The notes beneath the pieces are model-generated. The model was not told the origin of the DNA, did no database searches, and worked only from the letters and a program-made list of their open reading frames with translations. A stretch of 61,436 nucleotides of DNA, the filler included. It is 4 parts of 4 records of this genome, joined end to end, with 100 filler letters (N's around TTAATTAATTAA, not from the genome) between each part and the next. Parts side by side here need not be neighbours in the genome. Positions count along the whole stretch, not along the records: positions 35,903 to 53,217 come from SRR31156797_13000; 3 more parts are not named here. The stretch is one strand, 5' to 3'. Both the position numbers and the translations under genes were made by a program. Of the stretch, positions 1 to 61,436 are shown one piece after another (positions within the stretch are counted from its first letter, which is position 1; each line of letters begins with the position of its first letter).

Positions 1-214
1 AAGGAAATATAATTTTTTCAAGTAAGTATATGCTAGGAAGTAAAGATTTGATTCATTTAAAATGTAAGGAATGAGGTGATGTTTCCACAGGAGCTTTAAT
101 CACAATCATGCTGAAGCCACAGTATTTTCTAGGGATTTAGTTATTTTGTTTGACTTTTGTTTTATTTTAAACTATAATTTTTAAGACAAAATTAAAATAT
201 GGAGGCGATTTAAT

Positions 215-802
215 ATGAAAAAGTTAAGTCTTGTTTTAGCTCTAATTGCAATATTTGCATTTGGTGCATGTACAGGTTCTCAGGAAAAACCTGAACCAAT
301 GGTTGAAAAGGAAGTCGTTGATCCAATGGCAGGATATCCTGCTTGGATATTAGACCCTAATGTTGAAGATGGACTTGGTGCAGTTGGAAGTGCATACATC
401 GGTGCTGCAGGAGTACAATTCGCAAGACAAGAAGCATTAGCAAATGCAAGAGACGAGCTTGCTAGACAAGTATCAGTTAAGGTTCAAAACATGTTTAAAT
501 CTTACACTAACTCAATTGGTTTAGGTGGAAGAGACGGCGTTGAAAAAGTTGCTACTAATGTTTCAAAACAAGTTGCAAATCAAACTCTAAAAGGTTCTAG
601 ACAAAAAGAACTTTGGATTTCACCTGATAAGGAATTATTCGTACAAGTAATTATTCCTAATGAAATCTTAAAAGAAGAGGCTAAAGCTGTTATCGAAAAT
701 GAAACTCCGGTTGGAACTAGCGATAGAGCTTTATGGCAAGAATTCAAAGCTAAAAACGCTCAAGCTGAGTTAGACGCAGCTATTGATTCAATGCTTGAAT
801 AA
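215..802 (+). CDS. LPP20-family lipoprotein
   Basis: Lipobox (FGAC). The P-x-W...G-x-G-S-A...A-R-x-E-L-A pattern is typical of LPP20 domains. GGAGG RBS. Confidence 0.8.
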   Translation: MKKLSLVLALIAIFAFGACTGSQEKPEPMVEKEVVDPMAGYPAWILDPNVEDGLGAVGSAYIGAAGVQFARQEALANARDELARQVSVKVQNMFKSYTNSIGLGGRDGVEKVATNVSKQVANQTLKGSRQKELWISPDKELFVQVIIPNEILKEEAKAVIENETPVGTSDRALWQEFKAKNAQAELDAAIDSMLE

Positions 803-837
803 TATTTATTGAGTAGAAAATTAATAAAACATTAACT

Positions 838-864
838 GGGGCAATAGATTTTCTATTGCCTTTA
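838..864 (+). terminator. Hairpin (terminator or processing site) after the first LPP20 gene
   Basis: GGCAATAGA-ttt-TCTATTGCC followed by TTT. Confidence 0.55.
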
Positions 865-887
865 ATTATTGAAGGCGGTGTTACAAA

Positions 888-1316
888 ATGAAAAAATATT
901 TACTTCTTTTAATCTTACTTATTGCATTTGCCGGTTGTACAACTACGCAAAATAACTCAAACACTACAACTACTGCCACTGTAGCGAAAAAAAGCGCTGA
1001 CGAACTACCACAATGGTTTTACACTCCTACAATGGGACAATACAAGTATGGTGGTGTTGGAATAGCTAAGAAAAGCGCTCATGGCCCATCAAGACAAAGA
1101 CAATTAGCAATCGGCAGAGCAATTGATGAAATTGCATCACAAATGAATACAAAAGTTTCATCTGTTCAAGAATTTGTTAGTACAAAAAATAATACTGATT
1201 ATTCAGGATACAGTATACATACAACTGATGGACAAGTTGTTAATGCTATCCTTATGGAGATATGGGTAGATAGAAAAAAAGAAGAACTATATGCTTGGCT
1301 TGTAGTTGAAAAATAA
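888..1316 (+). CDS. LPP20-like lipoprotein
   Basis: Lipobox (FAGC), Thr/Asn-rich linker, PQWF...GGVGIA...AIGRAIDEIA. Confidence 0.7.
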   Translation: MKKYLLLLILLIAFAGCTTTQNNSNTTTTATVAKKSADELPQWFYTPTMGQYKYGGVGIAKKSAHGPSRQRQLAIGRAIDEIASQMNTKVSSVQEFVSTKNNTDYSGYSIHTTDGQVVNAILMEIWVDRKKEELYAWLVVEK

Positions 1317-1347
1317 CTATCTCTTATAATCAGGGAGGCGATATATT

Positions 1348-3093
1348 ATGAAAAAACTTAGCATAGCTTTAACTGTGACTGCTGTCCTGCTATTTAGTGC
1401 CTGTACAGGGTCTCAGGAAAAAACTCAACCTGTAGTCGAGAAAAAAGAAGCTGCTAATCCGATGGCTGGATATCCAGCTTGGGTAATAGACCCATCTATT
1501 GAAGATGGATACGGCGCTGTTGGAAGTTCAAAAGTCGGCGTAGCAGGAATGTCTTTTGCCAGAACAGAAGCTATTGCAACAGGAAGGGATGAATTAGCTA
1601 GACAACTTTCAGTCAAAGTTCAAAATATGTTTAAATCATATACAAATTCAATTGGTTTAGGCGGAAACGATGGTGTTGAAAAAGTTGCTACTAATGTTTC
1701 AAGACAAATTGCAAATCAAACTCTAAAAGGAACTAAAGTAAATAATCTTTGGATTTCTCCTGAAAAAGAATTATTTGTACAGGTTATTATCTCAACTGAA
1801 AATATCATCGAAAGTACTAAAAAAGTTGTCACTGAATCAGTGGCTGAATCTACTGAAGATAAAGCATTAGCAGAAGAGATTGATAACTCATATTCAGAAG
1901 AAAAACTTGAAGAAGCTATCAAAAAAGAAGTAGTTTCTGAAGATAGTTTCGCAGCATATAAAGCTGATCAATTAGCAGGAGCTGATCAATATGCTAAGGA
2001 ACTTGAACAATCTTTTGCAAACTATAAAAAAGTTTTGGATGAAGAGTTTAATAAATTTAAACAAGAACTTCAGGGAACCTGGAAAGAGCCTGAGGTTTCA
2101 ACTAATACTAAGTGGGTTGAATACTCTGACTCACTAGATCAAAGATCAACTGTCGATTTTGAAAAACAAACTATAGAGCTTGAAGTAATCGTCGACGAGG
2201 ACACAGATACAAAAGATGTTGCAAGTAAACTGAAAAAAGGTCTGTTTGCAGTATTAATGAAAGATACAGAAACAGCATATAAAGATGATAAATTATCTCA
2301 AAATGTTGATAAAGCTATGAAAAAAGCTGATCCGGAGTATAAAGTTGAAAAAGTTGAGAAGAAACCAATCCTTACAGATCTATTTGTAGGTGCAAAGGAT
2401 ATTTTTACTAAAAAAGATCAATTAGAAGTTGCTACTTTAGTAAAAAACACTGTGAATAAAATCAAGCCAAAAGAAAGAAAAGCTAAACAGAGTGGTAAAA
2501 AAGTAGTTTCTATCTCAGTGGATATGCCATCAGATTCACTTATCAAAAAAGCTAAGCAGTTGAAACCAACTGTAAGTAAGTATTCTAATTCTGAGGATGT
2601 TGAACCAGCATTAGTTTATGCAATCATTCAATCAGAAAGTAGCTTTAACCCAATGGCAAAATCTTATATTCCTGCATATGGATTAATGCAAATTGTGCCA
2701 AAATCTGCCGGAAAAGATGCTACAGCTAAAGTCCATGGAAAAGCAAAATTATTATCCTCTTCTGAGTTATATAACTCTAAGAAAAATATTAGATATGGTA
2801 CTGCTTATTTAAATATTTTATATTATAGATATTTGAAAGCGATTAAAAATCCTGAAAGCAGATATTACTGTACAGTAGCGGCTTATAATACCGGTGCCGG
2901 AAATGTTGCAAAAGCATTTATTGGTACGACTAATATTAGTAAAGCAGCTGTTGAAATTAATAAATTAACTCCAGATCAAGTATACAATACATTACTTAAA
3001 AAACTTCCATATGATGAAACTAAAAATTACTTGAAAAAAGTTCATACTAGAAAACAATCATATGAAGCTGCTATTCAAAGCGGAGATCTTTAA
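1348..3093 (+). CDS. Lipoprotein: LPP20 domain fused to an MltC-like lytic transglycosylase (DUF3393-like + SLT)
   Basis: N-terminus is a paralog of 215..802. C-terminal SLT motifs: AIIQSESSFNPMAKS, AYGLMQI, AAYNTGAG, ETKNY. Confidence 0.85.
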   Translation: MKKLSIALTVTAVLLFSACTGSQEKTQPVVEKKEAANPMAGYPAWVIDPSIEDGYGAVGSSKVGVAGMSFARTEAIATGRDELARQLSVKVQNMFKSYTNSIGLGGNDGVEKVATNVSRQIANQTLKGTKVNNLWISPEKELFVQVIISTENIIESTKKVVTESVAESTEDKALAEEIDNSYSEEKLEEAIKKEVVSEDSFAAYKADQLAGADQYAKELEQSFANYKKVLDEEFNKFKQELQGTWKEPEVSTNTKWVEYSDSLDQRSTVDFEKQTIELEVIVDEDTDTKDVASKLKKGLFAVLMKDTETAYKDDKLSQNVDKAMKKADPEYKVEKVEKKPILTDLFVGAKDIFTKKDQLEVATLVKNTVNKIKPKERKAKQSGKKVVSISVDMPSDSLIKKAKQLKPTVSKYSNSEDVEPALVYAIIQSESSFNPMAKSYIPAYGLMQIVPKSAGKDATAKVHGKAKLLSSSELYNSKKNIRYGTAYLNILYYRYLKAIKNPESRYYCTVAAYNTGAGNVAKAFIGTTNISKAAVEINKLTPDQVYNTLLKKLPYDETKNYLKKVHTRKQSYEAAIQSGDL

Positions 3094-3108
3094 TAGAAAG
3101 GAGGAAAA

Positions 3109-4104
3109 ATGAAAAAACATATCTCTATTGTTATACTAGTTTTATTTTCAATTATTTCCTTCGGAAGAACTATTACAGGAAGTGGTAAAGCTAATACTCC
3201 TGAAAAGGCAAAAGAAGCTGCACTTCGTGATATTTCACAACAAATTCAGGTTAAAGTAATAAGTGAATTTTCAAAAGAAGAAAAAGTTGATAAAAATAAC
3301 GAATACAGTGCTTCAAAAAGTAATAAAATAGAATTAAGCTCTGCAAATGATATTCTTGGTGTTGAATTTATTACTAATGAAATCAAAGGTATCTATATTG
3401 TAGAAGCTTTTATTGATGAGACATCAATTCCTTTATACGATTATGAAATAAATCAACTAAATAAAAGAATTGAATTAAATGTTGTAAATAGTTCTCAAAC
3501 AGATGATCTTGTATTTAAGAGAAACTATTTCGTTGAAGCTCTTGAGTTCTTCGATAAATGGGAAGCTTATACTGCAACTGCTATCGTTTTAGGATCAAAT
3601 AAAGACTATGAATATAATTATTCAAAAGCTTTTATCGTAAACGAGATTGAGAAAATTGATAGAGTGCTTGAACAGAAAAAAGTTATCTATGTAGAGATTG
3701 ATGATGAGTTTGATGAAAGTTTAAATAACAGCTATCTTATGAAGGAAGTCAAAAAACTCCTTAATTCATTATCAAAGAAAAATCCGGATACTTTTAGATT
3801 AACAAATAACCCAAGTAAAAAGAACGTAACGATCACTGTTAACGTTGATTCATTCTTTGTAGAAACTGTTCCACCAGTATTCTATAATAAAAAGCAAATT
3901 AGTAATGAATCTTACAGTGGAGATGTTGCTATTACTTTTATTGTCTTTAACGAATTAACTAAAAACAGACTTGCATCTTTTTCAGTTAGTGGAAGTGCTA
4001 AAAGTTTCTTAAATGAAGCAAACGCATTAGATAAATCAATTAGAAAAATTATGATTGATAGAAACACTAAAAAACAGATTGGGCAAGCTTTACTCGAAAA
4101 ATAA
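3109..4104 (+). CDS. Exported LPP20-like domain protein
   Basis: Signal peptide. AKEAALRDISQQIQVKV resembles the LPP20 helix. Operonic with the upstream genes. Confidence 0.55.
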   Translation: MKKHISIVILVLFSIISFGRTITGSGKANTPEKAKEAALRDISQQIQVKVISEFSKEEKVDKNNEYSASKSNKIELSSANDILGVEFITNEIKGIYIVEAFIDETSIPLYDYEINQLNKRIELNVVNSSQTDDLVFKRNYFVEALEFFDKWEAYTATAIVLGSNKDYEYNYSKAFIVNEIEKIDRVLEQKKVIYVEIDDEFDESLNNSYLMKEVKKLLNSLSKKNPDTFRLTNNPSKKNVTITVNVDSFFVETVPPVFYNKKQISNESYSGDVAITFIVFNELTKNRLASFSVSGSAKSFLNEANALDKSIRKIMIDRNTKKQIGQALLEK

Positions 4105-4120
4105 ATTAACCAGAATATAA

Positions 4121-4156
4121 AAAAATAAGTGTTCCTTTCGGGACACTTATTTTTTT
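4121..4156. terminator. Bidirectional intrinsic terminator
   Basis: AAAAATAAGTGTTCC-tttc-GGGACACTTATTTTT between convergent genes. Confidence 0.8.
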
Positions 4157-4899
4157 ACTTTTATGTATAGTAAATGATTTGTAACAGAAATTGAACCATA
4201 TTTTTTAATATAAATCTCTTCAACTTGCTTTAACATATTTTTAGTCAAAACTCGTTTTCTCTTCAAGGCACTATTTGCACCTATTCCTTTTATTGCCCTA
4301 AGAAAATCATATAGGCATTTGAACTCCTGAATAATGTTTTCCTCTTGCAAAATTTCAATACTGAATTTGTCATAATCTAAATCATTTGTATCTATAAAGT
4401 TTTGTGAGAAAATATACTCCGGATCAAACTCCATAAACGTTTCTCTTAACTCAGAATAAGTATCAGATGCAAATATTGAGAAATGAATTTCTCCCTCATC
4501 AATAAGTAAGTTTTGCAATGCTTCTAATGCAGAATTAACATTTTTGAACCACTGAAAACTTGCATTTGAAATAATCAAATCATATTGAGTCTCTGTTTTA
4601 TACTCTTCAGCGTCTGCGCAAATATATTTATTTACTTTGTCTCCAAACTTCTCTTTTGACGCTTCAAGCATAGATTCAGATATATCTAGGATATCTATTT
4701 TTGAATCAGGAAATTTTTTTAATAAAAGTTCCGTAAAAATACCCGTACCACTTCCTATTTCAAGTATTCTATTTGGTGATTTTTTCAGCATACATAACTC
4801 TATTAGTTTTCTTGCCATATTTCTTTGAACATCAGCATATTTCTCATATGTTGCAACATTCTTAGAAAAATTTCTTTCAACTAATTTTTTTTCAATCAC
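4147..4899 (-). CDS. bioC: Malonyl-ACP O-methyltransferase
   Basis: FSK..TYEKYADVQ, ILEIGSGTG, SNASFQW, IKGIGAN motifs. Confidence 0.9.
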   Translation of the reverse strand: MIEKKLVERNFSKNVATYEKYADVQRNMARKLIELCMLKKSPNRILEIGSGTGIFTELLLKKFPDSKIDILDISESMLEASKEKFGDKVNKYICADAEEYKTETQYDLIISNASFQWFKNVNSALEALQNLLIDEGEIHFSIFASDTYSELRETFMEFDPEYIFSQNFIDTNDLDYDKFSIEILQEENIIQEFKCLYDFLRAIKGIGANSALKRKRVLTKNMLKQVEEIYIKKYGSISVTNHLLYIKVKK

Positions 4900-5557
4900 T
4901 TAAATAACTCCTAACCAAATTGTCTATTTTTCCCTCATAAATTATATTATGACCACAAGCTATAACTTCAATTTTTGATTTATTAAAACAAGATATTGCA
5001 TTTTTTGAATTACTGTTAGAGATTACTTCATCGCTTGAAGCTAATATTATTAATGCTTCAACATCTGTTTTTAATTCAATTTCGCTTATATTCTCGTTTA
5101 ATAAAAACTCTAAACCTTCTATTAAATATTTTACATCAATTTTATCATACTCTTCAACATTTTCTTCAAAATATTTTACAGCCAACTCTTTATTTTTAAA
5201 GTTAATTTTACAAAACTCTCTTATAGTTAATAATTTGTTTTTTTTCATATTTCTGATCATTTTTTTTAAGATCAATGGAGAAGTTGTTTCAGTAAAATTA
5301 AGAGTTGGTGCTAATAAAATTAGTTTATGTGGTTTTATTTTCTGAAGAGATTTTATAGCTGGTAAAGTTCCCATTGACCACGCTAAAACTATTAATTTAT
5401 CATATTTTATTTTTGATAATTGATAATAAAACTTCTCTATTTCGAATTCATCAAAATAAAGAAGTTCGTCATATTTAATATTTAATTTATCATACAAGTT
5501 AGGAAAACTTCCCCAACCCGGGAAAATGACTAAAAGAGTTTTTTCTTTTTCAATCAT
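4892..5557 (-). CDS. Pimeloyl-ACP methyl ester esterase (BioH/BioG-like alpha/beta hydrolase)
   Basis: PGWG oxyanion motif, AWSMG nucleophile, C-terminal D and GH. Overlaps bioC. Confidence 0.7.
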   Translation of the reverse strand: MIEKEKTLLVIFPGWGSFPNLYDKLNIKYDELLYFDEFEIEKFYYQLSKIKYDKLIVLAWSMGTLPAIKSLQKIKPHKLILLAPTLNFTETTSPLILKKMIRNMKKNKLLTIREFCKINFKNKELAVKYFEENVEEYDKIDVKYLIEGLEFLLNENISEIELKTDVEALIILASSDEVISNSNSKNAISCFNKSKIEVIACGHNIIYEGKIDNLVRSYLSD

Positions 5558-6120
5558 ATATTCTCCTTGTACAAATTCTTATTAAAAATATACTGCCCAA
5601 CTTTTTCTGGAACTAAGTATTTTATGCTGTTATTATTTATAATATTATTCCTAATCATTGTTGAACTTATATCTATTTTAGGACTATTTAAGAGATTAAT
5701 ATTTTTTTCAATATTTTCTGCCTTAAATTTTCCTCGTTTAAACACTATAAAATTGATTTCATCAAGCATTTTATCATAGTCTTTCCACTTATCTAAATAA
5801 GCCAAAGAGTCCTCTCCAATGATCTCAAATAGCTCATCATTCGGATACTTCTCTTTTAATTTAAGATAAGTTTCATATGTATATGATGAAATACCTTTTT
5901 CAATTAATGAAATCTCAAACGCCGGATTGTCATTAATAGCAAATTCCAGTAGTTTTACCCTATCATCATAAGAGAGCAAATTATTTTCTCTATGGGAAGG
6001 TATCCCCACAGGTACAAATAATATTTTATCTAATTTGCACTTTTCTCTAACATACTCGGCAATAATTAAATGCCCGGTATGAATAGGATTAAAACTACCT
6101 CCAAAAATTCCAATTTTCAT
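5554..6120 (-). CDS. nadD: Nicotinate-nucleotide adenylyltransferase
   Basis: GGSFNPIHTGH, IIGEDS, ISSTMIR motifs. Confidence 0.95.
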   Translation of the reverse strand: MKIGIFGGSFNPIHTGHLIIAEYVREKCKLDKILFVPVGIPSHRENNLLSYDDRVKLLEFAINDNPAFEISLIEKGISSYTYETYLKLKEKYPNDELFEIIGEDSLAYLDKWKDYDKMLDEINFIVFKRGKFKAENIEKNINLLNSPKIDISSTMIRNNIINNNSIKYLVPEKVGQYIFNKNLYKENI

Positions 6121-6573
6121 TTAATTTTCCAATCCAGAAAGAATTTCCAAAAGCTCTTCTTTTTCCTTCGCAAGTTTAACAGCTTCTCTGAAATCAGTAT
6201 TTCTAAATGCTCTGGAAATATTTGATAGTAATTTTAGATACTCCGTATTTTTCTCTTTTGGTGCTCCAACTAAAATTATTACTTTAGCTTTTTCACCATC
6301 TGGAGTATTGAATTCAATTGGTTTCTCAAGTACAGCTAATGCAAGAACTATATCATTTAATGACTCACATCTTGCATGTGGTACTGCAATCTCTCTACCA
6401 ATTCCAGTAGTTCCTATCTCTTCTCTCTCATAAATCTTACTAGTAAATAAATCTTTGTCACTAATCTTATCAGTTTTTTCAGTAACTAAATCAATTAATT
6501 TGTCAATTATTTGATTTTTATCAACTTCTTCTTTTTCTATTAAAACAAGCTTATTATTTAAATAATTGATCAT
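6121..6573 (-). CDS. PTS EIIA (fructose/mannitol/Ntr type)
   Basis: EREEIGTTGIG..IAVPHAR phospho-His motif. Confidence 0.9.
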   Translation of the reverse strand: MINYLNNKLVLIEKEEVDKNQIIDKLIDLVTEKTDKISDKDLFTSKIYEREEIGTTGIGREIAVPHARCESLNDIVLALAVLEKPIEFNTPDGEKAKVIILVGAPKEKNTEYLKLLSNISRAFRNTDFREAVKLAKEKEELLEILSGLEN

Positions 6574-6585
6574 ATAAGCCCCCCT

Positions 6586-8244
6586 CTAGTCATTTGTGTA
6601 TAAAGTTATGTCCATATTTCTTATTAACTCTTTTATTGTTATTTTTCTGTCTCCGTTAAGATTTTCAAAATACTCATCATTTTCTGCATTATATAAAAAT
6701 AGAACATTGTCATTTTTTTCTAAATAAACTATATCGCCATTTTTTACATAATGATTTCTTCTTTCAAGCTCTTCAAATTCATCAGCCGGAATTGCCAAAT
6801 ATTCAGCAATTTTACCCAGTATATTAAGCTCGTCAGAATTTTCAATTGATTTTTTATAAGGTTTCCCAAATTTATATTGACCTAATAAATATAGTTTCTT
6901 ATATAGTTCTTTTAATCTAATATAATTTTTATCCAGGCTATTTATCATCTGTTCATGATACCTGAAGAAATTTCTAAACTCATTTAGAAGTTTTGAGTTA
7001 CTATTAAAATCAAGCCAAGAGTTATATTCATCTTGCAAGACTAAATCTACTTCCATATCCGCAAACACGGATGCTCCTGCTTTAATTGGAGTAATATCTT
7101 CTCTTACTAAGTCTACTTCGTTTAGAATCATTGGATAATTTATTATCTTAACTGTTTTTAGAGAAGTGATTTTCTCTATCAGTTCCTCAACTGACAATAG
7201 ATCTATATCTTCTAAATAAATATTAGATGAATAATTTAAAATATAATCGCCATTCTCATTCTCATTTTGAATTGTTGCAATATAATCTTCTATTTCACTT
7301 AAGATTTCATTATCTCTTTCAAGTAAAAATCTTTCAACTTTGAATATAAAATCTTTATCATTATTTATGACAACTAATTTACCGTTCTCAGTTGATCTGG
7401 CAATATATTCAGAAGCTTTCGAATTACTATTTTTAATAACTCTGTCTTCAATAATAACATACTCAAAACCATAGTCAGCTATTAATTTCCCAACTTTCTC
7501 AGTCCATACACCACCTTCATTCCAAAATCCAGCCGGTATATAATTTAACTCTCTTTTTAGTAGCTTCATATACTCTTCAATTTGCCATCTGTTACTATCA
7601 GGATCATTTGCTGCAAGCACAGCCTCAGAGTATGTTGTTCCTAGTAATTCTAATTTTCCATTCTCCAAAAGACTTTTCATTTTAACTATTATGCTGGGAT
7701 TTTTCAGCTTGATTTTTTCAAGTAACAGGCCGTTTAACACCATGTTAAGTTTTAAATCATCTCTACTCTGAAGAAGGTTAATAATATATTCTATCTTTTC
7801 AATATTTATTTCATTACTCAAATCTTTTTCTTTTAAAACCAAATTTAGTGCCACTGGTAAATTTTTATTTCTTAATGCCGCTGAGTTAGTCATAATACTA
7901 AATAGTTTAACTCCACTCATAAATACTGCCAAAACAACCAAAATTCCCAAGGCTGCTCTAACTGCGATATTTAATTTCTTACTATGATTTTTTGATCCAT
8001 GCAAAGAATTTCCTGTTAAATCAGTCATTGAAAACTGTAGTTTTGCAATTTTTCTATCAATTTCCTCAACTTCCGCTTTCTCAGCACACGACTTTCGAAT
8101 CATTATCATATATGAAAGTGCTTCGGGATAATCCCTCCTGACTTGCGCATCTTCAACCATTTTGTAAAACAGATCCGTATGGTCTGTGCCACAACTACTA
8201 CATATTGAACCTGTTATCTCTTTTCCACAGTTTGTGCAATTCAC
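6586..8244 (-). CDS. Zinc ribbon + TM + GH57-like domain protein
   Basis: CxxC-x9-CxxC at the N-terminus, one TM helix, then ELLGTTYSE...QIE...GFWNEGGVW...GFEYVIIED resembling the GH57 barrel. Confidence 0.6.
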   Translation of the reverse strand: MNCTNCGKEITGSICSSCGTDHTDLFYKMVEDAQVRRDYPEALSYMIMIRKSCAEKAEVEEIDRKIAKLQFSMTDLTGNSLHGSKNHSKKLNIAVRAALGILVVLAVFMSGVKLFSIMTNSAALRNKNLPVALNLVLKEKDLSNEINIEKIEYIINLLQSRDDLKLNMVLNGLLLEKIKLKNPSIIVKMKSLLENGKLELLGTTYSEAVLAANDPDSNRWQIEEYMKLLKRELNYIPAGFWNEGGVWTEKVGKLIADYGFEYVIIEDRVIKNSNSKASEYIARSTENGKLVVINNDKDFIFKVERFLLERDNEILSEIEDYIATIQNENENGDYILNYSSNIYLEDIDLLSVEELIEKITSLKTVKIINYPMILNEVDLVREDITPIKAGASVFADMEVDLVLQDEYNSWLDFNSNSKLLNEFRNFFRYHEQMINSLDKNYIRLKELYKKLYLLGQYKFGKPYKKSIENSDELNILGKIAEYLAIPADEFEELERRNHYVKNGDIVYLEKNDNVLFLYNAENDEYFENLNGDRKITIKELIRNMDITLYTND

Positions 8245-8246
8245 AT

Positions 8247-9053
8247 CTACTCACCTTTATCTAAATTATTTAATAAAATATTTTCTGCTATTTCATCATA
8301 AGCTAAGTCTTTTCTTAAATTAAATTCTTTTTCTGATTTTTTCAATAAAATAGCTTTGAATCTACTAACATTTTCATTTGTTAATTTCTCAAGATTTTTT
8401 ATGATTTTATAATATGATTTTAAATTTAAGCTCGTCAATTTTATTTCGTCTATTTCAATACTAGTATCGCTATTCGAATTATGATATTCATAAAGATTAG
8501 TCTCATAATTTACGATATAATCAATTACACAGAATAATAAATAATCAATATCTGACTTATTTTTAATTTTTTTAGCAAGTTCTTCAAAAACCTGAAGCAT
8601 TAATGCTTTATCAGATGTTACATCATTCATTAACACATATCTAGATAAAGAACTGTAAAACTCTTTTTCATCTCTTAAATATAACTCTTTGCAATATCTT
8701 AATGCAAATGATCGATCACGATTAAAAAATATTTTAAACATATTTTTCTTTAATTTTTCAATTTCAAAATTTGATAATCTATCAATTTTAGTTATATTTA
8801 CTGTTTCAGTATAATCAATACAGTTATCATAAATATATTCTATTATCTCTTTTTCATTTTCTTTATTAATAACCGCTAACAATGGCAACGCGTAATTGAA
8901 TCTTTTTTTAGTTATATTTCCATTGTTTTCTATTTTAAAATACGATCTTTTATTTATATAAGGGGCTATAGTTTTAATAAATTCACCCAACTCAGATTTT
9001 TGATAAAATTCATAAAATGAATTTTTATCTAAATCCTTTAAAAATTCCAACAT
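8247..9053 (-). CDS. Hypothetical protein
   Basis: 268-aa ORF coupled to lpxK within the operon. Confidence 0.7.
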   Translation of the reverse strand: MLEFLKDLDKNSFYEFYQKSELGEFIKTIAPYINKRSYFKIENNGNITKKRFNYALPLLAVINKENEKEIIEYIYDNCIDYTETVNITKIDRLSNFEIEKLKKNMFKIFFNRDRSFALRYCKELYLRDEKEFYSSLSRYVLMNDVTSDKALMLQVFEELAKKIKNKSDIDYLLFCVIDYIVNYETNLYEYHNSNSDTSIEIDEIKLTSLNLKSYYKIIKNLEKLTNENVSRFKAILLKKSEKEFNLRKDLAYDEIAENILLNNLDKGE

Positions 9054-10030
9054 ACATTATCCTCCAAAAAAGCAAACTCTATTTTAAGTATTAATAAATT
9101 GTCTGGAATAAGATTTTTATCAAGTTTTACCAAATCTTTTTCAGTAGAAATTATAAGATCAGGTTTTACTTCTTCTATTCTCTTTTTTATCTCATCATAA
9201 TCCTTTTCAGTAAAATCATGATGATCTTCATAGTCAATTCTTATTACTTCATTCGGTTTATACTTTCTAATACTTTTTTCAAAATTTTCCGGCTTAGCAA
9301 GCCCAGAGAATAGTAAACACTTTTTCCCTGTTATATAATTTAATTCAAACTCTTCTCCAGCCAGATTATATAAAAGTGATTCACTATGATCTGTAACTGA
9401 GATATTCTTATTAAATTTATTAAGTTTTTCTTTAATTTCATCTAATTTATTTTTTGATATCAGACTTGATTTAGTTATTATTAATTCGTCTGCTCTCTTT
9501 AATTCACTTAGATCTTCTCGTAGTCTTCCAGATGGTAAAGTATAACCTCCGCCAAATGGATTTGTTGCATCAATTAATACTATATTCTTGTCTCGAAATA
9601 ATTTCCTATGTTGAAATCCATCATCCATAATAATTATATCCGGATTGAACTTATTTTTTATCTCAAGACAGGCTTCATATCTATTTTTTCCTACAACAAT
9701 AGGAATAGCCAAATTCAGAGCGTGAAGATAGGCTTCATCACCACTCTCTTTAGCACTAACCAATACTTTTTTCCAGTCATGTACTACTAGAGGTTCTGTG
9801 TCTCTGATACCTCTGTAACCTCTCGAAACTATTGCTACTTTTTTTCCCTTTTTCAGTAGTTTTTTAGCAAAATATTGAACTGCAGGTGTTTTTCCTGTTC
9901 CACCAACAGTTATATTCCCTATACAAATTACTTTAATACCATCTACTTTATTAATCTTTAATATTTGGCGATTATAAAGGAAATTTCTTAATTTCATAAG
10001 AGAACTATATATAAAAGTTAAAAATTTCAT
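9038..10030 (-). CDS. lpxK: Tetraacyldisaccharide 4'-kinase
   Basis: GNITVGGTGKTP, SRGY, DDGFQH, STEKD motifs. Confidence 0.95.
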   Translation of the reverse strand: MKFLTFIYSSLMKLRNFLYNRQILKINKVDGIKVICIGNITVGGTGKTPAVQYFAKKLLKKGKKVAIVSRGYRGIRDTEPLVVHDWKKVLVSAKESGDEAYLHALNLAIPIVVGKNRYEACLEIKNKFNPDIIIMDDGFQHRKLFRDKNIVLIDATNPFGGGYTLPSGRLREDLSELKRADELIITKSSLISKNKLDEIKEKLNKFNKNISVTDHSESLLYNLAGEEFELNYITGKKCLLFSGLAKPENFEKSIRKYKPNEVIRIDYEDHHDFTEKDYDEIKKRIEEVKPDLIISTEKDLVKLDKNLIPDNLLILKIEFAFLEDNVCWNF

Positions 10031-10124
10031 ACATCAATCCTTTGTTTTGATAAATATCAAATGAAAATTATAATAGCTATTGTAACATATTCATTTTAAT
10101 TTTTAAAGATTTACATTTCTTATT

Positions 10125-11813
10125 TTAGTTTATAATGTTACTTCTTATTCTATTTATTACTGCGGCAATTTCGTATTTTCTCGCATATACGATACTTCCG
10201 CTATTAAATTTAAGTATTTCTTTTAAATTTTCAGTTTTTATTCTATTTTCTAAAATTTCAAGCACAGTTTTAAGATCATGGAAATTTTTATCATTTTTTG
10301 TAAAGATTTTTTTTACCATTTCTCCGATATATTTAACCTGACCTGATTCAACTAACTGTTCAAGAGATCTAATATCAATCACTTCTTTCCCAACTGTTAT
10401 TTCATAAAGATCTCTATTTTTTATTTTTGAGTTTCTTTCTGAAAATATTTTAAAGGTTTCATTTAAATTTAGTTTTCTCTTTTTGATCTCTATTTTCTCC
10501 GTTGGAAATTCAAGTTTTACATTGGAATATTTATTTGAAACTTCTTTTGCTTTTTCTGTTACATCAAATACAGAGTACTCGTCTAAAAGCAATACACAAT
10601 CTGCAATATCTAAATAATCTCCCAAGCCGCCAACAACTATTATAGATGAAACATCTGCTGTATCTCTAAGAGATTCTATTTTTTCTATAAAAGGAGTAAT
10701 TGGTTCTTTGTCTTTTGATATTAATTCCTGTATTTTTTTGTCTCTAACCATGAAGTTAGTTGCCGATGTATCTTCGTCTATCAGGAGCGCATCACAGCCC
10801 ATCTCAATAGCTTCAACAATATTAGCTGCCTGAGAGGTTGAACCACTGGCATTATCAGTAGAAAAGAGCTTTGTATCAATTTTATTTGGTAAATTATCTA
10901 TAAATAAACTAATATCTACTTTTTTAACACTTCTTCCATCTTCGGCTCTTATTTTTACCGCATCAGGAGTTGATATACAATATTCTCTACCATCTCCGGG
11001 AATATGATTATAGACTCCCATCTCAATAGCATTTAATAAAGTTGATTTCCCGTGAAATCCACCACCTGTAATAATTGTAATACCTTTTTTAATCCCCATA
11101 CCTGTTATAGAAAAACCATTATCTAATTTTAGTGTCACTTCCAAATTTTTTGGTGATTCAAATTTTATTGCCGATTCAAGTGCAGTATCATCTATAAAAC
11201 TTTTCCTTGCTAATATACTATCATTTGCAATAAATACAATTAAATCTTCCTTGCTCATTTTTGATCTGATTTTTTCAGCATTTTCAGCTGTTTTGATATG
11301 TTTTTCTATCTCCTCTTTATGAAGATTTTTTAGTTCTATTTGCTCTACCAGTTTTGGAATTTCAGTAAAAATCATTATTATTGCTTCTCTTGCCAAAATT
11401 CTTCGACCTTGCGCCGGTAAACCTACATAAAATTTCAGATATAATTTTTTATCTTTAATTTCTGAAGCACTTCTTTTTAATATCTCTTGTTCAGGTTTAT
11501 AGATACTGATTTTACCGCTTTTGCCGCTACCTCTAACTTTTTTATCAAGTCTGTTAATTGCAACATGAATTTTTCTAAGCAGGAAATCTTCAAAGGCTAG
11601 TTTTCTTGTTATATTGGAATACCAATCTTTATCATAGTGATATTTGTTTAGATCAACTACTACTTCAAAAAGCGAGGGAGAAGCAAACGGATCACCCTGT
11701 ACTTTTAATATATTTAGTTCAAACTCATTAAAATCATATGAGCCTGTGATCTCTTTATACCCCTTATAGCCTTTACCATCAAGTCTATTTAATAATGATT
11801 TTAATCCTTCCAT
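10125..11813 (-). CDS. ABC-class ATPase domain protein (ABC_ATPase/MRB1590-like)
   Basis: VQGDPFASPS, GGGFHGKST, ASGSTSQAA, DEDTSATNFM motifs. Confidence 0.85.
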   Translation of the reverse strand: MEGLKSLLNRLDGKGYKGYKEITGSYDFNEFELNILKVQGDPFASPSLFEVVVDLNKYHYDKDWYSNITRKLAFEDFLLRKIHVAINRLDKKVRGSGKSGKISIYKPEQEILKRSASEIKDKKLYLKFYVGLPAQGRRILAREAIIMIFTEIPKLVEQIELKNLHKEEIEKHIKTAENAEKIRSKMSKEDLIVFIANDSILARKSFIDDTALESAIKFESPKNLEVTLKLDNGFSITGMGIKKGITIITGGGFHGKSTLLNAIEMGVYNHIPGDGREYCISTPDAVKIRAEDGRSVKKVDISLFIDNLPNKIDTKLFSTDNASGSTSQAANIVEAIEMGCDALLIDEDTSATNFMVRDKKIQELISKDKEPITPFIEKIESLRDTADVSSIIVVGGLGDYLDIADCVLLLDEYSVFDVTEKAKEVSNKYSNVKLEFPTEKIEIKKRKLNLNETFKIFSERNSKIKNRDLYEITVGKEVIDIRSLEQLVESGQVKYIGEMVKKIFTKNDKNFHDLKTVLEILENRIKTENLKEILKFNSGSIVYARKYEIAAVINRIRSNIIN

Positions 11814-11953
11814 AGTTTATCAACTCCTACAGTAAAGCTCTACACCAGTTCTATATAAATCTAAAAAACCAATACAAAACACTACATTAATTTATTATTA
11901 ATCTTTTATTTCTACTCTTTTATTCTTACTCTTCTGCATTTTTTTAAAATTCC

Positions 11954-14900
11954 TTACATTTTTACTGACAATATCTTGGATTCACCAATTTTCTTATCCA
12001 TTGTTACTCCATATAGAATATCTGACTCTTTCATAGTCTGTTTGTTATGAGTAATCAAAATAAATTGTGATTTATCAGTAAACTCTTTTAATTTCCTAAT
12101 AAGTCTTCGAGTATTTGAGTCATCAAGCGCTGCCTCGATTTCATCAAAAAACGTAAACGGACTAGGTTTATACATAAATATAGCCATAATTAAGGCTACA
12201 GCAACCATTGATTTCTCTCCACCAGATAATAAACTTAGTGATTGAGCTTTTTTGTTTTTAAACTTTACTAATAACTCTATTCCACTTTCAAGTACGTCAT
12301 TTTCGTTAATTAATTTTAAGCTTCCTACAGAGTTATTAAGAATTTCTTTACACATATAATTAAAATTTTTGTTGATTTGATTATAAGCGTCATAAAAATT
12401 TATTTTTATATTATTTTCTATTTCAGCTATAAGTTTATTCAAGCTGTTTTTACTTCCAATTAAATCATCTTTTTGCTCTTTTAAAAATTCATATCTCTTC
12501 TTTAGGCCCTTGTATTCTTCTATTGCAAGAAGATTAACAGTTCCAAGAGATTTTATCTCCACTTCAGCATCACCTAAAAACTTTTTAGCTTCTTGCAGTG
12601 AATGATCATACTCCTCTAATTTAACTCCATCTAATTCAGAGAGTTTTTCTTTTAAATACTCTAATTTAGATTTCAACTTCTCTTTTTTCTCTAAAATTCT
12701 ACTATATTTTGTTTCTGTTTGAATTAATTCTTTTTCGATAACTCTTACATTACTAATTAATTCTTTTTCTAATTTTTCCAATTCTTTTTGCTTTAATCTC
12801 TTCTCCTCTAATTCTTTGCCTATTACATCAAATTCAGAGTTTTGAATTTCAAATTCAGAGCTTACTTTTTTTAGATTTTCTTGTAATTCTATAATTAAGT
12901 TTTCCATTTCACTTAATTTATTTTTTTTAGAATCTAAATCACTAAATAGCTCACTATTCTCTTTTTGAAGATCAGCTTGAGCAGTTTTTAATTGCTTCAA
13001 TTTCTCAATATTTCCTAAAAGATCAACTTGTTTTTCAGAGTTTTCATGCTCAATATCCTGAAGTTTATCTTTTTTCTTCTCATAATTAGAATCTTTTTCA
13101 GTAATTTTTGCCTGGTGATCTGCAATGTGATTTTCAATTTTTTTCATCTGTTCATGTGAATTTTTTAGGATCTTATCATATTCAACATAGTTCTCCTCTA
13201 TCTCACTATCTTCGAATTCAATAATTGAAATATTCTTCTCTACCTGCATAAGTTCCATCTTAAGATTATTTTTATCAAGCTTTAGTTTGTCTAAATCCTG
13301 TTTTAACTCATTTAAAAATAAATTATGTTCATCTAAGTTTTTATCAATTTCTCTTCTATTATTTATCAGAGTTTCATATTCATTTTCATATTTTTCAAGT
13401 GTCTTATTTTCAAGATCAAGCCTTGATTTTAATGTTTTCAATTCTCTCTTTCTCTCAAGAATTAAACCACTATTAGATTTTAAATGTTCTCCACCGGTTA
13501 TTTTTCCTACACCTGACAATACTTGCCCGTCAAGTGTTACAATATTTCCTCTGTGTTTATTTTGTTTTAATATTTTAACACCTGTATCGATATCTTTAAC
13601 AACTAAAATTCTTCCAAGTACTAATTTAACTGCTTTTGATATTTTATTGCTATGTTTAACTAAATCTGCAGCTATTCCTATAACATTCTGGTCTGCTTTA
13701 TCTACACGCTGCTCAGCAGGAACTTTAATAGTATCAAAAGGGATAAACGTTGCTCTTCCCAAATTATTTTGCTTTAAATAATTAATACATTTTTTTGCAA
13801 CTTGACTATCTTTCACAAGAATATCCTGCATTGCATTACTTATTCCCGCTTCAATAGCTCTTTCATATTTTTCAGGTATTTCAATTAAAGAAACCAAAGG
13901 ACCTAATACACCATCTATCCCGGCGTTTAAAACCGCTTTTACTCCTTTAAAGAAACCTTCATTATTTTCTTCCATTCTTTTGAGATTAAAATATTTAATC
14001 TTAACTTTACTTAAACTTTTTTCTATTTCATTTAGTTTTTGCTGTAATGAATTAAGTTTATTTTCAAGCTCGGATTTCTCAGAGTTTTTATTATTTAATT
14101 CCTCTTTTATAAATAATATATCTTTTTCATTTAGTTGAATTTTACTGTCTAAATTAGCTATTTTCTCATTTACCTGATTTTGTAATTCGATAGCTTTATT
14201 TTTCTGCCCACTAAGCTCGGATTTTCTTTTCTCTATTGATTTAATTCTTTTTTCAGAATTTTCCGCTTCATTAAAGAATTTAACTTTATCAATTTCAAAA
14301 TTGATAACCTGTTGTCTTAATTCTTTTAATTCACTTTCCATATCCTGAATATTTATTCTTCGATTTAAAATTTCCTCTTCAATTTCACTATTTTGACTTT
14401 TTTTCTCTTCCAATTCTTTTTCTAATATTTCAATATCAGAATTTAATTTTTTAAGTCTCGCCTCTTTTTCTTCAGCTTTTTCATTATTATTCTCTATTTG
14501 AAATTCTAAATCTTTTTTCTCTCTTGTATATGCTTCTAGTCTTTCTGCAAATAAAACCTTATCATTTCCAATGCTATTTATATTTTTTTTCATCTCTTCA
14601 TTGGAGGATAATATATTTTCTATATTTTGGCTTAGTTCTTCTCGACTGGTATTAACTAATTCAAGTTCGTTTTCATTTTCTTCAAATAATTTCTGCTTAG
14701 TATCAATTGTATTTTTTAAATCTGTTTCTTCTATTTTATTTTCTTCAAAAGCAACTAAACTCTCATTATAATCTGTTGAAAAATAGTATTTTTTCATTTT
14801 ATCTAATTTATCTTTTACTTCAATATATTTATGAGCTTTATCTGATTGTTTCTCAAGAGCTCTTACATTTGTTTGAAGTTCTTTTTCAACAAAAGATATT

Positions 14901-15475
14901 TTTTCAATTTCATTTTCCACTTTATCCAGTTTTTTCTCTGCTTCACTTTTTCTTAGTTTAATTTTCTTAATTGAAGCTGCTTCTTCAATGATACTTCTTA
15001 TCTCTTTAGCAGAAGATGAAATAATTCTTTCAACTTTCCCCTGACCAATTACTGAGTAAGCAGATTTTCCAATTCCTGTATCCAGGAACATCTCTGTTAT
15101 ATCTTTTAGTCTTGATTTTTCTTTATTTATTCTATATTCATTTTCACCTTTTGAACCTATTTTTCTTGATACAATTACTTCATCTGAATCTATCATTAAA
15201 GTTCTATCACTATTATCAATATAAAGGCTTACCTCAGCTGTTGACCTTGCTTTACTTCGACCCCCACCTGAAAATATAACGTCACTACTGCTTTTTGCTC
15301 TAATATTTTTATATGATTGCTCCCCCAGAACCCAAAGAATTGCGTCCAGGATATTTGATTTTCCACTTCCATTTGGCCCTACGATAGATGTAATTCCTGA
15401 TGTAAAATCTACACTGATTTTCTCATTAAATGATTTAAAACCATCTATCTCTATTTTCTTTAAATACATTCCCAA
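11954..15475 (-). CDS. smc: Chromosome segregation protein SMC
   Basis: GFKSF, GPNGSGKSN, coiled coils, hinge GRATFIP, LSGGEK, DEIEAALD. Confidence 0.97.
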   Translation of the reverse strand: MGMYLKKIEIDGFKSFNEKISVDFTSGITSIVGPNGSGKSNILDAILWVLGEQSYKNIRAKSSSDVIFSGGGRSKARSTAEVSLYIDNSDRTLMIDSDEVIVSRKIGSKGENEYRINKEKSRLKDITEMFLDTGIGKSAYSVIGQGKVERIISSSAKEIRSIIEEAASIKKIKLRKSEAEKKLDKVENEIEKISFVEKELQTNVRALEKQSDKAHKYIEVKDKLDKMKKYYFSTDYNESLVAFEENKIEETDLKNTIDTKQKLFEENENELELVNTSREELSQNIENILSSNEEMKKNINSIGNDKVLFAERLEAYTREKKDLEFQIENNNEKAEEKEARLKKLNSDIEILEKELEEKKSQNSEIEEEILNRRINIQDMESELKELRQQVINFEIDKVKFFNEAENSEKRIKSIEKRKSELSGQKNKAIELQNQVNEKIANLDSKIQLNEKDILFIKEELNNKNSEKSELENKLNSLQQKLNEIEKSLSKVKIKYFNLKRMEENNEGFFKGVKAVLNAGIDGVLGPLVSLIEIPEKYERAIEAGISNAMQDILVKDSQVAKKCINYLKQNNLGRATFIPFDTIKVPAEQRVDKADQNVIGIAADLVKHSNKISKAVKLVLGRILVVKDIDTGVKILKQNKHRGNIVTLDGQVLSGVGKITGGEHLKSNSGLILERKRELKTLKSRLDLENKTLEKYENEYETLINNRREIDKNLDEHNLFLNELKQDLDKLKLDKNNLKMELMQVEKNISIIEFEDSEIEENYVEYDKILKNSHEQMKKIENHIADHQAKITEKDSNYEKKKDKLQDIEHENSEKQVDLLGNIEKLKQLKTAQADLQKENSELFSDLDSKKNKLSEMENLIIELQENLKKVSSEFEIQNSEFDVIGKELEEKRLKQKELEKLEKELISNVRVIEKELIQTETKYSRILEKKEKLKSKLEYLKEKLSELDGVKLEEYDHSLQEAKKFLGDAEVEIKSLGTVNLLAIEEYKGLKKRYEFLKEQKDDLIGSKNSLNKLIAEIENNIKINFYDAYNQINKNFNYMCKEILNNSVGSLKLINENDVLESGIELLVKFKNKKAQSLSLLSGGEKSMVAVALIMAIFMYKPSPFTFFDEIEAALDDSNTRRLIRKLKEFTDKSQFILITHNKQTMKESDILYGVTMDKKIGESKILSVKM

Positions 15476-15480
15476 CCCCG

Positions 15481-16800
15481 CTATAGTATGTAATTATTTA
15501 GATCTTCCTCTTCGTTTGAGATTTCAAACATTTTATGCACATCTTTTTTAGTAATTTTAATTACTTTTGCTTCTTCAGCTTCAAATGGTGCATCAAACAT
15601 AGTATCTTTTAGCACTTTTTCAAGCACAGTATGGAGTCTTCTTGCTCCTATATTTTCTATTTTATTATTAAGCTCTATCGATACTTCAGCTACTGCTTCT
15701 ATCGCTGTTTTTGCAAATGAGATATTCACATTATCAATTTTTAGTAATTCTATATATTGTTTAATTAGGTTATTATCTACCTGAGTTAATATTTTTACAA
15801 AATCATCTTTTGTTAAGCTCTCTAATTTAACTTTTACCGGAAATCTTCCTTGAAGTTCAGGCATAAGGTCGCTTGGACTAGACATAGTAAATGCTCCGGC
15901 CGCAACAAATAAAATATGATCCGTTTTAACCGGTCCATACTTTGTCATTACCGTCGTTCCTTCTACTATCGGAAGTATATCTCTTTGTACTCCCTGTCTT
16001 GATACTTCTCCTCTGCTTCCTGATTCTCTTTCAGCAATTTTATCTATCTCATCTATAAAGATTATTCCATCTTCTTCTACTTTCATAACCACTTCAGGAA
16101 TAAGTTCATCCATATCGATTTTTTCCTCTATCTCTTCTTTAAGAAGATAGTCAATTGCACTTTTAACTTTCATATTTTTATTTTTCGTTTTTTTACCAGG
16201 CATATTTGCCATTAATGAATCAAGCATATTTTGAATACTATCTTCAGTTGGAGCATTTGCAAAAACCTCTATTACCGGAGCTTCTCCTTTAGCAGTTTTC
16301 TCTATCTCTATCTCCTGATCATCGTAATTTCCATTTTTAATATCTTCTATTAAAATTGCTTTTTCATCATCATTTACTTCATATGGTTTTAATTTTTTTG
16401 CAATTCTTTCATAAATTAAAGGTAAATTTTCCTCTTTTAATTCTTCTAATTTTCTTGATTTAAGCATTCTAAAAGTCATTGCTGCTAAATCTTTTACCAT
16501 TGATTCAACATCTTTACCTACATAACCAACTTCAGTAAATTTTGTCGCTTCAACTTTAATAAAAGGAGAATCTGTTACTTTTGCAAGTCTTCTGGCAATT
16601 TCTGTTTTACCAACTCCTGTCGGTCCAATTAGAATAATATTTTTTGGAGTAATCTCTTTCTTCAAATCAAGATCAGTTATCTCTTTTCTTCTAAATCTAT
16701 TTCTTAGTGAAATAGCAACATTTTTTTTAGCTTCATCTTGAGAAATAATATATTTATCTAGTTCTTTAACAATTTTTTTTGGTGTTAAAACTTCTTTCAT
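15481..16800 (-). CDS. hslU: ATP-dependent protease ATPase subunit HslU
   Basis: GPTGVGKTEIARR, TEVGYVG, DEIDKI, GVQRD, ELQGRFP motifs. Confidence 0.95.
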   Translation of the reverse strand: MKEVLTPKKIVKELDKYIISQDEAKKNVAISLRNRFRRKEITDLDLKKEITPKNIILIGPTGVGKTEIARRLAKVTDSPFIKVEATKFTEVGYVGKDVESMVKDLAAMTFRMLKSRKLEELKEENLPLIYERIAKKLKPYEVNDDEKAILIEDIKNGNYDDQEIEIEKTAKGEAPVIEVFANAPTEDSIQNMLDSLMANMPGKKTKNKNMKVKSAIDYLLKEEIEEKIDMDELIPEVVMKVEEDGIIFIDEIDKIAERESGSRGEVSRQGVQRDILPIVEGTTVMTKYGPVKTDHILFVAAGAFTMSSPSDLMPELQGRFPVKVKLESLTKDDFVKILTQVDNNLIKQYIELLKIDNVNISFAKTAIEAVAEVSIELNNKIENIGARRLHTVLEKVLKDTMFDAPFEAEEAKVIKITKKDVHKMFEISNEEEDLNNYIL

Positions 16801-16976
16801 ATTTCCTCCTGATAGTTTTTATTAAATAAATTGGTTTCGTTCTTTTATACATCTTATATAGAGGTCACCCTGCTTATTATAAATCTCATATATTATCTTA
16901 AATTATATAATATTTTTGTCTAATATTAAAGGGAAACTTTCTTTTTTCTTAAAAACTCTATTTTTTACAGAGAATA

Positions 16977-17017
16977 GGCAGACCAAAAAGAAGTATAAAT
17001 TCTCCAAATGGTCTGCC
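16977..17017 (-). terminator. Hairpin downstream of rdgB
   Basis: GGCAGACCA...TGGTCTGCC inverted repeat. Confidence 0.45.
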
Positions 17018-17029
17018 ATTATTAACTAA

Positions 17030-17620
17030 TTATTTTAAAAAGTTTTTTATTTTTTCTTTCATAAGCTTTACTGCATTTGCCCTGTGGCTTATACTGTTCT
17101 TCTCACTCTTCTCAAGCTCTGCAAAAGTTTTATTAAATGGCTTATAATAAAAATGCGGATCATATCCAAAGCCGTGGACTCCTCTTGGAGTATCAACTAT
17201 TTCTCCTTGAACTTCTCCTCTAAAAGAGATTACTTCACCACTTGGTTTAGCTACACTGATTACACAAACAAACTTTGCTTCTCTGTTTGCTTCATCTTGC
17301 AGTTCAGATACAAGCTTTTTATTATTTGCTGCATCATTTCCATCTTCTCCGGCATATCTGGCTGAATACACGCCAGGTCTCATCTCAAGAGCTGTAACGC
17401 ATAATCCTGAGTCATCTGCTATCGTTGGATAATCTAAAAATTTTGCTATCTCTTTTGCTTTTTTTTGTGAATTATATTCAAAAGTATCTCCATCTTCAAT
17501 TACTTCCGGAATATCAATCCCATCAGCTATAGAGTATACTTCATAATCTAAGTCACTTAAAATAGGTTTAAGTTCTTCTATTTTCTTTTTATTTCCGGTT
17601 GCAAGAAATATCTTTTTCAT
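17030..17620 (-). CDS. rdgB: dITP/XTP pyrophosphatase (Ham1 family)
   Basis: ATGNKKK, ADDSGL, PGVYSARY, GFGYDP, SHR motifs. Follows rph. Confidence 0.95.
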   Translation of the reverse strand: MKKIFLATGNKKKIEELKPILSDLDYEVYSIADGIDIPEVIEDGDTFEYNSQKKAKEIAKFLDYPTIADDSGLCVTALEMRPGVYSARYAGEDGNDAANNKKLVSELQDEANREAKFVCVISVAKPSGEVISFRGEVQGEIVDTPRGVHGFGYDPHFYYKPFNKTFAELEKSEKNSISHRANAVKLMKEKIKNFLK

Positions 17621-18354
17621 TAGTTTAACGCCTCTTCCACTGCTGCTTTTTGAATTTCAAATAACTCTCTGATACCTTTTTCTGCTATATCTAATAATTG
17701 GTTTAATTCATCTCTTGTAAAAGTTGCTTCTTCTCCAGTACCTTGAACCTCAACAAATCTGTTCTCAGAGTTCATGATTACGTTCATATCAACTTCTGCC
17801 GCACTATCCTCTGTATATTTAAGGTCTAACATAACTTCCTCTTTTACGACCCCTACACTGATTGCAGCAATTTGTGAAGTTAGTGGATTCTCTTTTAATT
17901 TTCCATTAAGTAACATTCTTCTGATTGCAATCTCAAGAGCAATATAAGCACCGGTAATAGAAGCAGTTCTTGTCCCACCATCAGCCTGGATTACATCACA
18001 ATCAAGAATTACTGTTCTTTCTCCAAGTTTTTTTAAATCAATACAAGCTCTTAATGATCTTCCGATTAATCTCTGAATCTCCATTGTTCTACCTGTTAAT
18101 TTACCTTTGTTTGCTTCTCTCATGTTTCTAGTTTCTGTTGCTCTGGGAAGCATAGCATATTCTGCTGTTACCCATCCTGTTCCTTGATTTCTTAGGAATG
18201 GAGGTACACTATCATTTATTGTAGCGTTACAAATAACTTTTGTATTTCCAAATTCTATTAATACAGACCCTTCCGGATGCACGATATAATTCGTAGTAAT
18301 TTTTACATCTCTTAATTGATCTAATTCTCTATTATCATCTCTTTTTATACTCAT
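17620..18354 (-). CDS. rph: Ribonuclease PH
   Basis: [31 protein letters not shown] motifs. Confidence 0.97.
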
Positions 18355-18378
18355 TACTTTCTCCCTTTAGATTAATTT

Positions 18379-19452
18379 TTATCTATTTTTTCCAACTATG
18401 TATTTCGCATAGTTTTTCAAGATATCTTCACCATTTAGTTTTTCTCTAATTAATTCAATATCTTTCATAATTTGTTCTCTTTTATTTGAAAGTTGCTTCA
18501 TTTCATTTATTATATTCTCCGCATTACATTCATTTTGAAGTAATTCCGGATAAACTTCTTTATTTAAAGTTAAATTAGGTAAAGAAACATATGTCAGATT
18601 AATAAAGTTTTTGGCAATAAACTCATTTATTTTAGAAGTTTTATATATCACTATTCCGGGAAGCCCTAATATTGCTAATTCTAAAATTACAGTTCCTGAT
18701 GCAGCTATAGCATATTTAGAAACTTCAACTGCTTCCTTAAGGGAAAGTTCATCAGTAACTTCTAAATTCTTATATTGCGTTAAATCATCTACTATCCACT
18801 CAAGATGTTCTTTCGAAGCTAATTTAAGTAAAAACTTTTCATTTGGACAATTTCTTACTACCTCAAGCATCTCAGGAGTTAAACTTTTTATCTCTCCTTT
18901 TCTACTTCCGGGAAGTAATAAAATTTGATTATCTTTTGATTTTACTTCCTTGTATTTTTCCATAAATGGATTTCCATAATAAACAGCATTCATATTATTC
19001 TCTTGATAAAATTCCACTTCCCAAGGGAATATTACAATAACATGATCAGCTAGTTTTATCTTTTCAATTCTCTTTTTTCCCCAAATCCATACTTTGGGCG
19101 GGATATAATAAAAAACTTCTATATCCAGTTCAAGTTCACGGATTTTTTCCAGAAATTTAAGATTAAATCCTCCGTAATCAACTAAAATAACTTTTTTAAT
19201 ATTATTTTCCTGAATAAAAGTAATATATTCATTAAGTTTTCTTTTCAGAAAACTATATTTTTGAATCGCTTCTACGAACCCAATTACTGCCAGTTCTTTT
19301 ATATCCTGTACAATATTAACGCCAGCTTTTTTTGAGTGTTTACCGGCTACTCCAAAAAAACTGGCCTCTTTATCTAAATCCTTTATTTCTTCTACTATAT
19401 AAGACAAGTGTAAATCCCCGGAAGCTTCTCCTGTTGAAACAAAATACTTCAC
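18379..19452 (-). CDS. lpxB: Lipid-A-disaccharide synthase (likely GTG start at 19452)
   Basis: TGEASGD, PKVWIW, LLPGSR, ASGT, PELLQ motifs. GGAGG precedes GTG at 19452. Confidence 0.95.
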   Translation of the reverse strand: MKYFVSTGEASGDLHLSYIVEEIKDLDKEASFFGVAGKHSKKAGVNIVQDIKELAVIGFVEAIQKYSFLKRKLNEYITFIQENNIKKVILVDYGGFNLKFLEKIRELELDIEVFYYIPPKVWIWGKKRIEKIKLADHVIVIFPWEVEFYQENNMNAVYYGNPFMEKYKEVKSKDNQILLLPGSRKGEIKSLTPEMLEVVRNCPNEKFLLKLASKEHLEWIVDDLTQYKNLEVTDELSLKEAVEVSKYAIAASGTVILELAILGLPGIVIYKTSKINEFIAKNFINLTYVSLPNLTLNKEVYPELLQNECNAENIINEMKQLSNKREQIMKDIELIREKLNGEDILKNYAKYIVGKNR

Positions 19453-19468
19453 ACATTTTCCTCCTGAC

Positions 19469-20272
19469 TTATCTTTTAATTGCTTTAATGAACATTCCTT
19501 TTTCATTAGCTAATTCTAATACTTCTTCCTGCTCAGCAAATAACATTTTTTCAGCTTCAATTACTAAACCTTTTGCATTAATTGCTATTGCCGATTTAAG
19601 AGTTTCAAGGCCGATTACCGGAATATCCATTCTAAAATCTTGATTCGGTCTAGCCATTTTAACTACTATACAATCATCACCGGCATACTCATGTGCTCTT
19701 TTAATTGTTTTATCCGTACCTTCCATTGCTTCAATTGCAACAACTGTTCCGTCTTTTACAACAACTGTTTGCCCTGCATCTATAGAGGTAATAGCTTTCG
19801 CTGCTTCGATTCCTATATTAATAGTCTCATCATCAGCTTCAACAGAATCAATTTCTGTAAATGTTCCCTCTTTTGCAAGAAGTTCATCCATTAAATAGTT
19901 TTGAGCTAAGATTTCAATACCGTTTATTTTTAAAATCCCCATTATTCCCATTAAAATAGTTTCATCTTTTTGATCCGGAAGATTTTTTATTAAACCTTCA
20001 AAAACATGATCAAGTTCAACTCCTGAGAAAATCAGACTTTTTTCAACTTTACCAAGCATCATAAGATTTTGTGCATTGTTAAGTAAAAGATATGAAATAA
20101 TTTTTCCTATCTCTCCTATGTTCATTTTTACAAAATTCTTATGTTCCTTAATATTAGCATTGATTGTTTCAAATAAACCGATAGGATATACTTCATAACC
20201 TTTTGCTTCTGCTTGCTTTATGAAATAATAAGGTAAGTTTCCTTCTCCTACTATAAGTCCGATATTTTTCAT
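19469..20272 (-). CDS. lpxI: UDP-2,3-diacylglucosamine pyrophosphatase LpxI
   Basis: DAGQTVVV, AIEAMEGTD, QDFRMDIPVIG motifs. Lies between lpxA and lpxB. Confidence 0.9.
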   Translation of the reverse strand: MKNIGLIVGEGNLPYYFIKQAEAKGYEVYPIGLFETINANIKEHKNFVKMNIGEIGKIISYLLLNNAQNLMMLGKVEKSLIFSGVELDHVFEGLIKNLPDQKDETILMGIMGILKINGIEILAQNYLMDELLAKEGTFTEIDSVEADDETINIGIEAAKAITSIDAGQTVVVKDGTVVAIEAMEGTDKTIKRAHEYAGDDCIVVKMARPNQDFRMDIPVIGLETLKSAIAINAKGLVIEAEKMLFAEQEEVLELANEKGMFIKAIKR

Positions 20273-21039
20273 TATCTAGTCAACCCCCGTTCAAAGGTTC
20301 TTATTGTATCCACAAAATACATAACGTTTTTGTCTTCAGCAAATTCTACTGATAGTTCATCTAATGCAAGATCTAATTTTGATTTTGACATAAATACTTT
20401 CTTATATGCTGTCTTTATATTAGAAATTTCCTCTTTTGAGAATCCTCTTCTTTTTAAACCTGTTAGATTTAAACCTCTGACTTTTGCTCTGTTTCCTTCT
20501 ACAGTTACAAATGGAGCGATATCCTGAACTACGATTGATCCTCCACCTAACATAGAATTTGCACCTAATTTACAGAACTGATGTATAGCAGATAATCCTC
20601 CTACTACTACATTTTCTCCGACCTCTACGTGACCTGCTAAAGTTGCAGCATTTGCAAATATACAGTTATTAGCAATAATCACATCATGGGCAACATGAAC
20701 ATATGCCATGAATAGATTTCCGTTTCCAATTACAGTTTTTCCCGCAGCAACTGTTCCTTTATTTAAAGTAACAAATTCTCTAATTAAGTTATTATCTCCA
20801 ATAATTAGTTCTGTATCTTCCCCTGCATATTTTAAATCTTGTGGCGCTTGCCCAACAGAAGCATAAGGAAAAATTTTATTCCCTTGCCCAATTGTTGTTT
20901 TTCCACCAATTACAACGTGAGCCCCTATCTCATTGTTATCCCCTATTTTTACATCTTTACCGATTACTGAATAAGGTCCAATTTTTACACCTTCTCCAAT
21001 CACAGCACCTTCTTCGATTATTGCTGTCTCATGAATCAT
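20272..21039 (-). CDS. lpxA: UDP-GlcNAc O-acyltransferase
   Basis: Hexapeptide repeats, PQDLKY, HVAHD, LAGHV. Confidence 0.97.
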   Translation of the reverse strand: MIHETAIIEEGAVIGEGVKIGPYSVIGKDVKIGDNNEIGAHVVIGGKTTIGQGNKIFPYASVGQAPQDLKYAGEDTELIIGDNNLIREFVTLNKGTVAAGKTVIGNGNLFMAYVHVAHDVIIANNCIFANAATLAGHVEVGENVVVGGLSAIHQFCKLGANSMLGGGSIVVQDIAPFVTVEGNRAKVRGLNLTGLKRRGFSKEEISNIKTAYKKVFMSKSKLDLALDELSVEFAEDKNVMYFVDTIRTFERGLTR

Positions 21040-21267
21040 GCCAATTCCTCCTAAAATTTCATTATAAATAATTGAATTAAATCATAATAAATATATACTG
21101 AATTACATTCGAATTACCTACAATACTAAAATATTAATTAATGATTTTATTGTCTCAAATTATAGCACTTCTGAAAATTGCTATAACCTGAAACCACAGC
21201 TCTATAGCTATGTATTTATCTATGTTAGCTTACGCTTGTAATTTTATTTTTGCGTAAAGTGAGCAAC

Positions 21268-21291
21268 AGCTGAGAGGTTTCCCTCTCAGCT
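21268..21291 (-). terminator. Hairpin immediately after fabZ
   Basis: GCTGAGAGG-tttc-CCTCTCAGC. Confidence 0.6.
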
Positions 21292-21295
21292 CTTA

Positions 21296-21721
21296 TTATT
21301 TTTCTACTATTGAGAACATTAAGTCCGCTTGACAAACTACACAACCATCAACGATAGCTTTTCCATTAGCTTTTAATATTCTTCCACCTTTTATTTTATC
21401 AATTACTACGTCATAGATTAATTTATCTCCCGGTCTAACAGGCCTTCTGAATTTTACTTTATCAATAGACATGAAGTAAGGAACTTTATTTGATCCCGGT
21501 TCCATAACAAGTGTTCCTAATGCTTGAGCCATTCCTTCTACAATTAACACACCAGGCATAATTGGGTGTCCAGGGAAATGTCCATTAAAGAAATCTTCGT
21601 TAATAGTTACATTTTTATATCCTACAACTCTTTTTCCTTCTTCCATTTCAGTGATTCTATCTACTAATAAAAATGGGTATCTGTGTGGGATTCTTTCCAT
21701 AACTTGCATAGTATCTAACAT
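21296..21721 (-). CDS. fabZ: 3-hydroxyacyl-ACP dehydratase
   Basis: PHRYPFLLVD, GHFPGHPIMPGVL motifs. Confidence 0.97.
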   Translation of the reverse strand: MLDTMQVMERIPHRYPFLLVDRITEMEEGKRVVGYKNVTINEDFFNGHFPGHPIMPGVLIVEGMAQALGTLVMEPGSNKVPYFMSIDKVKFRRPVRPGDKLIYDVVIDKIKGGRILKANGKAIVDGCVVCQADLMFSIVEK

Positions 21722-21803
21722 ATTCTAACTCTCCTTTATAAGGCTAAGTAATTCTCACAGCTTTAAATAAAACCTGATTTAATGACTTACCTGTATATTT
21801 ATT

Positions 21804-22640
21804 TTATTTTTTTATTGATTTAAGCAGTTCATTTGCAAACTCATTATTAATTGCGTGTCCTGCTTTTATAGCTATAATATGACCTTTGATTGGTTTATTT
21901 ATAATTTTAAGATCTCCAATTAAGTCTAGTACTTTATGTCTTACGAATTCGTCTTCGAATCTAAGACCTCCCGGATTTAAAACTCCGTCTTTTGTAATAA
22001 CTATCGCATTATCTAAACTTCCACCAAGTGCTAAGTTATTTGCTTTTAGATACTCTATCTCATAGTCAAAACCAAAAGTTCTGGCTGGCGAAATATCTTT
22101 TTCAAATGTATCCTCATCAATTTCAGCTTCAAAAAGCTGTGATTTCAAAAATGAGTGATTATAGTTTACAGAGTATGTAACCTTATATCCATCATATGGA
22201 AGCCCTATTACATGTTTATCACCTTTCGATACATATACAGGTTCTGTAATTACAAGTTCCTCTGCGTCAACATCAAATTCAACCACATTTTCTTTTAATA
22301 AAGAGATAAATTTTTTCGAACTTCCATCTATTATCGGCATCTCATTACCATCTACTTCTACATAAAGGTCTGTAACTCCCATTACATATAAAGCTGACAG
22401 GAAATGCTCTATTGTATAAATAGCTGACCCATAACCATTTCTTATATTAGTTCCTCTGGTTAAGTCAAAAACATTATTAATATCAAGATTAATTATGTTT
22501 TTTCCATCTTCTAAATCTACTCTTTTAAATATTATACCTGTGTTACATGGTGCAGGTTTTAATCGAAGGATTATATCTTCTCCTTTATGAAGACCTATAC
22601 CTTTGTATTGAAGTTTTTTGCTGATAGTCTTTCTCTTCAT
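21804..22640 (-). CDS. lpxC: UDP-3-O-acyl-GlcNAc deacetylase
   Basis: GIGLHKG, TIEHFLSAL, ARTFGF, HKVLDLIGD motifs. Confidence 0.97.
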   Translation of the reverse strand: MKRKTISKKLQYKGIGLHKGEDIILRLKPAPCNTGIIFKRVDLEDGKNIINLDINNVFDLTRGTNIRNGYGSAIYTIEHFLSALYVMGVTDLYVEVDGNEMPIIDGSSKKFISLLKENVVEFDVDAEELVITEPVYVSKGDKHVIGLPYDGYKVTYSVNYNHSFLKSQLFEAEIDEDTFEKDISPARTFGFDYEIEYLKANNLALGGSLDNAIVITKDGVLNPGGLRFEDEFVRHKVLDLIGDLKIINKPIKGHIIAIKAGHAINNEFANELLKSIKK

Positions 22641-22733
22641 ACATTTTCCTTCCGTTTATTATGACTTTTACATCTTAATAACATATGTTATATAAAAATA
22701 ATTAATAAATCTATTATAGTCATTGTTGTCTCT

Positions 22734-24896
22734 TTAATCAAGCTTTTTTATAACTTTTTCAGCAATTGCAAGAGCAATTTTCTTTTCCCCGGATGGGAAT
22801 TTGATTACTACCCTTTTATTTTCTTCTATCTCTTTTACAAATCCGAATCCGAATTTTTTATGTTCTACTTTTTCTCCAACTTTATATTGAGAGTTATTGT
22901 CAGATTTAATTTTAAAAGGATTAAAGTTTTCAATGCTTGTTTTAATTTTTCTCTCAGGTTTTTTCTCAGCTTCATTTGATTTTTTATTCAAATATTCTAA
23001 GAAATGAGATGGTATCTCATCAAGGAATCTTGATCTAGGTCTAAAGTAGTCTGTTTTTCCATACATAGTTCTCTCAACAGCATGTGTTATGAAGAGTCTC
23101 ATTTCAGCTCTTGTAATCGCTACATAACAAAGTCTTCTCTCTTCTTCCAGTTCCTTTTCATCAAAAGCAACCTTGGCTCCAGGGAATATCTCTTCTTCCA
23201 TTCCTGCAAGATAAACATATGGGAATTCAAGTCCTTTTGAGTTATGTATAGTCATTAATTTAACATAATCTGTATTTTCATCAAGATCATCAGTTGCTGA
23301 TACAAGTGATACATTCTCAAGATAAGAACTTAGTGACATATGATCATCACTGGCATTTTCCTGTTCATGGATACTGTTTCTTAATTCCTCTACATTCTCT
23401 ACTCTTCCTTCATCGTCAAGTGATTCAAGGAATTTAGTTCTCTCAAGAAGTATATCAACTAATTCTGAAACATTTAAATGTTCAAATTCAGCTTCTTCTT
23501 TTAAGTCTTTAATTAATTTATAAAAATTTGTAATTGATATTTTCGTTGCTGCTCTGATACCAGCTATTGTCTCAACTTCTTTAAGTGTTTCTAACAAAGT
23601 TAACTGTTTCTCATTTTGAAGCTCTCTAAGTTTTGCAACTGTTCTATCTCCAATTTTTCTGTTAGGAACATTGATAACTCTAAGTAAGCTGTGATCATCA
23701 TTTGGATTATTGATTAATGCAAGATATGCTAATACATCTTTAACTTCTTTTCTTGAATAGAACTGCATTCCACCAAAAATTTTATAAGGAATATTTTGTT
23801 GTAAGAATATCTCCTCAAAAATTCTCGACTGAGCATTTGTTCTATAAAGAATCGTCTGCTCTTTATATTTAGCGCCTTTTTTATGAGCTTTAATCATCTC
23901 CATACAGATCATTGTAGCTTCATCATACGCGTTTTTTGCTTCATAAATTTGTATTAGAGAACCTTCTTTTTTCTCTGTCCAAAGCTTTTTACCTTTTGAA
24001 GTAGTGTTATTTTTAATTACACTGTTTGCAGCGTTAAGGATATTCGCTGTCGATCTGTAATTCTGCTCTAATTTAATAGTAGTTGCATCAGTATAGTCTT
24101 TTTCGAAATCTAATATATTTTTGATATCAGCTCCTCTGAAGCCGTAAATACTCTGATCTTCATCTCCAACTACACATAAATTTCTATATTTCATTGCTAT
24201 TTTTTTAATAATATTATATTGAATATGATTAGTATCCTGATACTCATCAACCATTACATATCTATATCTATCTTGAATTTTTTCTAAAATTTCTTTATCA
24301 TCTAAAAGTTTATCTGTATAAATTAGTAAATCAGAAAAATCCATCGAGTTATTACTTTTTAACTCAGCTTGATATTTTCTGTAAACTTCAACTACCAGTT
24401 TAGCATTATCAAAGAAACCACTCTTTTTCTCATAATCTGCCGGTGATTCACCGTTTTCTTTTAATTTACTGATCTTTGAGACAATATTTTTTGGAGTCAA
24501 ATCTGTTTTTATAGCTAACTCTTTTAGAATTCTTTTAACAATTCTTACCTGATCATCAGAATCATATATATTGAAGTTCGAATCATAGCCTATATGCTTT
24601 GCATACATTCTAAGTAATCTGACACCAAATGAATGGAAAGTTGATACAAGTACTTTTCCGGCATCTTCACCGATTAAGTTCTCAACTCTTTCTTTCATCT
24701 CTTTTGCTGCTTTATTTGTAAATGTTACTGCTAATATATGATATGGAGAAACTTCTCTCTCCTGTACCATATGAGCTATTCTATATGTAACTGTTCTCGT
24801 TTTTCCACTTCCGGCACCAGCTAATATCAAAAGTGGTCCATTTATAATTCTCGCTGCTTCTTTTTGATTGTTGTTTAGTTGATTCAGTATCGACAT
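22734..24896 (-). CDS. pcrA: SF1 DNA helicase PcrA/UvrD
   Basis: AGAGSGKT, DEYQD, NYRST, EEERRLCYVAITRA motifs. Confidence 0.95.
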   Translation of the reverse strand: MSILNQLNNNQKEAARIINGPLLILAGAGSGKTRTVTYRIAHMVQEREVSPYHILAVTFTNKAAKEMKERVENLIGEDAGKVLVSTFHSFGVRLLRMYAKHIGYDSNFNIYDSDDQVRIVKRILKELAIKTDLTPKNIVSKISKLKENGESPADYEKKSGFFDNAKLVVEVYRKYQAELKSNNSMDFSDLLIYTDKLLDDKEILEKIQDRYRYVMVDEYQDTNHIQYNIIKKIAMKYRNLCVVGDEDQSIYGFRGADIKNILDFEKDYTDATTIKLEQNYRSTANILNAANSVIKNNTTSKGKKLWTEKKEGSLIQIYEAKNAYDEATMICMEMIKAHKKGAKYKEQTILYRTNAQSRIFEEIFLQQNIPYKIFGGMQFYSRKEVKDVLAYLALINNPNDDHSLLRVINVPNRKIGDRTVAKLRELQNEKQLTLLETLKEVETIAGIRAATKISITNFYKLIKDLKEEAEFEHLNVSELVDILLERTKFLESLDDEGRVENVEELRNSIHEQENASDDHMSLSSYLENVSLVSATDDLDENTDYVKLMTIHNSKGLEFPYVYLAGMEEEIFPGAKVAFDEKELEEERRLCYVAITRAEMRLFITHAVERTMYGKTDYFRPRSRFLDEIPSHFLEYLNKKSNEAEKKPERKIKTSIENFNPFKIKSDNNSQYKVGEKVEHKKFGFGFVKEIEENKRVVIKFPSGEKKIALAIAEKVIKKLD

Positions 24897-25031
24897 TAAA
24901 TACTCCTTGTCATTTTATTTACTTTTTAGCATTAACTTGATTTATTCAATCAATTTATAGTTCACTACACACTTTATTCTGTTACACTTTTTCGCATATT
25001 ATATCATAATTCACAGGCCTTTTCAAGGAAG

Positions 25032-26270
25032 CTAATTCATATCCGGATCAATATGAATAGTAACATTCTCTATCTCAGGATATTTATTTAGTATCCCTAA
25101 TTTAATATCATCTGACAAATCATGAGCTTGTAATACTTTCATATTTTTATCCACTCTTACGTGAAAAGATAAATATATTTTATCTCCTGAATATTTTAAT
25201 AAAATATCATGAATATTTGAAATTTCATCAAACTGCGATGCAAAGTCATAAACTTCTTTAATAACCTCTTTATCTTGTTTATCCATAATTTTATTTGATG
25301 TTTCAAATATTACACTTAGTCCCTCTTTACCGATTATTACAGCTACAACCGCACCGGTAAGTACATCAAATATCGGGTGAATATAGATAGATAAAACTAT
25401 TCCGATTAATACTCCAAGTGTAGAGATTACATCACTTTTATGATCTCTGGCATCTGCTATTATTGCATCATTTTTTAGCCTTTTACCTAATTTATCTTTA
25501 TATAGAAAAAGAATAAATTTAATAACTATCGATATTCCTGCTATTATCAGTGTAAAACTATCGGGAATTTCAAAATTTTCATGCCCGAAAATACTTTTTA
25601 CTATATCTAGTATTAATTCAAAAGCAGTAAACAGCAGCAGTACCCCTACCATTATTCCTGCTATACTCTCAGCCTTACCATGCCCATAAGGATGATCATC
25701 ATCAGCCGGTTTACTTCCTATCATTATACTGAAGATAATCACAACCGAACTAAGCACGTCTGACATCGAATGAAATCCATCGGCTATTAGCGCTTTACTG
25801 TTTCCAATTATTCCGAAGAATATTTTTATTATTGTTAAAAATATATTAACAACTATTGAAATATACGTACCTGCAAGACCTTGATCTCTTCTGATTTTTT
25901 CTTTCAGAATATTTTTAAGAACTAATTCATTATTTTCTTCTATAAAAGCATTTTTCAAGAAAAATTTATCACAACTTTTAGTTTTCTTCACATAAAGCTC
26001 AGAAATTTTATCATCAGCCATATAATTAACTACTTGCTGTAACAAATCTCTACCTATTGATTTAAATCTCAGATCAGCTTTTACAAAAAAATCATTTATA
26101 TATTTTTTTTCATTTCTATCTACAACTTCAATATATGCTAATACTTTTTTCTCTTCAACCCTTACGAAGTATTTTGATTTTTCGTTCCAAGCGAAGTTTT
26201 TATTAATCTCCTGTATTCTAATCACATATTTTTCTCTATCACTACTGGAACCACTTACAACTCTGTACAT
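25032..26270 (-). CDS. Cation diffusion facilitator (FieF-like) with an N-terminal GNAT-like domain
   Basis: ADGFHSMSD, HPYGHGKAE, DHKSD. N-terminal ~125 aa contain FFVKADLRFKSIGRDLL, resembling GNAT motif A. Confidence 0.85.
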   Translation of the reverse strand: MYRVVSGSSSDREKYVIRIQEINKNFAWNEKSKYFVRVEEKKVLAYIEVVDRNEKKYINDFFVKADLRFKSIGRDLLQQVVNYMADDKISELYVKKTKSCDKFFLKNAFIEENNELVLKNILKEKIRRDQGLAGTYISIVVNIFLTIIKIFFGIIGNSKALIADGFHSMSDVLSSVVIIFSIMIGSKPADDDHPYGHGKAESIAGIMVGVLLLFTAFELILDIVKSIFGHENFEIPDSFTLIIAGISIVIKFILFLYKDKLGKRLKNDAIIADARDHKSDVISTLGVLIGIVLSIYIHPIFDVLTGAVVAVIIGKEGLSVIFETSNKIMDKQDKEVIKEVYDFASQFDEISNIHDILLKYSGDKIYLSFHVRVDKNMKVLQAHDLSDDIKLGILNKYPEIENVTIHIDPDMN

Positions 26271-26340
26271 TATCTTCTCCTCGTTAGATTTATGATGTTT
26301 TTTAACTCTTTATATTATAACGTAATTGCTGTTTTTTTAC

Positions 26341-26369
26341 AAAAAAAATAGCAGACCATAAGGCCTGCA
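26341..26369 (-). terminator. Intrinsic terminator
   Basis: Minus strand reads GCAGGCC-ttat-GGTCTGC followed by a T-run. Confidence 0.7.
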
Positions 26370-26373
26370 TTTA

Positions 26374-26844
26374 TTAATTTAGTGTCAATCCCATAATTAA
26401 CTGAATTTCATTTAAAGATTTTCCTGTTTTATCAGCAATTTCCCTAATTGAGTAACCTTGTTTGTAATAATCAATAATTACTTTTTCAAGATATTGTGGT
26501 TCTGGTTTTTGTTCAACAGGTGGGTTAATTTCGATTCTGTTCATTTTATCAAGAGTATTTTCGAGAATCTGATTTAAAGATGCTCCCTCTTTAATTTTAT
26601 TCTCCAAATGTATTTTAGCTTTATTAAGCTCACGCATTTTTTGATCTAAGTTTGTAACTTCTGATTCTGCACTTTTTTTAAATTCATCTTTTAATTCTAA
26701 GATATCGTTTCTAAGATCTCTATATTCTAACTCCTGGTCTTTTAAAATATCTATTCTTTCATCAACTTTTCTTCGAATAAGAAACATCGATATAAGAGAA
26801 AGAACAATAATAATTACACCCGAAGCTATGATAATTTTATCCAT
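26374..26844 (-). CDS. Membrane-anchored coiled-coil protein with C-terminal HTH (DUF6115-like)
   Basis: N-terminal TM helix, coiled coil, GYSIREIADKTGKSLNEIQLI. Confidence 0.6.
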   Translation of the reverse strand: MDKIIIASGVIIIVLSLISMFLIRRKVDERIDILKDQELEYRDLRNDILELKDEFKKSAESEVTNLDQKMRELNKAKIHLENKIKEGASLNQILENTLDKMNRIEINPPVEQKPEPQYLEKVIIDYYKQGYSIREIADKTGKSLNEIQLIMGLTLN

Positions 26845-27013
26845 TTTCTATCGACTCCTTAAGATATAAAACAAAACTCCAAAGTTTAAATTTTTTACAA
26901 AAAAGTAAAAAGGGCCACACACCGACCCTTGAAACAGACCAACCAAGCGATACAATAAAAAATAACTCAAACAAGGCTACCCTAAGACACCCGAAGAAAA
27001 ACAACTTAGTGCT

Positions 27014-27113
27014 NNNNNNNNNNNNNNNNNNNNNNNNNNNNNNNNNNNNNNNNNNNNTTAATTAATTAANNNNNNNNNNNNNNNNNNNNNNNNNNNNNNN
27101 NNNNNNNNNNNNN
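27014..27113. other. Artificial contig linker
   Basis: N44-TTAATTAATTAA-N44, which gives stop codons in all six frames. Confidence 0.99.
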
Positions 27114-27114
27114 A

Positions 27115-28812
27115 GCGCATTGTATTTCGGTTTGGGGACATGATTTTCGTCCTGAGTACGCTAAAATGTCTTATCTGAAGAAGCAATTCCCGCATGTACC
27201 AGTAATTGCTTTAACCGCTACAGCAGATAACTTAACGCAAAAAGACATTGTTAGTCAGTTGAATTTAGAAAATCCTGAGAAATTTATTTCTTCCTTCGAC
27301 AGACCAAATTTGAGTTTGACTGTTGCTCCGGGAAGAGACAAGTTTAAATCGATATTAGGATTTTTAAGACAACGTCCGCATCAATCCGGAATTATCTATT
27401 GTTTGAGCAGAAAGGCAACCGAAGGCTTAGCTGAGAAATTGAGAAATGCAGGTATTAATGCAGCTCATTATCATGCAGGCTTATCACCTGATGAACGTAC
27501 CCGTAGGCAAGAGGATTTTATTAATGATGAAGTACCTATAATTTGTGCGACCATTGCATTTGGAATGGGGATTGATAAGTCAAATGTTCGTTGGGTAATT
27601 CATTACAATTTACCACGAAATATCGAGTCGTATTATCAGGAAATTGGTCGTGCGGGTAGAGATGGTTTAAAAGCGGACACCTTGTTGTTTTATAGTTTTT
27701 CGGATGTAATTGTGCATAGAAGATTTATTGAGGAATCAGCTCTTAAGGAAGTTTCGAACGCCAAATTGGAAAGAATACAACAATTCTGCGATGCCCAAAA
27801 TTGCAGAAGAAAAATACTCTTAAGTTATTTTGGAGAACATTTAGAAGAGGATTGTGGCAATTGTGATGTCTGTAAAAATCCACCTCGATTATTCGATGGT
27901 ACCATAATTGCACAAAAAGCATTTTCAGCAATTGTACGTTTGAAAGAACAAGTCGCTGCAGGAACTTTAATTGATGTTCTAAGAGGTTCGTCTCGTCAGG
28001 AAATTATTAATAAAGGATACAATAAAATCAAGACATATGGTGCTGGAAAAGATATAGCCCATTCCGACTGGCAACAATATCTACTTCAGTTGTTAAATCT
28101 TGGATTTATATCTGTTGCATACGAAAATGGGAATGCTTTAAAGTTAACTGAACAGGGAAAAGAAGTTCTGTTTGGTGAACGAATAGTGAATTTGGTTCAT
28201 CTGGCTTCGATGAAATCTGAACCTGAAGTAAAACCAATTGCAAAAACTGAAAAGCAAGTAGCCAGAGAAGGATTGTTTGAGGCATTGAGAAAACTGAGAC
28301 TTCAGATATCTCGTAATGAAAATATTGCTCCATATCTGGTTTTTTCAGATGCAACTCTGCAGCAAATGGCTCAGGAAGAGCCTACAAGTGAGTTCGAGAT
28401 GAAATTGATATCCGGCGTGGGAGTTAGAAAGTACCAATTGTATGGTGAGCTATTCATAAATGAAATATTGGAATATGCTCAAAATAAGAATAGGGAAGCA
28501 AAAAAGAGTGGTGAATCTTTCTATAAAACATATGAATACTATAAACAAGGTTTCTCGGTTGACGAAATTGCAAGTATTCGAAAGGTAAATCCAGTCACCA
28601 TTTATTCTCATTTGGCATCACTTTATGAAAAGGGTGCTGATGTAGATCTTTCAGAGTTTTTCTCCTCTTCAGAATTAGAACGAATTGGTAATGCTTCTCG
28701 CTCTTTAAATTACACTGAAAATATAAAAGAACTTTATCTTTATATGGATGAGGAGATAGAGTATTATAAAATTCGATTGGCAATATCTTATCTGAAAGTA
28801 GTTTCATCTTGA
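27115..28812 (+). CDS. recQ: DNA helicase RecQ (5'-partial)
   Basis: The frame is open from the contig edge (AHCISVWGHDFRPEY). ALTATA, QEIGRAGRDG, Zn/RQC, HRDC and C-terminal HTH are present. Confidence 0.96.
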   Translation, partial: AHCISVWGHDFRPEYAKMSYLKKQFPHVPVIALTATADNLTQKDIVSQLNLENPEKFISSFDRPNLSLTVAPGRDKFKSILGFLRQRPHQSGIIYCLSRKATEGLAEKLRNAGINAAHYHAGLSPDERTRRQEDFINDEVPIICATIAFGMGIDKSNVRWVIHYNLPRNIESYYQEIGRAGRDGLKADTLLFYSFSDVIVHRRFIEESALKEVSNAKLERIQQFCDAQNCRRKILLSYFGEHLEEDCGNCDVCKNPPRLFDGTIIAQKAFSAIVRLKEQVAAGTLIDVLRGSSRQEIINKGYNKIKTYGAGKDIAHSDWQQYLLQLLNLGFISVAYENGNALKLTEQGKEVLFGERIVNLVHLASMKSEPEVKPIAKTEKQVAREGLFEALRKLRLQISRNENIAPYLVFSDATLQQMAQEEPTSEFEMKLISGVGVRKYQLYGELFINEILEYAQNKNREAKKSGESFYKTYEYYKQGFSVDEIASIRKVNPVTIYSHLASLYEKGADVDLSEFFSSSELERIGNASRSLNYTENIKELYLYMDEEIEYYKIRLAISYLKVVSS

Positions 28813-28964
28813 AATAATAGGATTTAATCGTAAACGAAAGCTTCGTATCGAAAAATAATTGATTGCTTAAATGTTTTTGTTAAATTAGGAGTTGGTTCAA
28901 TTGAATCGGGTCATCGAATTTTTTTGATGATTTTTAACCTACACCTATAAATGATTTACAAAAC

Positions 28965-31082
28965 ATGAAAGTGAGAACAATATTAAGTTTGGCTGCCCTT
29001 GGTATTATGGCAGTTGCTTGTAATCAAAAGGCAAATTTGCCTGATGCTCCTGATGCAAAGAAAATAGCAAAGGAACTAACAATTCACAACGATACTCGAG
29101 TTGATAACTACTATTGGTTAAATCAGAGAGAGGATTCTGCAGTTATCAATTATTTGACGGCTGAAAATGAGTATACCGATGCCGTAATGAAACATACTAA
29201 CGAATTTCAAACGAAGCTGTTTGATGAAATGGTTGCTCGAATCAAAAAAACAGATGAATCCGTTCCTGCAAAATCGAATGGATATTTCTATTACAGCAGA
29301 ACGGAAGGTGATGCTGAATATCCTCTCTATTGTCGCAAAAAGGAAAGTTTAGAAGCCAAAGAGCAAATCATGTTGAATGTTCCAGAGATGGCAAAAGGAT
29401 ATAGCTATTTTAGTATTGGTGATTACTCGGTTAGCGAGAACAATAAGATATTAGCCTATTCAGAGGATACTTTAAGCCGTAGAAAGTATACAATTAAGTT
29501 TAAAAGTTTGGTGGACGATACTGTTTACGAAGATGAGATTGGAAACACTACAGGAGGCATTACATGGGCAAATGATAACAAGACAATTTTTTATACAACT
29601 AAACATCCTGAAACATTATTGCCTTATAAGGTTTATAAACATGTTCTAGGTACATCTTCAGATAAAGATGAATTGGTTTACGAAGAAGAAGACAACACTT
29701 TTTATACTTTCTGTTATAAAACGAAATCAAGAAAGTACATTATGATTGGTGTAAGTAGTACAGTTTCTTCGGAATATAGATTTATTGATGCTGATAAACC
29801 GAATAGTAAGTTTAAAGTTTTTCAGGCTAGAGAAAGAGATTTAGAGTATGGAGTATCTCATTATAAAGATCATTTTTATATCAGGACCAATTATCAGGCG
29901 AAGAATTTTCGTTTAATGAAAACTCCGATTAATAAAACGCAAAAGAAAAATTGGATTGAGATGATTCCAAATCGTGATGATGTTTTCTTGAGTAGTTTTG
30001 AGATTTTCCGTAATTATCTTGTGATTAGTGAAAGAAAGAATGGTTTGAATCAATTAAGAATCAGAAATTGGGATACGAATAAAGAGCATTATCTTGATTT
30101 TGGTGAAGAAACCTATAGTGCTTGGATTTCAAACAATCCTGAATTTGAAACCGATGTGTTACGATATGGATATACTTCATTAACAACTCCAACTTCCACT
30201 ATTGATTACAATATGGGCACCAAGGAGAAAACGGTTTTGAAGCAGCAGGAAATTCTTGGTGAATTTAATAAGGATAATTACGAAGCTAAGCGTACATGGG
30301 CTATTGCTGATGATGGTACCAAAGTGCCAATTTCTTTAGTGTATCGTAAAGATAAATTTAAGAAAGGTAGCAATCCACTTTGGTTATCTGCTTATGGATC
30401 TTATGGATCAAGTTCTGATGTTTATTTTAGTTCTGTTAGATTAAGTCTTTTAGACAGAGGTTTTGTTGTTGCAACAGCACACGTAAGAGGTGGACAGGAA
30501 ATGGGGCGCTATTGGTATGAAGACGGTAAACTATTGAAAAAGAAAAATACATTTACCGATTTTAACAGGTGTACCGAACATATGGTTGCAGAAGGATATG
30601 CAGCAAAAGATAAGGTATTTGCCTGGGGTGGAAGCGCCGGAGGATTATTAATGGGCGCAATTGTTAACATGCAACCGGAATTGTACAAAGGTGTAATTGC
30701 CGCTGTTCCTTTTGTTGATGTGGTAACTACCATGCTTGATGAGTCAATTCCGTTGACTACTGGGGAATTTGATGAGTGGGGAAATCCTAAGAACAAGGAA
30801 TATTACGATTATATGTTGTCCTATTCTCCATACGATAATGTGAAAAATCAAGATTATCCTGCAATGTTAGTAACTACAGGATTACACGATTCGCAAGTGC
30901 AATACTGGGAACCTGCAAAGTGGGTTGCCAAATTAAGAGATATGAAGACGGATAAAAATCCTTTATTACTGAAAACCAATATGGATTTTGGTCATGGAGG
31001 AGCTTCTGGGAGATTTGAAAGACTGCATGAAGCAGCTTTGGAATATGCTTTCGTATTGGATCTTGCAGGAATAAATGAATAA
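28965..31082 (+). CDS. ptrB: Oligopeptidase B (S9A), lipoprotein
   Basis: Lipobox AVAC, DNYYWL, GGSAGG, HDSQV, GHGGASGR motifs. Confidence 0.93.
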   Translation: MKVRTILSLAALGIMAVACNQKANLPDAPDAKKIAKELTIHNDTRVDNYYWLNQREDSAVINYLTAENEYTDAVMKHTNEFQTKLFDEMVARIKKTDESVPAKSNGYFYYSRTEGDAEYPLYCRKKESLEAKEQIMLNVPEMAKGYSYFSIGDYSVSENNKILAYSEDTLSRRKYTIKFKSLVDDTVYEDEIGNTTGGITWANDNKTIFYTTKHPETLLPYKVYKHVLGTSSDKDELVYEEEDNTFYTFCYKTKSRKYIMIGVSSTVSSEYRFIDADKPNSKFKVFQARERDLEYGVSHYKDHFYIRTNYQAKNFRLMKTPINKTQKKNWIEMIPNRDDVFLSSFEIFRNYLVISERKNGLNQLRIRNWDTNKEHYLDFGEETYSAWISNNPEFETDVLRYGYTSLTTPTSTIDYNMGTKEKTVLKQQEILGEFNKDNYEAKRTWAIADDGTKVPISLVYRKDKFKKGSNPLWLSAYGSYGSSSDVYFSSVRLSLLDRGFVVATAHVRGGQEMGRYWYEDGKLLKKKNTFTDFNRCTEHMVAEGYAAKDKVFAWGGSAGGLLMGAIVNMQPELYKGVIAAVPFVDVVTTMLDESIPLTTGEFDEWGNPKNKEYYDYMLSYSPYDNVKNQDYPAMLVTTGLHDSQVQYWEPAKWVAKLRDMKTDKNPLLLKTNMDFGHGGASGRFERLHEAALEYAFVLDLAGINE

Positions 31083-31102
31083 TAAATTGACAAATGTTTA
31101 AT

Positions 31103-31130
31103 TAAGGCACCCTTTTTGGGTGCTTTTTTT
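31103..31130 (+). terminator. Intrinsic terminator
   Basis: GGCACCC-ttttt-GGGTGCT followed by a T-run. Confidence 0.8.
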
Positions 31131-31175
31131 GTATATTTAAATCTATTAGGAGACTTTAAAGACGCTATTACTACA

Positions 31176-31943
31176 ATGATTCGAACTTTAATTATAGATG
31201 ATGAAATGAAGAGTCAATCCACTCTTCATAAACTTTTGGAAAGGTACTGTGAAGGTATTGAGGTGATTGGATTTGCAAATAACGTTAAAACCGGGATTGA
31301 AGCAATTAATAATTTAAAGCCGAATTTGGTTTTTTTAGATATTTCTATGCCTGATGGTGATGGGTTTGAGGTATTGCAAAATGTGCAGGAACGCAACTTC
31401 GAAGTTGTTTTTACAACGGCATTTAATGATTATGCCATAAAGGCTTTTCAATATTCAGCCATACACTACCTTCTAAAGCCAATCAATTATTTAGAATTGC
31501 AGGACGCTGTAAAAAGGTATAAGGAAAACCATAAGGATATTGATTTGAATGAGAAAATTCAAGTTTTATACGATAGTTTAAATAACCTTCATAAGAAAAT
31601 AGTTCTTCCTACATCTAATGGCTTGAAAATGGTTGAGCTTGATCAGATTATCTATTGTTGTGCCGACGGAAGTTATACCAATTTTTATTTGAAAGGTGAT
31701 GATGTTGTTATGGTTTCTAAAGCTCTTTCAAAGTTTGAAGAAATTCTACCATCTGATAGTTTTTGTAGAGTTCATAGCAAATATCTGGTCAATTTGAATT
31801 ACGTAAAACAGTACGTTAAAGGACGTGGAGGTAAAGTTTTACTAGCTAACGGTAAAGAATTAGATGTATCAGAAGGGAAAAAAGCTGAATTTCTAAAGAA
31901 CTTAAAGAATATTGCTCATTTTCTTCCAAATTCGGGTAAATAG
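31176..31943 (+). CDS. LytTR-family response regulator (likely ATG at 31176)
   Basis: IIDDE, FLDISMP, YLLKP receiver domain. FCRVHSKYLVN LytTR domain. Confidence 0.93.
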   Translation: MIRTLIIDDEMKSQSTLHKLLERYCEGIEVIGFANNVKTGIEAINNLKPNLVFLDISMPDGDGFEVLQNVQERNFEVVFTTAFNDYAIKAFQYSAIHYLLKPINYLELQDAVKRYKENHKDIDLNEKIQVLYDSLNNLHKKIVLPTSNGLKMVELDQIIYCCADGSYTNFYLKGDDVVMVSKALSKFEEILPSDSFCRVHSKYLVNLNYVKQYVKGRGGKVLLANGKELDVSEGKKAEFLKNLKNIAHFLPNSGK

Positions 31944-31946
31944 AAA

Positions 31947-32007
31947 TACGCAATTACAAACTCAAATTACGTAATCGGAAATTGGTATGTTGAAACGGGC
32001 AATTGGT
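31947..32007. promoter_or_regulatory. Putative LytTR operator: two pairs of direct repeats, each 21 bp apart
   Basis: TACGCAAT at 31947 and TACGTAAT at 31968. GGAAATTGGT at 31977 and GGCAATTGGT at 31998. Confidence 0.55.
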
Positions 32008-32071
32008 GATTGAATTGTCTGATTTTCTTCGGTAATTTCATGGTGTTTTTGACTATCAAAGCACCACTACA

Positions 32072-34621
32072 ATGATAGAACTAGTAAAAGAAGAAATTCT
32101 TAAAAAATTTGGAGGAGATTTGGTCTATACAAAAGATTGCAAATTTCTTGCTGATACAATATGTGAAGAAACAGGCAAACGAATTAGTACTACTACAATT
32201 CGACGATTGTTTGGCTTTTTAAAATCGAATACAATTCCAGGAAAATACACTTTAAATATATTATCTGCATACCTTGGTTATAAGAATTGGGAGCATTTTT
32301 GTAGTGCTTTTGATTCAAAACCCCAGAAGAATGAGAAGCCCAAAGAAAGTTGGAGTGAATTTTACGATAAAGCTCTTTCATTTAGTAAGGAAACCTACAA
32401 TATGATTGTGGGGCAATCTGGAATTTCATTCAATGCAGTTGTGAATAGGAGTGATTCAGAAGAAAGGATTCAGCGATTCTTGAATTCTTCAAATACAGCT
32501 CTAAGTTTTATCGCATCGGGAGGATATGGGAAATCTACAATGCTGGCAAAATGGTTTGAGAAAAATTGGATTGAAGAAAGTAGTAAAGATGTTGTTCTAT
32601 TTTTGAACGCTTCAATGATGATTAGTTTCTTGAATGCCGACTTTAAATTGGATTCTTGGATTCAGGATCAGTTGAGATTTACCAAGAAAGATTCTCTAAA
32701 ATATTTTTTAGAGAATCCTGAGGATTGCGAAAGCAATATCATTTTTGTTATTGATGCTCTTGATGAGATCACTTATGATAACTTGAAATTAGAGCGATTG
32801 TTTTTACAGTTGAAACAGTTCATATTAAATTATAAGAATTCAGGTAATGTAAAACTTATAATAACTTCCCGAAATTCAACATGGGGAAAATTCGCAATGC
32901 CATTTGTAGTTAGTGGGAACGAACTAAAAAAATGTTGGTTTGATTTAAACAATGATCTTGAAAAAATAAACGAAGCAAATTTGGGGCTTTTAAATCAAAG
33001 AGAAATACAATTCGTATTGGATAAAACTTTAAACCAACAATATTCTTCAGATCTAAAAATTGAAGAGTTATCTTATACCCACAAACGAACAATTTCCAAT
33101 CCATTTTTCTTAGAACTATTTGTTAAATTATATTCGCCTGAAAGAGGATATCAAAATGATGAAGGTCAGGAATTGATGCGGGAATATATTAAGAATAAGA
33201 TTTTTTATGCCCGTTATTCTGAAGAAAAAGTAGATATTCTTCATGGTATATTAGATTTAATTCAACATGGTAAAAATGGCACTGCAGCAAAAAAATGGGA
33301 ATTAAGAGACAGATATCCCGTTCATTTGAAAACTGCAGGCAATTATTATTTAGCCTATCAGGAATTGATTTCTTATGGTATCATTTCGGAATATACATCA
33401 ACAAACGAGTTTAATAGTTACTGTAAGTATGTGAAAATTACCAATGAGGTGCTTTTTGAATCTTTAATTGGTATAAGTTTAATTGAAGCAAATGGAGGTC
33501 TTAATTTTGAGTTAATTCGTAAGGTTGATGAGGAGTATGAGGGATATGATTTAAAAAACAGATTAATTTCGCTTCTTCTTTCTTCTGAATTTTTCAATAA
33601 AGAGAAATTGGATTTAGATGATCTGTTAAAACTTAGTAAAGATACATTGTCAGATCCAATAGTTTTGGAAACCATACTTAATACATCATGTTTCTTAGGT
33701 GATGATTTGGAAGAACTTAAAGAACAATTATCATCCAATAAGAGAATAAGTAAGTTATTTTCTCGATCATTTGGCAAAAAGCTTTCTCTGAATGTAAATA
33801 ATATGCGATTATTAAAGGTAGTTGCAGGAAATTCCGCTGGGAAAGATTTAAAATTGAGATCCTTAGGTTTATTGTTGATTTCTTCAATTCATAATGGTGA
33901 TACTATTAGTGCTGATAAATATTATAACGATTTAATATCGGAAGAAGCTGATTCTTTATGCACAGGATATACAATTGCGATAAGATTAGCAGGAATATTA
34001 ATGTATAATTATTTTATTCAAAAGGATATTGAAGATCTTGAACTGTATAAACTTTTCTATTATAGAGAGATGGCTTTTGTAAATTACGAGCAGACTGGAT
34101 CTGTTGATGGAGAGTTCGAGATGGTTTTATGTACCGCATTGATGTATATGAAATCGTACCATAAAGTTCTTCAGTTAGTTGATGATGCAGAACATTTGTA
34201 TTATAAAAATGCAGGGAAAAAATGGTCTGCCAATTATCGTATTTTACAATGCTTTAAGATTTTTGCACAGCAGGCATTAGGTATTCAAATTGAATCAAGT
34301 CAGATTGACTTTTTGCTTCAAAGTATGACAACAATTAAAACATCAGAAAACTACTATCTACAAATATATTATCATTCAGCTTTAAGTAAATATTATGCCG
34401 AGAATAATGATATTTTAAAGGTTGAAGAATTTTTTAACAGAGCAATTGAGTTGAGTGAGTATGCAAATTATCATTTGTGTACGTCTGCTTTGTATCGGAA
34501 AATGGCATGTTACTACAATAGCATAGGTGAGAAAACCAGAGAAAAAATTTGTTTGGCAGAGGAAGAAAGAATATTGAAAAACCATGTTTCTAATTATTCA
34601 TTAGAAGCTCTATTAGTATAA
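32072..34621 (+). CDS. STAND/NACHT-like P-loop NTPase with an N-terminal HTH-like domain and C-terminal helical (TPR-like) repeats
   Basis: ISTTTIRRLFG...TLNILSAYLGY (HTH-like), Walker A ASGGYGKST, Walker B IIFVIDALDE, LIITSR, NPFFL. Confidence 0.75.
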   Translation: MIELVKEEILKKFGGDLVYTKDCKFLADTICEETGKRISTTTIRRLFGFLKSNTIPGKYTLNILSAYLGYKNWEHFCSAFDSKPQKNEKPKESWSEFYDKALSFSKETYNMIVGQSGISFNAVVNRSDSEERIQRFLNSSNTALSFIASGGYGKSTMLAKWFEKNWIEESSKDVVLFLNASMMISFLNADFKLDSWIQDQLRFTKKDSLKYFLENPEDCESNIIFVIDALDEITYDNLKLERLFLQLKQFILNYKNSGNVKLIITSRNSTWGKFAMPFVVSGNELKKCWFDLNNDLEKINEANLGLLNQREIQFVLDKTLNQQYSSDLKIEELSYTHKRTISNPFFLELFVKLYSPERGYQNDEGQELMREYIKNKIFYARYSEEKVDILHGILDLIQHGKNGTAAKKWELRDRYPVHLKTAGNYYLAYQELISYGIISEYTSTNEFNSYCKYVKITNEVLFESLIGISLIEANGGLNFELIRKVDEEYEGYDLKNRLISLLLSSEFFNKEKLDLDDLLKLSKDTLSDPIVLETILNTSCFLGDDLEELKEQLSSNKRISKLFSRSFGKKLSLNVNNMRLLKVVAGNSAGKDLKLRSLGLLLISSIHNGDTISADKYYNDLISEEADSLCTGYTIAIRLAGILMYNYFIQKDIEDLELYKLFYYREMAFVNYEQTGSVDGEFEMVLCTALMYMKSYHKVLQLVDDAEHLYYKNAGKKWSANYRILQCFKIFAQQALGIQIESSQIDFLLQSMTTIKTSENYYLQIYYHSALSKYYAENNDILKVEEFFNRAIELSEYANYHLCTSALYRKMACYYNSIGEKTREKICLAEEERILKNHVSNYSLEALLV

Positions 34622-34648
34622 TTACTCTTCACAATTCACTTTTTATTT

Positions 34649-34684
34649 ATAAAGCTGTTTGCGTTTGCGAACAGCTTTATTTTT
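34649..34684 (+). terminator. Intrinsic terminator
   Basis: ATAAAGCTGTTTGC-gttt-GCGAACAGCTTTAT followed by TTTT. Confidence 0.8.
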
Positions 34685-34878
34685 GTTCATCCTGTTTCTA
34701 TTCCATTTCAAAATTTTAACTTTACATGTGGGAAGATATGTAAGCATAATTAAGAATATTAATTTTTGTCAATAAATAGATTATATTACGGAAATAATAA
34801 GAATACATATTACAACGTTGTTTGCATAGCGAAATCTATTTTTCGAATCTTCTTTATTTAAAATATAGAATAAATAAC

Positions 34879-35802
34879 ATGAATATTACCAGGATTAATC
34901 TATTCTCAATATTTAAATTATCAGTATTATTTTACCTGCTATTATGTGGGTTGACAAGTTTTTCTCAGGAAAAATATTCTGTGACAGGAAAAATAATTGT
35001 GGAGCACGGTACGCTTGAAAATACGATTATAACTATCTATAAGAATGCAGAGAAAGCTGATGCAAAAATGATAGAAAATAGTGGGAAGTTTAACTATGAT
35101 TTAGAGTTTGGTAATGATTATATTTTCGAATTCTCTAAGGAAGGTTTTGTTACAAAGAAGGTGAGTATTTCTACGTTTGTCCCTTTAGAAGTTTTGAGTC
35201 GGGATAGTCAGTTTCCTCCATTTAAATTTAAGATTTCACTTTTCCCAGCATATAAAGGACTAGATCTATCCATATTTGATCAACCAATGGGAATGATCAT
35301 GTATGATAAGGAGTTGGATGATTTTGATTACGATAGAGATTATGATTCTCAAATACGTGATGCAATAAAAAGAGCAGAGGAAGAGGCTAGAAAAAGAGCT
35401 GCAGAACTTGAAGCACAAAGATTGGCAAGAGAAAAAGCATATAAAGATGCTATTCAAAAAGGAGATATCAATTTTAGAGGAAAGAAATATGAAGAGTCGA
35501 AATTAGCTTATAATGAAGCATTGGCTATAAAGGCTGAAGAAACTTATCCAATTGCCCAAATTGCGATAATAGATGAATTGCTAGCAGGAATGCAGGCAAA
35601 AGCCGATGAAGCGGCTCGTCTGGAAGCAGAAAAGAAGGCAATAGATGAAAAGTATGCTGCCATAATCGCTTTGGCAGATTCACAATTTACTGCAGGTGAT
35701 TATACCACTTCCAGAATTAGTTATACCGATGCTTTAGAAATAAAGACGGAAGAAGCTTATCCAAAATCACAAATTGCTAAGATTGATGAATTGTTGGCAG
35801 AG
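34879..35802 (+). CDS. Exported TPR-like repeat/coiled-coil protein (3'-partial)
   Basis: Signal peptide ending SFSQE, beta-rich N-domain, two ~70-aa repeats ending YP..QIA.IDELLA. Runs into the contig end. Confidence 0.7.
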
Positions 35803-35902
35803 NNNNNNNNNNNNNNNNNNNNNNNNNNNNNNNNNNNNNNNNNNNNTTAATTAATTAANNNNNNNNNNNNNNNNNNNNNNNNNNNNNNNNNNNNNNNNNN
35901 NN
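35803..35902. other. Artificial contig linker
   Basis: N44-TTAATTAATTAA-N44. Confidence 0.99.
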
Positions 35903-36100
35903 TCTTAACGAAAAAATATAAACGACTCTGATTCTCAAAATTGGAAATTGCATCATGTTATTAAATCCGCTAGCATTCCTTTTCTATATTATTAAAATGA
36001 TTTCGTATATTAACAGGCTAATGAGAATGTTACATTGATAAAGCTAAAATAGTTTTTTTCACAGGAGCAAGGATTAATCCTGACACAAATTTAGCACATC

Positions 36101-36231
36101 TTTTAACGGTTGAAGTAAACTACAAGGCGATAATTTGAAGTAAAATTTGAACTATTATTAAAAGTTACTGTTCACTTACAAATTTAATATTACCGAAGTA
36201 TAGCCTTGTTAGTTTCTCTGACTTGTTAGAC
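36101..36231 (-). mobile_element. attC: Integron attC recombination site (131 bp)
   Basis: Minus strand: R'' GTCTAAC, 5-nt spacer, AGAGAAAC-TAACAAGGC ... GCCTTGTA-GTTTACT, 6-nt spacer, R' GTTAAAA. The palindrome is imperfect, with extra bases on the left arm. It lies 35 bp after the GNAT stop. Confidence 0.8.
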
Positions 36232-36266
36232 AATTGCCAACTAGTGACAACTCGCAGTAAACTATT

Positions 36267-36851
36267 TTAGTCTTTTTTTTCATTTATAAAATATGGTTTT
36301 ATCATTTTGATACTATCTAGCTCTTGATTCTCTTCTATTGCAAAAAATAAATTATCCTCATAAAATGATATAACCTCTTTTATATTTATAGAATCTAAAA
36401 GGATAAACCTACCACCTAAGTAGATTTGAGCATTATCTATTATTTCAATAGCATCTTCTATTATAAATTGACCTATTTTAACATCTTTGTATAAGTCTGA
36501 TTTGCCTAATTGACCGATTAAAAAACATGGTATGGATTTTGTGTTATCTCTATATCCATCTAAAAGTTTTATAACTTCTGCTGAAATATTGTCTGTATAA
36601 AGTGTGTTTATAGCTATCGTAAAATAAGCTACTATATTTTTTGTATCGTTGTCAATATAGAGATATGTTCTTGATCTTAGATTTTTTTCAAATACTAAAG
36701 CTTTATTATGTAAAAAATCTTGCAAGTCTAGGTTTTGGTCACATTTAAAAGTTTGTAATAGTTTTTTGATTTTATTATTAGAAGTTGAGTTTTCTATTAT
36801 TTCAGATAAACTAAAACAAGAAAAATCATCATCAAATTTATTTCTAGTCAT
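36267..36851 (-). CDS. GNAT acetyltransferase, TacT/AtaT toxin-like
   Basis: FKCDQNLDLQDFL, VAYFTI, PCFLIGQLGKS, GGRFILLDS, FYEDNLF motifs. Confidence 0.75.
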   Translation of the reverse strand: MTRNKFDDDFSCFSLSEIIENSTSNNKIKKLLQTFKCDQNLDLQDFLHNKALVFEKNLRSRTYLYIDNDTKNIVAYFTIAINTLYTDNISAEVIKLLDGYRDNTKSIPCFLIGQLGKSDLYKDVKIGQFIIEDAIEIIDNAQIYLGGRFILLDSINIKEVISFYEDNLFFAIEENQELDSIKMIKPYFINEKKD

Positions 36852-36865
36852 TGACGATAATTTAT

Positions 36866-37036
36866 TTAAAAAATATCACTTACTGATAGTTTTCTTTTAT
36901 GAACTTGTTTTAAATTAGCTCTTTTTGTAGCATTGTAAGTTTTTACTTTTTTTAAACTTTTTTGTGAAAAAGCATTCATTATTAACTTTTCACTTTCAGT
37001 TTTTATAATCATCGGTTCTAAAAATGCTTTTGTCAT
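36866..37036 (-). CDS. Unannotated 56-aa basic protein, putative antitoxin (MTKAFLEPMIIKTESEKLIMNAFSQKSLKKVKTYNATKRANLKQVHKRKLSVSDIF)
   Basis: Read by hand. Strong AGGAAAGG RBS, upstream TAAAAT, ends 14 bp before the GNAT start. Confidence 0.7.
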   Translation of the reverse strand: MTKAFLEPMIIKTESEKLIMNAFSQKSLKKVKTYNATKRANLKQVHKRKLSVSDIF

Positions 37037-37099
37037 ATTGTGCCTTTCCTTTGTATTTATTACTTCATTTTATCTATTATTTACTTTAAATTACTTAAA

Positions 37100-37789
37100 T
37101 TAATAATAGTAACTTCTTATCTCTTGCTCCATTTCAAATCTCATTGCTTCTTCATAGTCATGAATTATATCATTTGACATTTGAATATAATGATCTAGCC
37201 ATCCATCAACACCCCATAATAAATCATGAACTTCTTCCATAATTTTTGATATATTTTTTAAATCAAATTCTTCTTTATTAGGAAAACTTAGTTTTTTATT
37301 AGTACCAGTATAATAACGAAATCTCTGTCCATTTGTATCCATATCATACATTTGTTTTATATACTTTTTAATATCATTTGGAAAAGTTTCATTGGAAACT
37401 AAATTTAATCTTTCTATAAATAATTCAAATAAATCGTACAAATTATGTGTATCATCCAAGTTATCACTAATTTTTTCAGATAATGTACCATTTTCTAAAT
37501 ATCCCAAAGTGTCCATTTTTTCATATAGAAGTTCTGCTTCTATAATTAAACTTTTTAGATGTAATTCGAGATAGTGTCTATAATTATAACAAATAGGATA
37601 AAAAAGAGTATCTTTTTTATAAGTACCGCTTTGTTCACTAATTGCAATAGTAGTTAATTCTTTGGCTGATTCATAATAACCATTGATATAAGTATATCTA
37701 GTATGGTTATAACCACCAACTGTAGCAGAATGTTTCATATCTTTAATTGAAGCTTTTTTGAATAGTTTCTTTTTCATTTTGTTATCCAT
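37100..37789 (-). CDS. HEPN-like domain protein
   Basis: YPICYNYRHYLELHLK ... THNLYDL ... RFRY matches the HEPN-type E-x-x-L-K / H-x-L / R-Y pattern. Confidence 0.6.
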   Translation of the reverse strand: MDNKMKKKLFKKASIKDMKHSATVGGYNHTRYTYINGYYESAKELTTIAISEQSGTYKKDTLFYPICYNYRHYLELHLKSLIIEAELLYEKMDTLGYLENGTLSEKISDNLDDTHNLYDLFELFIERLNLVSNETFPNDIKKYIKQMYDMDTNGQRFRYYTGTNKKLSFPNKEEFDLKNISKIMEEVHDLLWGVDGWLDHYIQMSNDIIHDYEEAMRFEMEQEIRSYYY

Positions 37790-37790
37790 T

Positions 37791-37830
37791 GTCTAACTAT
37801 TTATTAAATATACATTGTATATAACATACC
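37791..37830 (-). mobile_element. attI-like site
   Basis: Minus strand: ATTTAAT (degenerate L box), 5-nt spacer AAATA, GTTAGAC (R box). A further ATGTTATAT lies upstream. There is no palindromic partner arm. Confidence 0.5.
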
Positions 37831-38006
37831 TTTAAATATGAAAATAAATATACATAAAAAATGTTGTTTTATTTTTACTTTATAAAGCCTGTAAATAAGC
37901 TATTTCCAAAATTTGTCTAATCAAAAACATTACTTAAGATTCTATTTGTTAAGCTTATTTTTATTTTAAGACCCTGTTTTTATGTATAGTTTACATAGGA
38001 ATATCG

Positions 38007-38066
38007 GTAATAAAACTACATTTTGTATATTTATTTGTACAAAATCGTAATAAAACAACATTATGT
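38007..38066. repeat. 20-bp direct repeat with a 40-bp period, plus an inverted partial copy at 37861-37873
   Basis: GTAATAAAACTACATTTTGT at 38007 and GTAATAAAACAACATTATGT at 38047. ATGTTGTTTTATT at 37861. Confidence 0.7.
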
Positions 38067-38345
38067 TGGTTTTTATATTAAATTAAGCAATTCTATCTAA
38101 AAATAATAAAATTAAATCTAAGCTAAATTTAATTTTATGACAGTAGTTATAACATACGTCTTAAATAGTCTTATATAAGGAAACTGTTGTATGAACTTCA
38201 ATATGTTAAGCAAGATATTCTTACTAGTGTATTTCAAAGAATACATGATGTAATACAATCAAAAAAATTATATTTATTACCTCTTGCTATAGAATTTACG
38301 ATAAAATAAGAAAAACTAGAACAAAATTATACGAAGATAAAAAAT

Positions 38346-39035
38346 CTAAACATCCCTAACATCCACAAACCCACCACTATCAAACTTATCAATTCCTTGA
38401 ACCAACTTATCCATCCTAATAACAGCCTCTTCAGCACTCTGAATCTCCCCATCTTTTAATCTCTTCGCACTAGGAAACTCACTATCATCTATCTCAAATC
38501 GTATCACATCAGTCATAGGAGTCTCAATCACCCCAGGAGCTACCGCTAAAAGTTTTGTGTCCATCATCTCTTTTGAATATAAGTTTAGTAGCATATTAAG
38601 TCCAGCTTTTGAAAGGGAATAACTCGCCCAACCTTTTGAGCCATTTTTTGCTGCACCTGAGGAGATGCCTATTATAGTTTTTACTTTTATTGTGGCTAGG
38701 ATATCTAGAAGCGCTTTGTTTGCATAGACGTTTAGATTGTACACTTCTTGGAGTTCTTCTACACTTACTTCTAGTGAGGATTTTATCTCTCCTAACATTC
38801 CTGCGTTTAGATAGACTAGATCAAGTTGTTTTATACTTTTTATAAACTCCCCTAGCCCACTTTTGATTTGATCTACAAGTGAAAGATCAAAGCTTTTAAA
38901 GATAAAGTTTGGATCTTTTATATCTGGAGTTTTTCTACTGATACCATATACTGTATAGCCTTGTTTTAAATAATATTGAGCCAGTGCCAATCCAAATCCT
39001 GAGCTACATCCTGTAATAAGTATATTGTTTTCCAT
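38346..39035 (-). CDS. SDR oxidoreductase (sepiapterin/benzil reductase-like; likely ATG at 39035)
   Basis: ITGCSSGFG, LNAG, ISSGAA, YSLSK, PGVIETPM motifs. Confidence 0.88.
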   Translation of the reverse strand: MENNILITGCSSGFGLALAQYYLKQGYTVYGISRKTPDIKDPNFIFKSFDLSLVDQIKSGLGEFIKSIKQLDLVYLNAGMLGEIKSSLEVSVEELQEVYNLNVYANKALLDILATIKVKTIIGISSGAAKNGSKGWASYSLSKAGLNMLLNLYSKEMMDTKLLAVAPGVIETPMTDVIRFEIDDSEFPSAKRLKDGEIQSAEEAVIRMDKLVQGIDKFDSGGFVDVRDV

Positions 39036-39152
39036 TATTCCTTCCAATCTTTTTTCTTACGATAGCCAATTTTTTCTTAGGCGAAAGAAACTATCTTGAC
39101 AAAAAAAACTCTATTGTTGTACAATGTACTACTTAATAAAAAAGGATATTCC

Positions 39153-40172
39153 ATGAAAATTGAAAGTTCTAATGTGATTATGCAGTCAAATCTAGAAGCT
39201 GAGACAAAGCACTCCTCTTCTGTGGTGAAGTTTGAACTATTTCATGGATTATCAGAGTTAAAGGAGAATGCTTATAAGGCTCATGTGGCAACTGAATTGC
39301 TTTTAAGTACTGATTTTTCATCCCAAAACACTAAAGCACTCTATGCTTATGATAATCAGATGGGTGCACAAGATAGATGTAAAAAGCAAGTGATTGAAAA
39401 TATTATGGGGATGTTTTTTACTAAGGATCAAGATATATTTACTTATCCTGTAAAAAATAGTGATATGGAAGAAAAGCTTCAAGATAGTGCTATGATCATT
39501 GAGACAACTGAAGAGTATTATCAAAAGCAAACCATTGATTTTGATACTTTTTTAGAGATTAGAACTCCTACAGAGCATTATACTATGGATTTGGAGATTA
39601 GTTTTACTCAAGAGTTATATGAAGCTCACCATATGGAACTAAAGCTTGGGAATAGTGCTTTTTTAGATCCACTTGTGATCAATTACGATGATGATATCAA
39701 TCCTTTTGATAATCTCTCCTCTTTAAAATTTGAATTTGATTTAAATAACGATGGGGAAGATGACCTTATACCACTTCTAAAAAAAGGGGCTGGTTTTTTA
39801 GCGTATGATAAAAATGAAAATGGCAAGATAGATAACGGCTCTGAGCTTTTTGGACCAAATACCAATGATGGATTTGGAGAATTATCACAGCATGATAGTG
39901 ATGGAAATAACTGGATCGATGAAAATGATGCTATTTTTAATAAACTAAAAGTATGGCAGATCAATGAAGAGGGAGAGAATCAACTGGTCTCTTTACTTGA
40001 TCTAAACATTGGAGCTATCTATCTTGGTGAAGTACAAAGTGGATTTACTTATCAAAATAGTATCGAAAAAGTGGATGCCTTACAAAAAAGCAATGGGGTG
40101 TATGTGAAAAATGATGGCTCAGGAGCTAGAATGATCAATGCTCTAGATATCGCTTTACAAACTAATAGTTAA
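39153..40172 (+). CDS. Hypothetical protein with Ca-binding DxNxDG motifs
   Basis: DPLVINY, FDLNNDG, DKNENGKIDNGSELFG, DSDGNNWIDEND. AAGGA RBS before ATG at 39153. Confidence 0.7.
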   Translation: MKIESSNVIMQSNLEAETKHSSSVVKFELFHGLSELKENAYKAHVATELLLSTDFSSQNTKALYAYDNQMGAQDRCKKQVIENIMGMFFTKDQDIFTYPVKNSDMEEKLQDSAMIIETTEEYYQKQTIDFDTFLEIRTPTEHYTMDLEISFTQELYEAHHMELKLGNSAFLDPLVINYDDDINPFDNLSSLKFEFDLNNDGEDDLIPLLKKGAGFLAYDKNENGKIDNGSELFGPNTNDGFGELSQHDSDGNNWIDENDAIFNKLKVWQINEEGENQLVSLLDLNIGAIYLGEVQSGFTYQNSIEKVDALQKSNGVYVKNDGSGARMINALDIALQTNS

Positions 40173-40212
40173 AAAACATTCGCTATACTTCCAGAAAATA
40201 TAAAGTAAAAAG

Positions 40213-42054
40213 ATGTTCATACCAACTACACAAGAAGAATTACAAAACCTAGGCTGGAGCCAACTTGATATTATCTTAGTTAGCGGAGATACGTATATAG
40301 ATTCTCCATATAGCGGTATGTCTATCATTGGTCAGCTTTTAATACAACAAGGTTACCATGTAGGGATCATCGCTCAACCTGATTATGAAAGTGATAAAGA
40401 TATCACAAGATTAGGTGCGCCACAGCTTTTTTGGGGAGTAAGTTCAGGTCTTGTAGATAGTATGGTAGCTAATTACACTGCATTGAAAAAGTTTCGAAAC
40501 TCCGATGACTTTACCCCTGGGGAGAAAAATACCAAACGACCTGATCGAGCTACTATCGTGTATAGTAACCTTATAAGAAGATATTTTAAAGATACCGCTC
40601 CAATTGTTTTAGGTGGGATTGAAGCGAGTCTTAGACGTGTGGCACATTATGATTTTTGGTCAAACAAAGTACGAGGATCAATCCTTTTTGATGCAAAAGC
40701 TGATTATCTTATCTATGGGATGGGTGAAAAAACAGTACTTGAACTAGCAAGTGCATTAAAAGAACAAAAAGATCCAAATGATATAAGAGGACTTTGTTAT
40801 ATTTCAAAAGAAAAAAATGAGAAGTATATAGAGCTTCCTACTTTAAAAGAGGCTCAAGATAAAAACGATAAAACAAAATTTATAGAGATGTTTCATCTTT
40901 TTTATGAAAATAATGACCCACTCACTTCAAAAGGTCTCATCCAAGAACACAATGGACGATATCTTATCCAAAACCCACCACAGTTTTATATGGATGAAAA
41001 AGAGATAGATAATGTGTATGATCTTGCCTTTGAAAGAGAAGTTCACCCATATTATGCAAAAGATGGAAGAGTAAAAGCGATGGAGACTATTCGCTTTTCG
41101 GTAACTACACACCATGGGTGTTATGGGGAGTGTAACTTTTGTGCGATCTCAGTGCATCAAGGAAGAACCATACGGAGTCGAAGTGAACGCTCTATTTTAG
41201 ATGAAGTAAAAGGTTTTACACAAAATCCAAAATTTAAAGGAACTATTAGTGATGTGGGTGGAGCTACCGCTAATATGTATGGATATGAATGTACTAAAAA
41301 ACTTGACAAGGGAGTTTGTGATGATAGAAGATGTACAGGCTTTCGTATGTTTAATCCAAACAATCGTAAAAAAGAGTGGGACAATTATAAGATCTGTCCA
41401 GTACTCAAACCGAACCACCAAAGAAATATCCAGCTTTTAAAAGATATAAGAGCAATTGATGGGGTCAAAAAAGTCTTTGTAAACTCAGGGATTCGATATG
41501 ATCTTATCAATGAAGATACACAACATGGGGAAGAGTATTTAAAAGAGATTGTAAGTCATCATGTAAGTGGGCAGATGAAGATAGCCCCAGAACATAGTGA
41601 AACAAAGGTGTTAAAATATATGGGAAAACCATCAAAAGATGTGTTGACAGATTTTAAAGCAAACTTTGAAAAACTCTCTCATAAAAGTGGGAAAAAACAG
41701 TTTCTGACCTATTATATGATCGCAGCCCATCCTGGGTGTAGTGAACAAGATATGAAAGATCTCAAAGAGTTTGCCAATAAAGATCTAAAGCTTAATCCTG
41801 AACAAGTACAAGTCTTCACCCCTACCCCATCTACTTATTCTACTTTGATGTATTATACTGAGCTTGATCCTTGGAGTATGGAAAAGATATACGTGGAAAA
41901 AGATCCACTGAAAAAACAGAAACAAAAAGATATAGTTACAGATAAACATACAAGTAAAACTTATAACTCAAAAGAGAACAAAAGTAATAAAAATAGAAAT
42001 TTTTCAGGAAAAAAGCGTTATAATAACAGTCACAAAAAATATGATTCAAGGTGA
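40213..42054 (+). CDS. ygiQ: YgiQ (UPF0313) radical SAM protein
   Basis: SGDTYIDSP, GGIEASLRR, CYGECNFC, QVQVFTPTP motifs. Confidence 0.92.
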   Translation: MFIPTTQEELQNLGWSQLDIILVSGDTYIDSPYSGMSIIGQLLIQQGYHVGIIAQPDYESDKDITRLGAPQLFWGVSSGLVDSMVANYTALKKFRNSDDFTPGEKNTKRPDRATIVYSNLIRRYFKDTAPIVLGGIEASLRRVAHYDFWSNKVRGSILFDAKADYLIYGMGEKTVLELASALKEQKDPNDIRGLCYISKEKNEKYIELPTLKEAQDKNDKTKFIEMFHLFYENNDPLTSKGLIQEHNGRYLIQNPPQFYMDEKEIDNVYDLAFEREVHPYYAKDGRVKAMETIRFSVTTHHGCYGECNFCAISVHQGRTIRSRSERSILDEVKGFTQNPKFKGTISDVGGATANMYGYECTKKLDKGVCDDRRCTGFRMFNPNNRKKEWDNYKICPVLKPNHQRNIQLLKDIRAIDGVKKVFVNSGIRYDLINEDTQHGEEYLKEIVSHHVSGQMKIAPEHSETKVLKYMGKPSKDVLTDFKANFEKLSHKSGKKQFLTYYMIAAHPGCSEQDMKDLKEFANKDLKLNPEQVQVFTPTPSTYSTLMYYTELDPWSMEKIYVEKDPLKKQKQKDIVTDKHTSKTYNSKENKSNKNRNFSGKKRYNNSHKKYDSR

Positions 42055-45000
42055 CATTATTGAAATTTAGATCTTTTTTACTATTGATTTTATTTACTCT
42101 TAGCACCTTTGCCAATGAAAACTTAGAAAAGATATCCTTACAGCTCCTTTGGAAACACCAATTTGAATTTGCTGGCTTTTATATGGCAAAAGAGAAAGGG
42201 TTTTACAAAGATGTTGGACTTGATGTTGAATTTAAAGAGTTTGATTTTGGTACAAATATTGTCTCTGATGTAGAAAAAGGGATCAGTACCTATGGTATTG
42301 GGTATCCAAATATTATTTTAGATAGATCAGAAGGTGCAAAGATCACTTTAATAAGTGCTATTTTACAATCTTCTCCTCATGTATTTATCTCACTAGAATC
42401 ATCAAATATCAATTCAATCAAAAACTTTAAAAATAAAAAAGTGATGATAGAAAGTGATGTAATTAGAACCGCTCCACTTTTAAGTCTTTTATATTCTCAA
42501 AATATTAAACTTGATGATATCCAAACTATACCGCCATCTTTTAATATGGATGATCTTATCAATGGAAAAGTAGATATCTATTCAGCTTTTATATCCAATG
42601 AAGTCTATAAACTCCAGCAAAAAAACATCCCTTATAAAGTATGGGATCCAAAAGATTATGGCTTTGATTTTTATAATGATATTTTATTTACTTCAAATAA
42701 AGAGATACAAAATAATCCAGCACGGGTAAAAAAGTTTCGAGAAGCGAGTCTGAAAGGTTGGGAATATGCTTTTAACAATCTAGAAGAAACCATAACACTT
42801 ATCTTAAACAAATACAATACCCAAAACAAAACAAAAGAAGCGTACCTTTATGAAGCAAAAGAGTTAAAAAAACTTGCTTTTTTAAATAACACTCCATTAG
42901 GAGATATTGATACTACAAAAATACAAAGAATAATAGATATTTATAACCTCATAGGACTAACTCATACACCTATAGATCTTGATTCTTTTATTTATGATCC
43001 AGATCAACAAAAAATATTATTAACTCCACAGGAGAAAGCTTTTTTAAAAAACAATCCAACTATTACAATTCACAATGAAAAACATTGGGCTCCTTTTAAC
43101 TTCAATGAAGAAAATACTCCAAAGGGGTACTCTACAGATTATATAAAACTATTAGCTCAAAAACTAGGACTTCGAACAAACTTTATTAGTGGTCCAACAT
43201 GGTCTGAGTTTTTAACTTTAATGAAACAAAAGAAAATAGACATAATGTTAAATATCGTTCATGATAAAGACAGAGAAGAATATATTGAGTTTACAAGACC
43301 ATATCTTAAACACACCAACTCACTCTTTACAAACTTAGACAATATCCACTCATTAGATGATCTAAAAAATAAATCAGTAGCGGTACCAAAAGATTTTTAT
43401 CTTGAAAGTTTTTTACAAAAAAACTATCCTGATATCACAATAGATACATATAAAAACATTCCTGAGTGTCTCTATGCTGTAATTGAAGGAAAAAGTGATG
43501 CAGTGATTGCCAATTTTGCTGTTGCTAATTATATTTTAAAAAAACATAACCTCTCTATAAAAAATATCAAACTCAATATTGATCAAAGATTGAATTTTGA
43601 TCTTAGACTTGGTGTTTCAAAACAAAAAGCGATCTTAAAAAATATTTTAGAAAAAGCTATGGATACAGTCACCCAAGAGGAACTTACGGCACTTTCTAAT
43701 AAATGGCTTGGTAGCCTTAATAACTCAGTGATCAACAATCTTAAACTCACTCCCTTAGAAAAAAAATATTTAGAAACAAAAAAACATATCACAATGTGTA
43801 TCGATCCAAATTGGATGCCTTTTGAAAAATTTGAAAAAAATAAACACATTGGAATCAGTGCAGATTATTTTAAAATCTTTCAAGAGTCTTTAGGGAAAAA
43901 AATAGAGGTGATCCCAACAAATACGTGGTCACAGTCTTTAAAATATGCACAACAAAGAAAATGTGATCTTCTCTCTTTAGCGATGGAAACACCAAAAAGA
44001 AAAGAGTATATGAACTTTACTTCCCCATATCTTAGTGTCCCTCTTGTTGTTGCGACCAATACAAAAGTAACTTTTATCAATGATGTAAAAGCTTTAAAAG
44101 GAAAAAAAGTAGGAATCCCTAAAGGATATGCCTTTGTTGAGATCTTTAAAGAAAAATATCCCTATATCAATATCATCGAAGTCCCTACTTTAAAAGAGGG
44201 ACTCCAACAGGTAAAAGAGGGAAAACTTTTTGGATATATTGGAACGCTTGCTTCTGTTGGATATATGTTTCAAACTGAGTTTACAGGGGAGCTTAAAATC
44301 GCAGGAAAGTTTGATGAACTTTGGGAGCTTGGGATTGGGGTAAGAAATGATGATATTATATTACTTGGGATCATGCAAAAGCTTGTGGATAGTCTTAATA
44401 CTGAGACAACACAAAACATCCTTAATAACTGGCTAGCAATCAAATATGAACAAAAAGTTGATTATAAGTTTTTATGGCAGATTTTAGCTATCGTTGCAGT
44501 GGTCTTATTTTTATTTATCTACCGACAATATATCCTTTTCCAATCTAATAAAAATCTTCAAGCAATAGTTGATGAAAAAACAAAAGAGCTAAAAGAGCTT
44601 AATAAAGATCTTGAACAAAAAGTAAAAGATTCAGTCGTTGAGATTAGGCAAAAAGATCAAATTCTTTATGAACAATCAAAAATGGCAGCTATGGGTGAGA
44701 TGATAGGAAATATATCTCATCAATGGAGACAGCCTTTAAGTATCATCAGTACAGCTGCTAGTGGAATCAAAATGAAACTAGAATTTGGACTATTTAAAAA
44801 AGAGGATGATGTCAAATCTCTTGATGCTATTACTGATGCAAGTATCTATCTATCACAAACGATTGATGACTTTAGAAACTTTTTAAAACCAAATCAAGAA
44901 AAAAAATATTTCAATGTAAAGGATATCATTGAAAAGCTCCTTTCTATGTTTGGAAGTAGTTTCCAAACCAATAATATAGAGATTATTTTAGAGACTCCTG

Positions 45001-45386
45001 ATTGTAAGATCCTAGGAAGTGAAAATGAACTGTTACAAGTGTTAATTAATATTCTAAATAACTCAAAAGATGCTTTTAAAGAAAAAGATATCAAAGAGAG
45101 TAAATTTATTTTTATCACTTTAAATATACTTCATGATCATATTGTGATCTCTATTAAAGACTCAGCTGGAGGGATCGATCCAAAAGTGATATCAAGTATT
45201 TTTGAACCGTACTTTACAACTAAACATAAAAGTGTGGGTACTGGAATTGGTCTGTATATGAGCTACCAGATCATTCGAAATAAATTTGATGGAAACATTC
45301 TAGCTTCTAATAAGACCTTTGAATATAATGAGCAGACATTAAAAGGAGCAGAGTTTGAGATAATATTACCTCTTACTCATACTTAA
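42051..45386 (+). CDS. Sensor histidine kinase with an NMT1/THI5-like domain and two family-3 substrate-binding domains
   Basis: WKHQFEFAGFYMA, WAPFNF and WMPFE domains, TM helix, SHQWRQPL H-box, GTGIGLYMS. Confidence 0.9.
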   Translation: MTLLKFRSFLLLILFTLSTFANENLEKISLQLLWKHQFEFAGFYMAKEKGFYKDVGLDVEFKEFDFGTNIVSDVEKGISTYGIGYPNIILDRSEGAKITLISAILQSSPHVFISLESSNINSIKNFKNKKVMIESDVIRTAPLLSLLYSQNIKLDDIQTIPPSFNMDDLINGKVDIYSAFISNEVYKLQQKNIPYKVWDPKDYGFDFYNDILFTSNKEIQNNPARVKKFREASLKGWEYAFNNLEETITLILNKYNTQNKTKEAYLYEAKELKKLAFLNNTPLGDIDTTKIQRIIDIYNLIGLTHTPIDLDSFIYDPDQQKILLTPQEKAFLKNNPTITIHNEKHWAPFNFNEENTPKGYSTDYIKLLAQKLGLRTNFISGPTWSEFLTLMKQKKIDIMLNIVHDKDREEYIEFTRPYLKHTNSLFTNLDNIHSLDDLKNKSVAVPKDFYLESFLQKNYPDITIDTYKNIPECLYAVIEGKSDAVIANFAVANYILKKHNLSIKNIKLNIDQRLNFDLRLGVSKQKAILKNILEKAMDTVTQEELTALSNKWLGSLNNSVINNLKLTPLEKKYLETKKHITMCIDPNWMPFEKFEKNKHIGISADYFKIFQESLGKKIEVIPTNTWSQSLKYAQQRKCDLLSLAMETPKRKEYMNFTSPYLSVPLVVATNTKVTFINDVKALKGKKVGIPKGYAFVEIFKEKYPYINIIEVPTLKEGLQQVKEGKLFGYIGTLASVGYMFQTEFTGELKIAGKFDELWELGIGVRNDDIILLGIMQKLVDSLNTETTQNILNNWLAIKYEQKVDYKFLWQILAIVAVVLFLFIYRQYILFQSNKNLQAIVDEKTKELKELNKDLEQKVKDSVVEIRQKDQILYEQSKMAAMGEMIGNISHQWRQPLSIISTAASGIKMKLEFGLFKKEDDVKSLDAITDASIYLSQTIDDFRNFLKPNQEKKYFNVKDIIEKLLSMFGSSFQTNNIEIILETPDCKILGSENELLQVLINILNNSKDAFKEKDIKESKFIFITLNILHDHIVISIKDSAGGIDPKVISSIFEPYFTTKHKSVGTGIGLYMSYQIIRNKFDGNILASNKTFEYNEQTLKGAEFEIILPLTHT

Positions 45387-46411
45387 TCCCAGATATTTAC
45401 GTCTTCACCTTTTGCTCTAATCTTATTGGCTCTTTGGGTAAGATATCTTTGAAACTCTTTTTCCTCTTTATACGCTCCACTTACCACATAATCAACAATT
45501 GATTGAAAGTGGAAAGTTTTAAACATCGCTTCTATACGAATCACTTCCCCTCCAAACTCATTGAAAAATATGATCGTAGGACTATTGGTAATGGAAAGCT
45601 CCTTTGCCCAATCTTTTATCTTGATAATGATCTTGCTTGGAGTGACAATGGATTTGTCTGAATCTAGATCTACTTGATAAAGATCAATCTTTTTTAAAAG
45701 CTCACGTGATAGTGAATCTTTTAAAAGTGTGTTATGTAAAGTTTTACACCCTTCACAATTTGCTGATTCAAAAAATACTGCAAATTCACCACTCCCTTTT
45801 TTTCTTATAAAATTACTTGTGTCTTTAAAAAGATCAGGTTCAGCTATAAGTGTCTCTTTTGATTGAAGCTCCATCTTTTGTACTAGATACTCTTTGTAAG
45901 ATATTTTATTTTCTTGTTTTGTTGACACATAATCCAATGCCACATTGAATTTTTGGGTATTTAAGTATCCATTTAGTCTTAATACTTGATTTGCTTGCTC
46001 ATCAAAAAAGAGTATGGTTGGAGTAAATTGTACATTATACTTTAAAGCAAACTCTTTTTCAGTATATACTTCTCCATCCACATCAGTCACTTCTTTACTT
46101 CCAAACATATTAATATCAACTATAGCAAAGTCTTTTAAGATCTTTTGCTTCGTTGTTTGATCCTCTAAGTTTTTAGTCACAAACCTATGACAATATGGAC
46201 AATTTGGCTGATGGATAAAGACTATAAGTCTTTTATTTTGAGTTGCTAATTCTGTTACATCCTCTTTAAGATCTAAAAAACTACTCATAAACCATGATGG
46301 CATTTTTACATCTTTAGCTCCTAAGAATTTCCCCTCTTTTACTTCTGCATTTAAAAAAGAAAAAGAGATTAAAATGATAAACAGAGTTATCAATAAACTT
46401 TTTGCTTTCAT
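45383..46411 (-). CDS. Exported tandem thioredoxin-fold protein (SoxW-like; likely ATG at 46411)
   Basis: Signal peptide, CPYC...FTPT and CEGC...NSPT domains. Confidence 0.8.
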   Translation of the reverse strand: MKAKSLLITLFIILISFSFLNAEVKEGKFLGAKDVKMPSWFMSSFLDLKEDVTELATQNKRLIVFIHQPNCPYCHRFVTKNLEDQTTKQKILKDFAIVDINMFGSKEVTDVDGEVYTEKEFALKYNVQFTPTILFFDEQANQVLRLNGYLNTQKFNVALDYVSTKQENKISYKEYLVQKMELQSKETLIAEPDLFKDTSNFIRKKGSGEFAVFFESANCEGCKTLHNTLLKDSLSRELLKKIDLYQVDLDSDKSIVTPSKIIIKIKDWAKELSITNSPTIIFFNEFGGEVIRIEAMFKTFHFQSIVDYVVSGAYKEEKEFQRYLTQRANKIRAKGEDVNIWD

Positions 46412-46575
46412 TGTTTTTTCCTCCCTCTTTACTCTTGCTTTACACATCTTAGAGCAATCGATCTTATAAGGAGAAAAATAAAAAAACTTAATAGAAAATT
46501 TAAAATTTCTCTTACCTTCATATAGGTAAAACTATGCTATAATGCGCCAATCTTAATGAAAATAGGAAATGATAA

Positions 46576-47493
46576 ATGTTATATACTTGTGGACACAAAA
46601 TTCCAGATAGTGATTCTATTGTTGGTGCCATTGCAATGGCTTATTTACAAAAAGAGCTTGGAAATGAGACAAAAGCTGTAAGACAAGGGGATATCAATCC
46701 TGAGTCGCAATATATATTAGATAAATTTTCGTTGCAAGCACCTGAGCTTAAAACATCTTTTGCAGGAGATGATCTTTTTATGGTTGATTATAACAACTAT
46801 ACAGAGGGTCCAGATGATCTTAAAGATGCAAATATTATAGGGATTGCAGATCACCATAAACTTGGAGGTCTTAGCACTTCAGCACCACTTGAAGCATGGA
46901 TCAGACCTGTTGGATGTTCAAACACTATTATTAAAGAGATGTTTGATTATTATGAAGTAGAGATCCCAAAAGATATCGCAGGAGCAATGATGTGTGCGAT
47001 ACTTTCTGATACAGTTATCTTCAAATCTCCAACATGTACTAAGATTGATACAAAAATCTGTAAAGAATTAGCTACAATAGCTGGTATTGAAGATTTTAAA
47101 TCAGTTGGTATGGAGATGTTCAAAGTAAAATCTGCTGTTGATGGAGTTCCAGCAAGAGAACTTGTAAAAAGAGATTTTAAAAACTTTGATATGTACGGAA
47201 AAAAAGTTGGAATCGGTCAACTTGAAGTAGTTGATCTTTCTATCTTTGATGAAAGAAAAGATGAGTTATTAGCTGATATCAAAGCTTTAAAAGAAGAAGA
47301 TGGTTGTGATACAGTTCTTTTACTTTTAACAGATATTATTGCTATGGGTTCTCAAATCCTTGTAGCCACAGATTCACTTGACGTGATCGAAAAAGCTTGG
47401 GATGTAAAAGTTGAAAATGATCAATTTTGGCTTCAAGGGTGTTTAAGTAGAAAAAAACAGATCGTACCATTCTTAGAACCAGCATTTAAATAA
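46576..47493 (+). CDS. ppaC: Mn-dependent inorganic pyrophosphatase (family II)
   Basis: GHKIPDSD, DHH, ILSDT, SRKKQ motifs. Confidence 0.95.
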   Translation: MLYTCGHKIPDSDSIVGAIAMAYLQKELGNETKAVRQGDINPESQYILDKFSLQAPELKTSFAGDDLFMVDYNNYTEGPDDLKDANIIGIADHHKLGGLSTSAPLEAWIRPVGCSNTIIKEMFDYYEVEIPKDIAGAMMCAILSDTVIFKSPTCTKIDTKICKELATIAGIEDFKSVGMEMFKVKSAVDGVPARELVKRDFKNFDMYGKKVGIGQLEVVDLSIFDERKDELLADIKALKEEDGCDTVLLLLTDIIAMGSQILVATDSLDVIEKAWDVKVENDQFWLQGCLSRKKQIVPFLEPAFK

Positions 47494-47504
47494 AAAGGGA
47501 TTGA

Positions 47505-48692
47505 ATGAAAGGGAAATATAAACAACTTTTTATCGATAAAGAGGCAGTTGCCACTCTTGCTATGGCAAGGGATGGACTTCTTAAACCTGTAACAAAACTG
47601 ATGAATAAAAAAGAATCAGATGAAGTGAATGAAACAGGAAGATATAAAGGGAGTTTATTTCCATTTTCATTTATTCTTGCACCCTCTGGAAAAAGAAATA
47701 GTGAAGTTCTCAAATCAGCTAAAAAAGGGGAAACTCTAGAGCTTATTTGTGATGGGAAACTCTCAGGTACAATTATTGTAGATGAGATCTTTGCTATTGA
47801 TAAAGAAAAAAGGGTTGAAAAGATCTATGGGACAAACTGTTCAGCTCATATTGGAGTAAAAGATACTTTAAAACGTCTTGGAGATTTAGCTGTTTGTGGT
47901 GAGTATACTGTTGAGTATACAAATATTCAAAAAAATATACAAAACACTAAAAGCACTATAGAAGAACTTGAAGCTAAAAACATCTCTGCAATTATCCTCT
48001 CTGGAAAACCATTCCATAGAGTCCATGAAAGATTAATTAGAACTGCTTTGGTAAAATGCGACCTTCTTATTATCTTTTTACAAAAACCATATCATGATGA
48101 TAGTGAACTTACCTATAGAGTAAGACACAAAACTCTACAATACTTTGTAGACAACTTTGTACCCAAAGATAGAGTTCTGCTTCTTCCTTTAGAAAATACC
48201 TATATCTTTGGTGGGATCAATGAACTTACTCTAAACGCAATTGTTTCTAAAAACTATGGAGCAACACGACTCCTAATAGGACAAAACCATGCGGGACTTG
48301 GAGCATATTGGGATCATAACAAACTTCTCTCAATCGTAGATACTTTAAAAGATATTGATATCACTATAGAGATCGTAAGTGAATTTGTATATTGTGATAA
48401 ATGCACTACCTTAGTAAGTACAAATGCCTGCCCTCACGGAAGTCATCACCATGTAAAATATCATAATGAATCTATTATGGAACTCTTTCGTTTAGGGATC
48501 ATCCCACCTGCTATTTTGATGAGAAAAGAGATCTCTTCTATTATTTTAAGTGAGCTCTACCCATCAAGAAAAGAGACTCTACAACGAATACACCAAAACC
48601 TCTCCACCTCATCAGGGGTAATCGATACTTTTGAGAGTGCAGATTTTTATGATGGATTGATGAATCTTTATCAAACTTCCTCTTTAACATAA
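47505..48692 (+). CDS. ATP sulfurylase-like protein (divergent)
   Basis: PUA-like N-domain, PFHRVHE, IGQNHAG, CDKC...CPHG zinc site. Confidence 0.75.
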   Translation: MKGKYKQLFIDKEAVATLAMARDGLLKPVTKLMNKKESDEVNETGRYKGSLFPFSFILAPSGKRNSEVLKSAKKGETLELICDGKLSGTIIVDEIFAIDKEKRVEKIYGTNCSAHIGVKDTLKRLGDLAVCGEYTVEYTNIQKNIQNTKSTIEELEAKNISAIILSGKPFHRVHERLIRTALVKCDLLIIFLQKPYHDDSELTYRVRHKTLQYFVDNFVPKDRVLLLPLENTYIFGGINELTLNAIVSKNYGATRLLIGQNHAGLGAYWDHNKLLSIVDTLKDIDITIEIVSEFVYCDKCTTLVSTNACPHGSHHHVKYHNESIMELFRLGIIPPAILMRKEISSIILSELYPSRKETLQRIHQNLSTSSGVIDTFESADFYDGLMNLYQTSSLT

Positions 48693-48699
48693 TACCCCT

Positions 48700-49938
48700 A
48701 TGTCGTCACTCCCTTTGTTTAGATCTAATAAACAAAGGGGTTTGTTTTTCCTAATAGCTTGTTTTATTTTTTCCCTGAATCTTTTTATAGAGTTTCATCA
48801 CTATCAAAAGATAACCAAAGACGAGGTATATAAAACCAATGCACTTATTAAAAATATCTACTATAAAGAAAAATACGATATTTTAAAACTCCAAACTGAT
48901 CACTTTACTTTTTTTACTTCCATTAAAAAAGATCAAAACTATACTAAACTTCAAAAGATAAATCTCTATTTTTTAACCACACAAATAAGTTTTCTTGAGT
49001 ACTTAAAAGGATTTTATACCCATAGTTTTCAAATCAAACCATACCCTGTGGAAACAACACTTAAAAACACTTTTTATGATTTTATAGATTCTCAACATTC
49101 TAATAAATCTATCGCTTCACTTTATAATGCACTCTTTCTTGCTGTCACTCCAGATGAACTCATCAGAACATTTACAGCAGAGTATGGAATAAGTCACCTT
49201 ATTGCTATCTCAGGCTTTCATCTTGGAGTGATGAGTATCGTCCTTTATTTTTTACTCTCTATTTTTTATAACCCTATCCATCAAAAATACTTTCCATATA
49301 GAAATAAAAGATTTGATATCTTAGTGCTTAGTAGCATTATACTCTTTAGTTATCTTGTATTTTTAGATTTTGTACCCTCTTTACTTCGGGCATTTACAAT
49401 GCTGCTTTTTGGACTTATTATGCTTAGAAGTAATATAAAGATACTCTCTTTTGAAACACTTTTATGGGTCGTGATAATTATACTAGCACTTTTTCCAAAG
49501 CTACTTTTTTCACTCTCACTTTGGTTTAGTGTAGCTGGAGTATTTTATATCTACTTATTTTTATACTATTTTAAAAACCTTAATAAATATCTCCAGCTGA
49601 TATTTTTTAACTTTTGGATCTATTTAGCGATGAATCCTATTGTTCACTACTTTTTTGCTACCACTTCTTATGAACAACTCATCTCACCAATACTCACTCT
49701 TCTTTTTACAATCTTTTATCCACTAGCACTTCTACTACATCTTTTAAGTCTGGGTGATCTATTTGATTCTTTTTTAGAATCTATTTTGAGTATTTCGATT
49801 GAGTCATTTGATAAGGCAACCCTATTGCCAATATTTATAGGATATATTGGAGTAAGCTTATTTTCGATCTATTCGAAAAAAGCTTTTTTTCTATTAAATG
49901 GAACTATTGTAGTTTTTACACTCTATCTTTTTATATAA
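48700..49938 (+). CDS. comEC: ComEC/Rec2 competence membrane protein
   Basis: GISHLIAISGFH, PSLLRA, multiple TM helices. Confidence 0.9.
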   Translation: MSSLPLFRSNKQRGLFFLIACFIFSLNLFIEFHHYQKITKDEVYKTNALIKNIYYKEKYDILKLQTDHFTFFTSIKKDQNYTKLQKINLYFLTTQISFLEYLKGFYTHSFQIKPYPVETTLKNTFYDFIDSQHSNKSIASLYNALFLAVTPDELIRTFTAEYGISHLIAISGFHLGVMSIVLYFLLSIFYNPIHQKYFPYRNKRFDILVLSSIILFSYLVFLDFVPSLLRAFTMLLFGLIMLRSNIKILSFETLLWVVIIILALFPKLLFSLSLWFSVAGVFYIYLFLYYFKNLNKYLQLIFFNFWIYLAMNPIVHYFFATTSYEQLISPILTLLFTIFYPLALLLHLLSLGDLFDSFLESILSISIESFDKATLLPIFIGYIGVSLFSIYSKKAFFLLNGTIVVFTLYLFI

Positions 49939-50680
49939 AAGAGTCTATATATTTATCAAGAGTATATTTCATATCCTCATCAAGATCAGCCATATTTGAT
50001 CGCATCCATTGAAGATACCCTATATCCTCTTTTGCTACTGCTGCTATCTCTTGCCCTTTATATTTTCCAAATCGAAATTTACTAATAAGAACTGGGGTTT
50101 GAGTAAGCTCCGCTAATTTTTCTAAAGGATCATAATCGGGATAGGTACTTGTACATTTTTTTACAAGCTCTCGTAAAAATAACTTCATCACTAAGACATC
50201 ACCTATAGCATCATGGGCTTTTATTGTGATCCCAAGACTCTCTGCCTCTTGTGCTTCTGTTTGATACAGATTTAGAGCATATCTTAGATATTGTAATCTA
50301 TGATATGGAAGCTCAGAATAAAGATGCTTGGCACATCTTAGAGTATCGATAGTAGTATAATGGTTTTCAAACCCCTCTTTTACAAGCATCCCCATATCAA
50401 AGTTTATATTATGAGCGATTAGATAATTACTAGGATCATTAAGCTCCAATAGTTTTTTATAAAACTGTGTCTCGATACAAAGCCCTTTATCCTCTATCAT
50501 ATTAGGAGTAATATTATGCACTTCCATTGCTTCAAGTTTTATATCAATATCTGGATTACAAAACTCATCATATACTTCTATATCACTTTTATTGTGGATA
50601 ACCATTCCGCCTACTTGAATGATTCTATCTTCAGCTGCATTTCCTGTTGTCTCTGTATCAAATAAAATATATTTCGCCAT
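49931..50680 (-). CDS. DEDDh 3'-5' exonuclease (ExoX-like)
   Basis: FDTETTG, AHNINFD, AHDAIGD, C-terminal FGKYKG. Confidence 0.9.
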   Translation of the reverse strand: MAKYILFDTETTGNAAEDRIIQVGGMVIHNKSDIEVYDEFCNPDIDIKLEAMEVHNITPNMIEDKGLCIETQFYKKLLELNDPSNYLIAHNINFDMGMLVKEGFENHYTTIDTLRCAKHLYSELPYHRLQYLRYALNLYQTEAQEAESLGITIKAHDAIGDVLVMKLFLRELVKKCTSTYPDYDPLEKLAELTQTPVLISKFRFGKYKGQEIAAVAKEDIGYLQWMRSNMADLDEDMKYTLDKYIDSFI

Positions 50681-50748
50681 TTTTTACTTCCTTATAATTT
50701 TGCTTTATCGTTTACTCAAATTTGTTAGAAAATTATAAGAGTAAAATT

Positions 50749-50797
50749 GCCTTCGCTATATAAATCAAAGATTTACATAAAGCTCAGTCGAGTCGGC
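50749..50797. repeat. REP-like palindromic element
   Basis: Minus strand: CTGAGC-TTTATGTAAATC-ttt-GATTTATATA-GCGAAG. Confidence 0.4.
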
Positions 50798-50798
50798 T

Positions 50799-50825
50799 AA
50801 AAAACCTGAAGCAGTTCAGGTTTTT
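50799..50825 (-). terminator. Terminator after dnaB
   Basis: AAAAACCTGAA-gcag-TTCAGGTTTTT. Confidence 0.8.
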
Positions 50826-50845
50826 CTTTACACCTTTGTCCCTTT

Positions 50846-52342
50846 TTAAAAAATATCTGGAATATCCACATCCATAGGAGCAGGAGCTTCATTTGGCTTA
50901 GGAGGCTCTGGAATATCCACATTGGTTTCTTTACTTGTATCTACTGACTCAAAAGTGGTCACCACTGGAGGCTGACCAAAAGGAGATTCTTTATCCACAA
51001 ACTTCGTAAGCTCTTTATGAAAGTCAAGCTTCACTGTTCCAGTTGATCCATTTCTTTGCTTTCCTATGATGATCTCAGCTTCTTCTACTGGCTTATTGAT
51101 AAACGCACTCTTATAAGGAGGATCATCTCCCCTATCAATTGATTCTTTCTCTTTTCTTTGCTCATCTCTTTCTTTATAGATATCATCACGATATACAAAC
51201 ATAATAATATCCGCATCTTGCTCGATCGCTCCAGATTCCCTGATATCACTAAGCATCGGTCTCTTATCAGGACGACCTTCAAGTCCCCTATTAAGCTGAG
51301 AAAGTGCTACGATTGGGATATCCATCTCACGTGCAAGAAGTTTTAATCCCCTACTAATCTCATCTACTACAAGTCTTCTATCTGTTCCACCTGTTCCTGA
51401 CATAAGTTGGAGGTAATCCACGATAATGATTTTTACATTATTGTCTTTATTTTGCGCTATTTTTCTTGCCCTTGCACGTAGTTGATTAATATTTACACTT
51501 CCTGTATCATCTACAAAAAGTTTTTTATCTTGGAGACCATCAAAAGCTTTTTCCACTTTTTTTGCTTGGTCTGGATCAAGCTCCCCTTTTCTTACATTTT
51601 GTAAAGGAACTCCACTTTTTGCACTTACTAACCTTATCATCAATTGCGTCTCAGGCATCTCTAGTGAGAAGAAAATCACACCAGCACCACTTTCAAGGTT
51701 TTTCAATGTTGTATTTAAAACAATAGAAGTTTTTCCCATCGCTGGACGCGCTGCAATAATAACTAGATCACCTCCATTAAATCCTGTGGTTTTTCTATCA
51801 AGTGCTTCAAATCCAGTAGTTTGTCCTGTAAGATAACTATTTCCTCTCTCAGACATTTTTTTAATATGCTCTTTTGTCACTTGGATAATAGATGGCATAT
51901 CTTTTAGCTCACTACTTGCACTATCAGTTGAAATCGCATAAAGTTCATTTTGTACTTTATCCACTGCATCTTGAGCAGAGATAGCATCTTCTGAAGTGAT
52001 CTTTTTAATATGTGTAGCTAATGTAGCAAGTTCCCTTTTAACTGAACTATCTTTTATCTCTTTGACATAAGACATAATATTAGCAATTGGATTAGCTGAG
52101 AGGATCTCAACAAGAACAGAATCACTTACTTCTTTTGGATCAAGTCTTTTTCTTATAAAGTCTTCATCAATAGGGATATCTTCATAATTCAATTTTGCCA
52201 TCACATCAAACACTTTTTGATGAGCAGGAAGATAAAAATCACTTGGCTTTAATACCCCAAGGATATCTTCTATAATTTCATGGTCAAAAAGGATTGAGCT
52301 TAAAACTGCTCTTTCGATATTTAGTGCGTAGATATTATCCAT
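50846..52342 (-). CDS. dnaB: Replicative DNA helicase
   Basis: AARPAMGKT, VDYLQL, ESGAIEQDAD, KQRNG. A charged insertion after YRDD is typical of Campylobacterota. Confidence 0.97.
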   Translation of the reverse strand: MDNIYALNIERAVLSSILFDHEIIEDILGVLKPSDFYLPAHQKVFDVMAKLNYEDIPIDEDFIRKRLDPKEVSDSVLVEILSANPIANIMSYVKEIKDSSVKRELATLATHIKKITSEDAISAQDAVDKVQNELYAISTDSASSELKDMPSIIQVTKEHIKKMSERGNSYLTGQTTGFEALDRKTTGFNGGDLVIIAARPAMGKTSIVLNTTLKNLESGAGVIFFSLEMPETQLMIRLVSAKSGVPLQNVRKGELDPDQAKKVEKAFDGLQDKKLFVDDTGSVNINQLRARARKIAQNKDNNVKIIIVDYLQLMSGTGGTDRRLVVDEISRGLKLLAREMDIPIVALSQLNRGLEGRPDKRPMLSDIRESGAIEQDADIIMFVYRDDIYKERDEQRKEKESIDRGDDPPYKSAFINKPVEEAEIIIGKQRNGSTGTVKLDFHKELTKFVDKESPFGQPPVVTTFESVDTSKETNVDIPEPPKPNEAPAPMDVDIPDIF

Positions 52343-52420
52343 AAAGTAGTTAGATCACCTTGTTTTTTATTAGAAGAGTGATTATACCAAAAGCTTGGTA
52401 AAAGAGGAGTTTTATAAAAT

Positions 52421-52522
52421 CTATTTGATAGTAAAATTGTGAGGTTTAGAGATCACATATATACCATAAGCCATTACAGCAAAAACACCAATGATACCAA
52501 CAATTCCTACTAGTTCATTCAT
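52421..52522 (-). CDS. Unannotated 33-aa single-TM peptide (MNELVGIVGIIGVFAVMAYGIYVISKPHNFTIK)
   Basis: Read by hand. ATGAATGA overlaps the upstream stop, GGAG RBS, hydrophobic helix. Confidence 0.6.
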   Translation of the reverse strand: MNELVGIVGIIGVFAVMAYGIYVISKPHNFTIK

Positions 52523-52775
52523 GGTCTAAATCCTCCAAATCTTTTATTAAAATATCTAAGCTATTTTTGACATTTTTCATCTTTATTATAACAAACAAAG
52601 CTATAATAAGACCTAGTAAACCTATTATAGCATAAATAGCTAATAGTTCTTCTATTATCACCTGATAAAACACTGTAAAGCTTCCTGTTAATACCGTCAT
52701 GAAAAATATAAACAGATTTCTATAATCATCTCTCAATATATTTATTTTTTCTTTTATACTATCTATTTTTGACAT
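52515..52775 (-). CDS. Small two-TM membrane protein (86 aa; likely ATG at 52775)
   Basis: GAGG RBS. Two hydrophobic helices flanked by coiled segments. Confidence 0.7.
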   Translation of the reverse strand: MSKIDSIKEKINILRDDYRNLFIFFMTVLTGSFTVFYQVIIEELLAIYAIIGLLGLIIALFVIIKMKNVKNSLDILIKDLEDLDHE

Positions 52776-52998
52776 TATGAACCTCATATATAATTTTTTA
52801 ACTATACCATTTAAATTCAGTTCTTTGAAAAAAGATTGCAAACTGTAATATTTTAAAATTTTTTACTCTAACCTTTAATTTTCCTTTTATTTATTTTATA
52901 ATTCATTTATTTTATAATAATTGTAGTATTATAACATTTAATGATAGTTAAATTCCAAACTTGGAATAACTTCTATACTTTTTTACAAAGGAAATCAG

Positions 52999-53217
52999 AT
53001 GAAAAAAGCACTGGTAATTTTTTTAGGAATCTATTCATTTTCTGTCGCTTCAGTAAATATCGCTAGCTGTAAAAGTTGTCATGGGCAAGACTGGGAAAAA
53101 GCTGCTTTAGGAGCTTCTAAAATTGTAAAAGATATGACAAAAGATGAAGTTACAAAGGCTCTATTAGGATATAAAAATGGAACCTATGGAAGAAGTATGA
53201 AAGGGGTTATGCATACC
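52999..53217 (+). CDS. Cytochrome c553-like (3'-partial)
   Basis: Signal peptide, CKSCHG haem motif, MKGVM. Confidence 0.88.
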
Positions 53218-53317
53218 NNNNNNNNNNNNNNNNNNNNNNNNNNNNNNNNNNNNNNNNNNNNTTAATTAATTAANNNNNNNNNNNNNNNNNNNNNNNNNNN
53301 NNNNNNNNNNNNNNNNN
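53218..53317. other. Artificial contig linker
   Basis: N44-TTAATTAATTAA-N44. Confidence 0.99.
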
Positions 53318-53448
53318 AAGAAACTAATTAAAATTTATATAGATGAGTATTTATATTTAGGACTGTTTATATCAAGAATACTAAAAAATAAATACTGAGT
53401 GAAGGCGATACTTATCAAGCATTACATAAAAAAGGTTTCGGTGAGGAT

Positions 53449-54822
53449 ATGAAAATAAAAAAGCAACGAGAAGCGATGCTTAATGGAAATATGTATAGGT
53501 TAATTATTAGCCTGTCTCTGCCTATTATGCTCAATAATTTAATACAAACTGTATATAATCTAACTGATACTTATTTCGTAAGTAAAATAGGTGGAACACA
53601 GGTTGCAGCAATAACGTTCGTATGGCCTGTAATTTTTTTGGTTCTTGCATTTGGTATGGGAATAGGTGTTGCAGGAACAGCGATGATCTCCCAATATATT
53701 GGAGGAGATAAAATGGAGCTTGCGGAGGAAACTACAGGTCAGATTCTGAGTTTCTCGCTGGTCTTATCGATTATATTAGGAATTGTTGGATATATTGTTT
53801 CTCCTGCAATAATTAATTTAATGGGAGCAAGTGGTGATTTACTTTCCGAAGGAACTATTTATTTGAAAATAATGTTCCTAAGTTCACCTTTTATTTTTAT
53901 GTCATTTTCCTATTCAGCTATAAAACATGCTGAGGGAGATACTGTATCACCAATGATAATCTCATTAGTTTCAGTAGGTATAAATATTATTTTAGATCCT
54001 ATCTTTATTTTTGTATTTCATTTAGGGATAAGAGGAGCAGGGTTTGCAACTCTTTTAGCCAGATTTATCTCTACAGTAATTATTTTGTACAAACTTTTTA
54101 ATAAAAATAATGGGATTCAAGTAAAATTATCAAACCTGAAACTAAAAATATCTATTATTAAAGAAATAATTAAAATAGGATTACCTGCATCAATGGGACA
54201 CTTTATCACTGCATTTGGTTTTGTGATTATGAATGTCTTAGTTGTCAGATTTGGTGCAGATACACTTGCTGCACTTGGTATAGGTAATAGAATTAATTCT
54301 CTGCTGTTTATGCCTGCAATGGGAATTGGTAGTGCTGTGACCTCTATAGCGGGTCAAAACATAGGTGCTGAAAATTACACGAGAGTAAAGGAAGCTGTAT
54401 TGAAAAGTTGTATTTTATCATTACTATATTCAGTAACAGGAACGATTATACTTATAGCTAATCGGATGCATATAGCAGGTATCTTTACAGATAACGCAGT
54501 TATATTGCAGAAGAGTACACATTATCTTATCTTTGTAGCTTTATCAGTGCCGTTTTTTGGAGTATTTCAGATACTTTTGGGAGTGTTTCAAGGCTCGGGA
54601 CATACCGTGTTATCTATGATCATTAATTTATCAAGACTGTGGGCGATAAGATTACCGGGTTTATTTATATTAAGCAGGTTTTTTAGAATGAGTGAAGAAG
54701 CTATATGGTATGCGATATTTTTTAGTAACGTAATTATTACAATTATAGCACTTATAGTTTATGCCAGTGGATACTGGAAAAAATCTGTAATAAAATCTGT
54801 TAATGCAAAAAGTATTGGATAA
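53449..54822 (+). CDS. MATE-family efflux transporter
   Basis: YNLTDTYFV, NIILDPIFIF, GQNIGA, ~12 TM helices. Confidence 0.93.
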   Translation: MKIKKQREAMLNGNMYRLIISLSLPIMLNNLIQTVYNLTDTYFVSKIGGTQVAAITFVWPVIFLVLAFGMGIGVAGTAMISQYIGGDKMELAEETTGQILSFSLVLSIILGIVGYIVSPAIINLMGASGDLLSEGTIYLKIMFLSSPFIFMSFSYSAIKHAEGDTVSPMIISLVSVGINIILDPIFIFVFHLGIRGAGFATLLARFISTVIILYKLFNKNNGIQVKLSNLKLKISIIKEIIKIGLPASMGHFITAFGFVIMNVLVVRFGADTLAALGIGNRINSLLFMPAMGIGSAVTSIAGQNIGAENYTRVKEAVLKSCILSLLYSVTGTIILIANRMHIAGIFTDNAVILQKSTHYLIFVALSVPFFGVFQILLGVFQGSGHTVLSMIINLSRLWAIRLPGLFILSRFFRMSEEAIWYAIFFSNVIITIIALIVYASGYWKKSVIKSVNAKSIG

Positions 54823-54856
54823 ATTTTTTTTAAATTTATAGTTTAAGGAGTGAAGA

Positions 54857-55684
54857 ATGAAAGCTTTAGTTAATAAAATTATTCCATTTTCGTCAGTTGA
54901 CGGGCCTGGAAACAGAACTGTGATATTTTTACAAGGATGTAACATGAATTGCTTGTATTGTCACAATCCTGAAACAATAAATAAATGTTTGCATTGTGGT
55001 ATATGTATACCTCATTGCCCTGTAGGAGCTTTAGAGCTTTCTTACGGGAAAGTAAAGTGGGATGAAGAAAAGTGTGTAGCATGTGGCAAATGTGAAGATG
55101 TGTGTCCACATAATGCAACGCCTAGAGTAAAAGAGTATGGAATTAATGAGTTAGTAGCTGAAATTTTGAAATATAAAAATTTCATAGCCGGGATTACTTT
55201 TAGCGGTGGTGAATGTACACTGCAAAATGAGTTTATTACAGAGGTAGCGCAAGAGTTAAAGAAACATGAGCTTACTACTTTTGTTGATACAAATGGTCTG
55301 GTGGATTTTAGTATGCTAAATAAATTTGTAGCATCAGTTGATAAATTTATGCTGGATATAAAAGCATGGCATAAAGATGAGCATATTAAATTAACAGATG
55401 TTTCTAATGAAACGGTTATTAAGAATCTAAAATATCTAATAAATGAGAATAAGTTATTTGAAGTAAGGACAGTTGTTGTACCAAATATACTTTCAAATGA
55501 ACTCACAGTTCAAGAGCTTAGCAAATTGATCTCAGGAACTGATATTAGATATAAACTGATTAAGTACAGAGCAAAAGGTGTTAGAGAAGATCTGATTAAC
55601 GAGAATTTGCCAAATGATGAGTATATGCAGAGCTTAAAAGATATAGCGGAAAAATTAGGAGTAAAAGATATAGTTATTATTTAA
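54857..55684 (+). CDS. yjjW: YjjW-family glycyl-radical activating enzyme
   Basis: IIPFSSVDGPGNR, CNMNCLYCHNPETI, 2x[4Fe-4S] ferredoxin insert, SGGECT. Confidence 0.88.
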   Translation: MKALVNKIIPFSSVDGPGNRTVIFLQGCNMNCLYCHNPETINKCLHCGICIPHCPVGALELSYGKVKWDEEKCVACGKCEDVCPHNATPRVKEYGINELVAEILKYKNFIAGITFSGGECTLQNEFITEVAQELKKHELTTFVDTNGLVDFSMLNKFVASVDKFMLDIKAWHKDEHIKLTDVSNETVIKNLKYLINENKLFEVRTVVVPNILSNELTVQELSKLISGTDIRYKLIKYRAKGVREDLINENLPNDEYMQSLKDIAEKLGVKDIVII

Positions 55685-55688
55685 AATG

Positions 55689-55720
55689 AAAAAGAGCAGA
55701 TAAAAAATCTGCTCTTCTTT
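55689..55720. terminator. Bidirectional terminator
   Basis: AAAAAGAGCAGAT-aaaaa-ATCTGCTCTTCTTT. Confidence 0.8.
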
Positions 55721-55865
55721 CTATTAATTATAAATTAATAACTAGGAAACCCCGGATCCTACTCCGGGGACCTTTTAAGTAGTGGTAAGGTACCTAAAAG
55801 GATTTTCTCTCTTAAATGGTAGAAATTTAAGGATATAAATGTGGTCTAGTGTAAAAGATTGTCTT
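55689..55865 (-). ncRNA. Candidate structured ncRNA (~180 nt)
   Basis: Sigma70 promoter upstream and terminator downstream. Three hairpins are enclosed by a closing stem, two loops are complementary, and there is no AUG. Confidence 0.65.
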
Positions 55866-55871
55866 AAAGAG

Positions 55872-55900
55872 ATGATACAATATCTCCAAAGAAAAGTCAA
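55872..55900 (-). promoter_or_regulatory. Sigma70-type promoter
   Basis: TTGACT-N17-TATCAT on the minus strand. Confidence 0.75.
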
Positions 55901-56102
55901 GCGTTTTTTGTATACTATTAGCTTAGCTTAATTAAGTAATTAAGCAAAATCTATACCTACATCTCAATAAAACGCAGTAATGGTGAAAATGACAACCAAT
56001 ATTAAAGCAAACAAACTGTCTAAGAGGAAAAAGTTAATAAAGTTACACAGTTCAAATAAAGAGAGTCTTTTGAAAAAAAACTGAAAAAATTTGAAAAAAA
56101 AT

Positions 56103-56130
56103 AAGGGGTTCTCGATTTCGAGAACCCCTT
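56103..56130 (-). terminator. Intrinsic terminator after the DUF2914 gene
   Basis: AAGGGGTTCTCG-attt-CGAGAACCCCTT with a T-run on the minus strand. Confidence 0.85.
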
Positions 56131-56136
56131 TAGTAA

Positions 56137-56562
56137 TTAATTTGACATCATATTGTCATCTTTCATCATCATATCATCTGATTTATCCATAACATCGAAC
56201 TCTTTTCCACCTAGAAAATTTCCTTCCATATCTACAACTTCAACCATCCAAGTTCCTTTTAACCATAGATTTTTAGTTGACCAAGTTCTCCATCTGCTAC
56301 CTTTGACTTTTAACTTGATTTTAGCCATCTCTTTTGGAGTACCATCCTCTTGGATATAACTCCAGATGTGATAAATATAAGTTTCCTCACCAATATCTCT
56401 TACGTCGTTGAAATAATAAGCTTTTGATTTAAATGCAAATTCAGTTTTTGCCTCTGCCGGTTCCCTGTTTTCTACCATGTCAGTTAAAACTTCTCTAGGT
56501 ATATTTAGAGAGAAACTAACAGCGCTGACTAAAATAAAAGCAATTAATAAGATTTTTTTCAA
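56137..56562 (-). CDS. Exported DUF2914-like protein
   Basis: Signal peptide, NREP, IYHIW, SRWRTWSTK, GTWMVEV. TTG start with AGGAGG. Confidence 0.75.
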   Translation of the reverse strand: MKKILLIAFILVSAVSFSLNIPREVLTDMVENREPAEAKTEFAFKSKAYYFNDVRDIGEETYIYHIWSYIQEDGTPKEMAKIKLKVKGSRWRTWSTKNLWLKGTWMVEVVDMEGNFLGGKEFDVMDKSDDMMMKDDNMMSN

Positions 56563-56694
56563 AATAAATCTCCTCCTTTAAATTTTGTTAGTGAAAAGAT
56601 CAAACTATAAATTTACCCTAACTAACTATAATAACTTATAGTTCACTATAGTTTATATAAAAACATCTATCTAAGAAATCAAGAAGATTAATCC

Positions 56695-58452
56695 CTAAAA
56701 CTTCTCGCATAGAGTTGCTGCTGAAATATCTACACCAACTATTTTAGATGTCTTTTTGAGCTTAAAAATCAAACCACTAACATCTTCTATACTGTAGCCG
56801 GCTTTATTTTCCTTTTTTATTTCTAAAATACTTGCAGAAACTTGAAGAAGTGGAAAATGCCTTGAGTTTCCATCACGATCTTTTGCAAGTATATAACCTC
56901 TGGATATATCTTCTTGAGAGTAGAATTTTTTAGCTTCTTCATTGAATTCACTTATCAATTTATGAATTCTCATATATAGTTCAAAGTATGTTTTATTAGG
57001 ATGGTATCTAATACCGATGAAGAAATCATCTCCACCTATATGTCCTTCGAAGCTTGAACTTTCAAAACTTTCCTTTCGCATTATTTCAGCGAAAAGAAGT
57101 ATAGCCTGATCACCCATTTTAAAGCCATATTTATCATTAAATGCCTTAAAATTATCAAAATCAAAGTATACTAAAGCATAATTATGATATGCAGACAAAA
57201 GAGCTTCTTTAATATAATCATGGATCATGTTATTTCCGGGTAATTTTGTTAATGGATTTTCATTACTTGCGTTTATCAGTTTTTTCTCTGAGATGATACT
57301 AATAATCGATATGAAATCAAGATATCCCAGATATTTCCCCTTATCCACGATTATTAGCTGCTGAATATCTCTATTAATATTAAAAATATCAATGATTTTT
57401 GATATTTCAAAATTTATGTCGCAGGTTATACTGGGAGATATTATATCTCTCAGGCTTTTTTTAGCCAGAATTTCTCTTCCGTATAATTTATACATATAGT
57501 TTTTTATTATATTTTCTTCTATTATTCCTATAGGTTTATCGTTTATATCCAAAACGATAATCACTGGAACCTCTTTATTTTTCTCAAGTGTTGTGAGAAG
57601 TTCATCGATTGAAGTATCCGCATTGATAGCGGTACCACGATTAAGTTTACTTTCAAGTAATGCTCTGTCCTCACTCAGAAAAAACGAGTTTTCCTCTTCC
57701 AAATGAATTCTATCAAGGTATTCTGAATAAAGGTTTTCAACTTTTTTAATAGGTTTTTGTATATAAAAACCTTGTGCCAAATCACAGCCGATTTTTCTAC
57801 ATGTTAGCAGTTCATCTCTATTTTCAATACCGTGAGCAACAATTACTCCACCTAGAGTATGAACTAAATTTATTATATTGGAAGCAAAAAATTGCTTTTT
57901 AATATCATTGTGAATGCTGTTTAAGAATAACTTATCTATTTTGACAATATCCGGTTCCAGATAATATAGTTTTTCGAGATTGGAAAAACCACTTCCAAAA
58001 TCATTAATTGCAATTGAATATCCATTTTCTTTATAAAAAGCCAGAACCTTTTTTACTTCAGAGTAAGCCTCTATTTTATAAAATTTAGAGATCTCAAAGC
58101 AAATATTTTCTTTATAAAGTTCCTGTTTTTCTACGATTTTATTAATTGCAGAAAAAGAGTAATCAGGATTCTCAAGAACTCTGTTATCTAAATTATAAAA
58201 AAGTTTGGAGTTCTTATAGCCTTTAATCTCTTTATATTGCTCAATAGCTTTTTCAAATAGTGCACGGTCTAATTTATGAAGAAAATGTTTTTTATGGGCA
58301 TAGTTAAACACGTCTCTTATCTCATCAAATCCGTTTTTTTCAAAATTACGTAGCAGTGCTTCATATCCATAAACAATTCCGCTATTTAAATTTATAACAG
58401 GTTGAAAAGCAAAGTTAAATGAATTGACTATTTTTTCGAGTTTACTTGCCAT
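56695..58452 (-). CDS. EAL-CBS-GGDEF protein
   Basis: FQP..EALLR, central CBS-like pair, NPLTKLPGN, FKAFNDKYGF, GGDDF. Confidence 0.9.
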   Translation of the reverse strand: MASKLEKIVNSFNFAFQPVINLNSGIVYGYEALLRNFEKNGFDEIRDVFNYAHKKHFLHKLDRALFEKAIEQYKEIKGYKNSKLFYNLDNRVLENPDYSFSAINKIVEKQELYKENICFEISKFYKIEAYSEVKKVLAFYKENGYSIAINDFGSGFSNLEKLYYLEPDIVKIDKLFLNSIHNDIKKQFFASNIINLVHTLGGVIVAHGIENRDELLTCRKIGCDLAQGFYIQKPIKKVENLYSEYLDRIHLEEENSFFLSEDRALLESKLNRGTAINADTSIDELLTTLEKNKEVPVIIVLDINDKPIGIIEENIIKNYMYKLYGREILAKKSLRDIISPSITCDINFEISKIIDIFNINRDIQQLIIVDKGKYLGYLDFISIISIISEKKLINASNENPLTKLPGNNMIHDYIKEALLSAYHNYALVYFDFDNFKAFNDKYGFKMGDQAILLFAEIMRKESFESSSFEGHIGGDDFFIGIRYHPNKTYFELYMRIHKLISEFNEEAKKFYSQEDISRGYILAKDRDGNSRHFPLLQVSASILEIKKENKAGYSIEDVSGLIFKLKKTSKIVGVDISAATLCEKF

Positions 58453-58856
58453 GAATCGTTCTCTCCTTCTATTATATTAGATATTTCATCATCATGATAT
58501 GATATCATGTTTATAAGGAAAATAGAATCATAAGGGTGTAAAAGCTATGTAAAGCTTAAGGGCTTAGTGCTAAAATTTTAAAATAATTAGGTTTGAAATA
58601 GTAAAATTTGGGAGTATAATTGATAAAAGAAGTTTTTTTGCATTTAAAAAATAAAATACTACTTTTTTGCTTAAAATTTCAGAGCTTAAAATCTTTTTAA
58701 AAGAAAAACTGTGAAAAACTCATAAAATATGAGAGAATAAAAAGAGGAAATTTTTATTATGCTCTAAGAAATAAGGTGTAATATAAAATAAAAGAGCTAA
58801 AATTTATATAATGCTATAAATAAAAAAATCTGAAAAAATAAAAAAAGTTTCGTTAG

Positions 58857-60437
58857 GTGATTGGAATGCTGAATTTTATTGAAAATATAAAAAATCGAAT
58901 ATTCGCTGATAATGAAGAACTTAATTATTCAGAAGTAGATATTTATTCTCTATTAGAAAATATAACTTATTCCTTCGTAGAAAGAATGCAGGAAAAAGAG
59001 ATAAATCTAGTTTATGATATATCTAAGACGATACCTCAATATGTATATGTTGATGGTGAAAAGTTGAAAAAAACTTTAGTTGGAATAATGAATACTTTGA
59101 TTGAAGCCAACTTCTTCAAAGAAATAATCTTGGAAGTTAGCAACAAAGGGGATAAGCTGTTCTTCTCTATATATGAGCATAATTTGGATATAAATAAGAA
59201 GAAATTAACTCAGATAGTACAAGAGCTTGATAAAGATAATTATAAATATATTCCACATATCAGAAAACTATTTAATGAAAAATATACAGTCCAGTTCCAT
59301 CTTAAATATAGAGGGAAGAAAAAATCTGAGCTGAAATTTGATGAGGAACTTAATGTTATTTATATGGTTGAGCAAAAATTTTCAAATATTTTTGTTAGAG
59401 AGTTTTTAGAAGAACTTGGTGCAAATGTGACAGAACTTGTAGGTGTATTCGAGCTTGGAGAGTTTATAAAAAATCTCGACAGAGTTGCAGAGTGTTCCTA
59501 TATTTTAGTATCTGATGAATATTTTAATGAGATAAATTGGGATACTTTTAGAGAGATCAAAGAGGATTATATACTTAGAGAAAAAGTGGTGATTCTAAAC
59601 TTTGATCATAATAAATTACCCTCTATTAAATCGTTTAAACTAAATGTACTTGAGGCAAATCCCCTATCTAAATACAATATTTATAATAATCTATTGATCT
59701 ATCACAAGAGAGTAACTGATAACCTAGAAGAGAGAAAAAATAAAAAAATTCTTATAGTTGAAGATAATAGAGTAAACGCAGAAGTTTTTACTGAGTATTT
59801 GAAATTATGTAACTTAAAATGCGAAACAGCTACGAGTGGTGAAGAAGCACTAAAAAAAATTGAGAATGAACATTATGATATGATATTTACAGATATTCAG
59901 CTTCCTGATATAGATGGCTTTGAGATAGCGAGGCGGATCAGAGCAAGTAATAAATTTATACCAATTATTGCTGTAACTGTTCAGCTTTATTCGGGATACG
60001 AAGAGGAGTACTCTAATGCAGGAATAGATGAATATATCGCGAAACCTGTTATATTTGAAGATCTGCAAAAGATTCTTTTCAAATATCTAAATCTTGGTCA
60101 TGCTGATTTTGATTTAGTAAAACGAGAATATGGAGATAAAATATTCGAAATACTTGTTAAAAATCATTTGAAATTTATAGATCAATATCTTATTGATTTT
60201 GAGTTAACATTAAAAAACGGCGAAAGTGATGCTATTAAAAAGAGCGCACATAAATTAAAGGGAAGTATAAGTAATTTTAAGATGAATAAAATTCTTAGAT
60301 TACTTAATGAAGTAATCTATTCTGATATTGAAGTTGCAGAGATGGTTAGATTGGGAAGTTTGATCATTAAAGAAGTTAAGAATCTGAATAAAGAGTTACG
60401 AAAATTTGCTACTGAATCAGAGATACAGTTTCATTAA
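58857..60437 (+). CDS. Degenerate kinase-REC-Hpt phosphorelay protein
   Basis: HATPase-like remnant at the N-terminus, receiver ILIVEDN..FTDIQLP..AKP, Hpt AHKLKGS. Confidence 0.8.
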   Translation: MIGMLNFIENIKNRIFADNEELNYSEVDIYSLLENITYSFVERMQEKEINLVYDISKTIPQYVYVDGEKLKKTLVGIMNTLIEANFFKEIILEVSNKGDKLFFSIYEHNLDINKKKLTQIVQELDKDNYKYIPHIRKLFNEKYTVQFHLKYRGKKKSELKFDEELNVIYMVEQKFSNIFVREFLEELGANVTELVGVFELGEFIKNLDRVAECSYILVSDEYFNEINWDTFREIKEDYILREKVVILNFDHNKLPSIKSFKLNVLEANPLSKYNIYNNLLIYHKRVTDNLEERKNKKILIVEDNRVNAEVFTEYLKLCNLKCETATSGEEALKKIENEHYDMIFTDIQLPDIDGFEIARRIRASNKFIPIIAVTVQLYSGYEEEYSNAGIDEYIAKPVIFEDLQKILFKYLNLGHADFDLVKREYGDKIFEILVKNHLKFIDQYLIDFELTLKNGESDAIKKSAHKLKGSISNFKMNKILRLLNEVIYSDIEVAEMVRLGSLIIKEVKNLNKELRKFATESEIQFH

Positions 60438-60454
60438 AAATTAATTATTAAAAC

Positions 60455-60486
60455 AGGGCTATAGACGATCATGTCTATAGCCCTTT
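60455..60486. terminator. Terminator between convergent genes
   Basis: AGGGCTATAGAC-gatcat-GTCTATAGCCCT. Confidence 0.8.
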
Positions 60487-60496
60487 GATATTATTT

Positions 60497-61369
60497 CTAA
60501 GCTTTATTTGTACTAGTATTTGTTATGTTTTTTTTATTAATTATGAATGTGTAAAAAGATGATGCAAATACTATGAAATATCCTAAGATACTGATTCTAT
60601 CCGGTATTGCACCAAATAAGAAGATACTAAATACTGCCGAGAAAACCACACCTGAATATCCGAAAATTGAGATCTCTTTTGCCGGTGCATATTTATACGC
60701 ATAACTGATCCCTATTTGACCTCCAGTAGCTCCTATACCAGCTAAGAAAGCGTATGTGAACTGCAATAAAGTCATTTGATCAAAACTATAAATTACAAAT
60801 GGAATCAGCGCAATAGTATTAAATGTTGCGAAATAAAAAACGGTTATAGTAGGGTGTTCTTTTGAACCAAGAACTCTCAGAACCGTGTATGCCAGAGCAG
60901 CCATTGCAGCACCTGATACAGCGATCATATATGGGATGATTCGAACTGAAAATGCCGGTTTGATAATTAATATAACACCTACAAATGCAATCAAGATAGT
61001 GATCGTTTGTGATAGATTAATTTTTTCTCCTAAGAATACCCAGCAAAATATAATTAGGAAAATAGTACTTAGCCTAAAGATGACACTGGCATCTGATAAT
61101 ATCAAATTATCAAGAGCAGTATAGTTTAGGACTATTCCAATTGTTCCAAGTAATGACCGAAGTAGTAGAAGTTTATGATGCTTTATTCCAGACAGTTTGA
61201 CATTACTCTTTCGTAGCATAAAGAATGAGAAAATCATTATAGCAATTGACCGAATCATTGATTTCTGAAATACTGAAATATCTCCGGCAGCTTTAACGAA
61301 AACACCCATTAATGCAAACGAAAGTGAAGAGAGAAGCATTGCAATAATGCTTTTTTGTTTGTTATTCAT
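60497..61369 (-). CDS. DMT/EamA-family transporter
   Basis: ~10 TM helices, LLLRSLLG, FLGEK, AYKYAPA. Confidence 0.9.
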   Translation of the reverse strand: MNNKQKSIIAMLLSSLSFALMGVFVKAAGDISVFQKSMIRSIAIMIFSFFMLRKSNVKLSGIKHHKLLLLRSLLGTIGIVLNYTALDNLILSDASVIFRLSTIFLIIFCWVFLGEKINLSQTITILIAFVGVILIIKPAFSVRIIPYMIAVSGAAMAALAYTVLRVLGSKEHPTITVFYFATFNTIALIPFVIYSFDQMTLLQFTYAFLAGIGATGGQIGISYAYKYAPAKEISIFGYSGVVFSAVFSIFLFGAIPDRISILGYFIVFASSFYTFIINKKNITNTSTNKA

Positions 61370-61436
61370 TTTTATTCACCTATCCTAAAAAATTTATATA
61401 TATAATTTCTAGTTTCTTATAGGCACATCACTTCGC

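Follow-up and report, generated by a model that had tools for sequence, protein, structure and literature searches.

The question raised by this locus is whether a run of three genes forms a mobile integron cassette and, if it does, whether the three genes act as one system. The genes lie near the start of one contig (35903-53217) in the window, the whole 61-kb stretch of DNA analysed here, which is made up of four contigs with N linkers between them. A sequence-only reading had proposed a cassette flanked by an attI-like site and an attC and carrying a single undescribed system. Our results show that the run, found in a draft genome of the Campylobacterota, is a true gene cassette of an integron and lies between an integrase-less attI and its own attC. 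The full reading, which we regard as probable, is that this is the first cassette of a Campylobacterota-type chromosomal integron that has lost intI at the locus, and that its cargo consists of two independent units. The features are as follows.

38346-39047, minus strand: short-chain dehydrogenase (SDR) gene, identified by Pfam, 550 bp from attI
38088..38345, no strand assigned: AT-rich spacer at the position expected for intI, between the attI region and the SDR gene
37797..38087, minus strand: attI region; core ...TTTAAAG..ATACAATGTATATTTAATAAATAG, crossover at 37797 (G) / 37796 (T)
36107-37796, minus strand: integrated cassette of 1690 bp, running from TTAGAC to the G in the R' box of attC
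37100..37789, minus strand: P1, HEPN-like, 229 aa, all-helical, with the motif YRHYxELHLKSL; conserved start probably at 37777
36866..37036, minus strand: P2, 56 aa, pI 10.3, small conserved partner to P3, putatively its antitoxin or regulator
36267..36851, minus strand: P3, 194 aa, pI 4.8, predicted GNAT fold nearest to AtaT, TacT, KacT and GmvT
36101-36231, minus strand: attC of 131 nt, with R'' GTCTAAC, spacer, L stem with bulged bases, variable centre and R' G|TTAAAA
35903..36106, minus strand: presumed next cassette, start only, beginning with TTAAAA after the crossover G and running to the contig end

The 131-bp palindrome and the boxes GTTAGAC, GTCTAAC and GTTAAAA described by the sequence-only reading are all present where it had placed them. 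On the minus (coding) strand, the R'' box GTCTAAC is gene-proximal at 36231..36225 and the R' box GTTAAAA is distal at 36107..36101. The attC consensus boxes are RYYYAAC for R'' and GTTRRRY for R'; the R' box of the window ends in A where the consensus has Y, which is permitted, TTAAAA being part of the neighbouring cassette. Further copies of the element, which had been suggested as a check, were found with nhmmer: an attC family of Campylobacterota relatives, with elements of about 131-136 nt, is represented in 99 sequences (534 kb) by 11 full-length copies, and TAAC and GTTA are invariant in 10/10 family members. We then used a lineage-specific covariance model trained on nine relatives, with the site in the window left out. 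This leave-one-out model matched 36101-36231 (minus) over its full length at 54.5 bits (E 1.3e-9), while the runner-up match in the 61-kb window scored 14.8 bits and the opposite strand of the window's attC just 18.5 bits. These values are from runs with filters off; a search with default filters gave nine matches and missed known members, including the minus-strand element of the window. A sequence-only HMM, again with the window's site left out, detected the element at a mere E of 0.013. In one relative (G005:C15), an intI pseudogene with one in-frame TAG, an attI and five same-strand attCs are found inside 3.8 kb, and four of these five attCs were outside the training set of the covariance model. 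The element is thus an attC, as had been proposed, and it belongs to a repeated family that occurs in arrays beside integron integrases.

The structure of the element was examined using the definition of attC features given in the available text of PMC2727003. The element has R and L stems separated by an unpaired central spacer, carries extrahelical bases on the R''-L'' side of the L stem, and varies at its centre. Sequence comparison revealed 1-2 nt more in the R''-L'' arm than in the L'-R' arm, and that same text presents arm asymmetry from extrahelical bases as a defining attC feature. Across the family, 94% of stem cells were paired, compared to 40-46% when the partners were slid, and the consensus structure has 15 pairs with compensatory changes in seven. 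Folding had also been suggested as a check. The stem is backed by this covariation, but the single-sequence fold of the 146-nt attC stretch (minus strand, z -0.97; plus strand, z -1.43) was not more stable than shuffled sequences, so that the palindrome is convincing only through its relatives, by covariation and by the leave-one-out covariance model. The lone fold would agree with a quite different account, in which the palindrome would be a terminator or a REP-like element and the 7-10-nt complementarity described below a chance repeat around an ordinary toxin-antitoxin island. The window's lack of an integrase, and more distant P2-P3 modules that have no such element downstream, would also agree with it. 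A terminator was rejected, however, as the terminator scan gave zero terminator-like sites, and Rfam gave zero matches at E <= 1 in 35903-39000. The covariance match and the arrays of related attC elements adjoining intI argue against this account as well.

Window positions 37793-38087 were 79% identical over 298 nt to positions 1985-2278 of a relative's locus (L043), where the matching region abuts a degraded intI. We aligned six such regions, from the window, L002, and L043, L042, L039 and L037, the last four of which lie beside intI or an intI pseudogene. The common block ends with AATAAATAG|TTA (G|TTA), and the sequences diverge after it. As judged by sequence homology to these intI-adjacent sites, the site that precedes the first gene is a real attI, and the earlier description of it as attI-like can be made firmer. 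We rejected the possibility that a further attC ends with the upstream GTTAGAC, because the sequence preceding it is unlike the attC family and matches attI regions. A complete integron has IntI adjoining attI in divergent orientation. No integron integrase was detected in the 61-kb window at E <= 1e-3 by tblastn with the intact IntI of L037. The alignment of the window with its relatives stops at the intI 5' region, and the spacer at 38088..38345 holds no integrase remnant. In the relatives, intI occurs in intact, stop-interrupted and degraded forms, and the integron-integrase model TIGR02249 was matched above its curated cut-off in three of five relatives' genomes and in none of 14 control genomes. 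A promoter scan found promoter-like sites to be no commoner than in shuffled sequences, and we therefore make no claim for a Pc or a cassette promoter.

The cassette boundaries were defined from the two recombination points. GTTAGAC (minus) occupies 37797..37791, one base ahead of the ATG at 37789. Since P1 homologues mostly begin at a second ATG, at 37777, the P1 start is probably there and GTTAGAC would precede the ORF by 13 nt rather than one. The complementarity between the cassette start and R'' extends over 10 nt, not the 7 reported earlier (GTTAGACAAT vs ATTGTCTAAC); in a 30-nt target with the base composition of the window, the chance expectation is about 0.0015 for a 7-mer and about 6e-5 for a 10-mer. 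The first 6 nt were perfectly complementary to the cassette's own R'' in seven of the nine cassettes examined (window, L002 cassettes 1 and 2, L039, L051, the L015 cassette with a 263-aa ORF, and L045), and the remaining two match at 5/6; with such a match, a circular form of the cassette would regain the R''/R' pairing. The TTAGAC...GTCTAAC frame recurs in L002, L015 and L045. In another locus, L053, the cassette start comes after an attC (R'' GCATAAC ... G|TTAGAC) instead of the attI seen in the window. Identity between L053 and the window starts at GTTAGAC, and two segments of the L053 P1 gene are 94.5% and 98% identical to that of the window. The integrated 1.69-kb cassette of the sequence-only reading is therefore upheld as 1690 bp between G|TT points, with a start that recurs behind a different attC. 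The attI homology, the matched start and R'' boxes in seven of nine cassettes and the second context in L053 further oppose a chance repeat around an ordinary toxin-antitoxin island, which we consider very improbable.

We infer the insertion event itself from this anatomy: an integron integrase would have recombined the folded bottom strand of attC with double-stranded attI at G|TT. The product would be attI-G|TTAGAC-[P1-P2-P3]-attC(R'' GTCTAAC ... R' G|TTAAAA)-next cassette. The cassette could still be excised or moved if IntI were supplied in trans. The sequence past 36106 is plausibly a second cassette, of which 204 nt are left before the contig end; this stretch (35903..36106) had no significant match among the loci of the relatives that were fetched. 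The locus resembles sedentary chromosomal integrons (the Vibrio cholerae superintegron with VCR-type attC) and CALIN in its long attC of ~130 nt, alike within a lineage, its attI with a G|TT crossover, its R''/R' boxes, unpaired spacer and bulged R''-L'' bases, its cassettes in one orientation and, putatively, toxin-antitoxin cassettes with their own promoters. It differs in that the integrase is missing beside attI and that the attI and attC sequences are lineage-specific. The consulted part of PMC8618304 reports integrons in Campylobacterota, and our literature search found no description of these attI/attC sites for Arcobacter, Sulfurospirillum or relatives.

Pfam, NCBIfam and PADLOC gave no family match for P1, P2 or P3. 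The predicted structure of P3 (pLDDT 87.7) was compared using Foldseek, and the named entries in ranks 1-35 were AtaT, TacT, KacT and GmvT toxins; ranks 1-4 were taken by an entry titled only 'bacterial toxin'. Over the 35 ranks, E went down to 9.7e-11 and TMt was 0.72-0.79. Ordinary GNATs fell below these 35 best structural matches. A P3 profile search against the PDB, in which these toxins were again the best matches, reached E 3.8e-6, and Pfam searches with 20 distant P3 relatives gave weak GNAT matches in just two. These toxins have a conserved catalytic Tyr near the C-terminus. The invariant Y164 of P3 falls opposite the FYE/FYL Tyr of GmvT and AtaT2, which we take to be that catalytic residue from the PDB titles of Y144F/Y145F mutants. 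The FxC and PxxxxG motifs of P3 also align with GNAT toxins. Together, the structural model and these alignments strongly suggest that P3 has a GNAT toxin fold.

In 33/33 evaluable rows, the P3 homologue has a small ORF immediately before it. This two-gene synteny is strict across phyla, the ORFs abutting or overlapping, and the distribution of the pair is patchy, multi-copy and mobile, including integron cassettes. The pair has its own conserved region of ~45 nt upstream, which begins after the P1 stop. DUF1778 was not matched at E <= 0.1 by P2 or 13 homologues, nor did any of them match an antitoxin in the PDB at E <= 10; the PDB and Pfam rows of P2 were at chance level and revealed no relative. 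On the basis of conserved synteny, P2 is a putative partner of P3. It is not the canonical DUF1778 antitoxin. GNAT toxins that bind tRNA are basic, and an acidic P3 with a very basic P2 is unlike such toxins and DUF1778 antitoxins. As P3 is acidic (pI 4.8) and P2 very basic, neither the toxin-antitoxin reading nor a tRNA target is secure.

These charges, together with the lack of a DNA-binding or DUF1778 signature in P2, would also fit a pair that is not a toxin-antitoxin system, in which P3 is a housekeeping or regulatory acetyltransferase acting on a protein or small molecule, possibly P2, in a physiological role. We regard this as possible but doubtful, as the 35 top structural matches are named toxins or a 'bacterial toxin' entry with ordinary GNATs lower, the catalytic Tyr, FxC and PxxxxG motifs align, and the two genes keep strict synteny across phyla while being patchy, multi-copy and mobile. 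We favour an autonomous two-gene module, in which P3 would be a GNAT acetyltransferase of the tRNA-acetylating toxin lineage and P2 a small basic partner, most likely the antitoxin or regulator of P3. Most likely, the pair would be an addiction module keeping the array stable, and it may also act in phage defence. In GNAT/DUF1778 type II systems (TacAT, AtaRT, KacAT and GmvAT), the toxin arrests growth by acetylating aminoacyl-tRNA and its partner neutralises it. Compared with these systems, P3 is alike in fold and Tyr region, a small gene lies directly upstream and the module is on mobile DNA. In contrast, P2 is 56 aa long and very basic with no DUF1778 or RHH signature, and P3 is acidic with an N-terminal extension of ~30 residues. 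P2-P3 fits a group of GNAT proteins that PMC9177977 places 'outside the true TA clade' and leaves open, in which the upstream ORFs are short and divergent.

HEPN domains are four-helix up-and-down bundles. For P1, the AlphaFold model (pLDDT 84) was compared using VIA-align. HEPN-domain proteins were 12 of the 14 best matches, at Z 7.4-9.5 over about 117-142 residues, a range in which arrangement alone may produce a match, as helical bundles under Z ~13 can match in this way. Foldseek returned nothing at E <= 0.001, its best matches being HEPN at E 0.25, and the nearest Atlas cluster was auto-named 'HEPN AbiU2-like' (score 0.95). Pfam HEPN (PF05168) was weakly matched by two of 20 P1 homologues (best E 0.0027) and not by the P1 of the window at E <= 1, and no PADLOC HEPN or Abi family matched P1. 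The catalytic motif of HEPN RNases is Rx4-6H. A candidate motif, R71-x5-H77, lies inside YRHYxELHLKSL, on the model's second long helix; R71 never varies, and H77 occurs in 18/20. These matches give moderate confidence that P1 is HEPN-like. Among the gene labels of the sequence-only reading, GNAT toxin is strongly borne out as a predicted fold, HEPN-like holds at a moderate level, and the small ORF is a partner by conserved synteny only.

Relatives of P1 are found as single-gene cassettes with their own attC (L050, L051 and L052), or as lone genes with no conserved neighbour. We read P1 as a stand-alone HEPN-like protein, probably an RNase-type abortive-infection or toxic effector. It resembles other stand-alone HEPN proteins of defence or abortive infection (AbiU2-like, HepS and 'Esos', a single-gene integron cassette of the V. 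cholerae SCI): P1 stands alone, is helical and ~220 aa long, has HEPN domains as its best fold matches and occurs as a single-gene integron cassette; unlike them, the P1 of the window has no sequence-level family match. The accessible text of bioRxiv 10.1101/2024.07.02.601686 lists a V. cholerae SCI cassette protein with only a HEPN-like domain among anti-phage systems.

We considered whether the three genes could nevertheless be one tripartite defence or addiction system, in which the HEPN effector is functionally tied to the GNAT protein and its small partner, all of them moving as a single cassette. In the window, P1, P2 and P3 have one common attC and no internal attC is present. P1, P2, P3 and the R'' end of attC travel together in L045 and L046, with the gene order of the window; the attC is complete only in L046, and that of L045 breaks off after about 16 nt. 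Because of this joint travel, a functional link between P1 and P2-P3 may exist. L053 has the same cassette start, and its P1 copy has an internal deletion that removes the most conserved motif, as might befall a costly effector. A P1 remnant also adjoins P2 in L003. The wider distribution argues for two units. P2-P3 is found without P1 in 35/36 genome loci, and one locus keeps a 28-aa P1 remnant. P1 itself was found in 0/401 sampled Campylobacteria genomes, an empty result of a kind that is uninformative unless paired with a positive control. An unrelated 263-aa ORF replaces P1 before P2-P3 in L002 and L015, where the TTAGAC...GTCTAAC frame is kept. The occurrence of P1 relatives as single-gene cassettes or lone genes, and the conserved upstream region of P2-P3 that begins after the P1 stop, also argue against a tripartite system, which we consider unlikely.

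A bolder version, in which P2-P3 is a widespread uncharacterised branch of the GNAT-toxin lineage, with 708 clusters at 50% identity (E <= 1e-10), an acidic acetyltransferase, a very basic non-DUF1778 controller of 55-78 aa and a target other than aminoacyl-tRNA, and in which recruitment beside the HEPN effector in this cassette lineage makes the trio one integron-borne abortive-infection unit, is likewise improbable. The earlier claim of a single undescribed system made up of the three genes is thus not supported. Since P2-P3 occurs elsewhere without P1, and P1 occurs as a single-gene cassette with its own attC, the cassette is most likely a composite of two independent units. The part of PMC8618304 consulted describes cassettes as generally holding one ORF and sometimes two, compared to the three genes of the cassette in the window. 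That these share one attC probably reflects the loss of an intervening attC or recombination inside cassettes.

Collectively, these results describe a well-supported and fairly ordinary new example of a known mobile element, and current understanding is not overturned. With relatives as a check, the locus provides a worked example of a lineage of chromosomal integrons in the Campylobacterota (Arcobacteraceae/Sulfurospirillum-like MAGs). An attI that has kept its cassettes and lost its integrase represents a kind of locus that is missed when intI is used to locate integrons. The attI core, the ~130-nt attC family and short attC variants are now defined and can seed searches for cassette arrays in a phylum with few descriptions of them. 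The cassette also offers two testable cargoes. One is a GNAT toxin-like protein whose small basic partner is non-canonical; the literature on GNAT toxins has explicitly left this class open (PMC9177977). The other is a lone HEPN-like protein, of a kind that, according to the accessible text of bioRxiv 10.1101/2024.07.02.601686, was recently shown to be anti-phage as an integron cassette.

The runs of N at 27014-27113, 35803-35902 and 53218-53317, each carrying a TTAATTAATTAA linker, indicate that the window is four concatenated contigs, so features are not to be read across these joins. The cassette locus is found right at the beginning of the third contig (35903-53217), ~200 nt from the contig end, and consists of the following features:

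37789..37100, minus strand, ORF P1 (HEPN-like, 229 aa)
37036..36866, minus strand, ORF P2 (small partner, 56 aa)
36851..36267, minus strand, ORF P3 (GNAT toxin-like, 194 aa)
36101-36231, minus strand, attC palindrome downstream of P3, located with a covariance model

Upstream of P1, in gene orientation, are 550 bp of AT-rich DNA followed by a short-chain dehydrogenase gene, and the contig stops 204 nt beyond the attC crossover point. A sequence-only reading had proposed a three-gene integron cassette between an attI-like site and this attC. The motif positions on which it relied were all confirmed. The site preceding P1 and the first bases of the palindrome are complementary over 10 nt (GTTAGACAAT versus ATTGTCTAAC), where ~6e-5 matches are expected by base composition in a 30-nt target. 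In folding by itself, the palindrome was unremarkable compared to shuffles (z -0.97 and -1.43), so that sequence alone would not have decided whether this is an attC.

P3 homologues with their flanks were collected from one genome per species, giving 36 loci. In the nearest relatives, those with P3 identity of 87% or more, the DNA after the gene retains a conserved ...TTGGCAATTGTCTAACAA. In the window and in L001, L002 and L034, three of the relatives' loci, P3 is followed by an element of ~130 nt (169 nt in L002) ending in CGTTA, after which similarity ceases entirely. An HMM of these elements detected extra full-length copies away from P3, on the same strand and 1-2.5 kb off (L015 96-223 and L002 1195-1326), and after iteration 11 full-length copies were found in 534 kb. 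Alignment of ten copies revealed invariant TAAC...GTTA ends and a consensus structure in which an unpaired spacer separates an outer stem of 4 bp from an inner one, with compensatory changes in 7 of the 15 consensus pairs. In this structure, 94% of cells were paired compared to 40-46% when the partners were slid, and the covariation score was 0.335 compared to 0.10-0.16. The R''-L'' arm exceeds the L'-R' arm by 1-2 nt in this family, an asymmetry that, according to PMC2727003, defines the extrahelical bases of attC sites.

A leave-one-out covariance model was built from nine relatives only, with the window's element excluded. Default filters missed known members, and the results therefore rest on runs with filters off. 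The model matched 36101-36231 (minus strand) end to end at 54.5 bits (E 1.3e-9); the runner-up across the 61-kb window scored 14.8 bits. In a covariance search of the plus strand, the element reached only 18.5 bits. A leave-one-out HMM using sequence only was far weaker on the same element (E 0.013). These results identify the window's element as a real attC. Elsewhere, the attC after P3 is cut at 16-36 nt with unrelated DNA beyond (L015 2687-2722, L004 5618-5642 and 1629-1661, and L045 ~2756-2775), which in L015 consists of ABC-transporter genes of the core genome. The post-P3 attC is a frequent breakpoint of array ends or rearrangements.

The integron integrase model TIGR02249 scored above cut-off in three of the five relatives' genomes searched versus none of 14 control genomes. 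The gene is intact in G002 (413.7 bits), interrupted by a contig end in G001, and present in G005 as three copies, all with in-frame stops. On one G005 contig (G005:C15), an intI copy carrying a single in-frame TAG precedes attI and five attCs of the same orientation, which lie on the opposite strand within 3.8 kb. The covariance model's training set lacked four of these five attCs. Positions 37793-38087 of the window share 79% identity across 298 nt with sequence abutting a degraded intI on contig G002:C47. An alignment of the window's region with the beginning of L002 and with four regions adjacent to intI or intI remnants, six in all, revealed a common block ending ...TTAATAAATAG|TTA, followed by divergence into different first cassettes, which identifies the site upstream of P1 as attI. 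No intI was detected in the 61-kb window by tblastn with the intact IntI, and the window's homology to its relatives ends where their intI starts. The locus is an attI with cassettes from which the integrase has been deleted. The spacer between attI and the former intI holds three direct and inverted copies of a motif around AAAACAACATT / AATGTTGTTTT (37846-37873, 38007-38026 and 38047-38066), which is kept in the relatives' intI-attI spacers and is a candidate binding site for the integrase or a regulator.

In a cassette, the first six bases past the upstream crossover are part of the unit itself and are expected to pair with its R''. They were perfectly complementary to it in 7 of the 9 cassettes examined:

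Window cassette, TTAGAC / GTCTAAC, perfect
L002 cassette 1, attI-G|TTATGC / GCATAAC, perfect
L002 cassette 2, TTAGAC / GTCTAAC, perfect
G005 cassette 1, attI-G|TTATCC / GGATAAC, perfect
L051 cassette, TTAGAT / ATCTAAC, perfect
L015 cassette with a 263-aa ORF, perfect
L045 cassette, perfect
L015 MNT-HepT cassette, 5/6
L052 cassette, 5/6

L053 carries the closest copy of P1, which matches that of the window over two segments at 94.5% and 98% identity. From GTTAGACAATGGATAA on, the L053 cassette start equals the window's, yet it lies behind an attC (R'' GCATAAC...) rather than attI. The same unit has thus been placed, joined at G|TT, in integron sites of both types; we regard L053 as the decisive case for cassette mobility. 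Collectively, the attC model, the attI homology, the start/R'' rule and this second context bear out the proposed integron cassette, and the locus is confirmed as a cassette at an integrase-less attI.

The sequence-only reading also proposed that the three genes form a single candidate system. P2-P3 is unaccompanied by P1 in 35 of the 36 genome loci, and the conserved P2-P3 block begins ~45 nt before P2, beyond the P1 stop. Relatives of P1 at 52-55% identity form single-gene cassettes, each with its own short attC, placed behind attC in L051 and behind attI in L050 and L052; further P1 relatives occur as solitary genes lacking a conserved neighbour. In the same TTAGAC...GTCTAAC frame, P2-P3 is preceded by an unrelated 263-aa ORF in L002 and L015 and by a lipoprotein-like ORF plus P1 in L045, and L003 retains a 28-aa C-terminal P1 remnant beside P2. 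These observations argue against a single three-gene system. A functional link between P1 and P2-P3 is kept in play by recurrence of the trio in L045 and L046, but we consider it improbable. A neighbouring cassette in L015 (94-1018) encodes a nucleotidyltransferase (Polbeta/NTP_transf_2) and a HepT-like RNase, which we take to be a classic MNT-HEPN TA pair; the 57-nt short attC after it is still detected by the long-attC model (33.8 bits).

The P1 model is all-helical (pLDDT 84) and gave weak HEPN rows in Foldseek (E 0.25). With a full-library structural aligner, HEPN domains made up 12 of the 14 top matches at Z 7.4-9.5, a range that is not conclusive for helical bundles. In the Atlas, the closest cluster carries the automatic name HEPN AbiU2-like (score 0.95), Pfam HEPN was weakly matched by 2 of 20 P1 homologues, and P1 has a conserved R71-x5-H77 within YRHYxELHLKSL. 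In L053 (617-1136), an internal deletion and frameshift remove approximately residues 71-91, including the conserved RHYLELHLKSL, which may reflect either loss of effector activity or a fault in the assembly. In L045 (668-1219) and L047 (3502-4011, without P2-P3), the P1 start is overlapped by a lipoprotein-like ORF (169-183 aa) that may represent another recurrent P1 partner; in L046, an ORF (3583-3999) lies upstream of and abuts P1.

P3 had no match in Pfam, NCBIfam or PADLOC. Its profile matched solved GNAT toxins (E 3.8e-6), and the 35 best Foldseek matches of its model (pLDDT 87.7) were AtaT, TacT, KacT and GmvT toxins, together with an entry whose title reads just 'bacterial toxin', with ordinary acetyltransferases ranking below. 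Both results support the earlier GNAT toxin label for the predicted fold. Y164 is invariant and aligns with the Tyr of FYE/FYL. The family comprises 708 clusters (50% identity, E <= 1e-10) and is almost unannotated, with weak Pfam GNAT matches in 2 of 20 distant relatives. L004 (from G005) holds two P2-P3 copies ~4 kb apart with identical flanks (839-1604 and 4816-5582), one P3 being frameshifted.

P2 had no relatives in Pfam or the PDB. In all 33 evaluable rows, a small ORF runs up to or into the start of the P3 homologue; one frameshifted copy is counted twice among these rows, and three rows without upstream room, two of them with P2, are excluded. These ORFs are 55-78 aa long and start MT[KEQ]A... 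or MAT..F. Records from Helicobacter, Selenomonadaceae, Christensenellaceae, Riflebacteria and spirochaetes are among the rows. By this synteny, P2 is a putative partner of P3. P2 is very basic (pI 10.3) and P3 acidic (pI 4.8), the reverse of the charges known from GNAT toxin-antitoxin pairs. The P2-P3 pair differs from the canonical DUF1778 pairing and fits a class described in PMC9177977, GNAT homologues preceded by short, divergent ORFs whose status that paper leaves open.

Integrons are already on record in Campylobacterota, and TA cassettes are commonplace in chromosomal integrons (both PMC8618304). Such integrons have also been portrayed as reservoirs of anti-phage systems, among them a cassette protein whose sole domain is HEPN-like (bioRxiv 10.1101/2024.07.02.601686). 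Our full-text literature search, covering main articles, did not find such arrays described for Arcobacter, Sulfurospirillum or Sulfurimonas. The simplest reading of the window's locus is a composite cassette, which would have formed through loss of an internal attC or recombination inside cassettes, and the functions proposed for its cargo are plausible predictions.

What the first reader, a model, noticed from the sequence alone, without database searches (positions are those of the whole stretch)
55689..55900. Unannotated ~180-nt RNA with a four-way junction and kissing loops
Seen on the minus strand: a TTGACT-N17-TATCAT promoter (start ~55865) and a closing stem ACUAG/CUAGU (55850-46 / 55745-41) that encloses three hairpins. 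H1 is CUUAAAU-[UUCUACC]-AUUUAAG (55831-55811). H2 is CCUUUUAGGUA-[CCUUACCAC]-UACUUAAAAGG (55801-55771). H3 is CCCCGGA-[GUAGGA]-UCCGGGG (55769-55750). A terminator follows. H1 loop UUCUAC can pair with the whole H3 loop GUAGGA (6 bp, one G-U). The G-U pairs in H2 and in the kiss work only on the promoter strand. There is no AUG and no downstream gene in the same direction, so a riboswitch is unlikely. I do not recognise it as tRNA, 6S, SRP, tmRNA or RNase P. Inference: a standalone tertiary-structured ncRNA (sRNA, protein sponge or ribozyme-like).
Basis: partly seen in the sequence, partly recalled or inferred. Interest (0 to 1): 0.8.

Follow-up and report, generated by a model that had tools for sequence, protein, structure and literature searches.

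The report
Conserved three-hairpin small RNA gene
This is a real, self-contained gene for a roughly 180-base non-coding RNA that is kept almost letter for letter in related environmental bacteria while its surroundings change. It matches no described RNA family, and its function, the proposed four-way junction and the loop-loop kiss are all unproven.

Summary
On the minus strand, 55900-55689 carries a TTGACT-N17-TATCAT promoter, an ORF-free transcript of about 177 nt and a terminator.

The best evidence is comparative. Contigs from four public runs of four studies cover only the RNA (55733-55909) at 95-100% identity, and their flanks are unlike the window. In two of them the A-tract, -35 and -10 stay in register while the spacer is scrambled. 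All four base changes that I could place keep hairpin pairing on the minus strand or fall in a linker. One is a compensatory A-U to G-C change in H2.

The closing stem shrinks to 3 pairs in one homologue. The loop1-loop3 kiss has no covariation, and its chance rate is about 4%.

Rfam 15, ARAGORN, phage, plasmid, viral and metagenome scans gave no relative.

Verdict: a new, lineage-restricted structured small RNA of a probable Campylobacterota bacterium. It most likely acts through its exposed C/U-rich ACCA loops. The mechanism is inferred, not shown. Interest is moderate.

The parts
55901..55910 (-). A-rich tract (UP-element-like) just upstream of the -35 box
   Evidence: Read. Compared by hand with the loose ends, 8 of 10 positions are the same in X3 and 8 of 10 in X5.
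55895..55900 (-). -35 box TTGACT
   Evidence: It sits in the same register in X5 (TTGACT) and X3 (TTGACA), read by hand from the loose ends.
55872..55877 (-). -10 box TATCAT. The inferred transcription start is about 55865.
   Evidence: It lies inside the parts of X2, X3 and X5 that align. The start is inferred from spacing only.
55851..55865 (-). Unpaired 5' leader
   Evidence: No difference in X3.
55846..55850 (-). 5' strand of the proposed closing stem P1 (ACUAG)
   Evidence: pair probability 0.77-0.91. Its partner is not conserved in X5.
55834..55845 (-). Linker J1, single-stranded, holds the first ACCAC motif
   Evidence: No listed difference in X2, X3, X5 or X16.
55808..55833 (-). Hairpin H1. 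Loop UUCUACC at 55824-55818 holds the second ACCA.
   Evidence: probability 0.61-0.77. Identical in X3, and no listed difference in X2, X5 or X16. No covariation is available.
55802..55807 (-). Linker J2, the variable single-stranded segment
   Evidence: Two substitutions in X5 (55806, 55807). X3 has one extra base here, read by hand from its loose end.
55771..55801 (-). Hairpin H2, 11 pairs. Loop CCUUACCAC at 55790-55782 holds the third ACCAC.
   Evidence: probability 0.9-1.0. In X3 the loop-closing A-U pair becomes G-C and the loop is unchanged. In X16 the G of the G-U pair becomes A, giving A-U (55794). In X3 the same G becomes A, but its partner base is not visible.
55750..55769 (-). Hairpin H3, 7 pairs, G+C-rich. 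Loop GUAGGA at 55762-55757.
   Evidence: probability 0.97-1.0. In X16 the A at 55763 becomes G. This stays paired on the minus strand if the partner base is unchanged.
55741..55745 (-). 3' strand of the proposed closing stem P1 (CUAGU)
   Evidence: Covered by X16, with at most one unplaced difference. X5 reads differently here.
55722..55740 (-). Small A+U-only hairpin between the core and the terminator
   Evidence: The sequence is not conserved in X5, which has a different A+U hairpin (hand reading).
55689..55719 (-). Intrinsic terminator. It works in both directions and is shared with the convergent activase gene, which ends at 55684.
   Evidence: 13 pairs followed by a T run on the minus strand; also scored on the plus strand.

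Best explanation
Window 55900-55689 (minus strand) is an independent gene for a non-coding RNA of about 177 nt in a probable Campylobacterota (Arcobacter-like) bacterium.

Shown or read directly from the sequence:
- It has a sigma-70-type promoter with an A-tract, a -35 box and a -10 box.
- The core is three consecutive hairpins (H1, H2, H3) after a 5' single-stranded stretch.
- A variable A+U hairpin and an intrinsic terminator follow the core.
- The RNA and its promoter boxes are conserved in relatives, while the spacer and flanks are not.

Inferred mechanism:
- It acts in trans as a regulatory RNA.
- Its working surfaces are the three exposed C/U-rich segments that each carry ACCA(C/U): linker J1, the H1 loop and the H2 loop (which also has CCUU).
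- These would pair with G-rich, Shine-Dalgarno-like stretches of target mRNAs of the form UGGUA(A/G)(G/A).
- H3 mainly stabilises the RNA. Its GUAGGA loop mimics such a target and could mask the H1 or H2 loop.

I put the existence of the gene at about 0.85. The base-pairing mechanism is the most likely of several, not a demonstrated one. The confidence given here (0.45) is for gene plus mechanism together.
For: Gene architecture:
- The promoter, the terminator and a separate terminator for the upstream gene at 56130-56103 make this its own transcription unit.
- There is no start codon in the transcript and no downstream gene on the same strand.

Selection (contigs of 4 runs from 4 studies):
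- The aligned pieces cover 55733-55865 (X16, 3 differences), 55749-55881 (X5, 6 differences), 55808-55882 (X3, 0 differences) and 55800-55909 (X2, 5 differences).
- In every run the contig runs on into sequence unlike the window.
- Read by hand from the loose ends, X3 and X5 keep the A-tract and TTGAC(A/T) exactly 17 nt from TATCAT. Only 4 of 12 (X3) and 5 of 13 (X5) spacer letters match.

Structure and strand:
- The fold is the predicted minimum, with z = -2.62 on the minus strand against -1.03 on the plus strand.
- The placed changes are A-U to G-C at the top of H2 (X3), G-U to A-U in H2 (X16; X3 has the same G to A change, partner not visible), A-U to G-U in H3 (X16), and two substitutions in linker J2 (X5). 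X3 also has one extra base in J2.
- With these changes the minus-strand RNA keeps all pairs in both the window and X16. The plus strand would carry a C-A mismatch in each.

Motifs:
- ACCA occurs three times in the core, each time in a predicted unpaired segment.
- The H2 loop is unchanged in X3 although the stem around it changed.
Against: - No transcript evidence: no listed holder run is RNA, so expression is inferred from the promoter only.
- No target evidence: the 53 translation-initiation regions in the window pair no better with the unpaired segments than shuffled controls do. The best was -12.2 kcal/mol, against a shuffle minimum of -14.3 and a 5% point of -10.6. The complement of the H2 loop is not enriched (5 matches with up to 1 mismatch against 4.2 expected, one of them the RNA itself).
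- The whole 5' half is invariant (75 of 75 positions in X3), stems included. That is more constraint than a seed-pairing small RNA usually shows, and it fits a protein-bound or more intricately folded RNA at least as well.
- Comparative data are thin. There are four partial homologues at 95-100% identity, differences near alignment ends are not listed, and several readings were made by hand from 30-letter loose ends.
- The two strands do not differ in raw fold energy.
Confidence: 0.45

Rival explanations
1. The RNA binds or sequesters a protein. It presents three copies of a single-stranded (Y)UACCA(C/U) unit on J1, the H1 loop and the H2 loop. A protein would bind them in the way CsrB/RsmZ present GGA repeats to CsrA or CrcZ presents A-rich repeats to Hfq/Crc (comparison recalled). 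The RNA would act by titrating that protein.
For: - There are three ACCA motifs in 131 nt of 30-40% G+C sequence, all in predicted unpaired regions.
- The 5' half is invariant, stems included, in X3 (75 of 75 positions), as expected if a protein reads both shape and sequence.
- No mRNA target stood out.
- A strong promoter with an A-tract fits an abundant RNA.
Against: - No protein is known to me that reads ACCA repeats.
- Three sites is few for a sponge.
- The alignment of the three units is weak beyond ATC(C)TT and ACCA (63% mean column identity).
- There is no partner gene next to the RNA: the neighbours are DUF2914, an EAL-GGDEF protein and a radical-SAM activase.
Confidence: 0.22
2. The RNA is a compact, tertiary-folded molecule: a four-way junction closed by ACUAG/CUAGU and locked by a kiss between the H1 loop and the H3 loop. 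It would work as a ligand-binding, catalytic or scaffold RNA.
For: - The closing stem is in the minimum-energy and centroid folds, with pair probability 0.77-0.91.
- The H1 and H3 loops can form 6 contiguous pairs.
- Near-total sequence conservation of the core is typical of intricately folded RNAs.
Against: - In X5 the 3' strand of the closing stem reads CUAAA. No change is listed in the 5' strand, so only 3 pairs remain (hand reading).
- There is no covariation for the kiss.
- Random loops reach the same complementarity in 3.6% of trials. The H3 loop can also pair with 5 bases of the H2 loop, so the match follows from the shared YUAC motif.
- No ribozyme or riboswitch model of Rfam 15 matches, even at E-value 10.
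- There is no expression platform and no downstream gene.
Confidence: 0.1
3. The RNA acts in cis. Either read-through past the shared two-way terminator makes an antisense RNA against the 3' end of the convergent glycyl-radical-enzyme activase gene, or the unit shields that gene from convergent transcription.
For: - The RNA ends 5 nt beyond the stop codon of the convergent activase gene and shares its terminator.
- In X2 the end of the activase gene (55634-55684, 2 differences) and the RNA are both present in the run, though on separate contigs.
Against: - In X5, and apparently in X16, the sequence downstream of the core differs from the window.
- Selection falls on the hairpin core, not on the part facing the activase gene.
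- The terminator is strong: 13 pairs followed by a T run.
Confidence: 0.07
4. It is not an RNA gene. Either the hairpins are a DNA-level or mobile repeat element, or they are a chance fold in an A+T-rich spacer.
For: - The plus strand folds with the same raw energy.
- Promoter-like sites are not enriched in the region.
- The element sits in differing flanks, as a mobile unit would.
- No transcript has been shown.
Against: - There is only one copy in the 61 kb window; the next best covariance-model hit is 13.5 bits at E = 6.
- There are no terminal repeats and no transposase or integrase next to it.
- It is absent from phage, plasmid and viral collections.
- Promoter boxes conserved around a scrambled spacer, together with strand-specific G-U changes, are hard to explain without transcription from the minus strand.
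Confidence: 0.06

Closest known systems
Base-pairing small RNAs with C/U-rich exposed loops, such as RepG of Helicobacter pylori (PMC8295292, abstract seen in the listing) and RsaE/RoxS of Firmicutes (recalled)
   Same: - A stand-alone gene with its own promoter and terminator and no ORF.
- Pyrimidine-rich unpaired segments, repeated within one RNA, that could pair with G-rich or Shine-Dalgarno-like mRNA stretches.
- A host lineage that, as far as I recall, lacks Hfq.
   Different: - No sequence or covariance-model similarity to any such Rfam family.
- The motif is ACCA/CCUU, not the RsaE UCCC motif.
- No target has been identified.
- The stems are conserved as strictly as the loops.
6S RNA of Campylobacterota (C. 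jejuni and H. pylori; PMC3847290, passages read)
   Same: About 180 nt, a sigma-70 promoter, stand-alone, and one of the few RNAs conserved across species in this phylum.
   Different: - 6S is a long closing stem, a central bubble and a terminal stem, and it lies upstream of purD in both species.
- Here the fold is three tandem hairpins, the neighbours are DUF2914, an EAL-GGDEF protein and an activase, and the Rfam 6S models give no hit even at E-value 10.
Protein-titrating RNAs such as CsrB/RsmZ (recalled)
   Same: A short motif repeated in loops and linkers of a multi-hairpin RNA, with high conservation.
   Different: Only one loop GGA (the H3 loop GUAGGA) plus one GGA at the top of the H3 stem. 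The repeated motif is ACCA, and only three copies are present.
Unnamed intergenic candidates restricted to the genus Arcobacter, from the GC-IGR survey of Arcobacter sp. L (Stav et al. 2019, PMC6429828, passages read)
   Same: The same kind of object in the same likely lineage: a structured intergenic region with narrow phylogenetic spread that was never given a family.
   Different: I could not check identity.

Membership tests
Any Rfam 15 family | Covariance-model score at or above the family's gathering threshold | tested here: not met
   - 0 matches in the whole window.
- 18 sub-threshold matches, the best being Arrc11 at 25.8 bits against a threshold of 52, aligned on the terminator only.
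- on the core alone, 3 matches of 13 bits or less at E-values of 4.5 or more.
Stand-alone bacterial small RNA gene (generic kind) | Own promoter and intrinsic terminator, in an intergenic position | tested here: met
   The promoter boxes are conserved in X3 and X5.
Stand-alone bacterial small RNA gene (generic kind) | No protein-coding potential | tested here: met
   No ATG, GTG or TTG in the transcript. The only ORF (41 aa) starts in the -35 box and has no homologue.
Stand-alone bacterial small RNA gene (generic kind) | A detectable transcript | not testable with these tools
   No RNA run was listed as a holder. This says nothing about expression.
6S RNA | Long closing stem formed by the 5' and 3' ends, a large central bubble and a terminal stem | tested here: not met
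   The minimum-energy and centroid folds are three tandem hairpins, and the comparative changes support H2 and H3.
6S RNA | In Campylobacterota, a position upstream of purD (PMC3847290) | tested here: not met
   The neighbours are a YjjW-type activase, DUF2914 and an EAL-GGDEF protein.
Riboswitch or cis-regulatory leader | A regulated gene downstream on the same strand, with an expression platform | tested here: not met
   The RNA ends at a terminator that faces a convergent gene. No minus-strand gene follows.
tRNA / tmRNA | Cloverleaf or tmRNA features recognised by ARAGORN | tested here: not met
   0 genes in the window.
CsrB/RsmZ-type sponge | Many GGA motifs in hairpin loops and linkers (recalled definition) | tested here: not met
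   One loop GGA and one stem-top GGA, both in H3.
Small self-cleaving ribozymes with multi-helix junctions (twister-sister, hammerhead, hatchet, pistol) | Conserved catalytic core, as captured by the Rfam models | tested here: not met
   No such family appears among the matches up to E-value 10. Cleavage activity itself cannot be tested here.
   It is compatible with X16 (at most one unplaced change). It falls to 3 pairs in X5, as read by hand from a 30-letter loose end.
   No listed difference in loop 1 in the 4 homologues. Loop 3 lies where differences are not listed. The chance rate of the complementarity is 3.6%.

The most novel reading that the evidence does not exclude
The RNA is a new class of compactly folded, protein-binding or catalytic RNA of Arcobacter-like Campylobacterota. 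It would be a junction RNA whose three ACCA-bearing single strands and GUAGGA loop form a defined tertiary architecture. That would explain why nearly every nucleotide of the 5' half is frozen while even the promoter spacer has randomised. Such an RNA would be a housekeeping-grade ncRNA that has escaped annotation in a phylum known for having very few conserved small RNAs.
Probability: 0.12. Interest if true: 0.75.

Novelty: new member of a known kind. Interest (0 to 1): 0.45.

Why it matters
Campylobacterota lack Hfq and ProQ (recalled). [quoted passage not shown]

A small RNA kept at 95-100% identity across organisms from marine sediment, sediment and soil metagenomes and a named organism, while its own promoter spacer has diverged to randomness, is therefore a good entry point into RNA-based regulation in the free-living, environmentally abundant Arcobacter-like branch.

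If it proves to be a protein-binding or tertiary-folded RNA rather than a seed-pairing one, it would define a new RNA family. If it is an ordinary base-pairing small RNA, it is a useful but unsurprising addition.

Tried and rejected
**Whole genome.** None is held for the window.

**Genome-contig scan with the neighbouring activase.** It returned 15 loci, the best at 48% identity in Clostridia MAGs. Covariance model R1 found nothing there beyond the window's own copy: the next best hit was 20.4 bits at E = 0.1 in 281,176 bases.

**Reaching Campylobacterota genomes through the genome search.**
- The only genome handles I could get were unrelated: G001-G004, with 0 of 4 matching.
- An Aliarcobacter plasmid locus gave only a record handle, with no match. 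It cannot serve as a centre (error).
- No GTDB relative was therefore searched. This is a gap in the work, not evidence of absence.

**Viral contigs.**
- The H3-based pattern gave 7 loci. R1 scored them at 19.6 bits or less, without H1 or H2 likeness and partly on the other strand, so they are unrelated G+C hairpins.
- The J1+loop1 pattern and the loop2+H3 pattern gave 0 loci each.

**Metagenome contigs.** The J1+loop1 pattern gave 6 loci, all an unrelated repeat. R1 made no match at the pattern sites, and I read two of the loci.

**Phages and plasmids.** blastn gave no match.

**Sequencing runs.** No RNA holder was listed.

**Pseudo-ORF trick.** I searched with the 41-aa frame that covers the RNA to catch miscalled ORFs in relatives. 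There was no candidate.

**Target search within the window.** Not above shuffles.

**Internal three-fold repeat.** The alignment is weak beyond ATC(C)TT and ACCA, so I keep it as an observation only.

**Earlier notes of this scan.** Nothing for this genome or sequence. The word search returned only unrelated small-RNA candidates.

**Literature.** Searches for Arcobacter with sRNA, ncRNA or TSS terms, and for stretches of the sequence, found no description of this RNA. Searches were too broad to be informative. The supplements of PMC6429828, which list unnamed Arcobacter candidates, could not be seen.

Full report
**1. The observation**

- TTGACT (55900-55895), a 17-nt spacer and TATCAT (55877-55872). 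The simple promoter scan scores this 10 of 12.
- A 5' leader, then ACUAG (55850-46) facing CUAGU (55745-41).
- Hairpins H1 (55831-55811), H2 (55801-55771, with one G-U pair) and H3 (55769-55750).
- A small A+U hairpin and an intrinsic terminator at 55719-55689.

RNAfold gives this structure as both the minimum-energy and the centroid fold, for the full transcript and for the core. Pair probabilities are about 1.0 for H2 and H3, 0.69-0.77 for H1 and 0.77-0.91 for the closing stem.

Against dinucleotide shuffles:

| Stretch | z-score | Shuffles as stable |
|---|---|---|
| Full transcript | -5.51 | 0 of 200 |
| Core, minus strand | -2.62 | 3 of 200 |
| Core, plus strand | -1.03 | 26 of 200 |

Much of the full-transcript score comes from the terminator. 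The raw energies of the two strands of the core are equal. The promoter scan is not enriched in this A+T-rich region (6 sites against 8.2 +/- 2.8 expected), so the promoter needed other support.

The transcript contains no ATG, GTG or TTG. The only ORF over it (41 aa) starts inside the -35 box. No gene follows on this strand.

**2. Context**

- The RNA lies between convergent genes.
- Upstream on the same strand are an EAL-GGDEF-CBS protein (56695-58452) and a DUF2914 protein (56137-56562). The latter has its own terminator at 56130-56103.
- On the other strand, a MatE transporter and a YjjW-family glycyl-radical-enzyme activase (54857-55684) run towards the RNA and share its two-way terminator.
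- The RNA is therefore its own transcription unit.
- The window is 30.5% G+C.
- The host is probably a member of the Campylobacterota. This is an inference, not an identification. It rests on three results:
  - Its DnaB passes the cut-off of NCBIfam NF006306 (641 bits against 596). None of 14 control genomes from other phyla does.
  - Its best solved relative is 4zc0, which I recall to be the H. pylori helicase.
  - Its best plasmid tblastn hits are from Hydrogenimonas, Arcobacter and Aliarcobacter.

**3. Known families**

- Rfam 15 gives nothing at gathering thresholds in the whole window.
- In E-value mode the 18 weak matches sit on the terminator. The best is 25.8 bits against a threshold of 52.
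- The core alone gives three matches of 13 bits or less.
- ARAGORN finds no tRNA or tmRNA.
- 6S RNA of this phylum is a closing stem, bubble and terminal stem upstream of purD (PMC3847290, passages). Neither the fold nor the neighbourhood fits.

**4. Relatives**

No genome is held for the window.

*Searches that found no homologue*
- My single genome-contig scan, made with the activase, found only distant relatives of that protein (48% identity or less, mostly Clostridia MAGs). A single-sequence covariance model (R1) found no RNA in those loci.
- I could not obtain a genome handle inside the Campylobacterota, so no GTDB relative was searched.
- Pattern scans of viral contigs gave only unrelated hairpins or nothing.
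- The one metagenome scan gave six chance hits in an unrelated repeat.
- Phage and plasmid blastn gave nothing.

*The informative result: public sequencing runs*

Seventeen runs of ten studies hold part of the 301-nt query, and none is on record as RNA. I laid four of them, from four studies, at 80% identity or more.

| Run | Source | Part aligned | Differences |
|---|---|---|---|
| X16 | coded organism | 55733-55865 | 3 |
| X5 | soil metagenome | 55749-55881 | 6 |
| X3 | sediment metagenome | 55808-55882 | 0 |
| X2 | marine sediment metagenome | 55800-55909 | 5 |

- Apart from three short pieces elsewhere (51, 37 and 36 nt), the aligned pieces cover only the RNA.
- One of the short pieces is the end of the activase gene in X2 (55634-55684, 2 differences). 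It suggests that X2 is a close relative carrying the same two neighbouring genes, though on separate contigs.
- In all four runs the contigs continue into sequence unlike the window.

*The promoter in X3 and X5*

I read the 30-letter loose ends by hand.
- Both continue collinearly upstream of the -10 box, with the A-tract largely kept (8 of 10 positions each) and TTGACA or TTGACT exactly where the window has TTGACT.
- Only 4 of 12 (X3) and 5 of 13 (X5) spacer letters agree.
- Conserved boxes around a randomised spacer, next to 75 of 75 identical RNA positions in X3, show that both the promoter and the RNA are under selection.

**5. What the changes say about structure**

The differences that I could place are these:
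- X3: at the top of H2, GUA...UAC becomes GUG...CAC. This is a compensatory A-U to G-C change, and the nine-base loop stays unchanged.
- X16: the G of the H2 G-U pair becomes A, giving A-U. X3 shows the same G to A change, but its partner base lies beyond the visible letters.
- X16: the A at 55763 becomes G. The top pair of H3 becomes G-U, or G-C if the one unplaced difference is its partner.
- X5: two substitutions in linker J2. X3 has one extra base in the same linker.

No placed change breaks a hairpin pair. In both the window and X16 the minus-strand RNA keeps every pair, whereas the plus strand would carry a C-A mismatch in each. Together with the promoter, this assigns the strand.

Limits of these data:
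- Four partial, closely related sequences.
- Differences within about 30 nt of alignment ends are not listed.
- H1 shows no variation at all, so it has no comparative support.

**6. The junction and the kiss**

The 3' strand of the closing stem is covered only by X16 (compatible) and X5. In X5 the sequence after H3 diverges and reads CUAAA where the window has CUAGU. No change is listed in the 5' strand, so three pairs are left. A UUAGU further downstream could substitute, but that is speculation. The four-way junction is therefore not a conserved feature on present evidence. Three tandem hairpins is the safer description.

The loop1-loop3 complementarity (6 pairs) is real. However, random loops of these sizes and this composition reach it in 3.6% of trials. 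The H3 loop also pairs with 5 bases of the H2 loop, because loops 1 and 2 share YUAC. No homologue varies in loop 1. Loop 3 lies where differences are not reported. The kiss is untested.

**7. How it most likely works**

Shown:
- A conserved promoter, RNA and hairpins.
- No coding potential.
- An independent transcription unit.

Inferred:
- The unpaired parts are pyrimidine-rich, and each carries ACCA: J1 has GACCACA, loop 1 has CUACCA, and loop 2 has CCUUACCAC.
- H1 and H2 both begin AUCCUU.
- By analogy with C/U-rich-loop small RNAs, such as RepG (abstract) and RsaE (recalled), I take trans base-pairing to G-rich, ribosome-binding-site-like stretches as the most likely mode. H3 would act as a stabiliser and possible internal mimic.

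Against this reading:
- The 53 initiation regions in the window pair no better than shuffles.
- The complement of loop 2 is not enriched.
- The complete invariance of the 5' half, stems included, suits a protein-bound RNA at least as well.

**8. Novelty and verdict**

I found no description of this RNA:
- Searches for Arcobacter with sRNA, ncRNA or TSS terms found nothing.
- A search for stretches of the sequence found nothing.
- Two further searches were too broad to help.

Stav et al. 2019 (PMC6429828, passages) report unnamed candidates restricted to the genus Arcobacter in Arcobacter sp. L. Their list is in supplements that I could not open, so prior detection as an unnamed candidate cannot be excluded.

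I file it as a new member of a known kind: a lineage-restricted stand-alone structured small RNA. Interest is 0.45: a well-supported gene with unusually strict conservation, but with no function, no transcript data and a thin comparative base.

Noticed in passing
window 54857-55684 (+): A YjjW-family glycyl-radical-enzyme activase (365.6 bits against a cut-off of 250.2) sits directly after a MatE transporter gene (53449-54822), where its usual glycyl-radical-enzyme partner would be expected. Its best relatives among GTDB representative genomes are Clostridia MAGs at 48% identity or less, in a genome whose DnaB looks campylobacterotal. It may have been acquired horizontally.
   Followed up: partly
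window 55927-55944 (-): An 8-bp inverted repeat (CTTAATTA / TAATTAAG, 2-nt gap) lies about 30-45 nt upstream of the -35 box of the RNA promoter. It could be an operator for a regulator. X2's sequence upstream of 55909 is unlike the window, so the repeat is probably not conserved there.
   Followed up: no
window 55779-55861 (-): The leader-J1 segment, H1 and the 5' half of H2 each read ATC(C)TT ... ACCA(C/T) at a spacing of 25-34 nt. This suggests an old internal triplication, but the alignment is weak (63% mean column identity).
   Followed up: partly
window 56695-58452 (-) and 58857-60437 (+), 42051-45386 (+): The neighbourhood is dense in signalling proteins: an EAL-GGDEF-CBS protein, a hybrid kinase/receiver protein, and an 1111-aa histidine kinase with several periplasmic solute-binding domains. 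No link to the RNA was found.
   Followed up: no
elsewhere in the window, none within 2 kb of the finding: The window contains several short runs of N. At least one small ORF runs into one of them. They do not touch the RNA locus.
   Followed up: no
L023 5867-5895, L027 2713-2741 and four more metagenome loci: The six metagenome contigs hit by my J1+loop1 pattern share a near-identical stretch of several hundred bases among themselves. This is an unrelated repeat family in those samples.
   Followed up: no
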